DNA of 64,000 bases. Origin: Anthoceros angustus. Its lineage: Eukaryota; Plantae; Anthocerotophyta. Below the pieces are notes generated by a model. That model was not told the origin of the DNA. It worked only from the letters and a program-made list of their open reading frames with translations, and did not search any database. The stretch covers positions 124,001 to 188,000 of the forward strand of contig MU008183.1 in the NCBI GenBank assembly GCA_010909165.1. Direction: 5' to 3'. The position numbers were made by a program, and so were the translations under genes. Positions 1 through 64,000 of the stretch are shown piece after piece (within the stretch, counting starts at the first letter, position 1; every line of letters begins with the position of its first letter).

Positions 1-50
1 ATTTGGTAAAATTATATGACATACATAATTTATATTATATACATAATATA

Positions 51-168
51 TATGTAAAATAAATTCAAGTAAATATACGGAATATGCTAGTAATATGTAA
101 TATGTATGTAAAATAAATTCAAGTAAATATACGGAATATGCTAGTAATATGTAATATGTATGTAAAAT
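51..168. repeat. AT-rich 54-bp tandem duplication
   Basis: TATGTAAAATAAATTCAAGTAAATATACGGAATATGCTAGTAATATGTAATATG occurs twice in tandem. Confidence 0.85.
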
Positions 169-399
169 ATTGTAGTTTCAAGTAAAAATGCATGAAAATA
201 AACTTATAAGGTCAAAATGGAAGTAGAATCTCCTTCTTCATTGTTTCTACTCTCCTCCTGAAATGCAGACTCCCCTTCTTCATTGTCCTCCTTTTCATCA
301 TGGCGGACATCTTCCATGCCACTTTCTTCAACCACTTGTATAGGTTCAAGACTTTCTAAGAACACCGTCTAATCCTCCTAATCGGTTGGTTCAATAGTA

Positions 400-930
400 G
401 CATTGTGCCATTTTAACGTTCTACTGTTGCACTAGACAGAAACAAGCATACCAACTTTGTTCATGATGTTGCTCCATTATCACGCCAAACATGTTTCCAT
501 GCGCTCCAGTTTCTTTTCCCTCCTGTTGCAATTGGAGGAATGTTCAACAACATCGTTGCTACATCTGCAAGTTGTGGATATTCCTCTCCATATGCTTCCT
601 GCCATTCCAAACAATTATACATCAGCCCTTCTTAGAAATGCATCTCCTCATTGATGCATAACTTACCAAGTTTAAGCCAATAGTTATTGAACTGCAACAG
701 AACACAATGAGCTTCTCTAGTATTAGGTGCCAACTGCTTCATAACCCGCTCACCTTTCAATCTATCAACTGGTGAAATGCTAAGCAGCAACTTTCTATGC
801 TTAGGATCTAACTTCGCAGCAGTAAAGCCATCATGCCAACCATATTTCTCGAAAAAGCCTCCTTCATACCGCCACCACCCACATTCCACAATACTCTAGA
901 AGCCGCATTCTGCCAAAGCCACCGGTGCTC
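400..930 (-). mobile_element. degenerate hAT-family transposase, C-terminal dimerisation region
   Basis: Manual minus-strand translation of ~615-465 gives LEWQEAYGEEYPQLADVATMLLNIPPIATGGKRNWSAWKHVW, which fits the hAT W..YG..YP.LA..A..LL.IP....ERNWS pattern. The upstream ORF 632-889 carries AAKLDP. Stops and frameshifts are present; boundaries approximate. Confidence 0.7.
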
Positions 931-1401
931 CGGTCTGTCTTACATTAGAATGGTCATCTTACCTTATCTTACTAATGTAATTATTGTAATAATAAAATAT
1001 AGCAAATACCTATTTCATTTAACACACGTACGTAATTTTAGAATAAATAGCTAATCACATGTCATGGAACTATATTTTTTACTATAGTAAGATATATCTA
1101 TAAAATAATATTTTACCTTACTATGATAATTACTACTATAATTACTACGGTACTAAGAGTTTTCCCCGTAATATTCACAAGCCTAACCCCGCGAGAGTTT
1201 GGTGGGAGAGTGGCACCACCTGCTTCCTCGGCTTCCTTGTCTTGAGCTAAGGCTTATCATGCCTGCAAGCACGGTGCGGGGCTGTCCTTGTCTTACTTCA
1301 CGACGTTTTCCAAATAGCGGGTCTCAATTGTTCTTCAACGGGCCCTTTCCACAGGGATCAACCACAGAGTGGTGACAACAGTTGATCCATCCTCCTCTTG
1401 C

Positions 1402-2030
1402 TTAGTTGTTTGTAGGGCGTTTATTCTTCCCGCATACGATATTGTAGGGGCAATCGGTGATTTCTGGTAGGGGGTAGCAAACTTCCTCAGTTGTTTGTAG
1501 GCCGTTTACTCTTCCCTTGTCGACATTGTAGGTGCAATTGGTGATTTCTGGTAGGGGGCAGCGAACTTCCTCAGTTATATGCCGAATTTCCGGTAGGGGC
1601 CAGCAAACTTCCTCAATTGTTTGTAGGCCGTTTACTCTTCCCGCATACGGCTTCCCGCATACGATATTGTAGGGGCAATCGGTGATTTCTGGTAGGGGGT
1701 AGCAAACTTCCTCAGTTGTTTGTAGGCCGTTTACTCTTCCCGCATACGACATTGTAGGTGCAATTGGTGATTTCTGGTAGGGGGCAGCGAACTTCCTCAG
1801 TTATATGCCGAATTTCCGGTAGGGGCCAGCGAACTTCCTCAATTGTTTGTAGGCCGTTTACTCTTCCCGCATACGACATTGTAGGTGCAATTGGTGATTT
1901 CTGGTAGGGGGCAGCGAATTTCCTCAGTTGTATGCCGAATTTTCAATAGGGGCCAGTGAACTTCCTCAATTGTAGGCCGTTTACTCTTCCCGCATATGAT
2001 ATTGTAGGCGCAATTGGTGATTTCCAGTAG
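1402..2030. repeat. composite tandem repeat (~83-bp and ~42-bp subunits)
   Basis: Repeated GTAGGCCGTTTACTCTTCCCGCATACGA...GGTGATTTCTGGTAGGGG...AACTTCCTCA units. Confidence 0.9.
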
Positions 2031-2455
2031 GGGCTTTGCTGCCTCTTTTCACCACGACCCTCAAGGGAGCTTCGCTGCCCCTTTTCACCACGATCCTCAA
2101 GGGGGCTTCGCCGCCCGTTTCACCACGATCCTCAAGAGGGCTTCGCCGCCCCTTTTCACCACGATCCTCAAGGGGTCTTCGCTGCCCCTTTTCACCACGA
2201 CCCTCGTGGGGGCTTCGCTGCCCCTTTTCACCACGACCCTCAAGGGGGCTTCGCCGCCCCATTTCACCACGACCCTCAAGGGTACTTCGCTGCTCCTTTT
2301 CACCATGACCCTCAAGCGACCCTCAAGGGGGTTGCTGCCCCTTTTCACCATGACCCTCAAACGACCCCCAAGGGGCTTCGCTGCCCCTTTTCACCATGAC
2401 TCTCAAGCGACCCTCAAGGGGGCTTCGCTGCCCCTTTTCACCATGACCCTCAGGG
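2030..2455. repeat. ~36-bp GC-rich minisatellite, roughly 11 copies
   Basis: Head-to-tail units GGGGCTTCGCTGCCCCTTTTCACCACGACCCTCAA with no unique spacers. Confidence 0.9.
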
Positions 2456-4180
2456 TCTCCCTTGGTTGTCCTCTTGTGGAGGATGGGCTTTTTCCCTCTA
2501 GAAAATTTCTTCCCTTCCTCGGATATCACGCACTCATTCTCACGCGTGTAAGATCCTAAACCTTGAACGATCGATAACCTACTGAAATAGCGACTTGCAG
2601 AACCGCGTCAAAATGGACGAGACCCATTATGAGCCACTCCAGGTGTCTTTGTTTCCCAATTTGCCGATCGATCAGCTACCGCCAATTCGCAAACAAAGTA
2701 GCAGACAACAATTAAAAAACCAGGGAGAAGAGCAGCGCGAAGGAGGAGTTGCAAACGAACAACCATGTGCCGCTCTCACAAGCAAAAGACGACAAAGCAC
2801 GATGAATGACAGTGGGGAAGGAGGAGTTGCACACAGACAACTATGGGCCGCAGTCACGAATAGAAGGGATGTTACGTTTCGTCTCGAGGCGGATATGAAA
2901 ACCTGAGTTAGCAAATACATGTATTGGCACTTCTGAGAAGAACACACAATATCCTCCCTGGGCTACCTCTGGCGGGAATGTCAGCTAACGATGGGCACAA
3001 ACTGCTACTAGCTGCTGCTAACAGAGAACGTTGTCCATTTCAACCCTTTCAGGAACCTGCTGGGCTGTGGCCAACTCGTACAAATCCACAAGGTTCAAAC
3101 CAAAATCCTAATATAGATATACCCAGCATTAAAAATTGGTAGCGGGGATACCGATCTCCATCGTGTCCAATCAACTTGAGCAACTTGAACATTAGTTAAA
3201 GGCATCAGAGTCTCTTCTGATCTCCAAACCCAGTATCCCCTCAAACGTCAATACAATGTAAAATAGTCTGACAACTTCCACAGCTGATAAGGAGGGGCAT
3301 CTAATACACATACAATTAGCGTTCAATCCCCATAGCTCATACTGATCACTCGGTCTTAGGCTCTCAGGTTAACAAAGTGCTCCATTAATAAGAGGATTCC
3401 AACTATAACTCTAAGCTGATAGTACACAAGAACAATCTAGAAGTTGAAAAGAAGTTCCAAGAAAATTTGTTTCCTGAGAATAAACCATAAGAAGGCCAGA
3501 AAGCTAATCGACACCTCCTCCGACCCTCTCTCTCGAGAGGTAATGCCAACGACTTAAAGGACACAGCAGCCACTGGGTGGGTTGCAACGAAAGTCAGTAG
3601 GGCATGAACCTGAGTTGGCTGTCCTTTCATATCCAACAAAGCCCTTGCATACCCTTACCTTTTTGAAACCGTCAGCAGCTCTCCATCCAGCAATAGGTAT
3701 GATCCAAATTGAGCTTCGGGGAAAAGCATTGTTGACGTCTCTCTTCCTTCAGCTCAACAGTCCGGGAAGACAAGGAGCACCATCCAGGACAGACAAGCAC
3801 ACCAACGCTCTAGACAGCTTGCCACTTATTGTAGCAGAAGTTATGCATCTCTCCTCTCTCATACATTACCGATGATGGTCTGCAAACTCGATATCTTTGG
3901 GACATGGGCGTGTGATGACTCTGTCTAAAAGAGTATATATAGACCAATACTCCACAGTCCTGTATCATTGTGTGTGCTTGGAACCTTCTCATACTCAGCA
4001 GCTCCCTCCTGACAAAGGCTCAAGGTAGCCCATCTCACCTGGTCTGTACATGCACCCTTAAAAAAAAAAAAAAACACTCCTGCACCAGACAAGCCACCAC
4101 AGCAAACGAATTAGACCCTGGCAAAGACTCAGGTAATGAGAGAGTGAGCAAACCCAATGCATTCATTACCTGTTGTATTA

Positions 4181-5551
4181 CTACCGTCGAGGTGACTGCT
4201 CTGCATACGTCGCTAACTGAGACCCGCCATTAGCAGCCCTGCCAGCGCCATTCCTCATGGGCGAGTGGTGACTAGTGTGGTAGCGATAGTGGTGATGGGT
4301 GCCACCTCCATTGAGTTGATGTTGATTCCCGACCCCATTGTGATGATGTCCTCCAACCCCATTCACATGGTGGTGCACGAATCCGTTTCCATTGGCAGCA
4401 GGCACAGGGGACTGGCGATGGCGGTGCTGCTGCTGCTCAGACGACCCACCCGACGATGGCTGATGGTGTCCATGGTGGATGGCCAGATCATGCTTCATCT
4501 CCTGAATGGGCTTCAACATCTCCACAACCTCGTTCATGGTAGGCCTGGCCTTAGGGTCCAGGCTAAGACATCGCTGAGCCAAAGCCGCAGCCTTCTGGGC
4601 CCCCTTCACCGAGTACTGCCCCTCCAACCGAGGATCCACCAGCTTGATGAGCTTCCGCTTCTCCGTCTTCAGGTAAGGCCTAGCCCACTCCACCAGGTTG
4701 TGCTCCCCCGTGGGCCTGTTCCGGTCGATGGACAGCCGCCCAGTGATCATCTCCAGCAGCACCACCCCGAAGGAGTAGACATCGCTCATGGGCGTCAGGT
4801 GCCCCGTCATGACATACTCCGGAGCAGCATAGCCGTGGGTGCCCATGACCCGGGTGGAGACATGGGTCCTGTCCCCATCGGGACCGTCCTTAGCCAACCC
4901 AAAGTCCGAAAGCTTGCTGGTGTAGTCAGAGTCGAGGAGGATGTTGGAGGTCTTGAAGTCCCGGTATATGACCTGCTTCCTCTCGGGCGTGCTGGTGTGC
5001 AGGAATGCGACCCCCTGGGCCGCCCCGAGCGCAATTTTCATCCTGGTAAGCCATGGCAAGGGGGGCGTGGAGCCCTTCTTCCGGAACAGATGGTTCTCCA
5101 AGCTCCCCCGGGGCATGAATTCGTACACCAGCAGCCTGTGGTCCTGCTCCGAGCAATAGCCGATGAGCTTCACCAGGTTGGGATGGTGCAGCTGCCCCAG
5201 AATGTGCACCTCCGCCAGCCACTCATTGTGGCCCTGGAGCCCGTCCTGATTGAGCTGCTTCACGGCCACGGTGAGGCCCGTGCCCGGCCGCACCGCCATG
5301 GTGCCATGCTCGTCAATCCAGCCCTTGAACACGCCTCCGAATCCGCCCTCGCCCAGCAGGCTGTCGGGGCGGAAGTTGCGAGTGGCCGCCTTCAGGTCCT
5401 GGAAGGAGAAGACACGAAAATTGTTGGACGGGTTAGCTGCGGGCGGCGGGAGGCGGCCGCGGCTGCTCTGCGCGGGTCGTGGCGAGTCCACCGGACTCAG
5501 ATCTTGCGGCGAGCTCGGCGGGCTGTAGGCTGGTGTCAAACAGTTACCCAT
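4181..5551 (-). CDS. receptor-like cytoplasmic kinase subfamily VII (PBL/PIX7-like), intronless
   Basis: MGNC acylation start; [75 protein letters not shown]; His/Gly-rich tail. Confidence 0.95.
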
Positions 5552-6239
5552 GGTGGCAGCACATAGTCTTCCTCCACCTCCGCCTCCTCCCACCACCGCC
5601 CACCAAGCCCAGCCACACCAGGCGGCCGACCCAGCAACGAAGAAGCCAGCAATTGGGCGAGCTGAGCGAGGCGGATCACCAGATCGCGGCCATAGATCCC
5701 CTCACCCCCGAGCTGGGGCTGGAGCTGGGGCCGGAGAAGGAGCTGCCCACCTTCCTGCTACTGCCCACCACTGTCACTCCACTCCCTCTGCAAGCAACAG
5801 CACACGCAGGCAAGGCAACCCAGTCAAGCACGACGAAACCTAAATCTAAGCCTTTCCTTGCCTTTACCCAAAACTCTTATCCTCCCTCCCTTAACCTTCC
5901 TTCCCGACAACATCAATAGCATCAATTACCTCGCAGGTTTGCTCTTGCCCTCCCTCTAAGTGCACATCCCCTCGGACAATCTACACCTAAACCAGTCCAT
6001 CCTCCATCCAACATGTCACTAAAATTGACGGCAAAACGTATCACCCCGTTCCATAGTACTCTAAAAATTCCGCCGTATATATCCAACCAACATTCTTTTG
6101 CGAAACATTCTGCGATCTTGCACAGCTAAGACAGGTTATATGAATCCGGTACACTTATTGGAATCCGGTACAAAGTAACCGGGGCCAATGAAAATACGCA
6201 AACGAACTTTCCAACCATGATAGCGCACGATAAAAGTTG

Positions 6240-6440
6240 TGACGGGTTCTTCGACCAGATCTCATACGGCCAAGGCAGCTTCTGAATATAAAAATTGTGA
6301 TGGGTTCTGGGACCTTGATCTCATACCGCCAAGATAGCGATGGGTTCTGGGACCTTGATCTCATACGGCCAAGATAGCTTTTGAATATAAAAACTGTGAT
6401 GGGTTCTGGGACCTTGTTCTCATACGGCCAAGATATCTTA
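6240..6440. repeat. imperfect tandem repeat
   Basis: GATGGGTTCTGGGACCTTGATCTCATACGGCCAAGATAG-like unit occurs about 4 times. Confidence 0.75.
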
Positions 6441-6613
6441 TGAATCCTCGATACTATAATCGATCCATGAAAGAAGAACTTGTCGGACAATCAATGACAA
6501 GAGAGGTTGCTAGGAAAAGGTTGTCGGGGAGAGGTTGCTAGGTAGCCACGCATGGCAAAGGTGCCTCCGTTTTAGTACAAATTCTTAACACCAATGAGGG
6601 ACTCGCATGTCGA

Positions 6614-6792
6614 GCAACCTCACACGAATGGCAAAGATACACCTGGGTTTTATTCCGAATACTCAACCAATGCACGAAGAACCAATGAGAGAAGAACTCA
6701 CGGGCAACCTCACACGAACGGCAAAGATACACCTGGGTTTTATTCCGAATACTCAACCAATGCACGAAGAACCAATGAGAGAAGAACTCACG
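6614..6792. repeat. 90-bp tandem duplication
   Basis: GCAACCTCACACGAA...GAGAAGAACTCACG occurs twice, nearly identical. Confidence 0.9.
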
Positions 6793-7359
6793 CGGGGCTC
6801 GTGCGGTTTGGGTTTATGTTTTCCAAATCTTCAATAATATAATCAACCAATGCAAGAAGCATTTGTAGGACTACATATGAAAATAACACATATATGGAAA
6901 AGTTCTTTTACATAATTTGAATCTTGAAAAGAAGCCTTCAATCAAAGATCAAAGACAAGTGATGCGAATAATATGCAATGATATGGATTTAATACTTATA
7001 ATTCATGCTATTAAATCTTTTGATACTTTTTTATATTTTAATGGTGTATACATTAATGGTGAGATCATTCCATGATGATGTATAATATTAGCTAATTATT
7101 TTAAAATATTATTTAGTTAATGATTCAATTGAAAAATATGAAATGCATTTCATAGACCCTTTTATCAAAGACCCATTGTAACTCATTATCCACTACACAT
7201 AAGTAATATGCTCTCTGTCGCCACACCTTAAGGCTTAAGATCCATAAGAGCATTTTTAATGGCCCCAAATTTTGAGCCTTGAAGGTGTGTCGAGGGAGAG
7301 CACCTTAGTAATGGTATGGCAATTGATTCAAGCCCATGCTGATCATGGTTGCAGACGTA

Positions 7360-7621
7360 CTCAAAAAGATGCTTGTTAACAAAGATCCACCCTTTTGCAT
7401 CATAAGCGAGAGAAGCTTAGAGTAGAGGTGTCATGGATATGATGCTTCTATCTTTCCCTTATGTTCGTAAACATTTTCCTTGTGTTGGTAGCTCAAGAAG
7501 ATGTTTGTTAACAAAGATCCACTCTTTTGCATCATAAGCGAGAGAAGCTTAGAGTAGAGGTGTCATGGATATGATGCTTATATCTTTCCCTTATGTTTGT
7601 GAACATTTTCCTTGTGTTGGT
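7360..7621. repeat. ~130-bp tandem duplication
   Basis: TGTTAACAAAGATCCAC...AACATTTTCCTTGTGTTGGT occurs twice. Confidence 0.9.
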
Positions 7622-9138
7622 TTTGAGTGGGAACACTGCTAAATTGCAATTGAATTAGCACCAGTAATTCCCACTACTTTATGTATGGTGATTGTATAAC
7701 TCGTTAAATACTAGGCCATAGCTAATTAAGGCAGGGCCTTCTTGTCTATGTCCTACGCAGCTAAGTCTCACGCACTATCAAAATAAGCATATGCAGTTCT
7801 AGACACTATGCTTCTTGATCATTGTAGCTAGCATAGTACATGCTTCGTTCAAAGTCTTCACTTAAATCTCGGTCCAAACTTGTACTTTGGTCATAATAAC
7901 CTTGCAATCCTTAAAAATTTTCTTTTTTTGTCTCAACTTGTGTGTCACACTCATAGAAGACTTTGTCTCCATTGACGATGGACCGCATGGATCCTAGCAT
8001 ATACGACATTTAGAACTTCCATATTGGAAGCTTTCACCAGTTGTACTTACGATGCTCCACTGCTGACAAATTGTGCACCTCATTATCAAATCCGACAGTA
8101 ACAATTCACTTTTTAAATGATTAAAAACGTATATTAAACTTAGATCCTTTAAGTACAAGAAATCAACCCTTCTCAAGGTTGTCATATAAGGGTACCTATA
8201 CAAAAACCCCAAACATTAGCCACATGAATAGTGAGAGTCATCAATTTTCCCATCCATTGCATACTACGAGGACTAGGACTACAGTCAAAAGGCGAAGTTG
8301 TCAGGACTATTTGTAGCAGCTTTAACTTAGTGGGGGGACTTCCACATTTAATATGTTGTTCTTGTGTGTCTATGTAAAGACCAAGTGCATAGTTAATATT
8401 CTAATATACCACATAATTATAAAAGTATTAGTGATAATAAATAGATCCAAAAATTAATAGGAGAATCAAACCCATCACCTACCATCGCCACACGATGCAT
8501 ACAACTTTGTCCTCTAGAATCCTATATGCACACATCTAATAAACACTCCAGCATAGTCCTTCCGATCAAACCGAGCAACTTCCTAGTCCGTATATCAAGT
8601 ACAAAATACTTCTTTGGATGCTCTCAGTTGTACTTCCGGGGCAACTTCAATAGTTATGTCTGGACTCCATTGAGCTATGTACTTTTCGCTTGATGACGCC
8701 AACTACATATGAGCTTCGCTTCATCCCTTTCATGCATCTTTGGGCTCCTCCAAACCCCAGCACTTGTAGAGGAATCATCAATTCCGTAACCTCATAACGA
8801 CACTCATTTGGAGGGCTTCAAACCCGGCTTGAACGACATCCTTAACCTCAGAAGGACGCGGCAATTTTGAGGTCTCCTTGGAATTAAGTGCACGATCGCG
8901 ATTGGTGATCATAAATCATATGCTTCACATGAAATGTAGAGCTCATCAAGCTCTACACAATGAGTACTCAAACTGGATGAGGCGTTTCTAGATTGGTGCG
9001 ACATGAGCACTAAATTGCTCACCACTTACATAATTTTATGTCTTGTCTGAGTTTGCATCATTGCTGAGGGCTTTTCATGTCTTGCCTCAGTTTGCATCAT
9101 TGCTTAGGGCTGTTACGTTCTGAGCTTGCCTATGCAAT

Positions 9139-9652
9139 CAGGACTCCCCCTCCCACATCAAAACCAAAGCATTCATACATCAACAACGTGACATCATAAT
9201 TCTAATAAAAAATTGGGCCAGAGGTCTCTTCTCCTTGCTGAATCAGCCGCCAGGACTCCCCCTCCCACATCAAAACCAAAGCATTCCTACATCAACAACG
9301 TGACATCATAATTCTAATAAAAAATTGGGCCAGAGGCCTCTTCTCCTTGCTGCCATGCTCATGAACCAGGATCATGAAACTAGGATTACTTAGAGTGAAA
9401 CGTTCAACAAGTCTTCTTGCTGCCATGCTCATGAACCTTTTCTTCTCCTTGCTGCCATGCTCATAAACCAGGATTACTTAGAGCGAAACGTTCAACAAGT
9501 CTTCTTGCTGCCATGCTCATGAACCTTGCTAACATGCTCATGAACCTGGATTACTTAGAGTGAAACGTTCAACAAGTCTTCTTGCTGCCATGCTCATGAA
9601 CCTTGCTGCCATGCTCATGAACCAGGATTACTTAGAGTGAAACGTTCAACAA
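9139..9652. repeat. 112-bp duplication followed by a mosaic minisatellite
   Basis: CAGGACTCCCCCTCCCACATC...TTCTCCTTGCTG x2, then shuffled CTTGCTGCCATGCTCATGAACC and GGATTACTTAGAGTGAAACGTTCAACAAG modules. Confidence 0.85.
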
Positions 9653-10156
9653 GGAGACACACTGGCCTTTCTGTCCCCACCAACCCCATCTCCTCTCGGT
9701 ATCGAACTCTACGGTATGTATGTACCCAGGTATGCAAACGTCGGTGGCCCCGGAAGCGATTTCCTGGTGAAGTTCGATAAGTAGTGGGGTCAAATATTTT
9801 ATTTATTAACATGACGAGGAGAGACTTTATAAAAATGCAAAGATCTACAGCAAGGGGTTGGGGAACTAGAGGAGGGCCCCAGGCCAAGTGGGACTAGCCC
9901 CCGCGATTGTCAAGGTACCCTGAAACATTTTATTTATTTACAACATTAAATATAAACTACCTAGGTAAGGTGATGTGGGAGGGAGTCGGCCCACGGACTC
10001 CTGTTATCAACAGAACGCAGATTCTTCTGCGTTCCTCTTCCTCCACGCGCACAGCTCCAACTTGTACTGCTGCAGTTTCCACAGCGATCGCGGGAGAACA
10101 TGTTCGGGGATAAGACAAGTAAGAAGCATCTGCAATTGAAGGGGCCGTCCCTGCTG

Positions 10157-11113
10157 CTACGACGGAGGAGTCCAGTCCTCAAGGAGTTTGTCCACGGATT
10201 TCCTGACAGGCATGCTCCGCAAGGTTCCTTTCACTCTCACACATAGCGACGCCGTAGCTGCAGCGAACTTCAGGGCATCCGCAACAGACTGGCCTTCCAC
10301 CAGAGCCACAGCATAAGCAGCAGTGAAGGCGTCACCGGCGCCGGTGGTGTCCACCACTTCCGGAGCCACAATTGCCGGCTGCGCGAAGAACTGGCCGTCC
10401 TTGGTGACCAGCACCGACCCCCGCTCCCCTCGCTTCACCAAAACCTGCTTCACTCCCATCTCCTGCACCTTGGCCGCGGCAAGCAGCACCTCCTCCAGGG
10501 TTTCACACGGCAGATCTGTGATCCGGCTCAGCTCCGTCTCGTTCGGGCTCAGCACGGTGACCGCCTTGAGCAGCTCCTGCGGCAGCGCGTCCTCCATCCC
10601 CCCGGCGTCCAGCACCACCGGCACGTTGGCGCTTCTGGCGATCTTGGCAGCCTCCAGGTTCACACTGTCGGGAACCTCCCGCTGCAGCAGCAAGGCCCCC
10701 GCCCGGCGGATGAGCTGCTGCGCCGCTGCGGGCAGCCGCGACCACGCCATGTTTGCTCCCCCGACGATGATGATAGAATTCCTCCCTCCCGGCTGCAACA
10801 TGACAACTGCATGCCCGGTCGGGCCGGGGACTGTGGCCAGATGCTCCAGCTGCACTCCCGCTCCCGCCAGCGCCTCCTTCACCAGCTCCGCATGGCTGTC
10901 CTTGCCGACCTGGCCCACGAAGAAGGTCGGGTGCGCCAGCCGCGCTCCGCAGGCCGCTTGATTGGCGCCCTTGCCTCCTGCCACCGTCTGCCCGCTCTTG
11001 GCCGCTATTGTCTCGCCTTTGACGGGAAGCCGCTCAATCTCCACATAGATGTCGGCATTCACGGATCCTACCACAACCAGCGGCGCCTGAATTGATCTCG
11101 GCGACTCCGCCAT
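10157..11113 (-). CDS. RBSK: ribokinase (PfkB family), intronless
   Basis: VVVGSVNAD, GGKGANQA, PNETE and DTTGAGDAF signatures. First ATG is at 11113, with an in-frame TGA at 11134-11132. Confidence 0.92.
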   Translation of the reverse strand: MAESPRSIQAPLVVVGSVNADIYVEIERLPVKGETIAAKSGQTVAGGKGANQAACGARLAHPTFFVGQVGKDSHAELVKEALAGAGVQLEHLATVPGPTGHAVVMLQPGGRNSIIIVGGANMAWSRLPAAAQQLIRRAGALLLQREVPDSVNLEAAKIARSANVPVVLDAGGMEDALPQELLKAVTVLSPNETELSRITDLPCETLEEVLLAAAKVQEMGVKQVLVKRGERGSVLVTKDGQFFAQPAIVAPEVVDTTGAGDAFTAAYAVALVEGQSVADALKFAAATASLCVRVKGTLRSMPVRKSVDKLLEDWTPPS

Positions 11114-11347
11114 CTCCACGCGCGCTCGAGCTCACACCTAATGCCTGTGTCCTCCTCACCCTCTGGTGAGGAAGACGTCTCTCTGGTGAGGAGGACGTCT
11201 CGCGACACGCGAAAACTCCACCAATTTCGATTCGCGATTCACCAATTTCGATTCGCAATTCGCGATTCATCGTAACTGAGACGGGGACTGCAGCTTTGGG
11301 AAATCCGCGTCACGGTTTTCTCAGCTACCTACTCGAAGGCTGTGCTC

Positions 11348-11375
11348 TTCCCGCCAAACTGACAGTTTTCCCGCC
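11348..11375. promoter_or_regulatory. two E2F-type sites in the ORC2/ribokinase intergenic promoter
   Basis: TTCCCGCCAAA (reverse complement contains TTTGGCGG) and TTTTCCCGCC, about 190 bp upstream of the ORC2 ATG. ORC genes are established E2F targets. Confidence 0.65.
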
Positions 11376-11556
11376 ATCTAGCTCGATACACTGTTTGGCG
11401 TGAGATGGAGCCTGAGCTGCGTCACTCTGCGGTGTGCGAGGACGAGCTGAAGAGAAGGAACGTGCTGGAAGCGGTTGTGCTCTTTGCGCGGTAGCAGCAC
11501 AGGTTTTTGGATTTGTTATGACCCTGGGAGCCTGATGCGCCGGTACCGTGGGAGTG

Positions 11557-13030
11557 ATGGAATTGGATGAGCTAGAAGACGTTGAGGTTCCAAGCAGTTA
11601 CTTCAAGGCCCGGAATGGCAAGCGGAAGTCCGACAAGAAGATTACGGACATTGACATAGTGGATGAGCGGGTAAGTGCCGCATTTTGAGCAGAAATGAAT
11701 ATGCTGGGAAGCTGTGCATTCAACATTATTTGCTGTGTTGGCGTAGGAGCTTCGGGAAGCTCTTGCTGCACTTCCTCCGAGTCATGAGAAGGAGGTGGCA
11801 GCTTTGTTGGCAAGCTACAAGGCTGAATACCAGGATTGGCGTTTCCGATTGAGGTCTGCCATCCGATCTATGCTACCATTGGAGGAATTTGCTGCTGCTT
11901 GAGACACACTGTTTCAAGGCTTCTGAAAATGTGCCATTCCCACTTCAGCTGCGGATTCGGGCTTTTAATGTATGGTTTCGGATCCAAGAGAGCACTTCTG
12001 GAGAGCTTCGCCTCAGCTGCGCTCACGGATGGTGCTGTTATCGTGGTGAACGGGTATCTTCCTGCAGTCAACGTGAAACAAGTATGTGTCTTCAGATGTT
12101 CAATTATAAGCAGTGGTGTGGAAAGATAGGCAACCCTACGAGGATGCCTCCAATATGATTGCTCTCATTTCCAATGTCAGGTCATATGCAAAGTGGCAGA
12201 TATATTGTGGGAGCAGGAGGGCAGCAAGTGTCCTCAGCCACTCAGTTCTCAGAGCGTGGATGAGCTGTGTGCGTTCATCCGCTCTGAGACGTCCTCCTTC
12301 GTGTACGTTGTCATTCACAATATCGATGGGCCTGCCTTGAGAGACACTGATGTCCAGCGGAATCTAGCAACTCTGTCTGCTTGCCCTCAAGTGCGACTCG
12401 TAGCTTCTATCGACCATGTGAATGCTCCACTGTGTAAGTGTCTGTTTGTGAATACGGCAGATTGGTAGACACTTTTTCCCCTTGTAATGTGACTTGCTAA
12501 CCATTACGCTGCTAACAGTGTGGGACAAACAAATGGCTAGTACACAGTTCAACTGGTGGTGGCACCACACTCCTACTTATGCATCGTACAGAGTTGAGAA
12601 CACTTTTGCTCCCCTTCTGCTTGCAAGCGACGGCCCAAGGAAAAGCGCGCGCGCGGCTATTGTGGTGCTCAGAAGCTTAACACCTAACGCGCAAAGCGTG
12701 TTTCGAACAATTGCTGACTTCCAAATTGCCCACCCTGATGATCACGGTAAAAATTGTCTGCAGCTTCAATTATTCAATGCGATCTACTTGTATCACCACC
12801 CTCTAACCAAAGTTTTCATGACCCTGTTCATAGGTGTTACTCAACATCGTCTATACACAGCATGTCGGGAAAAGTTCCTGGTGAGCAGTGAGTTGACTCT
12901 GAAGGCAATTCTTGGTGAGTATCGAGATCACCAACTGGTCAAGTCTAGGAGAGGGCCAGATGGGCAAGATTACCTGTACATTCCTCTACCACAAGATGCC
13001 ATTGTAAAACTTCTTCAGGATATCAACTAA
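11557..13030 (+). CDS. ORC2: origin recognition complex subunit 2 (multi-exon)
   Basis: Exon 1 [16 protein letters not shown]...DIDIVDER ends at a GTAAGT donor (11671). Later exons give [43 protein letters not shown] and [26 protein letters not shown]. Confidence 0.93.
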
Positions 13031-13123
13031 CTTCTGCTTGACGAGAAAATGGGGTGTCGCGACAATTTTAATATAACCCCCCTTCACAAGAATAGATAGG
13101 ACCTTCTAAGCTTCGCAAGACTG

Positions 13124-16100
13124 TCATTGAAAGAATATTCTGGCACCACTGAAAGTAAACTCTATCAACTCAAACTCCGCCAAATATGTCTCCAGCCGCT
13201 TTATTATCTGCGTACATGTCATAAGGGCGCAATTTGAAACAGACGCTTGTGAACACAAGGAATGACTGCAAAAACAGTCGCTTGTACACGCACACATGGA
13301 AAGACGGAATAAACAGTCGCTTGTACACGCACACAATGAATGACGGCAAAAACAGTCGCTTGTGCACACAAGGAATGACGGCAAAAACAGTCGCTTGCGC
13401 ACACAAGGAATGACGGCAAAAACAGTCGCTTGGGCACACAAGGAATGACACAAAGTCAGCGCTGACAGCAAGCATGTACCAGTTGCATATTCTGAGCTTG
13501 CTCAACAGATATAGCTGCTAGCTTCTGGCTCCATACTTCTAGCGCACTCATGCCGCCCCTCGTACTGTTCATGTCCAGCCCATCTTCCATACTACTCTTC
13601 TCAGCAATCAGATGTTGCCTTGAAGAGTCAAACCAGTGAAGAGAATCGAACTGCTTGTCTTGCCCAAGCACCTGAAATCCTATATTAGCCAGGACACTAA
13701 GGAGATTGCTGCAGACTGTGATTCAGAGAAGACAGAATTATCCAAACCTTCAGCACATAAGCCAGCCCGAGAGCAAAGCCATCATCTGTGAACATTGCAT
13801 CGACAGCTTCTCTTCCTCTCTTGTAAAGCTTGTCTTTGGCTTGAAGCATGGCTTCCACAAAATTGATGATAAGAGCCGGAACAATCAAGAAGAACTCGCG
13901 CAAATGCATGTTGTCTTCACTTCGTAACTCCTGGACGCGCAAAACTCGGTTTGTATCAAGAATTTGCTTGCAAGAGGACGGCCACATACAACTTCTTCAT
14001 CTTACTCAGCATGCAACGAACCTTTGAGAAAACATTGGCCAGAATGTTCAGGTAATTGGTGCGCTCCAAAGATAAATCCTGGCTTTCCAGAGCCCTGTCC
14101 AGCAGCCTCCCAGCTTCAATGGTCTCCTCGGACAACCCATAGTCCCTTGAGGACTCCTCGAAGCTCATACTGTGGTTTACACCTTGCACGAACCTTTGAC
14201 ATGCAAAAGATCAGGCCATTTCTGGAAGAATGATGAAGGGTTCCAAGCCATTGCAAGTACAGGAAAAAGACACTCTGAGCATTGAGGAGATACTAACCCA
14301 GAGGCTATACTACAATAATGCAGCCCTCCATGCCTCACCATTCGCACAAATCCCAGGGCATTTCCCATTTCTGCAATAAGCTGGCGGAACTGATCCAAGT
14401 AACTGAGTCGATCTTCGGTCATACCAAGTTTCCGGATATCCTTGTTCAGCTTTTCTGCTCTCGTGAACGGGTACTGCTTCGCATGTTTCTCACCAGTTTC
14501 CTGAAACAGTTCCAGACAACCCTGGCTGAGCCAATAACCACGTTGACTGCAGAATCCAAAACAGTGCTAAAAGCCTGAACCACACCAGACGTACCTTGTA
14601 AAAACGGCGTTCCTTGCCAAGACATGATTTAACATGATCATCATAGAGGAATTGGGAAAAGACCACAAATTTCTGGGCGAGGTACTGATAAGCAATATTA
14701 ACAGTGGTGCTCATAATCCCCGTCCCATGCGTGCGGATGGAGTTTGCAACATGCCTCACACTAACAGTGTTTATGTGTTTTCGATGGAGTGCATTAGATG
14801 GCCTCTCAAAGAACACCTACACCACATGGAAGCTCTCAAAGGACCCTTCCATTCTAAAGGAAAGGACATGACTTACGCTCTATTTCCGCTTGCTTAAACC
14901 AGATAAAGCCAACAGAACTCCCAACCTGCAAGGCCTACCTGGGTGTTGAGATTGTATGTATAGCACGCAACAAACAGGTGAATGTTGCGCATAATATCCA
15001 GCAAATCCACGCCTTGTTCCAGTGTTTGACTGGGAAGATGGATGTCATCAAGCTCAAGTTTGTATTTCTGTTCAGAGAGCTGGCGCATTTCTCCATAAGT
15101 CTAGGTAAAAATAGCCTTCTCGTCAGTAGGACGCCATGGTATCATGATAATATGCCACATATTTGCACAGAAAAGTAACTCTCAATGCATAGCATAGCAC
15201 AGAGTTGTCACTTACTTTCCAATCGTGGAGAGCAACTGCAGCATGGTCATAAAAGGCAGAATTGAGATAGCTCTCCACTCTGGCCTTGATGTGGATGTAC
15301 TTTGAGCTGAACCGTAGAGGCTTCAATTGCAGGAACCAAGATAGATCCCGAACACCTGTCTATGGGAGGGAACACGGAGTGTAGATGAGGATCAAACGCA
15401 CCTTCAACCAAGACCTTCAGGTAGTCTGTAATCTCAAAGCATAAAGAAGTTGGCAAGCGTACAGGTGTGGGAATACCTTCGTTGGATTAACAGCCACAGT
15501 GCCCTTCAAATGCGCTGAATGGACATGCAACCGGAGATCAGTCTCAATGTCCCTACACAGTGGGGAGATAATCTCCTGCAAGCGTGGATTCATGGTGAGA
15601 ATGAAGTTGAAGAGCACTTCCTCAAGAATACATGACAGCCTTCTGCATTGCGTCCGAAGTTTAATAGTGCAAGGGACTTGCAGCAGCAACTTACTTCTGT
15701 CACAGACACTTCAATTTCTTTCTCAAAGGCTTTGATCACTTTTTCATCCACCTTTGCACGCTTCAGCAGCTTCACTCCGTCCGTGAAAGAACTTATAAGG
15801 AACCTGAAAAACAAAAAATCACAAACCAATACTTCAAACCACCTAGGACAGCAGCAACTCAAATTACAGGCATTGCTTCCTCCTTTCTACCAGCAAATCA
15901 AAATGTGCCAAGAGTTTCATATTTACTGAAGGTGACGAGCTTCCTCTGCCTGACCATACACCATACCGAAGCATGTGGACATCATCTCCCTGCTCCAGTA
16001 CAGAAAACTGCAGTCTGTGACAGTTCTTACAACCTGATGTAGCTCAGCAGCCATCTCTATGAGCAGAAAAAGATCTGAGAGCTCCTTGTACAAGTTATCT

Positions 16101-19100
16101 GGGAGCCTGTTCTGTTGCAACAACAAGCATCAGATATGTCACCAGCAGGGCAAGTAAAGCTACATCACTCACCACATGTCCAAAACAGTAACAGAAAGGC
16201 CAAACAACACACAACCACTCCACTAGATACATAGGAGATTGTGGCACCTTCATACTTACATGGCTGCTTAGTATATCCAAGCACATTCGAAACAAGATCC
16301 TTCTTTGCCCACTACAACAGCCTTGCAGTATATTGATTGCCAAGCCAACCTGCAGTCGAAATGATGTCAAAGCAAAGTCTTCTTACTCATGCAACCTGAT
16401 GCCCAGAGCATTACATGGAGAAAAAGAAACGGTGTTTTAAAAAGTAGAAACCATACAGCCGCTAACGCATCTAAGAGCTTTGCATCGATCTCCTTTGCAC
16501 CTGTCAGAAATTCAAAGAAAGCCATCACTTGCAGAAACGGAGGCAGGAGATACAAGTCTTGGACTATGAAACAGTCGATGAAAACCCTTTTGGACCCTTA
16601 TCAGCAAAGTGCACTTACTCCATGTCATGGAACGAGTGAACAAATTCAGACCACTGCTTCTTGCTTTTGACGTGGTATCTGCTTCCAGTTGTGCCTGTTC
16701 CAACAGAATCAGACAAATGTTGCACAGAAGCCTGACAGGATTATGTGTAACGAGACCAATGGATGGAAAGTAGACTGGTCAACTGTAGATACCTTCACGT
16801 GAATAAGGTGTCTCAGCATTTGAGCCTGTGTGAGCTGGATCATATGCCCGATGCTCTGCACAGTTTCACTGTTTTTCCTAAAGTACATATCCTCCACAGC
16901 CTGATGTCAAACAGGAAATGGCTGTCAAGTCTATTTCGGATAATTTGGGGTTATCCGTAGGACCAACACCAATTGGAGGAGAAGCACCAGAGAGACACCA
17001 CCAGGTCTAAGGGAAACTAATGGTTCCATACAAGACTCGAGCTCATACCTTAAGCAGTTCCGCAGCATGGTGCAAAACACGTATCTGGTCCTTCCGTATC
17101 GGTACCTGCAACAAGGACAAACATTCTCGATGTCAAGTTGAAGCATCATACTCACACACAGATTCCCATCCAGGGCAGGAACGTACCTCCATAAACACAT
17201 GAAGGTCCACACAAGCACGCAACATATTGCGTAGACGGTTAGCGAGAAAGATACCCTGTCACAACGACAGCCAGGATATCACACTCCTGCCTCATCATAT
17301 ACATTGAGCCTAGCATGAAGATGAGTGAGATGATTACCTGTGCCAGCTGCTTTAGCCTCATTTTCAAGACTGCTTGCACTGCCACCTGCAAGACCTGCAG
17401 AAATGAGACATTTGAGCAACACTTGCAGACACCTCTGCTTTGAGAAAAGGTGTAAAGAAGAAGCATTTGGCGACAATTGCTTGGCATGGGCCCAATCGGC
17501 AGAAGGATCAGTTGTACAAAACCTTTCTTCAAGTAATTGCCTAAACATGCAATGAGAATGTTGGACACTGCTGACCTTTGTAGAGACAGCTGAGTCAAAT
17601 GAAACTAGCCAATTTGTGATTGCACTGCGTGACGCCTGCACATCCCTGGACGACATTAAGACAACTCTTAGGTATCCAGATTCTGGACGGGGACACTGGA
17701 TGTTTGTTCTCACTGACAGTTCTGATGAGCTACCTGAGTAACATGTCATCCAGACTGAGAAGGTAACGGCTGTTGAGCAAGCCAGCTTCTTTCCTCAGCT
17801 CCCTCAATATGGAGGAAGAGAAGGCCCCAGGAGGCAGCTGGGTCACTAGAAAATCTGGCGGTACCATTCTGATGTTGCAAAACAGATGCAGTACGGGTAT
17901 AGTCCGTTGCACCTCAAAGATCAGCTTACACAGTTTCTTGTCGGGAGCCTCTACTGCCTTGTCATGCAATTGGAAGAAGATGTCAAGATCGATGCATAGG
18001 CAGCACTTTACACCATCAACACAAGACATCTATTCTCGGACACAAGTAAACTTCAAAAGGTCCAACGGAAGCGGCAAGAATCTCGAGTGGCAAAAGCGTC
18101 AAGCATACCAGTGCTCCATGCGTGGAACACGAAGAGTGCCAATAACCAGCCTATTTGCTCCCTATCACTGGGACGCTCCCTCAAAGTATCTGCTGGGCAC
18201 GAACGATCTTCAGAGATGAGAGACAAGATGGAGATCTCTCCCATGAGGGAAAACAATGAGGAGCAAATTTACAGGCAAGATCGTTTCAATGAGAGGAAAG
18301 CATGTCGTGGGAAGACCATCTCACCAAGTCGAGGAAGGACTTGAAGGACAGCCTCCTTAAGACACAGGGACACCTCTTCAAGAAATTGCCGATTAGATTT
18401 GACCTTAATCAGATCTCCAGAGTTGAAGTCCTCTTGCAAGCATCTCTGGAGAACGGGAGCACAGAGCTTAAAAAACGTAGGGGAACAAGCCCAAGACGAG
18501 GCAGGAATACTCGGCGAAGGTTGTCGAGAGATGAATGTGCGATGCTAGCTAGCGAAAGAGGCCACGTACATGAAAGGAGCCAGTGGTTAGAGTGTCATCA
18601 ATCCTTAAAACAGCACGATCCAGGAGTTCCACGTTCTCAGATTCCATATCAAATTTGGAAGGGTCGCTCCTTATTTCATGTAGCATTCTGCCACACACCA
18701 TGCGAAAATTGACATAGTCATGCTTACAAATCCTGTCATCAGCAGGTAGATCTCCTAACAGTGCCCTAAACCCAAATACACACCTGGTGAAAAGAGACAG
18801 AGAATGTCCCAGAGCACCATTCTGTGCCACAATGTGATCAACAGTGACCAGAACCCCAAGCCCTTCCGCCAGCGCAAGCACGGCCGTGAGCAGATGAACT
18901 GCCCCAAACGACGAAAACGATCTGCCCCTATCTCCCCCATAGATCCCATCCAGCTGCAAAACCAGATTCCGCAGCACCGCCCTCAACCTAGACAGAAAAG
19001 CCAGCAGCTCATGGAAGAAGAGAAACGACTTGGCGAAGGAGATCTGCAACTCCCCCTCCAACGGCAGCTCCTCCAGACTGGCCCCGAGCCCGAATCCTAC

Positions 19101-19416
19101 CAATCGGGGATAGATGCTCCCAACAGCCTGCTTCCTCAGAGACTGGATCTCCAGACAATCAAACGCCAGCACAGTCACCAGCTTGCTGAACGGCACGTTG
19201 TCAGTCACCGCCAGATCCAGCACCGAGGCCTCCTCCTGCGGCTGCGCCGTCAAGTGCACCGGATCCCGATTCACATCCCCCACATCAGACGCCGCCGCTC
19301 TGAGAAAACTGTCATCGTGCTGCTCCAGCTTGAGCAGCACACCCCCGCCACTCGTCCACAAACCTGCGCAGTTTTTCATGCTGCTGCTCCACCGCAACGG
19401 CTCCCACGGACGCCAT
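13124..19416 (-). CDS. WASHC4: WASH complex subunit 4 (SWIP/KIAA1033-like), many exons
   Basis: Exon peptides [76 protein letters not shown] and terminal [17 protein letters not shown]. Probable start [24 protein letters not shown]; apparent frameshift near 19345. Confidence 0.88.
13235..13448. repeat. ~34-38-bp minisatellite inside the last WASHC4 intron
   Basis: AAAACAGTCGCTTGTGCACACAAGGAATGACGGC-like units, about 6 copies. Confidence 0.85.
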
Positions 19417-22400
19417 AGCCGCCAGCCGGTGCAGGCCACGGGGGGCGGCAGCCGGAATTAGGTCAAGCCCATCTCCCCCACCGCCACCTCCGGGCTCCAG
19501 CGGCAGCGCATCCAAGCTCCCGGTGCCGTTACCCTGCCAGACCCACTTTCAAATCCTCCGCACTCGCAAGCTGCACGGAATCCGAGCTCCAGCCCCGGGG
19601 CTCCGGCAGCAAGGCAGCAGGAGAGCTGCGTGTCAGACAAGGCGATGCACAAAACCCTAAACCCAGCCCGCAGAATGCGACAAGGGAGGTGTCAGCAGGG
19701 GGGCGGTAGGACCAGGTGTCGCAGCTCAGAGGAATGTATAGTTTAGTGTAAAGCGGAGCATGGAGACGGAATGTAGAGAAGGCGAGAGGGCAGAGGCGGT
19801 GGGTTGTTTGAGGGCCCCGATGCGCAGGTGAATCCGAGGTTTGTGCATGCCATCTCCTGTCTCTCAAGCCTGCTATAAACAGCAAGCTTGCATTTCCGAC
19901 TCCATCTCTTTTCTGGCTGATGCCGTGCGTCTCCCACCGGCTCCCAGCACACACATCCATCGCAACAACGCAAAGCACAGCCTACGCGATTGATGAGAAG
20001 ATGCCGGCTTCATCCTGGGCACATGTGCGGGTGGCCGGGCCGGGCAGCCTGGCGTCAGGCAGCAGCCAACGGGGGCATGCCAACTTTCGTCTCACTGCCA
20101 GATTCCAGTCATTTCATGGCACCACATCCTGCAGGCGTGGGCGAGCAGGCAATCACAAGGTGGGGCCTTGGAAGTCGGGCCAATCTCAATCCATCCCCTA
20201 AAGTGCAGTGTGCAACGCTAGCTTCTTGCTTGCTTCTGCAACAACAGTGCAGTGTTGGCGTGTCTGCTGGGCTCTCCTCCAGACAGCAACAACATCTCGA
20301 TCCTGTCTTGACGGTCTTTCACATCACACTGCCGGCTTTACCCTCTTTCACCGTCTTTCACCCGATGGAGGAGGACAGGGCTCGGCAGAATATGCAGGCG
20401 ACGTCACCAACTACTCAGCATCCTCTCGGCAGCAGCAGTGAGTGCTGGGCGGGGCGGGGCCGGGAGCGGTGGAATCCGGATGAGGGAAGCCTGCGTTTGA
20501 TTCATGGTCACGCTGGTCTCGCAAACCGCAGTCAAACAGGTAGTTGATGGGTCATTGGACCTGACCTCATCTGCGGGCTGCCAGTGCGAGGTCGGAGACG
20601 ATGATTGGTCAAGGGACACAGCTTCTTCCAACACCCAACCACGCATGGTCGCAGATGCTGAGCCCACATTGCATCATCGCATGGGCAGTGTGTTCCGCAG
20701 TTCCGCCCAGTCCACACCGTTTCTCTCTTTTCAAGTCAATTCTGCATCCGTTTCCGCGGCCATGGAATTCTAGACTGTCCTTTGTTCCCGCACTCCATAG
20801 AGCAATCACTTCCGGTGCGAGACTCCGGTGTTCGTGTGACATAGGCTTTCCAGAGCATGCACATGTTGGAAGAGTGACGACGAAAGGACACCGTGTGCCT
20901 GGTCTTCTCCACATCATCTCCAATCTCTTTTCATGGATGGATGGTACATTGTGTACATAGAGGGTCTTAAAAACACTAGAGTCTCTTCTTCGGACTAGAC
21001 TAGAAAGTCGTCGTGGGTGAATATTGGAAGAGTCTCATAACTTAAAATCTCATATATACATAAAAAAACTAAACAAACAAATCTTCATCATCTTATGTGC
21101 AACTAGTCTTCATCAAAGCAGTTCTATTGTTCTCGCACTTCATGATCGATCAACGTACAAGTTCTATTGATGTTCCTAAAGTGTCTCCGTCTTCGTGTCT
21201 TCGTTGAAAATTATAAGAAGGTCGTGCACTTGTTGAAAGAAGGCCTTACATCTACATAAGAACTTTTCGTGTGGACAAATCACGCATCATCTTAAAGAAG
21301 GTCGTGCACTTTACGGTCTCGCACGGACAAAGCTTCATCATCCTACTTGCAAAGAGTTATCGTTCATGCAACAATATTATTCATGCTCTTGATGTTTATT
21401 GGGCTCTTCTACACATGATATGAAAGTTGCTTCACATCATCTCGGTCTTTTCGTAGATAGTATAATTCAATTTTATTCAATTCGTTGAGGTGCAACCTGA
21501 GGATAGAATATGTAAGGTTTCAGACTAATCTCCCTAATTAGGTCTTTCTTTATTGGCTTAAGGCCTAGGACAGAGTTGCTAGGGTTGTTTGGCTCTAGAG
21601 GCATTCTTGTTTATTATTCATGTGAATTTTCTTTGCAAAAAGAATTCATTCAATTCAATCATATCACACAACAATGTTCGTCTATTAACAAGTCAACTTC
21701 ATTGACGTTCCGTCTTTGTAGCCAAGGAGTTCCAACAAGGGCATCAAGTTTCTCTATTAGGCCAAGAGTCTCGACCAGTCCCCTTGTGCAAGTTTCTCCT
21801 GCAAGTTTGTACGAGTCTCCACATGGAGACTCGTACAAAGGCTTCTAGTTAATGGGATTCTCACGACTACTATTGGGAATGTTTTCTTAAATAACTTCTA
21901 ATTAACGGGATTCTCGTGACTACCATTGGCAATGCTAGGGAAGAGCCCATGCCTCATGGACTCTTCCCTAGCTCATGCCTCCTTCGGTCTTTTAGTGGCA
22001 CAAAAGATAAAAAAAATTTCACTCTATCTTTTAGTAGCACAAAAGATGAAGACTCTTCTTTTCAATAGATAAGATATTCTTGTGAACTAGGTCCGAAGTC
22101 CATAAGATATTCTTGCCAACTAGGTCCTGAACTACTAAGTCCTCAATCCTCAAGCTTAGAAAATAAGAGGTACATACATACATACAATGGGCCCAAAGTC
22201 GCTTAGCAGCCACAAATGGCTCCATCTCAACAATTTAAAAAAAAGAACACTTATGATATGAATCATTTGTTGGCAACGAAGCCATTACGCTTCCGTTGCG
22301 CCACTTTTGATGTTCCTAGCAAACAACCCTCTCTCTAGGTTGAAATAAATTCTGCTCGGGATATTTTGCTTGGTTAAAAAATGAAAAAAACGGATCCCAA

Positions 22401-23848
22401 TAAAAGTCAGGTTTTACTAACCTGAGTGTGTACATAGTATTAAGCGAAACGGGATCGTGAAGAAGTCAAGGGCTCCGCCGAAGCCCACGGAAACGGAGGT
22501 TGGACTTGGCCACTCCAGGACAGCTCTTTGACCGGTCACATCCCCGGGCCGCTGCCGTTCACGAGTGGATGGCAGGCCAAGCACCTGTCGGAACCGGAAG
22601 CCGCCGGTCCACATCACTCATCCGGTTGCGCACCCACTCACCGGACATCGCCGGTAAGTCAATACCTTGATTGACTCCTGTTGTGGTTGTGGCGTGTGTG
22701 CCGGCCCCCAATTCCCCGTCCAATTATTGCGCTCCTTCTCTCTGCCAACAAAAGCGTACACATTGCCGGATTGCCACTTCAAACAGGCTTTTGTCCGCTT
22801 TCTCCTGTTTCTAGTATCTTATGGAATTTAAATATAATATTAAAATTATGAAAATTTTATTTTAATCAATTAAATTTACAAGGTAGTTTGTACAGAAATT
22901 AATGAAATATAATTATAACACCATGTTGGTGATAATTGAGTGTTGGAGGATGATAATTGTATGATCTAAGGATCTCAAGGATTTTGAGTACTCATGTGTG
23001 TCCTCATGATAGTTAGCATACACTTCTCCATCCCAAAGAACTCCAAAGATGATAAGAGATTCAACCAAATTGTCCGAACCTCTCACATCGTGGACAATAA
23101 AGATTTGTGCCTTCTCTTTTTGTAGTGCTTGCCTCAGTGATAATTTATACATTTCTTTCCTATGCTTACTTGCAGGGTATCTTTTTGAATCCGTACTTAT
23201 GTTTGCCTTGAGCATGATACGTGTGTGATCTTTAGTTGTGCTTGCCAGTTTTAATAAGTGTTGTACTGCTTCATTCATTTTTAACATAAGATAAAACATG
23301 GAAGAAAGAAATGAGATACCTAGACATATATGCTTATGTTTTACTCTATTTCATTTATTTTAGCCTAATCTACCTTAGATTATTGTTGTTGGATTACGAG
23401 CCCCTTTGTTTCATCCGCAATACTTTGACCACTTTATCTGAGTATATTGGGAAAAAAAACAATCCATCATCTTTGAATTGTAAACTGGGTATCTAGTAGA
23501 ATACTAGAACAAGAATCAAGTACTGCTTAGATTTTTCGATATGTGTAACTATCCAAAAAATAAAAAAAGAGAAGTCTAAACCAGAAGAAGAAAAGAAGAA
23601 GAAGGAATAGAAGGTTAAAAAGAATAAATAGATAAAATAAGAAAGTCTAATAGACCGAAAATCAGCATAATGCAAAATCCGATGATGGGCATTGGATATG
23701 CGTGTACTTAGTGATTCGTGGTTGGAGGCGAGCCGAGCATGGACATAGTTGGGGAGGTGTGAAACGGGATAATGCAGCGGTTGCGAGTAAACGCGGTCAG
23801 TTTCAGTTTTAGTTGATGGTTGCTGTTTTACGGGACGCGGTTTGGGAT

Positions 23849-23898
23849 TTGACCGGATAAGTCAGCGCTGATTGTTTGACCTTGAGGGCAGTTTGACT
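23849..23898 (+). promoter_or_regulatory. cluster of three W-boxes upstream of the WRKY gene
   Basis: TTGACC 23849-54, TTGACC 23876-81, TTGACT 23893-98. Confidence 0.5.
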
Positions 23899-25029
23899 TG
23901 GGCCAAAACCCTGATGTGCCTTCCAAATTGCTCTCCACTCCACTCCACTCCGCTCCTCTCCTCTCCTCTCCTCCGCTGTGGTCTGGTCTGCTGTCCTGTC
24001 CTCTCGGCCCTCGCCCTGGCCGGGCGCGGTTGGCAGCAGTGCAGTAGGCGTGTCTCTCTCTAGGATGAGCGCACGGTGCTGGTCTCTCCCCTCTCTCTAG
24101 ACTGCCGTGTCTCTCTCTCTACCGGTGTGCTTCTGGACAAGCTCCTGAGGCTGCCTGCCCAGCTGCTGCCTGGGCTTTGTGCTGCCTGGGCCTGCGGCGG
24201 GGGCCTGGTGATACAAATGGCTCGCCTTGCGGCGGCCATGGCACACTTTCCCCTGAAGTAGTGCCCTCCTCCGCCGCCGTGGCCTCACGCTCCACCCACT
24301 TGCCCGCTCAACTCCCCTCACTTAAAGCCGCACCCGCTGCAGGAACGCAATCTTCTCCTCCCGCCTCTGCTTTCCGCTTCCCTTCCTTTTACTGTGAAGC
24401 TTACCGCTCCTCCTCCGTCTCCACCCTGGCCCGGCTTCTGCCTTCTGCCTTCTTCCTTCTTCCTTCTTCCCTTCGGTCTTGTCCAACACGAACACACAGT
24501 GGAGTATTCAAGTCTTGATACGCGGTGTTCCTTTGCCTCTACGCGACATCAGACCTTCATCCTTCATCCCTCGCTCGCGCACAGCATATGTGCTTGTCTC
24601 TGCTCTCATTTCTTGTCGCCCTTGAAGGAGAAGAAGTCGTGAGACTTCCCTCTCGTTTCTTCTTCTTGTGCTTTCCTATTCGCAGGCCTCATCTTGGTAG
24701 TGGGTAGCTTGTGTTGCCGCTGCTTAATTCATGGTGGGTCGTGTGGGTGAGACCGTAGGAGGCGTCGGACATGATTGCCCCCGGCTGAACGGCTGGCTCC
24801 TCTCTTATAAGACCTAGGATTGGGTACGAGAAGTCACAGGAGGAGGCAAAAGAAGATCTGCAGGGGGAGCTTGCAAGGCAAGGCAAGGAAAGAAGGGACG
24901 GAGGAGGAGGATTGATGCAGTGTCGGGAGTAGCGCATTTGCAGTCTGCAAGCTGGCGGTGTCAGTGGCGCAGCGGCACCACAATTGGGATTGGGTGCAGC
25001 GGCAGCAGCACAGGACGAGAGGGAGGGAC

Positions 25030-27440
25030 ATGATGGAATCGCAGGAGGAGGAGGGCGGGGGCGGGAGGAGACCTCCAGCAGCAGCAGCAGGAGCAGGAGA
25101 AGAAGCGGGTGCTGGAGTACGACCAGAGAGTGAGGATGGAAGCAATTCTGGGGTGCCAGCACATGAAGGAGGTGGAGCAGCACCTGGTGCAGGCGCCCCG
25201 CCACTGCTGGGCGCCGCCAACCACCCGGACGCGCAGGCGGTGCGGGCGGGGATCATGGGCGCTGCAGCCGCCATTGTGCGCAGCTTCAGCAACGTCATCC
25301 AGCTGCTCACCTCCTTCCCCACCGACGCCGCCGCCGCCCACTCTTCCCCGCCGCCGCCCTCCGCCCTCTCGCTTCCTCTGCCTCCTTCTGCTGCTCGCTC
25401 GGCGGCGGCGGACGCGTCGCCCGGCGCGTCGGTGTCGGGGCCCGGGTCCGACATGATGCACCAGCAGGGGCTGCACTCGCATTCCCACTCCCGGGGGCTC
25501 ATGAACGCCATCGCGCAGCTGGAGGCGGCATCCAATGCTGCTGCTGCTGCCAATGCCAATGTAAGTGCGGAGCAACAACAGCAGCAGCAGGAGGAGGAAG
25601 GCCGAATGCTCAAAGCAGCCCCAACAATCCCGAGAGCCCAATGTCCACTGCCTGCACCTCCGATACGCCCCGCCCTCCCCGGCCACCCGGGATGCTCTCC
25701 CGCGGCTGGCCAACCAGGCTCCGCCGCTGCCCAGCCCCCGCTGAGCAGCAGCCCCTGCCACACTCCCATGTCCGGCATGAGCGATGGCTCCCCGTCTCCT
25801 GCAACTTCAACGTCCACAACCTCTCCAGCCTCGGCATCCTCGACATGGAGGCCACCTCTACCTCCAAGCAGCAGCAGCCCAGCGCTGCCGCCGCAGCTGC
25901 AGCCGCAGCCGCCGCCGATTCCGAGCCTGAGTCTGCCGCTGCCTCGGCTGATCAGCGCCCCGTCCCCAAGCGCAGGTCAGTTCATTCTTCTTCTCTGGCT
26001 GCTTCCCATCTGCAAACAAACAGAAGAGACAAGCAAACAACAAGAGCAGGAATCGGAATCCACCAGGTTGGCTCAAATCCTGCTCTGCTCTTATCGTTGG
26101 GTTGCTGCAGAAAATTCCTTCCCAGATGGAACATCAAATTGCGGGCCACAGGCGGGGACTCGGGCAATGAGGCTCCTCCAGACGATGGCTTCACCTGGCG
26201 GAAGTACGGGCAGAAGGACATTCTGGGCTCTCGTTTCCCAAGGTGAGGAGATGGGGTGTCCAATCTGCACCCAGCAAAGGCCTAAATCAGATTCGTGATG
26301 TTGCGCTCCGAGTCTTGTATCTTGTTCGCTTGCATCTGTTGTTGTTGTTGATGGAGATGGACATGGGCATGCTGTTGCAGGAGCTACTACCGCTGCACGC
26401 ACAAGAACGAGTTGGGGTGCCCGGCCATCAAGTACGTGCAGAGATGCGACGACGATCCAGGCCTGTTCGATGTCACCTACAGAGGGGAGCACAGCTGTTT
26501 GGCGCAGATTCCGCCTAACCCATGGTTCCCCTTTCAGTCTGTGGCTTCCCCGATGCACAACCTGGCGCAGCAGCCTTATCCACCTGTATCTGAGCCTGCT
26601 GCGGCTGCTGCAGCTGGGAGCAGCTCGCTCATTCTGAACACGGCAGGAGGGATTCAGGTCGGTCCTTCGCTATCGCCGTCGCCATCGCCCTCTCCATCGC
26701 CATCGCCTGATGCAGGAGCTGTGCAGTCCAGAGTGCCCTTTCCCCTGACCACGGGCAATGTAGGGGGCTCCAACCTGCTGCTCAGACCTGCGTTTGCACA
26801 GAGCCCTGTTATTACGCCCAGGTTTGGGATGCCGCTGCTGGATCCTCGAGCTGGTGTGAAGTCGGAGCAGGCGTTTCCTCCCCAGCCTCCTCAGGCTGTT
26901 GTCCACGGTGGAGGTGCAGGCATCTTTCCTCCCAATGCTGTGAGCTTGCTGAGCATGTTGCTGCAGAATGCTGTCAAGGGCAAGGAGAGCGGGCATGGAC
27001 AGCAGCAGCAGCAGCATCAGCATCAGCATCAGCAGCAGCAGGCAGGGAGCAGTCAGATGGAGGAAAGGGAGAAGAGCACGCAGCAAGGGCTGGTGTCGCA
27101 GGGGTTTTCGGAGGACCTGACTGCAGCTTTGCCCAGGGCAGGATCCGGGACTGTGGACAGACGGGAAACTTATGTGAGCAGCTGGGTGGACTCTCTGCCT
27201 CATGGAGGGTACCATAATCCTGCTGCTGCTGCTGCTGCTGCTGGAGGGAATGTGAAGGAGGAAGCAGAAGACATGGCAGTGGAAAGCTCGGCAGAGAGCC
27301 TGCCATCTCCTGCGTCTTCTGATGCTGTGTCTAGTCAATTTAGAGCGCCCCGAGTCCTGCAACCCAATACTGCAGGCTTGAGTGTAGTGGCACCGCCTAG
27401 GAACTCTAGAGCTGCTTTGCACCAACAGCCAATGCAGCAA

Positions 27441-27471
<31 letters not shown>

Positions 27472-27638
27472 CAGGATCAGAGCAAATTCCTTCCCCTATC
27501 CCCTTCAGCATCGGCTTGTATCCTCTTGACAGCCCCGGCAGTCAGCAGCAGATTGCCAACGCCATGTCTGACTACGAGTCTTACGGCAATTCCATGCTCT
27601 TTGGAGGATCCCAGGCTGATCAGAGCAAGTTCATGTAG
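25030..27638 (+). CDS. group III WRKY transcription factor
   Basis: DDGFTWRKYGQKDILGSRFPR, an intron, then SYYRCTHKNELGC-x23-HSC (C2HC finger). Introns at about 25976-26110 and 26243-26380; poly-Q/A tracts. The reading frame of the 5' part is inconsistent, so the start is tentative. Confidence 0.88.
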
Positions 27639-30123
27639 ATTCCTTTTTATCTTCTGCTCGGCCATTTCCCTTACAGGCAGAGGGAGCAACTCAGTGCAGA
27701 GCAGTGCACACCACCCTGTTGGCACTATTGGATCTGGTGGAGTTCTGAGCTGTAGGCAGGAGGAGCTTAGCCTCAGCTCCTTGCAAACACAAGAGGAGTG
27801 TAGCCTCCAAGAAGCTCTGCAGACCACCATCACCGACAATGACAAGGTTCTCGACTAACATGATCAAAGGTCCTACTTAAGCTTCCCTACATGTAGCTTT
27901 GACACATTTTTGTTCTCTCTCTGCCAGGGTTAGTCTAACGGAATTTAGATGAGTCACACACAAGAGTAACATGGCTTCCAGCAGCCCATTCTTTCTGCTA
28001 GATGAACGCAGCATCGTTGATATGTGTATGTAAACATGACATTACTCAAAATTTTCAACATTGTCACTGCTGGGGGCCACTTTCCCAGGTGACATATGTT
28101 ACCACGTCTCTTGCCCTTCCTGTTCCTGATAAGCACATACAGGAGTGTGAGCCAGTGCCACCGGCAATCCAGAAAAGAAAGAGAAGGCTGTCCTGCAGGA
28201 TCTAGAAGAAGCCATGTGGGTAGTCCTGAGAGGGCCCAGCCAGCCTCGAGAATCCAGCTGTCTTGCATTTGTTGTCATGCCTTGCAAGTACTAACAATCA
28301 GGCAGGGCATGGCGGGGCAAGGCGAGGCACCTTCTCGCCCCTTTCCTGGTGTCTTTCTTGCTACAAGCCATGGAGGCGAAAGCCAAAGACATAGTGATTA
28401 ATGAAGGAAGGTGCTAATCTAAGACAAGGTTTGTGTGTGTTGTGTAGGCGTGGATGGATTAGGGTTCCAGCATGGATGATGGATGTATGTACAACAAGCC
28501 ACTGGCAGGACGATGATGCCAGGGATTGACTTTTGCAGGGACGGTGAAGGCCAGTGGGCGGAAGGAGCAGACTGGTACAATGGTAGCAGAAATCACGTCC
28601 AACCTCCCACCCCCCAATTATGAGGGGCGAGCCAAGCAGCCCATGCCTCCTGTACTGGGCCCGACGAAAGCTAGGGTTGCTGTTGCACAGCGACTTCGGC
28701 TGGCTTTACCTCCTTATTCCCCCTCCTGCTCCTGCTCTCAAGGTCAAAGACACATCCCCAACCTCGCCAGCTATGGCAGTACTGTGTACCCTTGCCCTGT
28801 GCCCTCGAGCCTCCTGCTTTGGTCCACACACATACACAACACACATGACCTGGATCTGATCTGATCGGATGGGGTCTGGGCGGTTTCTGAGGGGCAGGAC
28901 AGTCAGTGCCTACTCTGGCTCTGCCTGGCAGTTGTGCTTGCTTGCGTTCTGTCTGCCTGCGACGAAATGGAGGAAGAGTGAGTCAGGCCTGTGAGCACAA
29001 GCAAGTAGCACTCCGTCACGCATGTTGTTGGGGGAGTTGTTGGTGTCAGGTCTGCCTCTCTCTCTCTGCCCAGAGGTGGGATCCTTCTGGATTTCTGCGA
29101 CTCTCGCATGCGGGAAGCTTGACGAGAAGGTGCAGGGTTGCAGGCATTCATACCTCCCTTGAATCGGCTGAGAGAAGGTGCATGACCAAAGATGCTGCTC
29201 CTGCTGCTGCCGATGCTGTGGCGCACAGGGATACAAAGAGTTTTCTTACATATGCCTAATCATTCCAAGCTTGGGCAACAAGGTAAGTGTACATGAGCAT
29301 TGCAATTACGACGAGACTCTTCATGTTCACAATGCAGATGCTCCAAGACAACGACCTGATGGGCAGGTCACAGGTCAGTCAATCTCTGAGCGACTCTCAC
29401 GTTTCTCGCATTCTCTCTGACCTGCAATGATCCGATCCATCTAAAAGTGCCCACCAGCAGCTGCCGCTGCTGCTGCGGCGGCTTTCTTTCACAGTACAGA
29501 AGTGGAGTCACAAGATAGTGATTGGAACCTCCCTTTCCACAGGTGTCCTTCCCTTTTCCTTGTTGCCCTTGAGCCGATGAAGGAAGAAAAGACCTTGTGT
29601 CTATGTCTCTGTGTTTCTCTTTGGGAGGTACTGATCATCCTTGCTCAGAATCACTATCTACCCTTAACTTATTTGCCTGATGCACAGAAAGTGCTGGATT
29701 GCGGCATCATTCTCTGTTTGCTTCACTGTCTAAAATACGTGAGATTGTCTGTCTGACTAGAGACTGATCTCCCATTCGTTTGTGTGGTCGTCCTGCAACA
29801 AGAGGAAAACACCGGACAGCTTTCATAAGACTTACATAAGCTCATAGTAATCCGTGCTGGTGGAAGGTATGCACTATCTCAGCTTTCATAAGACACAAGC
29901 TCGTACTGCGCCAGGCTGCTGGTTGAGGAAGGTTTGCACAATCTGAAATGTTTCCACTCTCGAGTTTGTCTGCGAGAACCCTCACATCAACTCAAAAGGG
30001 TTATCCATTCATCCTGCCGGGCGTGCTGTCCCCTTCCTCCAACAATGCACAGGGCCCTCTCTGCCAGAATGGCTTTGTCATTCATCCATCATGCCATCCT
30101 GCTTGCTTGCTATGCAGCCCTTC

Positions 30124-31413
30124 TCACAAGTGAGACTCCGAAATGGCTCGCAGCTGCGCCTGGTACTCAGAGATGCTGCCGTCGTCAACCATAAACCCGC
30201 CCCCGCCCACCGACTGCGGCCCCGAGTGGCAACTCCGGTGGTGAGGTGCGACAGGCGTCAAGGCAGACCAGCGATGGTACCCGGGGTCATCAGCAGCCAT
30301 GTCATTCAAATCCTGCAACATCTCCAGCGCATCCGCTACATCCACCATGGGCGGCCTCAGCCTGGGATCCAAGCTCAAACACCTATGAGCCAACCTCCCA
30401 GCCTTCCAGGCAGCCTTCATACTAAACTTGCCCTCCAGCCTGGGATCCACGATCTGCAGCAGCTTCTGCTTCTCGCTCCTAAGAAACGGCCTGGCCCACT
30501 CCACCAAATTCTGCTCCCCGGGCGGCCGCCCCTTGTCCACCGCCCGCCTCCCCGTCAGCAGCTCCAGCAACACCACCCCGAAGCTGTACACGTTGCTCTT
30601 TGGCACCAGGTACCCGCTCATCACGAACTCCGGGGCCCCGTACCCGTGCGTGGCCATCACCCGGGTGGAGACGAAGCTGCTGTCGCCTTCCGCGTTCTCG
30701 TCCGCCAGCCCGAAGTCCGTGAGCTTGGCCGTGTAGTCCCCGTCCAGCAGCACGTTGGACGTCTTGAAGTCGCGGTATATCACCACCCGCCGCTCTGGCG
30801 TGGGTGTGTGCAGATACGCGATTCCCTGCGCGGCCCCGAGCGCAATCTCCATCCTGGTGTTCCATGCCAGAGCCGCAGCACATCCCGCCTGCGCGGGGAA
30901 GAAGAGATGCTCCGCCAGGCTCCCGTTCGAGACGTACTCGTACACCAGCAGCCGATTCCCCCGCTCACAGCAGTAGCCGTAGAGCTTGACGAGGTTCCTG
31001 TGGTCCAGGCTCCCGAGAAACTGCACCTCCGCCATCCACTCCCGCACCGGCTGCAATCCCTCGGCCTTGAGGAACTTGACGAGAACCGGGATCCCGCGCC
31101 CCGGCTCCGCGGGCGAGGTGCCGTGTTCCTGGATCCAGCCCTTGAACACGCCTCCGACTCCGCCATCGCCGTCTCCCTCGCCGGGGAAGTTGTCGGTTGC
31201 CGTCTTCAGGTCCTTGAAGGAGAAGACGCGCAGGTTGGAGCAGAGCGAGTAGGTAGAGCTCAAATCATCCCCGGAGAAAGATGCCGCTGCCAAGCCCTTG
31301 CCCTTGTCCTTGTCCCTCCCCTTGTCCTTCTCCCGGATGCTCCCGGCCGGGAGGCGCTGCACTCGGATGGACGGGCTCTCCACTCTGCTGCTCGCAGAGC
31401 AGCAGTTTCCCAT
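30124..31413 (-). CDS. divergent RLCK-VII kinase, paralogue of 4181-5551, intronless
   Basis: MGNCC start; [48 protein letters not shown]. The Gly loop is altered and SNVYSFG replaces SDVYSFG. Confidence 0.9.
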   Translation of the reverse strand: MGNCCSASSRVESPSIRVQRLPAGSIREKDKGRDKDKGKGLAAASFSGDDLSSTYSLCSNLRVFSFKDLKTATDNFPGEGDGDGGVGGVFKGWIQEHGTSPAEPGRGIPVLVKFLKAEGLQPVREWMAEVQFLGSLDHRNLVKLYGYCCERGNRLLVYEYVSNGSLAEHLFFPAQAGCAAALAWNTRMEIALGAAQGIAYLHTPTPERRVVIYRDFKTSNVLLDGDYTAKLTDFGLADENAEGDSSFVSTRVMATHGYGAPEFVMSGYLVPKSNVYSFGVVLLELLTGRRAVDKGRPPGEQNLVEWARPFLRSEKQKLLQIVDPRLEGKFSMKAAWKAGRLAHRCLSLDPRLRPPMVDVADALEMLQDLNDMAADDPGYHRWSALTPVAPHHRSCHSGPQSVGGGGFMVDDGSISEYQAQLRAISESHL

Positions 31414-31545
31414 TGCCTTTCTTTCTTTTCTTCCTCCCTGATTCCTGCTACCAAGAGTTTCCCATTGCCTTTCCTTCTTTTCTTCCTCCCTGATTCCTGC
31501 TATCAAGAGTTTCCCATTGCCTTTCCCGATTCCTGCTACCAAGAC
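31405..31545. repeat. 52-bp tandem repeat that duplicates the kinase start codon
   Basis: AGTTTCCCATTGCCTTTC...GATTCCTGCTA(C/T)CAAG occurs three times (third copy internally shortened). Confidence 0.9.
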
Positions 31546-34500
31546 AAGCAGGAGCTGCACCCAGCCGCGGCCATGGCCTCCACCTCCCTTCCCTCCCGCT
31601 CCTCCTCTCCTGTGCCGAGAACCGTGTCTGCCTCACCCCGGGCTGCCATCGCTCCCTGATCTGCACCTACAGAAAGATGCCGCCTCCTCATCAAGGCTCT
31701 TGAATCGTCCGCACCTTCGAAATCGTATAAAGGTCCGATGCCTGGCCCGAGGATGGAGCTGGAAGCCGCGCCCTGGCCGCGGCCGTTTGCCCATTCACAC
31801 CACAAAACACAACACGTGCATTGCAGTGCAGTGTCCTAGTATCAGTCCCGCCAGTCAGAACGCCATCTCCCGCCTTCCGACTTCAAACACGTTAAACCAG
31901 TCGGCCAGTAGCTGCGAGGCGCAGCAACACAGGTTTATCTCGTCTGCTTGCGCGCCTTCATCGAATCCTGCCTCAGCTCAGGCTTCAGCTGAGCTCTCGG
32001 CTGTCGCCGAGAGCTGAGCAGGGCTGGAAGAAAGGTAAAGAAAGGTGAAACAAGGTGAAACGAGGTGAAATCGGATGAAACTCACACATTTGAATGCATC
32101 CAGCTGCAGGCAGCTGGGTCCTCGGTGCCTGCGGCCTGTCACATCAGCCCGGCCGGTCGTGAAACTGGCTGGCTCGATCGGAATGGCCACCACGAGTCAC
32201 GGCTGGGCTCAGTCCCCGTCGCGTCGCTATCACACCCCATGGATGATGATTTAATGATGGTGAATTGAAGGCAGAAGTAAAAGCCGATTTTTCAGCCAAG
32301 ACGACAGGACCCACATCCTCGTGCCACTCCCGACAGGCGGGGCCCGGGCCCCGGGCCCGGCCCCTGCCTGCCACGTTTTCACGCTTTCACCTCGTCAAGG
32401 CACGTGCGGGCCACTTCCATGGTTAATACCCAAATGGTTTTCACACTACGGACTACGGACTACGGCTCCGCCAAACCAACCCACTCATTCGTTTTGTCAC
32501 ATTCAGAGTACGGTATATTATTAAAATTATTTTTGGCATATTCTTTGGATATCAACTTATTTATTAGTTTTAAATAAAATATATTATTCACAATGTTAAG
32601 TGAATGGTTTCATGGTAGAGGAAATAGATACCTATCAAAAATATTTTTAGCTTTGGAATTAGGTTCATGGTCATGAGGTTGTGGAAGAAGTTTGTGCCCC
32701 ATCGTGGGTTGTCCCCTTTCGCCTCGGGGTACATGGGATTTCCCATCTCGTTTTTTTTTTTTAAAGTCTCCACATATGATTATGAAGAAGTTGGTGATGG
32801 ATATGGAAGTTTGAAATGTATGACGGCATGATAAAGTTCTTGTGTATTGTAAGAAAAGATATAGTGTAGGAATACGATGAGCACAAGTTTTTCAAGGAGC
32901 CTTGTTAGGGACAGGGTACATTCATCGACATATTCTCAGCTCTTGGGAGACATGTGTTTGGTAGAACTTTGAAGAAAATCAATGAATATATGACATACAA
33001 GGCTTCTACCAAATGAAAGATACGACTCGTGGACATCCATGAACTATGAGACATATCGGCATTCCTTATACTATCATATATGGAGCGTTAACTAATTACT
33101 ATCAATATTGAAAACAACTAGTGTACAAAAATCTCTCTTTGGCTTTCTAATCCAAGCCTTTAGCTTCGGAAACCAAGATTCCCCAAACTTTATATCGATA
33201 TTGCAAGGACTTTCCAAGCTGTGGTAATCAATTATGGGACATGTCTAAACGTCAAAGTGGATCCAAATGATACTTAACTATAATAGCAAGATAGATTAGC
33301 CTAGATCGAATAACAGAGTTTGCATATCCCAACAGAGTTTGCATATCCCTAGAATCAGAGGAACATAATCAACCAAAGATAGCCAAGAGTCCATTTTCCT
33401 AAAATGTGTCCCAAGCGGTTCTAGGAAATTTTTCTAATGTGAATATGTTTTTAATTATTTAAGAAGTCTCAAGTGAAACCGTCGTTTTGCACCAAACCGC
33501 TCCTAATTCTGATGTGTTTACAATTACTACTGTCATAGAACCCTTGCGAGGGTTTCTTTCCCACCGTGCCTTCTCCCCTCCATAATCTCCAACCACTTCG
33601 AAGATTGCTACCCTTTCTACATAAGACCATGGAGCAAATGGAAACTAATAGTACTTTGAAACTAAAATCAAGACCATCCGCCTTGCTAAATATCAATTTC
33701 ATCAAAAAATGAGTTGTGGGCATTCCCAAAGTGTTGTGTGGGACTTGTTGAAAACTAAAGGAGGACATCATGAGATTAGTAAAACAAAAACATTCCATTA
33801 CATAATAAATGAGAGTAGAAAATAATTAATATTTGATAAATACCAATAATGATATTATGAGGTGAGTGAATATCCTTTGGTCAGAAAATCATACATAGTT
33901 GTTAGTTACATAACTATTAGCACACTTGAATATATTATATTTTTCATGATAATGGGAATCCTAGCAGCCCAGTCTATAGCCCAGACTTTGGGGATAAGTT
34001 TTTCTAGCCAGCTCTTCAAACAATGGTCATGCCGTGTACGGTCGGTGGATCAGGCCATGGTCCGCCGTGGCACCGGTATAGTAAGTGCATGCCGGTTGTT
34101 TTGGCAGGACCATGCATTAAGGTGTATTTAAGCTATATTCCAGATGGATATATTGAAGTTGATTAGTAAATATATATTCAAACGTCACGTATGAGTAATA
34201 TTTCATTAATTTATTAATATTTTATAGAATAAATAGAGAAGCTCATAGTAAACAAAATGTGTTAAAATAATAGTTTACATTATCGAGGGAGATTATAATA
34301 GTCATCCATATTATGTTAAGCCTAAGCGCTATATAAGTGATTCGATGCATGGACTTTGTTGTGGAATATTACCTTACCTATGTTTTTAGTGGGTTCGGTG
34401 TGTAATATTGTCTTGCATATGTTTTTTGTGGTTAAAAGGAGATTGAGTTGATCCAATATTGCAAAAGGGGAGAAGATAACTTGGTTTAAGGTGAAAGACC

Positions 34501-35271
34501 TTGTTGTAACATGGTGAAAGCTATAACTAGGTGGGAGGAGTTGCGGGCAGCCGGATTTTCTATCGAAGATGCGGATTCCATGGTATCGGGTGCCATCTTC
34601 CACAAAGAAGTAGAAGATGATGGGTTCATGGTTTTGCACTTTCTTCCACGGTGCAAGGCATACCAAGGAAAGAAGCCTAGGATGAGTGCTCTTGGAGTGG
34701 ATGGTCCTGATGTTGACGGAGGGAGTAAGCATGTTTGCATTTGCTCTTGTTTAAATTAAGTGTCTTGTCCGGAGACTAGTGTTCTCAAACTTTAGAATTT
34801 GCAAATGCATATGCAGATGGAAGGAGCAAGGAAGCGGAGGGGAGTGGCTACGGACAAAGGTTGGTTGTGATCCGTTCAGTTAGTTGTTTTTGTGCTAGGG
34901 TTGATTTTAGATTGCTGTATATCCTTGATGTGTTTGATTTCCTGTGCCCTTGATATGTTTGATTTCTTATGCTTCTCGCTGTGTTTTGCAAGTAGCCAAG
35001 GAGCCGAAGCGAGAGGACAGCCTAGGGCCGGAAGCAAGAGGAAGACTAGATAAGTGTTGAGGCGCTAGGAAGGCTAGATACATGTGGATGTGATTGCAAA
35101 CTTGGATAACATGTTTTCTTTGCGCTGGATATGAACAGAAAACAGGGTGTATTTTACGATTACGACGATCGATAAAACTTCGTGTTGCATCGAGCTGGTG
35201 AGATGTTGCAAGTGGGAAGTCCCACATGCAACATTCCACCAGCTGAGCACTGGAAACCTAGTCCTTGATTC

Positions 35272-38200
35272 TTACGGTCGACCATTACAACTGCAATAAC
35301 CAGCTGCAAATCGATGCACACGATACCCATCTCTTACCACAATGTCACGCTTTTCGACCTTTGACATGATCTGCGTGGAACTGTGGCAGTCGCTGCACAT
35401 CCGTAGATTCTTCGTTACCACCAGAGGTGTGCCACTCGGAGTGTGGAGGAGACCAAACGCCAAAGCTAGCTTCTCAGCATGCCCGCAAAGCGCATCTTCC
35501 TTTTCCTTCTCAGACAGTGGCTTCAACACCAGCTTTGTGTCTGGTACATGGCGCCCTTCCTCCTTCAGACGTGTATTCATGAAGTCTGCCTTCAGCGCAA
35601 TCTCATCATCTCTGTTTTCTCCCACCACAAATGTATGTACCTGCTTCTTCACCTCAATGCCCGCCACTGCAGGTTTCTTGTTAGCTCCCGCGACAATTCT
35701 CTGTGTTTCAATCCTGTCTACGTCTGTCCACCTACCTGCATCTGCATAGGCATTGGCCATGAGCACATATGCAGATGCACCCTGAGGCTCCAGTCTGACC
35801 AGACTTTCATAACAACGCGTGGCCCTCTCTATATCCCCATGGCCTTTGCAGGCATTCAGCAAAGATGTTAACCCAACAACGTTACTTTGGCTCTCACATG
35901 ATAGTAGCATGTTCTCTGCCTCATCTAAGTGGCCTGCACGACCAAGAAGATCGATCATGCAATTGTAGTGCTCAACACTAGGTTTGATGCCATGCAGGTC
36001 CACCATGGAATCAAAGTGCTTGCGACCCTCGTTCACCAATCCCGCATGACTGCATGCTACTAGAAGGCAAGTAAATGTAGCACCATCAGGCTGAATACCG
36101 GCGACTAACATCTCCTCAAAACAAGCTAGTGCGTTGTGACCTTCATCGCAAGTACCATACCCAGCTATGAGGGCAGTCCATGTCACCACATCCTTTGAGG
36201 ACAAGCTGTCAAAAACCCTCCGCGCATCTTCCAGTTCGCCACATTTTACATACATGTCCACCAGGCAGTTGCCAACCATTACATTATCTAACTGTCCTCT
36301 TTCCACGATCTGTGAGTGCAGCTGCCTGCCCTTCTGTAAGGCACCAGCACTTGCACACGCTTTCAGAAGGCAAGCAAAAGTAACATGGTCAGCCACAATC
36401 AGGCCCTCCTGCTCCATTTGTCCATACAGAAGCGCCTCTTGGCCAAGTCCTTGCTGTGCATACCCAGCAATCAGGGCATTCCATGTCACCACATCCTTTG
36501 TGGCCAAGCTGTCAAAAACCTGGCGTGCATCTTCCAGTTCGCCACATTTTGCATACATGTCCACCAGGCAGTTGCCCACCAGTATGTCATCCAGTCCTCT
36601 TCCACAATCTGTGAGTGCAGCTGCCTGCCCTTCTGTAAGGCACCAGTGCTTGCACAGGCCTTCAGAAGGCAAAAGTAACATGTCAGCCACAATCAGGCCC
36701 TCCTCCTCCATTTGTCCATACAGAACAAGCGCCTCTTGAGCTGTGCATACCCAGCAATCAGGGCATTCCATGTCACCACATCCTTTGTGGCCAAGCTGTC
36801 AAAAACCTGGCGTGCATCTTCCAGTTCACCACATTTTGCATACATGTCCACCAGGCAGTTGCCCACCAGTGTTATCTAGCTGTCCTCTTTCCACAATCTG
36901 TGAGTGCAGCTGCCTGCCCTTCTGTAAGGCACCAGCACTTGCACAGGCCTTGAGGAGGCAAGCAAAAGCAACCTCGTCGGCAAAAACCAGGCCCGCCTGC
37001 TCCATTTGTCCATAAGCAACAAGTGCCTCTTGGCCGAGCCCATGATTTGCATACCCGGCTATCAGAGCTGTCCATGTCACCACATCCTTTGTGGCCAAAC
37101 TGTCAAAAACCCTACGCGCCTCTTGCATTTCGCCACATTTTGCATACATGTCCACCAGGCAGTTGGCCACCATTAAATTATCTAGCTGTCCTCTTCCACA
37201 ATCTGTGAGTGCAGCTGCCTGCCCTTCTGTAAGGCACCAGCACTTGCACACGCTTTCAGAAGGCAAGCAAAAGTAAGATCGTTACACACAATCAGGCCCT
37301 CCTGCTCCATTTGCCCATGCAGAAGAAGCGCCTCTTGGCCAAGTCCATAATTTGCACACCCAGCTATCAGGGAAGTCCATGTCACTACATCCTTCATAGC
37401 CATGCTGTCAAAAACCCTCCGTGCATCGTCCAATTCGCCACATTTTGCATACATGTCAACTAGGCAGTTGCCCACCAGTATGTCATCCACGTGACCCCTG
37501 TCTACAATCTGTGAATGCAGCTGCCTGCCCTTCTGCAAGTCACCAGTGCTTGCGCAGGCTTTCAGAAGGCAAGCAAAAGTAACCTCGTCAGCCACAGACA
37601 GGTCATCCTCCTCCATTTTTCCGTAAAGAACAAGAGCTTCTTGACCAAGCCCATGATTAGCATACCCAGCAAGAAGAGCCGTCCATGTCACCACATCTTT
37701 TGTGGTCATGCTGTCAAAAACCCTGCGTGCATCTTCAAGTTTCCCACATTTTACATACATATCCACCAGGCAGTTGCCCACCATTGTGTTATCTAGCTGT
37801 CCTCTTTCCACAATCTGTGAATGCAGCTGCCTGCCCTTCTGTAAGGCACCAGCGCTTGCACAGGCCTTCAGAAGGCAAGCAAGAGTAACATGGTTACCCA
37901 TAATCAGGCCCTCCTGCTCCATTTGCCCATGAAGAAGAAGCGCCTCTTGGCCAAGTCCATGATTTGCATACCCAGATATGAGGGACGTCCACGTCACCAC
38001 ATCCTTTCTGGCTAAGCTGTCAAAAACCCTGCGTGCATCTTCCAATTCGCCACATTTTGCATACATGTCTACCAGGCAATTGCCCACCAGTATGTTATCG
38101 AGCTGGTTTCTGTCCACAATCTCTGAATGAAGCTGCCTGCCCTTCTGCAGGGCACCTTCGCTTGCACAGGCCTTCAGAAGGCAAGCAAAAGTAATGTGGT

Positions 38201-39686
38201 CAGCCACAATCAGGCCCTCCTGCTCCATTTGTCCATGCAGGAGAAGCGCCTCTTGGCCAAGCCCGTGATTAGCATACCCTCCTATAAGAGCCGTCCATGT
38301 CACCACATTTTTTGTGGCCAAGCTATCAAAAACCCTGCGAGCATCTTCCAGTTCACCACACTTTGCATACATGTCTACCAGACAAGTGCCCACAAGTATG
38401 CTATCTAGTTGACCTCTTTCCACAATCTGCGAGTGCAGCTGTTTCCCCTTCTGTATTGCACCAGCGCTTGCACAGGCCTTCAGAAGGCAAGCAAAAGTAA
38501 CATGGTTACCAACAATCAGGCCCTGCTGCTCCATTTGTCCATGCAGAAGAAGTGCCTCTTGGCCCAGCCCATGATTTGCGTATCCACCTATCAGGGCTGT
38601 CCATGTCACCACATCCTTTGTGGCCAAACTATCAAAAACCCTGCGTGCCTCTTGCATTTCGCCACATTTTGCGTACATGTCCACCAGGCAGTTGCCAACA
38701 TATAAGTCAGGAGGAATGCCAGTGTCCAACACGTCAAAGTGCACTTTTCTGCCAGATTCCAAGTCCGCAGCAAATGCACAAGCTTGAAGGGCTGCTACAA
38801 AAACGTGAGCATCTGCCTTCGCACCTGAGCTACGCATCTCATGGTACAGTTGAATGGCCTGGTGAGGTTTCCCCTGTTTAGCATGTGCAGATATTATGGA
38901 AAACCACATGAAGACATCTGGTTTTCCCACCCTGGTGAACACATCCATAGCCTCCTGTAGCCTACCTCCAAATGCATACATCCGCAAGATATGGTTCCCC
39001 AAGTATGTATTCGACTCGTAGCCAAGTTTGACAGTGAGATGATGAACTCGTCGCCCCACGACCAGATTCTTCCTAGCTGCACACAGTTTTAAGACACTAT
39101 ACAACAGAGACTGAGGAACAGGACTGTCTGTCTGCGCCAGAAATTCCAGGGCTCCAACTGCCTCTGTAAGCTTCCCCTGCTGGCATAACGTGCTGACGGT
39201 CACAGCCGTTACGACCCCCATTTCCCATCCTGCACGCCTAGCAGGCTCCGGCTTATCAGGAGAGCTCGACTTGAACGGAGACGCACAATGACCCATCTGC
39301 ATATCTAGCGAAACGAGCTGCCCATCCACCCAAGCTGGCTTGAACATGCTGCTTAACCAGAGGACCTCGCCGGACCCCTTACGCCAGAAGTCAGGTGAAC
39401 GGGAGCTCTTCTTATCTCGCCTGTTATCCCACCACATGGCAGGGTCCAGAAAAAATTGTCGCCACAAGAGCTCCTGCTCCTGGCGACCACCATCGCTGGA
39501 AAATCCTTTCCCAGGTATCCATTTGCTCGGAAGTGCTGGGTTCCTTACACTGGTGCACTTGGAAGCCTGCTTGTTTGCTAATTGGTGGCTCCCCAAGGTG
39601 AGGTGGGCGGGAGCTCCTTGTTGAATCCGAGTACACCCGCCAATTTCTTGAATCCAGGGTGGATCCGGTTGCCATACTTTGGCCAT
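35272..39686 (-). CDS. PLS-class PPR protein with N-terminal OSB-like PDF motif, ~33 PPR motifs, E1/E2 and DYW:KP (GRP) domain; several apparent frameshifts
   Basis: ORFs 37182-39740, 36826-37266 and 35272-36771 join into one array of 102-aa P-L-S triplets. C-terminus [10 protein letters not shown]...[14 protein letters not shown]...[10 protein letters not shown]...CSCNGRP. Confidence 0.9.
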
Positions 39687-39989
39687 CTCACACGAACCAC
39701 TCTCGGACGAAGAGACGCACAACGAACCATGAATGCACACTCTCGGAAGCTCGGGCCTTATTAGGTACTTACGACTGTGTGGGGAAGTGTGTGAAACCGT
39801 GAGAAGCGGTTTGATTTTGAGTTTCCTAAACAGGAAGGGAAAGGATCGGAGGGCCTAGGATTCCCAGAGAGCACAGTCCCATTTCAGTGGAAGGAGTTCC
39901 GCTATGTACCGGCCTCACCATTTTGTAACAGAGGCACTCAACACTACGGGGCCATGCTCTCGTGCTCATTGCGCAATTTCTTTAGAGCT

Positions 39990-40968
39990 TCAATGGAAGC
40001 TCCTTTGTGGCTCCGGTGTGCTGTGCTCACATCTGGAGCTTCCGCAGGCCTTCAGAGGGCATCCAAAAGTAATATTGTCACCCACAATCAGACCCTCCTC
40101 CATTTTTCCATACAGAACAAGAGCCTCTTGGCCAAAGGCCATGATTGTATACCCAGCTATCAGAGCTGTCCATGTCTCCACATCCTTTGTCGCCAAGCTG
40201 TCAAAGACATTGAGCGCATCATCCAGTGCGCCACATTTTGCATACATGTCCACCAGGCAGTTGCCAATAGAAAAGTTAGGAGGAAGGCCAGTGTGAGCTA
40301 CATCATAGTGCACTACTCTGCCAGATCCCAAGTCCGCAGCAAATGCACAAGCTTGAAGGGCTGCAACATACACATGAGCATCCGCCTTGACACCTGAGCT
40401 ACGCATCTCATGGTACAACTAAATGGCATCGTTAGCTCTCCCACGGTTAGCATGTGTGGAAATGATGGGCAACCACATGAATGCATCCGGTTTTCCCACC
40501 CTGGTCAACACATCCATGGCCTCGGGTAGCCTACCTCCTAGCCAGGTCGACCTGGAAAGCGAGGCACCATGACCCATCTGCATGTCTAACGAAACGAGCT
40601 GCTCATCCTCCCTAGCTGGCTTGAACATGCTGTTTAACCAGAGGACCTCGCCGGATCCCTTACGCCAGAATTCAGGGGAATGGGAGGTCTCCTTAACCCG
40701 CCTGTTATCACAACCCGTGGCATCCAGAAAAATTTGTCGCCACAAGAGCTCCTGCTCCTGGCGACCACTATCGCCGGAAAATCCTTCCCCAGGTATCCAT
40801 TTGCTCGGAAGTGCTGGGTTCCTCGTAACACTACTGCACTTGGAGGCCTGGTTGTTTGCCAGTTGTTGGGTCCTTACGGCGAGGTGGGCGGGAGCTCTTC
40901 GTTGAATCCGTGTTCACCCACCAATTTCTCTGAGTCCACGGTGAATCTGGTTGCCATACTTTGGCCAT
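39990..40968 (-). pseudogene. truncated 5' duplicate of the neighbouring PDF-PPR gene
   Basis: MAKVWQPD start and upstream flank shared with the 39686 copy. The PDF motif is degenerate, there is an internal deletion and a frameshift, and it ends after about 5 PPR motifs without E/DYW. Confidence 0.85.
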
Positions 40969-41204
40969 CTTATACGACCCACTCTCGGACGAAGAGATGC
41001 ACAACGGACGATGCAGACAAGGCGAGATACTGTGCTTCACCACTTCACTCTTAGTAAGCACATTTTCAGACAGAAAAAAATGAAACAGCCGTGGACGTAG
41101 CGGAAGAGCAAGATAATAACAGGTGGAGAAGCTCTGGGTCCAACGCATCTGTTGCAGGTGCACGATATGAATGCTGCAACAAAGAATCTACGCAGTGATT
41201 ATCA

Positions 41205-41300
41205 CAGTGCCAAGGGTTGAAAGAGAGAGATTGGTGTACAGAATGGGTGTGATAGTGCGTCCGTTTGTAGCTGGTTATTACAGTGGTAAGGTCCATCTGA
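41205..41300 (+). pseudogene. decayed DYW C-terminal remnant
   Basis: CAAGGGTTGAAAGAGAGAGATTG...TTTGTAGCTGGTT resembles 50010-50100 and the DYW tails of the long genes. Confidence 0.55.
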
Positions 41301-41485
41301 GTAGCCAGTGCTCAGCAGGTCAATCCTGAATCAATACTTAGCCAGTGCTCAGCAGGAAGAATCAATACTTAGTCAATGCTCAGCAGGGAGAATCAACTCT
41401 TAGCCTGTGCTCAGCAGAGAGAATATATAATTAGCTAGCGCTCAGGAGGGAGAATCAATACTTAGCCAGTGTTCAGCAGGTGAAA
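41300..41485 (+). repeat. ~31-bp tandem repeat (about 6 copies) derived from the sequence just after the DYW stop codon
   Basis: GAATCAATACTTAGCCAGTGCTCAGCAGG units; single related copies follow the stop at 50101 and, on the minus strand, at 35272. Confidence 0.8.
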
Positions 41486-42228
41486 CATTGCCTCTGGGTT
41501 CAATAAGAGATGGGTGAACGGAGAACTACCATGATATGAGCTTGTCCACGTACTTGAGACTATGTTCCTTTGCAATGTTCATGATGGGTTGTCTTGTATG
41601 GATATTCATCTTGAAACCATGTCTATACTAAAAAGAAGTTGTGCCTGTGAGTAACTAACAGATGGTTTGAGAGACATAACAAAACACATCCATTAGTTGC
41701 AACCAAGGAATTCTCAACCGCAAACCAAAGTGTCTGACCGAAAGCTTCAGAGGCCTCTGAAATGGCAAAACAGATTTAAAAAAACAAGTAGATATTAGAT
41801 TATGAGTACAACAGGTCGTGCCGAGCAAGACAGATTACCGCTGCCTTCTCCTTCCCAGTACTGCACATTTCACCTGAGGAGGCACTCTTACTCTCTCTCC
41901 ACCCACAGAGAGGTTCAATTCAAGAGCTGCGTTCACAGCAAGGATAAGCTCGTTCATCATATCACATAGATGACTCTCGCTTGTCAGGCTGGACGGGATG
42001 TGTCAGACCAGATGCCAACACTCCAGGACATATCACTTTGCCCTGCGCCTGGTTCATTTCTCACAATAAAAGGCCACGGGACTGAAGCTTGTCGTCGTCT
42101 AATTGTGCTCCCACAATTACTCCCAGTAAAGAGTAAACCCAGGACTATCCACCAGCGAGTCTTGCTTGACGACAGTTCCAGCATATAATACAACGGGCTC
42201 TTGTGGTCCCTCACTTGACACTGACAAG

Positions 42229-44638
42229 TCATCTCAAGCTGCCATTTCTGTGTGAGTGATGAGCTTTCTGCAATAGTAGCTTGCACAGGGCAGCACTCAT
42301 CTCCCCGAGAGAGATGGGTTTCAAAACTACTCCATCCATACCTATCTCCAAGCACCGTTTCTGTGTGCCCTTGTCAGTGTTTGCAGTCAATGCTATCACC
42401 AGTGGGCGCTCTTCTGGCCTGAATCTCTGATGAATCTGCATTGCTACTTCATACCCATCCATCTCTGGCATGCAAAGGTCAAGTAAGAGCACTTCAAAAG
42501 TCCTACCAGGTTGAGCTAAAGTGGCTAGACACTGGTGCCCAGATTCTACAACCGTTGTGTTACAGCCTAATCGGTCCAGCAGTCTGCGGGTGACAATCCT
42601 GTTTACACTGTTGTCATCGGTGACCAAAACTTTCAGACCTTTCAGGTCTGCTTTGTTAAGAGCCTCGTCCCGGATTTTCCGCTCTTTTTCAATAGAGGAG
42701 TTCTGGAGCTGAAGCCTAACAATGAATGTGACTGTGGACCCTTTACCCAAGCCCTCACTTTCAATCCAGATGTGCCCATGCATGAGCTGCACCAGGAAAC
42801 ACAGGAAAAAGTTGGTAGCCGTTCAAGAACAGACAACATCCGCAACCACATTACTAACCAACCAAACCATTTTCAACACCAACAGCAGTAAAAAACGTTA
42901 CCTGAACGAATTTCTTACAAATCGCTAGACCTAGTCCTGTCCCCCCATAGTCCCTAGTCGTTGTACTATCAGCCTGCACAAATTTCTGGAACAGCCTTGG
43001 AATATCACTGTCTTTCACCCCCAGACCAGTGTCCCTCACTTCAATTCGGATGTAGACAAACCCCTCACAAGGAGAAGGTCTCCAAGCTGGATTGGCAGGG
43101 TCTCGCTTGTTTTCCAGCCGTTCAACTGTCACATGCACATGCACACGGCCATGCTTCGTAAATTTCACAGCATTCCCAATCACGTTCAGTGAGGTCTGCA
43201 GAAGCCTCTTGTCATCGCCAATAACATAGGTGGGGACATCATCCGCAACTTCAAATACAAAATCTAGACCTTTCCCTTTAGCCATTGGCTTAGCCAGATT
43301 TCCTGCCTCACGCAAGACCATAGGTAACTCAAAGGGGCCAAGCTCAAGGGTAAGGCTCCCATCCTCCAAGCGGGAGAAATCCAGCACATCATTGATCAGG
43401 GTAGAAAGAAGGCTACTACTTTTGACAACTGTCTCAACCATGGACTTCTGTTCAGGATTCAAGGTAGACTCTTGAAGGAGTGAGGAGAGAGCAATGATCG
43501 CATGCATGGGAGTCCGCATCTCATGATTCATGACGGCAAGGAAATCATTTCGGGCCCTGATTGCAGTGTCAGCGTCCTGCCTTGCCTGCTGAAGTGCCTT
43601 GTTCTGCTCAATCAGTTGGTCCCTGGTTCTCTGGGACTCTTCGAGAACGGCAGCATGAGAGAGGGCAACTGCTACCTGATCCGCCACTCCTTCAGCCATC
43701 TCCAGTTCATGATACCTCCAATTCCGACCACTCTCACCAGGCAGCACCAACACCATAACAGCATACGAGGCGTCCACCATTGACATATGCAGCAAAGGGA
43801 GTCTGACTGCCGCTGTTGCACCTACAAACTGCCTGTGGTTACTTTCTCTACCTAAAGGACAGGTTGGAGGAATAACAAGTGCCCCGTAAGAGGAGATCAC
43901 ATCCAAAACAAAGGGATCATCCGCTGGCACAGTCACTGGCACTTGCAACAACCGCCGCTCCAGCTCGTGGGTGAGCTCCAACACATTCAGGTTGGGATTG
44001 GGCATCCAAATGGTGCAATTCTCCAGACACAACGTCTTGGCTAGCTCTACAAGTGTCGTGTTAAGGATGGTGTGGCGATCCAAGGAACTGCGGATCTCAT
44101 GAGTCAGCATTCTCACATGTCGACCTGCCTCCTCCTGAGCTTTGATCATATCCATCTCCCTATCTAACTCTGCAGCCTTATGCTTCAAAAAGTGCTCCCT
44201 CACTTTCACCTGCAATAACTCTGGAATAATGTGAATGAGAGTGATTGCAGTAGCACAGGAAACGAGAGCCGTCAGCACCTTCAGTATTGTCTGCAGAAGC
44301 ATGATGAAGAAGGAATGGGGACCATACGTCCAGATGGATATAAAGTGGGTCAATCCGCAGAGCACGATAAAAGCTCCAAACTGGATCAGGATCCATCTGA
44401 ACGGGAACACCTTGGAGCAGCTCACGAAGTAGAGCAGCTCCAGGGGTATGGAGAAGTAGGCAAGTGCAATCAAAAAATCACTTCCCAACTGGAGGCGAGC
44501 GAGCGTCTCCAAGCCCCACAGATCATCCTCACATGAGCATCTGGACAGACCTGCGCCGGAAGTGTCCTGGGCACTACCTGCCACCACCACTGCCAAAATC
44601 CCAACAAGCGCCATGGACGCCTCCCAGAACAGCCCCAT
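42229..44638 (-). CDS. ethylene receptor (ETR-type hybrid histidine kinase); exons 44638-42902 and 42786-42229
   Basis: SDFLIALAYFSIPLEL and [12 protein letters not shown] (Cu-site Cys/His), GAF domain, NHEMRTP, GNAVKFT, DTGLG, GGTGLGLAICK, receiver LLDLCMP. Confidence 0.95.
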
Positions 44639-46452
44639 GGTACACACTTGCACAGCAGGAACAGGCGCTTCCTCAGCCAAGCGCAACTGGGGAACTGCCA
44701 CAAAGCACCAAATGTCACAAAATGTCAGCACCCACCAAATCTTCCAGAAAGCCTCAACTCCACCACGTCACACGACCACAAACCAGTCAAACCTCTTCAA
44801 CACCCCCCCACGACCTGCCGTCGTCTCCGCATCCCCGATCAACCAAGCAACGCCTTTCAACCACACCATCCCATTCCCACATCCGACAGACGAAAGCCTC
44901 CTCACCTGAATCTAGATCGTCAACTAGAGGATCACGGCGAAACCTTGGGTCCGCAAAAGCCATACCCTCAACCACGCAATATACACCCAAAAACCAGCTC
45001 AGAATCAAATCCCAACCTCCTAAAATTCCAGTCGTCCTGCAGCTGACATCCGGCCCGACAGCGGCATCACCACTCCAAGCTCACGATCTCTCTCTCACCA
45101 GCCGGCTGCTGCAGCAAACTGGATGCAAAAACTAGTCTTGGGCACGGCATGACCTTTGCTTTCTCAGATCAAAACTCCCTCCTTGTCCCCAAATCCTGCA
45201 ACCCATAAACCCTAGGCTGAGCAAGCAATCCGCCCACCACCTCCACAATCCTGCTCCGGCCCCCTCCCAGTCATACAGCCCCTCCCGCCGCCTCCTCACC
45301 CAATTCCGCCCCCACCACTTCCACGCAGAGCTGGGAAAGCGCCGGCAGGCCTCGGCCGTGTCCGTGCGCGGGGGGCGGGTCTAGGATTCCGCCTCCCGCA
45401 CGGACATGTTGGGCTCCTGCGTTGCTCAGCCGGGAAACCGCCCACCAGGTGGAAAGAGGAGGAAGATGGAGCACTCACGCTCACATCCAGCAAACAGGAG
45501 CCAATCGCCCACCACAGTGACCAGCCAGGACTCACACCCGGACCCAGTCATCAGAGGCCCGCGAACATTGCCGGCCTCGGCTTGCGACTCGCAGCCCAAA
45601 ACGACCCGCCTGCTACATTATTGAAAGCATTAAACCCAGAAGTCCAGGCAGCCACGTGACATCCGGAGCCGCTGCTGTGGACCCATCCGTCTCGGCCATG
45701 TGGCTACCTGGTGTATTCCGGGAATGTTTTCTTCTCTGGCACCGCCGGTATCTAAGGCCCCGGAGCCGAGAGGTGGAAACGCGGCGGCTCTTGATTGCAG
45801 CAGCAGTTCGCGTTTTCTTCACCCTTCCCCCTCCCCCGCCTGCTACGAACCCGGCGGGAACCTCAGGGTAGGCTTCAAAGAGGATGAAAGGGCGTTGGTT
45901 GGCTCAGCTCATCCAACACAGGCCGGCAAGTGACACGGCGGTGGATCTCCGGGAGATCGCCTGCAGGCACGCTACTCCCTCGCAGCCCGCCGCGTGTCCC
46001 CACAAACCACCCACCTGTTGAGACAATACACGCCTGGGTCTCCAGTGCGTTCAACCAACTAGGAGAATGTCTATCCTGAGCTGCAGCAGTTATTTCGTCG
46101 GGACGTACATCTGGGCCCGCTGCAGATCTTCCGAGATTGAGCTCCATGTGAGAGCCTGTTGCGTCCTGGAGTCCGGGACCCTGGATCAACAGCAACTGCC
46201 CCTTCAGCAATGACTTCATCAAGTAGACAGGCAATTCATCCAGTGATTCCACCACAGTGAGCGGACGGACTAGGTCTTCTAGGATCTGGATGCTCACAGT
46301 GATCAGAGTCCAGTCCGGTCTGGTGATGAGCTGATTCTCCCTAAGCTTACACTTCGTCTTCCTCTTCTGCTTCTTACATCTAAACGAATGACAAGAGTAA
46401 GCTGGAGCGAGGGATTATGTACACGAGAGTTGGATCAAGCTCCGGAATCAAG

Positions 46453-47866
46453 TCAAGGACCAGTTTCCTCAAGGATGGCACATCCCAGCACCTGGCCCCT
46501 CGAGAGTCCCATGCACGCCACAGTCCTCCACACGGCGGCTCCATCTCCGACACCTGGCTTGCATGCCAGCACCGAGTTCAGCCTGACCACGTCGAACTTT
46601 TTCCAGTGCTCGGGAGAGGGTTTCCACGTGAGAAGCTTGCCACCCAGCACGTACAGCTCATCCTTGAGGCCGATGAGGCCGAAGTTGAAGCCCTTGGGGC
46701 GACGGCCTTCTGCTGTGTCCACGGCGGGGACGGCGGAAACGCTCACCCACATCTTGGTCTCCGGCTCATAGGCCTTGATGGTGTTGCCGTCCCAGTCATC
46801 CAGAGCATACATGCGGCCGTTCATGGCCGTGACGGGACAAGGCATCTGCCGGGAAAACAGCCAAACGTCTTGAAGCGAGTACCATGCAGCCTGGGCAGGG
46901 TCGTAGATGTCCACCGTCCTCTGGTCATGGTGGTTCTCCACCAGACCGGCTATCACGTAGAACAAGCCGTTGAGGGAAACCCCGACACAGTCTTCTCTGC
47001 CGGAGGGTAGAGGGGGAATATCCTCCCACCTGTAAACGACGGCAAGGGAGATGAGAACCTCCTGTTACCCAACGAAATTAGTTACTAAACAGGCGTCCAC
47101 TGACTGGCAGCAACTGCTGGAAACCGAATTGCAGATAAGATCACCCCGTCCGACTCTTACCTATCCGCCACGGGATCATACACCTCTGCCTCAGCAAGGG
47201 GCTCCTTCTTGTGAGACGTGCAGCCACCCGCAACGTAAACCTTACCACCGATAGCTGCACATGCGAAATTGCATCGTGGAACCCTCATCGATGCTGCCTT
47301 GCTCCATTGCCGTGAGAATGGATCAAAAGCAAGCATTTCGTTAGTGGCAAAGAATTTGATGGGCTGCATCGGAGGTTCGCAAGCAGCATAGTGCCCACCG
47401 AGCACCAACAATTTCTTCATAACGCCCACAGAAACAAAGCCATAGTGACGCCGCTGTGCACTCACACCTGCACCACCATGCATCCGCCATAGAACCAGGT
47501 CAGATCAGAAAACCACAATCTACACGTCCAAAAACGCCACTGACACAAACGCACAAATCTATCATCACACGCCTTTGTTCTTGTACCTGGCATCGATGGC
47601 AATGGATGCCACTTCCCAGCAGCTGGATCGAACGCAGTCCATCTGCCATCCCTAGGCTCCTCCGTCAGCACAAACAGCCAGTCCCCGCATCTGCCTTCTC
47701 TCAGCTGGCAATTGGCGTACTCAGGGCTCCCAAGCACACGTTGCCATGGCTTGCACACTGCTCGTAGAAGTCCATGAAATCCGTGAGGAATCTTTGCCAA
47801 GCACAGCAAAGCTAGGTCATTCGGTAGGCCAGGAATCAGCAGCTCCTCTTCGCCATCCCTCATCAT
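46453..47866 (-). CDS. F-box/kelch-repeat protein (probably 3 coding exons)
   Basis: LIPGLPNDLALLCLAKIP F-box; kelch repeats LLVLGG, RCNFACAAIGGKVYVAGG, FYVIAG, LYVLGG. Confidence 0.9.
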
Positions 47867-48301
47867 GCTCCTGTCACCGTAATATCACAGATCCCTAAGA
47901 CAATGCAGCAAAACGAACACGCTTGTTCTAGCTGATCACGAGGGGAGGGGGGGAGGAGGGGGCGCGTAGGTCACCTGGATTCAGAAGACAACACCGGCTT
48001 TCCAGATTCACTGCCGCTGCATTTTGCACGATCTGACCTATTTCCCCGCGATCCAGCACCGATGGGAACCCGGGTGCCAGTCATCGGGCATTCAATCTCG
48101 CTGCCATCGCCCGAGGCCGAGGCGATGCATCTACAATGCGCCCTTTCGAGCCAGTAAGAAACTCGATCCGGTTCACCTAACCCGGCCTCGGGTTAGTTGA
48201 GCTGCGTTACCACTTCGCTTGTACATTCTGTGGACATCTCACCGTTGGGATAGAGGAGCGGAGCGACCCGCCGAGCGTCGAAGGCAGCCGGCGGAGGAAG
48301 G

Positions 48302-49290
48302 ATGTACTACGGGTGGGATTGCAGACGCTGCGGGGCTCGGGGACCAACGGATATATCCAGACCAACAAGTTCTTCGAGCGGGTGCGGCCGCTCAGCTCGG
48401 AGCCTCAGGAGTTTCAAAATGGGCAAGGCACCGGAGGGGTTTCACGCAAAGCGAATGTGGAGATTCTGGAGCACGACAGGAAGGGGCAGATCGAGCTGAA
48501 GCTCACGGTGCTGGAGGACACGCTTCTGGAGCAAGGATACTCTGAGGCGGTGATCTTGGAGAGGGTGGAGGCTGCCCGCAAGGCTTTGGAGGCTGCAGCA
48601 ACAGCTTCAAATGGCGCCGATGAGCCCATCAGGTTCGTCTGCGTTCTTCGTGCATCTTGTCTGTTAGGTTATGGTTTGGTGAGGTGACTTTCAAGTGTCT
48701 CAAGGTGTGCTGGTCCTGTACGTGGCTGTGGTGGGATGGAGTCCAGTCAATGAACAACCTTGGTCCTCTGTCTAAACTTGGTTTGTTGGAGGCAGTGCTC
48801 GCTCCGAGCGGGACGGCCTCTTTCCGTCCGGAACTCTCAGCCTGTGTACACACAGTGTATGCAAGTCATTATTGTAGTATGTGGACGAATTATCTACGTG
48901 CCACTGTTTACTGAACGATTGCTGATAGTGCAGTGAAATTTGCACTTTCTATGGTGAGACACAGCAAACAGCAAGTCCAATTTATCGTAGACACAGTTCA
49001 GTCAGTGGTCAAGGTCATAGTCCTCCCGTAGACTGATGGTTGCAATGTGTGGTTTAAGGATGAGCGTTTTTCTGATGCAGTGCTCTCTTTTAGCTTGACG
49101 GCATCATTCTGGCTGGAACTTTCAGGCTGCTTACTTCTAGTATTTTCTTATTAGCTTTTTGTTCTCCGGTACTTACAGGGCTTCAGAGACAAGAACTCAT
49201 CAAATTGCTGGTGAGAAGGAGCGTCAACTGCAAACCATGAAGTCAGCTCTAGGTATGGATGATGTGAAAGAGGGCAATCCCGTCGACTGC
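48302..49290 (+). pseudogene. CWC21: CWC21-domain splicing factor (cwf21/SRRM2 N-terminus), frameshifted near the start and apparently truncated
   Basis: MYYG, frameshift, then GLQTLRGSGTNGYIQTNKF and EILEHDRKGQIELKL. Second exon ASETRTHQIAGEKERQLQTMKSALG. Could be an intact gene carrying a consensus error. Confidence 0.7.
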
Positions 49291-49728
49291 CACAAATTGC
49301 TGAAATACAATGTTAAAGAGGCGCGTCGCTGTGAGAGCTGCAGTATTTCATCACCACCTGTCTGTTTGCGGGGGAACGGATGGAGGAAGACGCGGACACC
49401 ATTGGTGTGACATACTAGGTTTTGGAAAGTAGAAATGTCTCACAGTAGAGTGGAATAAGGTGGAAAGCAGGAGGGAGGCTCCAACTCCTACCCTCTTCCT
49501 ACGTCATCGACTCTTAGAAGACATCTGCGCGGCGCCGTGCCTCGTGTCGTCGTTGTCGCGGCGCTGTGCAGGAGCTGCAGGCATGTAGAACTTGGAAGTG
49601 GAAACAATGAAGGATGATGTCGCCCACTATGCGAGGATGATGGTTTTGATGTACGTGTGGGATCTTTGAATCTTATGTTTTTCTTGTCCAAAGGCTGATC
49701 CAGGCTCCAGGAAGCAGTTTGCACGGCC

Positions 49729-49800
49729 TGCCACTTCGTGTGTGTCTGAATGATAACTTTCTCAGCAAAGTTATCATTCAGACTCACACGACGAGTGGCA
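49729..49800. repeat. near-perfect inverted repeat (hairpin)
   Basis: CGTGTGTGTCTGAATGATAACTTT-ctcagc-AAAGTTATCATTCAGACTCACACG (24-bp stem, 1 mismatch), extended by TGCCACT/AGTGGCA. Confidence 0.9.
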
Positions 49801-49969
49801 AGTGCCTTCTACGGATACGGTTTGTCATAGCTGATCAGCACAATCGAAGAGTCCTGATATTTGATGGGTTCGGCATATTGGGCTTGGAGTCTAACAGCTT
49901 ATGCTATATATCGGAAAAGGAGAAAAAAAGTTTCATTGCAGTCTCATGTTGTTTTTGTGTGTACAAATC

Positions 49970-50101
49970 ACTTTGTGCAGTGATTGCCACAGTTCCACGG
50001 AGGTCATGTCAAGGGTTGAAAGGAGAGAGATTGTTGTAAGGGATGGGTGTCATGTGCATCGATTTGCAGCTGGTTGTTGCAGTTGTAAGGGTCGATCCTG
50101 A
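49970..50101 (+). pseudogene. orphan DYW:KP C-terminal fragment
   Basis: [42 protein letters not shown], with no upstream HAE motif or PPR array. Confidence 0.85.
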
Positions 50102-51091
50102 GAATCAACACTTAGCCAGTGCTCAGCAGGTGAAACGTTGTATCTGAGAGTCCGGGAAGTATCTGCAGTTGCTAATTCATGATAGGCTTATTGTATGGGT
50201 ATTGCTTGGGCTGGACAACATTGGGTCTGTTTGAAGATGGTTTAGCAAGACGATAGGAAGATGGCAGGTAATGGACATGGTTGGTGTTCAGTGGTCAGGA
50301 ACCTCGATGATTGGAGGTTGGAGGGAGGACAATTCATGCTATCAGGGCATCGATGGGCTGCAGGTGCAGAGGGGGTCTGGGTGATATGAGGTTTGGAGGG
50401 AGCACATTTCAGGCTACCAGGACATCAATAGGCTGCAGGTACAGGGGGACATCAAACAAAGTCAAGCAGTGCTCCGACAGCAAATGTATGTAGGTGAGTA
50501 GGTACTCTAACTCCAAGTCTATAGCTTCGAATTCTATCAACCTGGGTTCATTTTTTATGTCATTCCACCTATAGAGCCCCAGTAATTAACATCACAAGAC
50601 AAAATTTATCAACCTATTGCTCTGTGCTTATTCGCAACGTCGTTTTATTTACAAAGTACCAGTTATCAAGAATGCCAGGAAAGATTTCTATCAACCTGTG
50701 TGGAGAATCGGTGCCAAATGCTTGGCACCATGCGTACACCTTTAGTTCCTGTAAGCACTTGGTGTGGAAGAGTCTTAAGCAAGAGATGCTCACCGACTCT
50801 TGGCACAACGGGTTATCACCTTGAATTGTTCGTGTGTTATAGCACAGAAGGGTTGGATTATGCCTGCGGACAACTAACAGCAGGGTTTCAGAGAATAGTT
50901 GTAACGAAAGAGCACCGAACCGCAAACCAAAGGGTCTGACCGAGAGTTTCAAAAGCATCTGATAAAGCAACACAGATAAAAAGTAATAAGTTCCTGTTAA
51001 GTTATAAGGACAAAGGCTCAATGTGAAGGCCCAAGTTCAAAACAAGAATAAGTTCCTCCAGCTTGTCCTTTAGGTGGAGAAAGTGACCACG

Positions 51092-51986
51092 GGCAGTTTG
51101 TAGGTGCAACAGCAGCAGTCAGACTCCCTTTGCTGCATATGTCAATGGTGGACGCCTCGTATGCTGTTATGGTGTTGGTGCTGCCTGGTGAGAGTGGTCG
51201 GAATTGGAGGTATCATGAACTGGAGATGGCTGAAGGAGTGGCGGACCAGGTAGCAGTTGCCCTCTCTCATGCCGCCGTTCTCGAAGAGTCCCAGAGAACC
51301 AGGGACCAACTGATTGAGCAGAACAAGGCACTTCAGCAGGCAAGGCAGGACGCTGACACTGCAATCAGGGCTCGAAATGATTTCCTTGCCGTCATGAATC
51401 ATGAGATGCGGACTCCCATGCATGCGATCATTGCTCTCTCCTCACTCCTTCAAGAGTCTACCTGGAATCCTGAACAGAAGTCCATGGTGGAGACAGTTGT
51501 CAAAAGTAGTAGCCCTCTTTCTACCCTGATCAATGATGTGCTGGATTTCTCCCGCTTGGAGGATGGGAGCCTTACCCTTGAGCTTGGCCCCTTTGGCATC
51601 CAAATGGTGCAATTCTCCAGACACAACGTCTCGGCTAGCTCTACAAGTGTCGTGTTAAGGATGGAGTGGCGATCCAAGGAACTGCGGATCTCATAAGTCA
51701 GCATTCTCACATGTCGACCTGCCTCCTCCTGTGCTTTGATCATATCCATCTCCCTATGTAAGGATCAGGCGAAATGTGTGGGGGAGATGAACGGAGATGG
51801 ATCCTGATCCAGTTTGGAGCCTTCATTGTGCTCTGTGGATTGACCCACTTTATATCCATCTGGACGTCTGGTCCCCATTCGTTCTTCATCATGCTGCTGC
51901 AGACACTACTGAAGGTGCTGACGGCTCTCGTTTCCTGTGCTACTGCAATCACTCTCATCCACATTATTCCAGAGTTATTGCAGGTG
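51092..51986. pseudogene. scrambled fragments of the ethylene receptor gene in alternating orientation
   Basis: 51092-51593 is the reverse complement of ~43331-43832; 51594-51757 is a direct copy of ~44001-44163; 51796-51986 is the reverse complement of ~44206-44397. Confidence 0.92.
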
Positions 51987-52275
51987 ATACATTGCTGTCA
52001 ACGAGATAAGCAACTCGGTCAACATATCCAGAGGTGAGGAGCAAGCCTTTAGGTTCCGGAGTTCGTTCATTTGCTTGAGACACCATTCCTATGGGAGGAG
52101 ACATTCAATTCCGTTTTTCTGTCCCGAAAAAGGGTGAGGATCCGCTATCTGTCATAGCCACCCAGTTTGCTGTCTTAGTTTGAACAGGCATGGCCTTCAG
52201 CAAGGATAATCACCCCCTCATAAGAAGCAATATTCCGTGGTGCACACACGTGAGGTCTGGCAAGTTCTCCCCTTC

Positions 52276-55200
52276 TCATGGTCGACCCTTACAACTGCAG
52301 CAACCATCTGTGAATCGATGCAAGCGGTACCCATCCCTTACAACAATGTCTCTCTGTTCAAGCCTTGACATTATCTCAGTGGAACTGTGGCAGTCACTGC
52401 ACATGCGTAAATTCTTAGTTACCACCAGAGGTGTCCCACTTGGAGTGTTCAACAGACCAAAAGCCAGAGCTAGTTTCTCCGCATGCCCACAAAGCGCATC
52501 TTCCTTTTCCTTCTCACACACTGGCTTCAACACCAACCTTGTGTCAGGTAAATGACCTCCCTCCTGCTTCACGCGTGCATTCATGCTCTCTACCTTAAAT
52601 GCAATATCATCTCTGGTTTCTCCCACCAGGAATCTATGTACATGCCTATTCACCTCAATGGTCGCCACTGCAGGTTTCTTGTTGGCTCCTGCTGCCCTTC
52701 TCTGTGTTTCAATCCTGTCTACATCGGTCCACCTACCTGCATCTGCATAGGCATTGGCCATGAGCACATAGGCAGCCGCCTCCTGGGGGTCCAGCCTAAC
52801 AATGCTTTCAAAACAGATCATCGCTCTCTCTATATCACCGTGACTTTTGCAGGCATTCAACAAAGACGTCAATCCCACAACATTAATTTGGCCCTCGCAT
52901 AATGATAGCATCTTCTCGGCCTCATCCAAATAGCCAGCACGCCCAAGAAGATCAATCATGCAGTTGTAATGCTCAATGGTTGGTTTGATGCCATGCTGTT
53001 CAGCCATCGAGTCAAAGTGCTTGCGACCCTCGTGGACCAGTCCCTCATGACTGCATGCTACTAAAAGGCAAGTAAAAGTAGCATCAATAGGCTGAATACC
53101 GGCAGCTAACATCTCCTCAAAACAAACTAGTGCCTTGTGGCCTTCATCACAAGTACCATACCCAGATATCAGGGCATTCCATGTCACCACATCTTTGTGT
53201 TCATGCTGTCAAAAACCTGGCGTGCATCTTCCAGTTCACCACATTTTGCATACATCTCCACCAGGCAGGTGCCCACCAGTATGTGATCCAGCAGTCCTCT
53301 TTCCACAATCTGTGAGTGCAGTTGCCTGCCCTTTTGTAAGGCACCAGTGTTTCCACAGGCCTTGAGAAGGCAAGCAAAAGTAACATGATCAGCCAAAATC
53401 AGGCCCTCTTGCTCCATTTGTGCATACACAACAAGGGCCTCTTGGCTGAGTCCTTGCTGTGCATACCCAGCAATCAGGGCCGTCCATGTCACCACATCCT
53501 TTGTGGCCAAGCTATCAAAAACCTGGCGTGCATCTTCCAGTTCACCACACTTTGCATACATGTCCACCAGGCTGGTACCCACCAGAACGTCATCCAGCAG
53601 TCCTCTTTCAACAATCTGTGAGTGCAGCTGCCTGCCCTTCTGCAAGGCCCCAGTGCTTGCACAGGCCTTCAGTAGGCAAGCAAAAGTAACATGGTTAGCC
53701 AAAATGAGGCCTGCCTCCTCCATTTGTCCATACACAACAAGCGCCTTTTGGCCAAGTCCTTGCTGTACATACCCAGCAATCAGTGCATTCCATGTCACCA
53801 CATCCTTTGTGCCATGCTGTTCAGCCATGGAATCAAAGTGCTTGCGACCCTCGTGGACCAGTCCCTCATGACTGCATGCTACTAGAAGGCAAGTAAAAGT
53901 AGCATCATTAGGCTGAATACCGGCTAACATCTCCTCAAAACAAGCTAGTGCCTTGTGACCTTCATCACAAGTACCATACCCAGATATCAGGGCATTCCAT
54001 GTCACCACATCTTTGTGTTCATGCTGTCAAAAACCTGACGGGCATCTTCCAGCTGACCACATTTTGCATACATGTCCACCAGGCAGGTGCCCAACACTAC
54101 ATTATCCAGCAGTCCTCTTTCGACAATCTGTGAGTGAAGCTGCCTGCCTTTCTGTAAGGCACCAGTGCTTCCACAAGTCTTCAGAAGGCAAGAAAAAGTG
54201 ACATTGTCAGCCAAAATGAGGCCTGACTCCTCCATTTGGCCATACACAACAAGCGCCTCTTGCCCGAGTCCTTGCTGTGCATACCCAGCAATCAGGGCAG
54301 TCCATGTCACGACATCCTTTGTCTTCATGCTGTCAAAAACATGGCGTGCATCTTCCAGTTCACCACATTTTGCATACATGTCCACCAGGCAGGTGCCCAC
54401 CAGACGTCATCCAGCAGTCCTCTTTCAACAATCTGTGAGTGCAGCTGCCTGCCCTTCTGTAAGGCACCAGTGCTTGCACAGGCCTTCAGAAGGCAAGCAA
54501 AAGTAACATGGTTAGCCAAAATGAGGCCTCCTGCTCCATTTGTCCATACACACAAGCGCCTCTTGGCGAGCCCTTGCTGCATACCCAGCAATCAGGGCAT
54601 TCCATGTCACCACATCCTTTGTGGCCATGCTGTCAAAAACCTGGCGTGCATCTTTCAGTTCACCACATTTTGCATACCCAGATATCAGCATTCCATGTCA
54701 CCACATCCTTTGTGGCCATGCTGTCAAAAACCTGGCGTGCATCTTCCAGTTCACATTTTGCATACATGTCCACCAGGCAGTTGCCAACAAACAAGTTAGT
54801 AGGAATGCCACTGTGCAACACATCACAGTGCACTTTTCTGCCAGATTCCAAGTCAGCGGCAAGAGCACAAGCTTGAAGGGCAGCTACAAAGACGTGACCA
54901 TTCGCCTTCACTCCTGACCTACGCATCTCATGGTACAGTTGTATGGCCTCATTCGGTTTCCCATGCTTCGCGTATGCAGAAATTAAGGAAAACCACATGA
55001 AGGCATCTGGTTCGTCCACCCTGGTGAACACATCCATGGCCTCCTGTAGTCTACCTCCACATGCATACATGCGCAAGATATGGTTCCCCAAGTAAGCATT
55101 CGAGTCGCATCCAAGTTTGACAGTGAGATCATGAACTCGTCGCCCCACAACCAAATCCCTCCTAGCTGTACACAGTTTCAGCACAATGTAGAAGAGAGAC

Positions 55201-55784
55201 TGAGAGATGGCAGAGTCTGTCTGCGCCAGAAACTCCAAGGCTCCAACGGCCTCAGAAAGCTTCCCCTGATGACATAACATGCTCACGGTTTCAGCCGTGA
55301 CCACGCCCGTTCCCATTCCCGATCCTGCACGCCTGCCAGGTTCAGGCTCATCCGAAGATATCGACTGGGAAGGAGAGGCACCATGACCCATCTGCATATC
55401 CAAGGAAACGAGCTGCTCATCAACCCAAGCTGGCTTGAACCTGTTGTTTAACCACAGGACCTCGCCGGACCCCTTACGCCGGAAGTCAGGCGAACGGGAG
55501 CTCTTCTTATCTCGTCTGTTGTCCCACCACATGGTAGGCTCCAGAAAAAATTGTTGCCACAAGTGCTCCTGCTCCTGACAAAGACCATCGCTGGAAACCA
55601 CGTCCCCACCCACACATTTTCTCGGAAGTGGAAGTGCCGGGCTCCTTACACTGCTGCATCTGGCAGCTTGGTTTGCCAGGGGTTCACTCCCTGAGGTGAG
55701 GTGAGCCAAGGGTCCTCGTAGAATCCGTGTACACACACCAATTTGTTGGGTCCACAACGGGTCTGGTTGCACTACTGTGGCCAT
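52276..55784 (-). CDS. second PDF-PPR-E-DYW:KP (GRP) gene, with frameshifts and an internal duplication
   Basis: MATVVQPD start; [38 protein letters not shown]; PLS array; [29 protein letters not shown]. Confidence 0.85.
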
Positions 55785-55950
55785 CGTTCAGGGGCTGCTG
55801 TCGGAAGATGATCGAACAACAGTGTGTGGCAAGATGCGCAAGTACCGTGCGTGGCCACACCATACGGGCTGGCTCCGATGGGGCCGAGCCCGGACGGCTT
55901 CAACTCAACTACCTACATGAAATGATAGAATCGATCTGGGTAGGTCTATG

Positions 55951-56331
55951 AAAAAATACATATAAGCTAGGTATATACAGTCTCCACGTTCCGGTATCTG
56001 CATATATAAAACAAAACAAATTATAGATAGCACTTAATCTGTTTCGATTTATTATAAAAAATAAATATCTTACAATGAACTGTCAATAAGGGAGTTCAGC
56101 ATGCCTTTCACAAGGGACTACTTACATAGCAATTGATCTAGGTGGGTGTATAAAAAAATACATTTAAACTAGGTATATACAATTTCCACGTTCCCGTATA
56201 TATATAAAACAATACAAATTATAGACAACAGTTATTTTGCTTCGATTTATTGTGGATGAATAAATATCTCACAATGAACTAGCAATTGGGGACTTCAGTG
56301 TGCCGTTCACAAGGGACGACTTACAAAGCAA
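55951..56331. repeat. diverged ~200-bp tandem duplication
   Basis: AAAAAATACAT...CTAGGTATATACA...CCACGTTCC...ACAATGAACT...CACAAGGGAC.ACTTACA occurs twice. Confidence 0.75.
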
Positions 56332-57333
56332 GTATGGGAAACAAAGCGAGGAGAAAGGAAAGTGCTAGCAAATGTTAAAGTAATATAAATTTCAATTTAA
56401 ATTGAGAAAAATTATTTCATTCTATTGATCTCACATAGGGAAAACCACTGGTGGCATGTATAAGTGTAAGGGAGAGACAGAGAAAATTCATAACTTGAGG
56501 ATGAAAGGATTAGACCTCTAGAAGGATGAAAGACAAATGCTCGATAATCGGAAGTATTGAAAAAAATCAGACCCATCTGAATTTGAACTTGAGAAAAATG
56601 AAAATACCAGCAATAGGTCTCCCAGCGTAGCAAGTAGCAACATATGTAGTAGGAACAAGGAGCACCTAAGAAGAGGCCATAACATCTCACTCCCTATCTC
56701 AGGAGGTTCTCAGTGCTAATCCAATCTAATAGATGCCTAGTCGTGGACTTGTCATCTCACCTGTGTGTGTGCAAGTCGTTGTGGTCTAGCATTCTAAGAC
56801 CATGGCATGCCACTGAATTACACTATCGCCAGCAGGAGTAGCACCGGCGATAGCATCATGTTGGTATATGCGAGCAGTTAGATGGAACGTGGGATTTCAG
56901 TATTGAGCTTTTCTCTTTGTTCCACTCTCTCTATCGACCTACTCAAGTGTGAAGCCTGCCTACACTCACAAGGCCTTTGAAGCTGGCCACTCGATGTGTC
57001 TTGGACCAACAATCTTTGCAATTGATATTGATGGCCACTCAATATATCTTGGAGCAATAATCTTTGCATTGGACATTGGATATTGACACGCTTCCTTTTT
57101 CATAGGCGAGAGAAGGTTGCAATTTGGATAGTCAAAAGTTTTATACATTTTCTGTTCATCGAGAACAACATAGACTTTTTGTAGTAAAAAGAGATGGGAA
57201 ATCCCATCCACCCCTAAATGAAGGGGAGCAATCCTCAAGGGAGCACTAGGCCAAGGGGAACTAGCCTCCGCAATCGCCCATTTTGAAGCTGCCTGCTGCT
57301 CCGAGAATGTCGTGGTCTGGGATATGAAAAGGC

Positions 57334-57770
57334 CTACCTACCACTGGTGCCGAAGATGCCGCGTTCCTTGTGCTTGTTGCTGTCCTTTATGCTGTGTTGG
57401 CCAACACCCTCTATAAGGCAATCGACACCCGTTGTATGAAGAAGGCAACCGCATAAGAAAGGGAAGACCAACCCCATTCTTGCGACTATGGTACGCCTTG
57501 GCACAAGCTTTAATGAACCTGGAGAAATCCTTACCCATGACCCCGTGGGTCTCGATGGCAAGGGGATGAATGCATGGTCTTCCTGCATGGATGAGTACTT
57601 GTGAACCTTCCTTGTTGTGCATCGCTTCGCCACCCAACCTGGAGGGTTGATAATAACATGCTCGCAGACAATGTCCCGAGCAAGGTCTATAACAACCACA
57701 TCCATAACAGAAACCTAGTCCTATAGAACCAAAAACAAATCGGCCCTAAGAGAAAAGCCGTTGAGCAAAG
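57334..57770 (-). mobile_element. remnant of an RLE-endonuclease non-LTR retrotransposon (CRE/R2-like C-terminus)
   Basis: Across stops and a frameshift: LRADLFLV...MDVVVID...RKVHKYSS...AFIPLAIETHGVMG, fitting the R.D...D...K..KY...F.P.A.ET.G pattern. Confidence 0.6.
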
Positions 57771-58765
57771 AATATAGGTACTCCCTAGATGGCAAGAACC
57801 CACCCTCCATTTTCATTTAGAAGCCGGAACCTCCACAAGAAAATAAAAAACATAGAACTCAGCCTGAACTTTGTGCCCCGGCCTCATCGGGCGATGATGC
57901 CGATTGGCCAACGATGCCCATGGCCAGCCCCATCAGGCTTGACGAAGATGATCTCGCCTCGTTTCTAAAACTACATGTTACTCGTGGGTGCCCGCGACCT
58001 TGGTTCTCCAGCCTCGCTTCAAGGTACAATTTGAGGAATCAATGCACAATTTGAGGAGGAGTGCACGATCGCCTTCCGAACGCGATTTGCCATGGTAAGC
58101 CTGATCAGCCGCGGCCCGATCTGGCGAACGTGTGCTGATCCGAATTAGGGTTCCGAAGAGCCCGTCTCACCAAATCGAGTGTGCATTCGGTACACCATGG
58201 TACGCTCTTGTACACCATATGCAGTCCACACAACCCTGCTCCCTGCTCTTAGTTCCTGAGAGCAATGCATGTTGATGGCAGACTTTTTTTTGGGAAAGAA
58301 TCTTACAGCCCTTAGTTCTTGAAATCAATTCACCTTGGTGGCAGTCTTTCATTTCAGAAGACATGGCGAATCGACGTATCACCGTGTCTCCAGACCCCGA
58401 CCCTTCGACGCATTTCAATTTTCAGCATCACGTACGTTAGGGGCTTGTTTCCTGAAGCAAGAAAACGTTACGGCGATGTCTTGCGGTGCAAAAACGGGCC
58501 GGATTCGACCCCATCCGGGCCGAATACCAGGCCTGCAACCCCAACCCTTGTTCTCCGTGACCCAGCCAGATGGCAAGCGAGTGCACAGCCAGATCGCACC
58601 AGACAAACGGACACCGCACCAGAATTTCCCTCCGAGCCGCTCCATTCTGTTTCTTTCTGTTACTATGATGAGAGGTGCCCGGATCAGTGTTAGCCATCCA
58701 TGTCCATGTCTCAAGCTTGGATAGGAATGGAGTTAGGCAAGCACAACACCCCGAAAGACATTCAG

Positions 58766-61700
58766 TCACGGCCGACCCTTACAGCTGCAACAACCAGCTG
58801 CGAACCGATGCACACGGTACCCATCCCTTACAACAATGTCTCTCTGTTCAAGCCTTGACATGATCTCCGTGGAACTGTGGCAGTCACTGCACATGCGTAG
58901 ATTCTTTGTCACCACCAGAGGTGTTCCACTCGGAGTATTCATAAGACCAAACGCCAGAGCTAGTTTCTCCGCATGCCCACAAAGAGCATCTTCCTTTTCC
59001 TTCTCGCACACTGGCTTCAACACCAACTTGTGTGAGGTATGTGGCCTCCTTCCTGCTTCAGACGTGCATTCGTGCTCTCTACCTTGCGCAATATCCTCTC
59101 TCCTTCTCCCACCACAAATGTATGTACCTGCTTCTCCACCTCAATGGTCGCTACTGCAGGTTTCTTGTTAGCTCCTGCTGCCCTTCTCTGTGTCTCAATT
59201 CTGTCTACATCGGTCCACCTACCTGCATCTGCATAGGCATTGGCCATGAGCACATAGGCAGGTGCCTCCTGAGGGTCCAGCCTAACAATGCTTTCAAAAC
59301 ACCACATCGCCCTCTCTATATCCCCGTGACTTTTGCAGGCATTCAACAAAGACGTCAAGCCCACAACATTACTTTGGCCCTCACATGATAATAGCATCTT
59401 CTCAGCATGCCCACAAAGAGCATCTTCCTTTTCCTTCTCACAGTGGCTTCAACACCAACTTTGTGTGAGGTATGTGGCCTCCTTCCTGCTTCAGACGTGC
59501 ATTCGTGCTCTCCACCTTGCGCGCAATATCCTCTCTCCTTCTCCACCACAAATGTATGTACCTGCTTTCACCTCAATGGTCGCCACTGCAGGTTTCTTGT
59601 TAGCTCCTGCTGCCCTTCTCTGTGTCTCAATCCTGTCTACATCGACCCACCTACCTGCATCTGCGTAGGCATTGGCCATGAGCACATAGGCAGGTGCCTC
59701 CTGGGGGTCCAGCCTAACAATGCTTTCAAAACACCACATCGCCCTCTCTATATCCCCGTGACTTTTGCAGGCATTCAACAAAGACGTCAAGCCCACAACA
59801 TTACTTTGGCCCTCGCATGATAATAGCATCTTCTCTGCCTCATCTAAATGGCCAGCACGCCCAAGAAGATCAATCATGCAGGTGTAATGCTCAATAGTAG
59901 GTTTGATGCCATGCTGTTCAGCCATGGAATCAAAGTGCTTGCGACCCTCCTGGACCAGTCCCTCATGACTGCAGGCTACCAAAACGCAAGTGAAAGTAGC
60001 ACCATCAGGCTGAATCCCAGCAACTAACATCTCCTCAAAACAAGCTAGTGCCTTCTGACCATCATCACAAGTACCATACCCAGATATCAGGGCGGTCCAT
60101 GTCACACATCCTTTGTGTGAGGTATGTGGCCTCCTTCCTGCTTCAGACGTGCATTCGTGCTCTCTACCTTGCGCAATATCCTCTCTCCTTTCTCCACCAG
60201 AAATGTATGTACCTGCTTATTCACCTCAATGGTCGCCACTGCAGGTTTCTTGTTAGCTCCTGCTGCCCTTCTCTGTGTTTCAATCCTGTCTACATCCCAC
60301 CTACCTGCATCTGCGTAGGCATTGGCCATGAGCACATGCAGGTGCCTCCTGGGGTCCAGCCTAACAATGCTTTCAAAACACCACATCGCCCTCTATATCC
60401 CCGTGACTTTTGCAGGCATTCAACAAAGACGTCAAGCCCACAACATTACTTTGGCCCTCACATGATAATAGCATCTTCTCAGCATGCCCACAAAGAGCAT
60501 CTTCCTTTTCCTTCTCACAGTGGCTTCAACACCAACTTTGTGTGAGGTACGTGGCCTCCTTCCTGCTTCAGACGTGCATTCGTGCTCTCCACCTTGCGCG
60601 CAATATCCTCTCTCCTTCTCCCACCACAAATGTACCTGCTTCTCACCTCAATGCTCGCCACTGCAGGTTTCTTGTTCGCTCCTGCTGCCCTTCTCTGCGT
60701 TTCAATCCTGTGTACATCGGTCCACCTACCTGCATCTGCGTAGGCATTGGCCATGAGCACATAGGCGGGTGCCTCCTGGGGTTCCAGCCTAACAATGCTT
60801 TCAAAACACCACATGGCCCTCTCTATGTCCCCGTGACTTTTGCAGGCGTTCAACAATGACCTCAAGCCCACAACATTACTTTGACCCTCACATGATAATA
60901 GCATCTTCTCTGCCTCATCTAAATGGCCAGCACGCCCAAGAAGATCAATCATGCAGGTGTAATGCTCAATAGTAGGTTTGATGCCATGCTGTTCAGCCAT
61001 GGAATCAAAGTGCTTGCGACCCTCGTGGACCAGTCCCTCATGACTGCATGCTACTAAAAGGCAAGTAAAGTAGCATCATCAGGCTGAATACCGGCAACTA
61101 ACATCTCCTCAAAACAAGCTAGTGCCTTGTGACCATCATCACAAGTACCATACCCAGATATCAGGGCGGTCCATGTCACACATCCTTTGTGTGAGGTATG
61201 GCCTCCTTCCTGCTTCAGACGTGCATTCGTGCTCTCTACCTTGCGCAATATCCTCTCTCCTTTCTCCACCAGAAATGTATGTACCTGCTTATTCACCTCA
61301 ATGGTCGCCACTGCAGGTTTCTTGTTAGCTCCTGCTGCCCTTCTCTGTGTTTCAATCCTGTCTACATCCCACCTACCTGCATCTGCGTAGGCATTGGCCA
61401 TGAGCACATGCAGGTGCCTCCTGGGGTCCAGCCTAACAATGCTTTCAAAACACCACATCGCCCTCTATATCCCCGTGACTTTTGCAGGCATTCAACAAAG
61501 ACGTCAAGCCCACAACATTACTTTGGCCCTCACATGATAATAGCATCTTCTCTGCCTCATCTAAATGGCCAGCACGCCCAAGAAGATCAATCATGCAGGT
61601 GTAATGCTCAATAGTAGGTTTGATGCCATGCTGTTCAGCCATGGAATCAAAGTGCTTGCGACCCTCCTGGACCAGTCCCTCATGACTGCAGGCTACCAAA

Positions 61701-63572
61701 ACGCAAGTGAAAGTAGCACCATCAGGCTGAATCCCAGCAACTAACATCTCCTCAAAACAAGCTAGTGCCTTCTGACCATCATCACAAGCACCATACCCAT
61801 ATATCATGGCCGTCCAAGTCACCACATCCTTTGCGGCCATGCTGTCAAAGACCTGGCGTGCATCTTCCAGTTCACCACATTTTGCATACATGTCCACCAG
61901 GCAGGAGCCCAACACTGCGTTATCCAGCAGTCCTCTTTCGACAATCTGTGAGTGCAGCTGCCTGCCCTTCTGTAAGGCACCAGTGCTTGCACAGGCCTTC
62001 AGAAGGCAAGCAAAAGTAACATGGTTAGCCAAAATGAGGCCCGCCTCCTCCATTTGTCCATATACAACAAGCGCCTCTTGACCGAGTCCTTGCTGTGCAT
62101 ACCCAGCAATCAGGGCGGTCCATGTCACCACATCCTTCGTGGGCAAGCTGTCAAAAACCTGGCGTGCATCTTCCAGTTCACCACATTTTGCATACATGTC
62201 CACCAGGCAGTTGCCCACCAGTACGTCATCCAGCAGTCCTCTTTCCACAATCTGTGACTGCAGCTCCCTGCCTTTCTGTATTGCACCAGTGTTTCCACAG
62301 GCCTTCAGAAGGCAAGCAAAAGTAAAATGGTTAGCCAAAATGAGGCCTTCCTGCTCCATTTGTCCATACACAAGCGCCTCTTGGCGAGCCCTTGCTGTGC
62401 ATACCCAGCAATCAGGGCATTCCATGTCACCACATCCTTTGTGGCCATGCTGTCAAAAACCTGGCGTGCATCTTCAGTTCACCACATTTTGCATACCCAG
62501 ATATCAGGCATTCCATGTCACCACATCCTTTCTCCCATGTTGTCAAAACCTGGCGAGCATCTTCCAGTTCGCCACATTTTGCATACATGTCCACCAGGCA
62601 GTTGCCAACAAACAAGTTAGGAGGAATGCCACTGTGCAAAACATCAGAGTGCACTTTCCTGCCAGATTCCAAGTCCGCGGCCAATGCACAAGCTTTAAGG
62701 GCAGCCACAAAGACGTGGCCGTTCGCCTTCACTCCTGACCTGCGCATCTCATGGTACAGTTGTATGGCCTCATTCGGTTTCCCATGCTTAGCATATGCAG
62801 ATATTACGGAAAACCACATGAAGGCATCTGGTTTCCCCACCCTGGTGAACACATCCATGGCCTCCTCTAGCCTACCTCCACGTGCATACATGCGCAAGAT
62901 ATGGTTCCCCAAGTATGCATTCGAATCGTACCCAAGTTTGACAGTGAGATCATGAACTCGTCGCCCCACAGCCAAATCCCTCTTAGCTGTACACAGTTTC
63001 AGCACAGTGTAAAACAGAGACCAAGAGATGGCAGAGTCTATTTGCGCCAGAGATTCCAGAGCTCCAACGGCCTCAGAGAGCTTCCCCTGCTGACATAACG
63101 TGCTCACAGTTCCAGCCGTTACCACGCCCTTTCCCGATCCTGCACGCCAGCCCTGTTCAGGCTTGTCCGAAGAGCTGGACCCGGAAGGAGAGGTACCATG
63201 ACCCATCTGCATATCCAAGGAAACGAGCTGCTCATCAACCCAAGCTGGCTTGAACATGTTGTTTAACCACAAGACCTCGCCGGACCGCTTACGCCGGAAG
63301 TCAGGCGAACGGGAGCTCTTCTTATCTCGTCTGTTGTCCCACCACACAGTAGGGTCCAGAAAAAATTGTTGCCACAAGTGCTCCTGCTCCTGGGCACGAC
63401 CATCGATGGAAAACCCGTCCCCACCCACACATTTTGTGCAGCTGGAGGCTTTGTTCGCCAGCGGTTCACTCCTGAGAATGAGGCGAGAGGGAGCTCCTGG
63501 TAGAATCCCTGTACACACACCAATTTGTTGGGTGGTGAACGTGTCCGGTTGCCTTTGCCATATTGTGGCCAT
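58766..63572 (-). CDS. third PDF-PPR-E-DYW:KP (GRP) gene with reiterated P2-L2-S2/E/partial DYW segments; reading frame broken as assembled
   Basis: [10 protein letters not shown] start; [38 protein letters not shown]; PLS array; five copies of the E1-E2-KPAVA segment between 59017 and 61600; final GHAEKLA...CSCKGRP. Confidence 0.8.
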
Positions 63573-64000
63573 GGTTCAGTGACCGGTATCGGAACATGAG
63601 GCTAACAACAGACTATGGCAGGTTGCCGATGTACCGTGTATGACCACACCATTTGCGCAGGCATCGATGGGGGTTTGAATGCAAACAAAGGCAGTGTATG
63701 AAGAAGAAGAAGAATTTTATTGAAGTCCACTATGGTTTAGTGCAATGCGATCCGAAAGAGGCTGTCTACGGTATTCAACGGATGTTAATAAAATGATAAA
63801 TTAAACACACAATGCTATAATATAATATAAATAAGTATAGATATAAGTATATAAGATATCTACATGAATAGAATAATGTAGAACCAATATTGCGGTCCGG
63901 GATTGGGGGGGGAGGCAGGGCTTGCCCTCTGTGCAAAGCTCTTGATGAAGTGGAGCCGCTCAGAGTTACGGGAGCTTATTGGGCCAAAGAATAGGGATCT

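Follow-up and report, generated by a model that had tools for sequence, protein, structure and literature searches.

An OSB-type PDF domain is, on sequence comparison, an old, in-frame and selected N-terminal part of many PLS-class PPR editors of seedless plants. Three intact copies and one decayed copy occur in the window, that is, the whole stretch of 64,000 nucleotides analysed here (50% GC; Anthoceros angustus contig MU008183.1, positions 124,001 to 188,000), which carries four related PPR genes, all on the minus strand, with ethylene-receptor genes interleaved. In seedless plants, up to thousands of organellar sites are edited in the absence of MORF cofactors. The question is how single PPR-DYW proteins find their targets efficiently, and a conserved, folded N-terminal PDF is a concrete candidate for a nucleic-acid module that serves target finding. 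Both parts, the PDF and the PLS-PPR-DYW:KP protein, are known; as far as our partial coverage of the literature goes, their pairing and the phage and bacterial relatives of the PDF are new. The first-pass annotation of this window knew of no functional description of the fusion, and none was found in the searchable literature either, several primary papers being outside its reach. The pairing of PDF or OSB with PPR is not mentioned in a 2026 survey of OSB proteins, which requires an OB fold (PMC13393729), in a 2026 survey of editing factors (PMC13386178) or in a review of moss PPR proteins (PMC9459714).

Identity of the domain

Sequence, a profile built from OSB proteins only and the predicted fold agree in making the motif an OSB-type PDF, as first proposed, and we regard this identity as virtually certain. 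The Arabidopsis OSB proteins are OSB1-4, OSB2 being PTAC9, and the family was reportedly defined in Zaegel et al. 2006. The PDF is a motif of about 50-60 residues with a Pro-Asp-Phe signature and conserved W..DxR..K, LW and PxW (OSB proteins are reviewed in PMC6963530 and PMC13393729). The isolated PDF of OSB1 suffices for ssDNA binding (PMC6963530), and OSB1 and OSB2 prefer ssDNA over dsDNA or RNA (PMC4166229).

The motif was originally placed at 39315-39470 with no strand given. The peptide is indeed encoded there, on the minus strand and inside an ORF at 37182-39740 (minus), and the bounds are widened by the HMM to 39306-39482. The features of the four genes, called copies A to D, are as follows.

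39483-39686, minus strand: start ATG (39686) and 68-residue leader of copy A, a candidate organelle transit peptide; ATG aligned in 4/4 copies
39306-39482, minus strand: OSB-type PDF domain of copy A; OSB-only HMM 60 bits, 48% identity to the PDF of an OSB1-named cluster, AlphaFold pLDDT 92.8, TM 0.89 to an SSB-family plant cluster
39190-39305, minus strand: Ser/Pro-rich linker of copy A, ~39 residues, joining the PDF to the first PPR-like helix
35842-39189, minus strand: PLS-type PPR array of copy A, mainly near-identical 306-nt P-L-S triplets; Pfam PPR, unit spacing and indel map
35653-35841, minus strand: E motif of copy A; Pfam PF20431
35272-35679, minus strand: DYW:KP domain of copy A, GRP subtype; Pfam PF14432 and residues read directly
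40587-40760, minus strand: decayed PDF of copy B; OSB-only HMM 23 bits
~39990-40970, minus strand: pseudogene remnant of copy B; large deletions, in-frame TAG, DYW missing
55401-55577, minus strand: intact PDF domain of copy C; OSB-only HMM 68 bits
52276-55784, minus strand: gene of copy C, from ATG 55784 to the DYW:KP-GRP end at 52276; frame broken within the array
52276-52680, minus strand: DYW:KP (GRP) domain of copy C; Pfam and residues read directly
63216-63392, minus strand: intact PDF domain of copy D; OSB-only HMM 68 bits
from 63572, minus strand: gene of copy D, starting at ATG 63572; frame-broken
58766-59165, minus strand: last DYW:KP (GRP) domain of copy D; residues read directly

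A phmmer search with the motif against 1.84 billion representatives gave 617 matches. Among the best 150 of them, 74 have an OB fold and are OSB-like, 13 have PPR repeats and none has both. One of the OB-fold clusters includes a member named OSB1, whose PDF is 48% identical to that of copy A over 60 residues. The scan with an OSB profile that the first-pass annotation had proposed was performed with an HMM built from 182 PDF segments of OB-fold proteins alone; copies A, C, D and B score 60, 68, 68 and 23 bits, respectively, far above the maximum of -1.1 bits among 126 reversed or shuffled window translations, and therefore the motif is not a product of chance. The AlphaFold model of the copy A domain (pLDDT 92.8) consists of a helix, a small beta core and a second helix. 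A structural match to the OSB PDF was likewise obtained between predicted models: the Atlas shape search returned a plant SSB-family cluster with TM 0.89 and rmsd 1.1 A, together with three plant PPR clusters of 57-127 members with TM 0.82-0.89.

None of the sequence families in Pfam, PHROG and PDB covers the PDF domain, and the plant PDF matches no solved fold (best Z 3.9), which is partly why the fusion has gone unannotated. Word-indexed homologue searches with the PDF region, an insensitive method, returned nothing useful, and tblastn of phage GenBank records and motif-seeded viral scans were blank. Two candidate homologues were discarded, namely CP29, with short and non-significant matches, and mycobacteriophage gp49 (PF25690), a lead from Atlas features with an hhalign probability of 0.1%.

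Compared with OSB proteins, the window genes have the same PDF of about 59 residues, with all invariant residues and the same predicted fold. However, they have no OB fold, and no SSB Pfam match was found in the window ORFs; their PDF is single and N-terminal and is followed by PPR-E-DYW, whereas OSB proteins carry one to several PDFs at the C-terminus.

The fusion partner and its reading frames

The earlier description of a fusion to the N-terminus of DYW:KP editors holds in that the PDF is in frame with PLS-PPR-E-DYW:KP genes, but it has to be qualified, since all copies are frame-broken as assembled and copy B has no DYW. A P-L-S triplet array followed by E motifs is present according to Pfam, unit spacing and direct reading. 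The KP box, HAE...CxxC, the conserved active-site Lys and the terminal GRP were read directly in A, in C and in the last of the D copies, the Lys of copy A preceding NLRM; based on the numbering in PMC9478123 and PMC11845758, we infer that this Lys is equivalent to Lys88. The GRP subtype of DYW:KP has been described for hornworts, and designer proteins are the only ones for which its U-to-C activity has been demonstrated (PMC9478123). The window genes share the PLS array, E motif, KP box, HAE, active-site Lys, CxxC and GRP with the hornwort DYW:KP-GRP factors (designer KP2/KP3, PMC9478123; Lys88, PMC11845758), but the published accounts covered and the designer proteins are without PDF, and the window genes are frame-broken as assembled. 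The addition of a nucleic-acid module to a PPR scaffold has parallels in PPR proteins with RRM, SMR, LAGLIDADG, NYN or SAP (PMC9459714) and in MORF, ORRM and OZ fusions (PMC13386178), although in those systems, unlike the PLS editors of the window, the modules sit on P-type proteins or editing cofactors.

As assembled, none of the four genes is open from the PDF (or leader) to the DYW. Relative to intact paralogous stretches, the frames are broken by ~36 deletions of 1-4 nt, which are not independent because some recur between duplicated segments, and by one insertion. The frame-shifts are confined to the repetitive array or to the stuttered end of copy D; for example, the array of copy A is open as far as 37182, and frame-shifting deletions of 1-4 nt lie at ~37194, 36870 and 36740-36600. 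There are no substitution stops in the stretches read, and the same window contains an uninterrupted ethylene-receptor ORF of 625 codons. An unpolished long-read consensus gives one-sided deletions in repeats of just this kind. The frame breaks of A, C and D are thus probably assembly error, judging from their pattern, and the three may be live genes. Copy B, in contrast, with its large deletions, in-frame TAG and damaged motif, is a real pseudogene. Intact relatives exist elsewhere (P0149, P0164 and P0170). In addition, the E/DYW:KP end of copy D is present as about five repeats across 58770-61860, two of which have identical small deletions in common, reflecting either a recent tandem duplication or a misassembly.

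Conservation and selection among the copies

The aligned ATG of copies A, C and D (at 39686, 55784 and 63572, respectively) opens a leader of 60-69 residues in frame with the motif, the linker and the PPR array, and the PDF begins at residue 61-70. An in-frame stop precedes this ATG in C and D, and the leader indels among the three copies are multiples of three. With 13-18% Ser+Thr and 3-4 acidic residues, the leader is, by composition only, not strongly typical of a transit peptide.

The contrast noticed at first sight between a conserved motif and a variable upstream N-terminus is borne out by the nucleotide identity between copies, which is 89-97% in the motif and 69-78% in the leader; at the amino-acid level, the PDFs of C and D are each 84% identical to that of A. 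A pattern of 13 near-invariant PDF residues is present in A, C and D and absent in B. The copy near 40595-40750, correctly recognised as decayed, has lost both Trp before DNR and one codon, and its PDF reads PEF. For the pairs A-C and A-D, the dN/dS of the PDF is 0.23-0.24, similar to that of the first PPR repeats (few sites), and for C-D it is 0.48, resting on six changes; leader dN/dS values involving copy D were excluded, since a stop codon shifted the codon mapping. With dN/dS of ~0.24 over few sites, the PDF domain is under purifying selection. Its net charge is near zero.

Distribution of the fusion and its relation to U-to-C editing

The combination of PDF and PPR was identified in proteins of Adiantum, Ceratopteris, Pteridium, Selaginella, Diphasiastrum and Sphagnum, and some of these proteins bear two or three PDFs. 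The Pteridium ORFs are transcript-derived, and therefore the fusion is present in mRNA. The C-terminal ends vary: the Sphagnum protein (P0125) has a PG-type DYW, those of several ferns have an E motif and no DYW, P0149 and P0164 end in KP-GRP, and P0170 in KP-DRH. Among nine KP proteins sampled by their DYW domain, not by PDF, the PDF is intact in two, altered in one (the query itself), a relic in one and absent from both protein and upstream DNA in four, while the remaining model starts within the array.

A preference of the PDF for KP over PG-type DYW, which the first-pass annotation had suggested looking for, is contradicted by these data, since the PDF also occurs on a Sphagnum PG-type DYW protein and on many E-class proteins without DYW, and is missing in four of the nine KP proteins. 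The idea that the PDF determines U-to-C editing is consequently rejected; moreover, designer GRP-type KP proteins edit U-to-C without PDF (PMC9478123). The fusion is old, optional and unconnected to U-to-C chemistry. In the tree, the PDFs of the window group with other PPR-borne PDFs and apart from those of OSBs, with weak support, the motif being too short to resolve the donor; this fits inheritance of an old fusion, without proving a single origin. A paper on moss PPR78 reportedly names a conserved N-terminal domain 'CURT', and this domain of moss editors might be the PDF.

In L105:4001-6506, a PDF 64% like that of the window is followed by a stop and then by a PPR gene in another frame with a degenerate KP-like DYW (HVE, ending in RRN), which suggests a short intron between the PDF and the PPR gene. 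P0044, a model of 1526 residues, combines an OB fold and three PDFs with a kinesin motor domain and may be a fused gene model.

Relatives outside green plants

The PDF has been called green-plant-specific in a review (PMC4166229), which is contradicted by the relatives that we find, by sequence, in phages, bacteria and dinoflagellates. The Atlas shape search yielded two viral clusters (TM 0.70 and 0.66, ~60 residues) and a Gemmatimonadota Rad52 cluster (TM 0.42 over the core). One phmmer match, P0090 (L042:6011-6568), comes from a phage-like contig; it is a complete PDF protein of the zinc-free kind, encoded between a PD-(D/E)XK exonuclease and a DnaB helicase. The two Atlas viral clusters are of similar size and have the fold in common. 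A DNA pattern for the PDF core matched 34 viral and 62 bacterial-bin contigs; among the latter, L045 looks like an algal OSB contaminant.

The prokaryotic modules share the core W-D-N-R-x8-P-D-F-K with the plant PDF, the spacer being always eight residues, and have four Cys around it. In these proteins (phage ERF, Rad52/Sak and Gemmatimonadota) the place of the two helices that flank the plant PDF core is taken by the four Cys, a predicted zinc ribbon. Positions outside the selected pattern also match the plant domain, namely K+6 (98%), N+8 (93%), P+9 (98%), K/R+10 and a downstream Trp (95%). The profile-profile probability between plant and prokaryotic families is 98%, a value inflated by the pattern selection, and the prokaryotic HMM recovers the three intact window copies at 22-25 bits against a control maximum of -0.4. 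When folded, the zinc version is nearest to the topoisomerase I C-terminal zinc ribbon (Z 3.6), followed by GRF domains (Z 2.2-2.4); the TopA and GRF zinc ribbons bind ssDNA, and their likeness to the PDF core is more distant, a weak link to be taken as a lead only.

In 25 of the 34 viral matches, many of which are closely related, the module forms the tail of an ERF annealing protein, and in one that of Rad52. These carriers (L008-L041; for example L008:12674-13444 and L041:2666-3670, both minus) have a C-terminal zinc-version PDF core, in most cases with an acidic xPF tail behind it. In several others the N-terminal domain is unclassified (L015 and L040, phrog_22961; L021; L036). Among complete bacterial ORFs, 48 of 51 have two tandem modules and then an acidic tail with LPF or IPF at its end, which we take to resemble the partner-binding tail of bacterial SSB. 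The Gemmatimonadota proteins (L043-L104; for example L064:4876-5355, minus, and L094:1951-2442, plus) are of ~170 residues, with two zinc-ribbon-like PDF modules, an acidic SSB-like tail and no OB fold, and are candidates for a new kind of bacterial ssDNA-binding protein. In dinoflagellates (Cladocopium, Effrenium and Biecheleria), proteins with 4-9 tandem PDF domains occur, some behind a hydrophobic leader (P0006, P0009 and P0021; probably P0002, P0010 and P0013); they are candidate plastid minicircle-binding proteins.

By sequence likeness, the phage, bacterial and dinoflagellate relatives suggest where the PDF came from and that its core is zinc-ribbon-like. One course of events, which we consider doubtful as a whole, is that a single-strand-binding module descended from a phage or bacterial zinc ribbon passed into green-algal OSBs and was grafted on PLS-PPR editors early in land plants, tethering them to ssDNA at organelle transcription sites.

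Possible functions of the domain

The PDF is probably a single-strand anchor of some kind, ssDNA being somewhat likelier than RNA. The reading that we place first, though tentatively, is a tether to ssDNA in the nucleoid, because every identified non-PPR carrier is a DNA-handling protein: the OB-fold OSBs, phage ERF and Rad52, the tandem-module bacterial proteins and the phage-like gene between exonuclease and DnaB helicase. The prokaryotic relatives lend the tether comparative support. On this mechanism, the leader would be cleaved on import, and the PDF would remain, folded, ahead of the PPR array as a sequence-non-specific single-strand anchor that raises target encounter, holding the editor on the ssDNA exposed in transcription bubbles and R-loops of the nucleoid, so that nascent RNA could be edited before folding. 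The choice of RNA site would stay with the PPR array and the chemistry with the DYW domain, and the PDF would act as an optional booster without deciding between U-to-C and C-to-U. Editing by PPR56 is blocked where the RNA is structured (PMC10482289), and therefore early access would help. However, binding by a single PDF may be weak beside that of the tetrameric OSB2, designer KP2/KP3 (PMC9478123) and N-terminally truncated PPR56 (PMC10482289) edit without PDF, and the PDF is missing, altered or decayed in six of the nine sampled KP proteins. Standard constructs retain just 14 residues ahead of the first PPR (PMC10482289, PMC13656186) and would remove the PDF wherever present; designer U-to-C editors reach 22-50% efficiency (PMC9478123). 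If the tether is real, there would be a physical link between editing and the nucleoid in seedless plants, made by a domain that is routinely removed for heterologous assays.

Ranked second, as a possible but less favoured reading, is an additional clamp on RNA, by which the PDF would grip single-stranded RNA 5' of the PPR-bound tract, load or slide the editor and keep the target unfolded, in the role played by MORF/ORRM cofactors in seed plants. PPR arrays read RNA N-to-C along 5'-to-3', and by this geometry an N-terminal domain faces the upstream RNA. Editing by PPR56 increases with upstream sequence and decreases with base-pairing (PMC10482289); MORFs are restricted to seed plants (PMC13386178), and the identified PDF-PPR fusions are all from seedless plants. 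The grouping of the window PDFs with PPR-borne PDFs, weakly supported in the tree, points the same way. A clamp on RNA is harder to reconcile with the preference of OSBs for ssDNA over RNA (PMC4166229) and with the DNA-handling nature of all identified non-PPR carriers.

It is unlikely that the PDF is a largely dispensable passenger, carried along when an ancestral PPR gene gained an OSB-derived 5' piece with promoter and targeting leader, then often lost and perhaps cleaved, the window copies possibly all being dead. Frequent loss or decay among KP proteins, editing without PDF (PMC9478123), the frame breaks in 4/4 window copies, and several gene models of ferns and lycophytes in which the PDF starts 1-30 residues from the annotated Met would all agree with such a history. 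However, the invariant residues are kept in Sphagnum, ferns, lycophytes and hornwort-type genes alike, the domain is even amplified to two or three copies, its fold is carried by the three Atlas clusters of 57-127 PPR proteins, and its dN/dS is ~0.24. Moreover, the PDF of OSBs is C-terminal, far from the transit peptide, and hence capture of a leader does not explain a PDF on PPR genes.

Quite unlikely, too, is a role in protein contacts instead of nucleic-acid binding, whether by oligomerisation, docking on OSB or nucleoid proteins, or capping and stabilising the first PPR repeats. The tetrameric state of OSB2 (PMC6963530), the conserved Trp-rich core with its flanking helices and the net charge near zero are in keeping with it, but the isolated PDF of OSB1 binds ssDNA by itself (PMC6963530). 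In addition, the variable 39-residue Ser/Pro linker separates the PDF from the PPR array. The unedited base is retained in the organelle genomes of editing-rich plants, and hence editing is needed. With that base retained, and with DYW:KP proteins acting on RNA (PMC9478123), base conversion at the DNA level, in which the PDF would let PPR-DYW act on single-stranded organellar DNA, is very improbable despite the ssDNA-binding pedigree of the PDF and the reported ability of designer PPR arrays to bind ssDNA.

Other features of the window

An ethylene receptor (ETR1-like) gene lies at 42229-45135 (minus), and a partial inverted copy at ~50000-52000 (plus) is 97% identical to it over 556 nt. A plus-strand DYW-like fragment is present near 49976, and short tandem repeat arrays were observed in a six-frame scan at 1400-1950 and 6600-6800.
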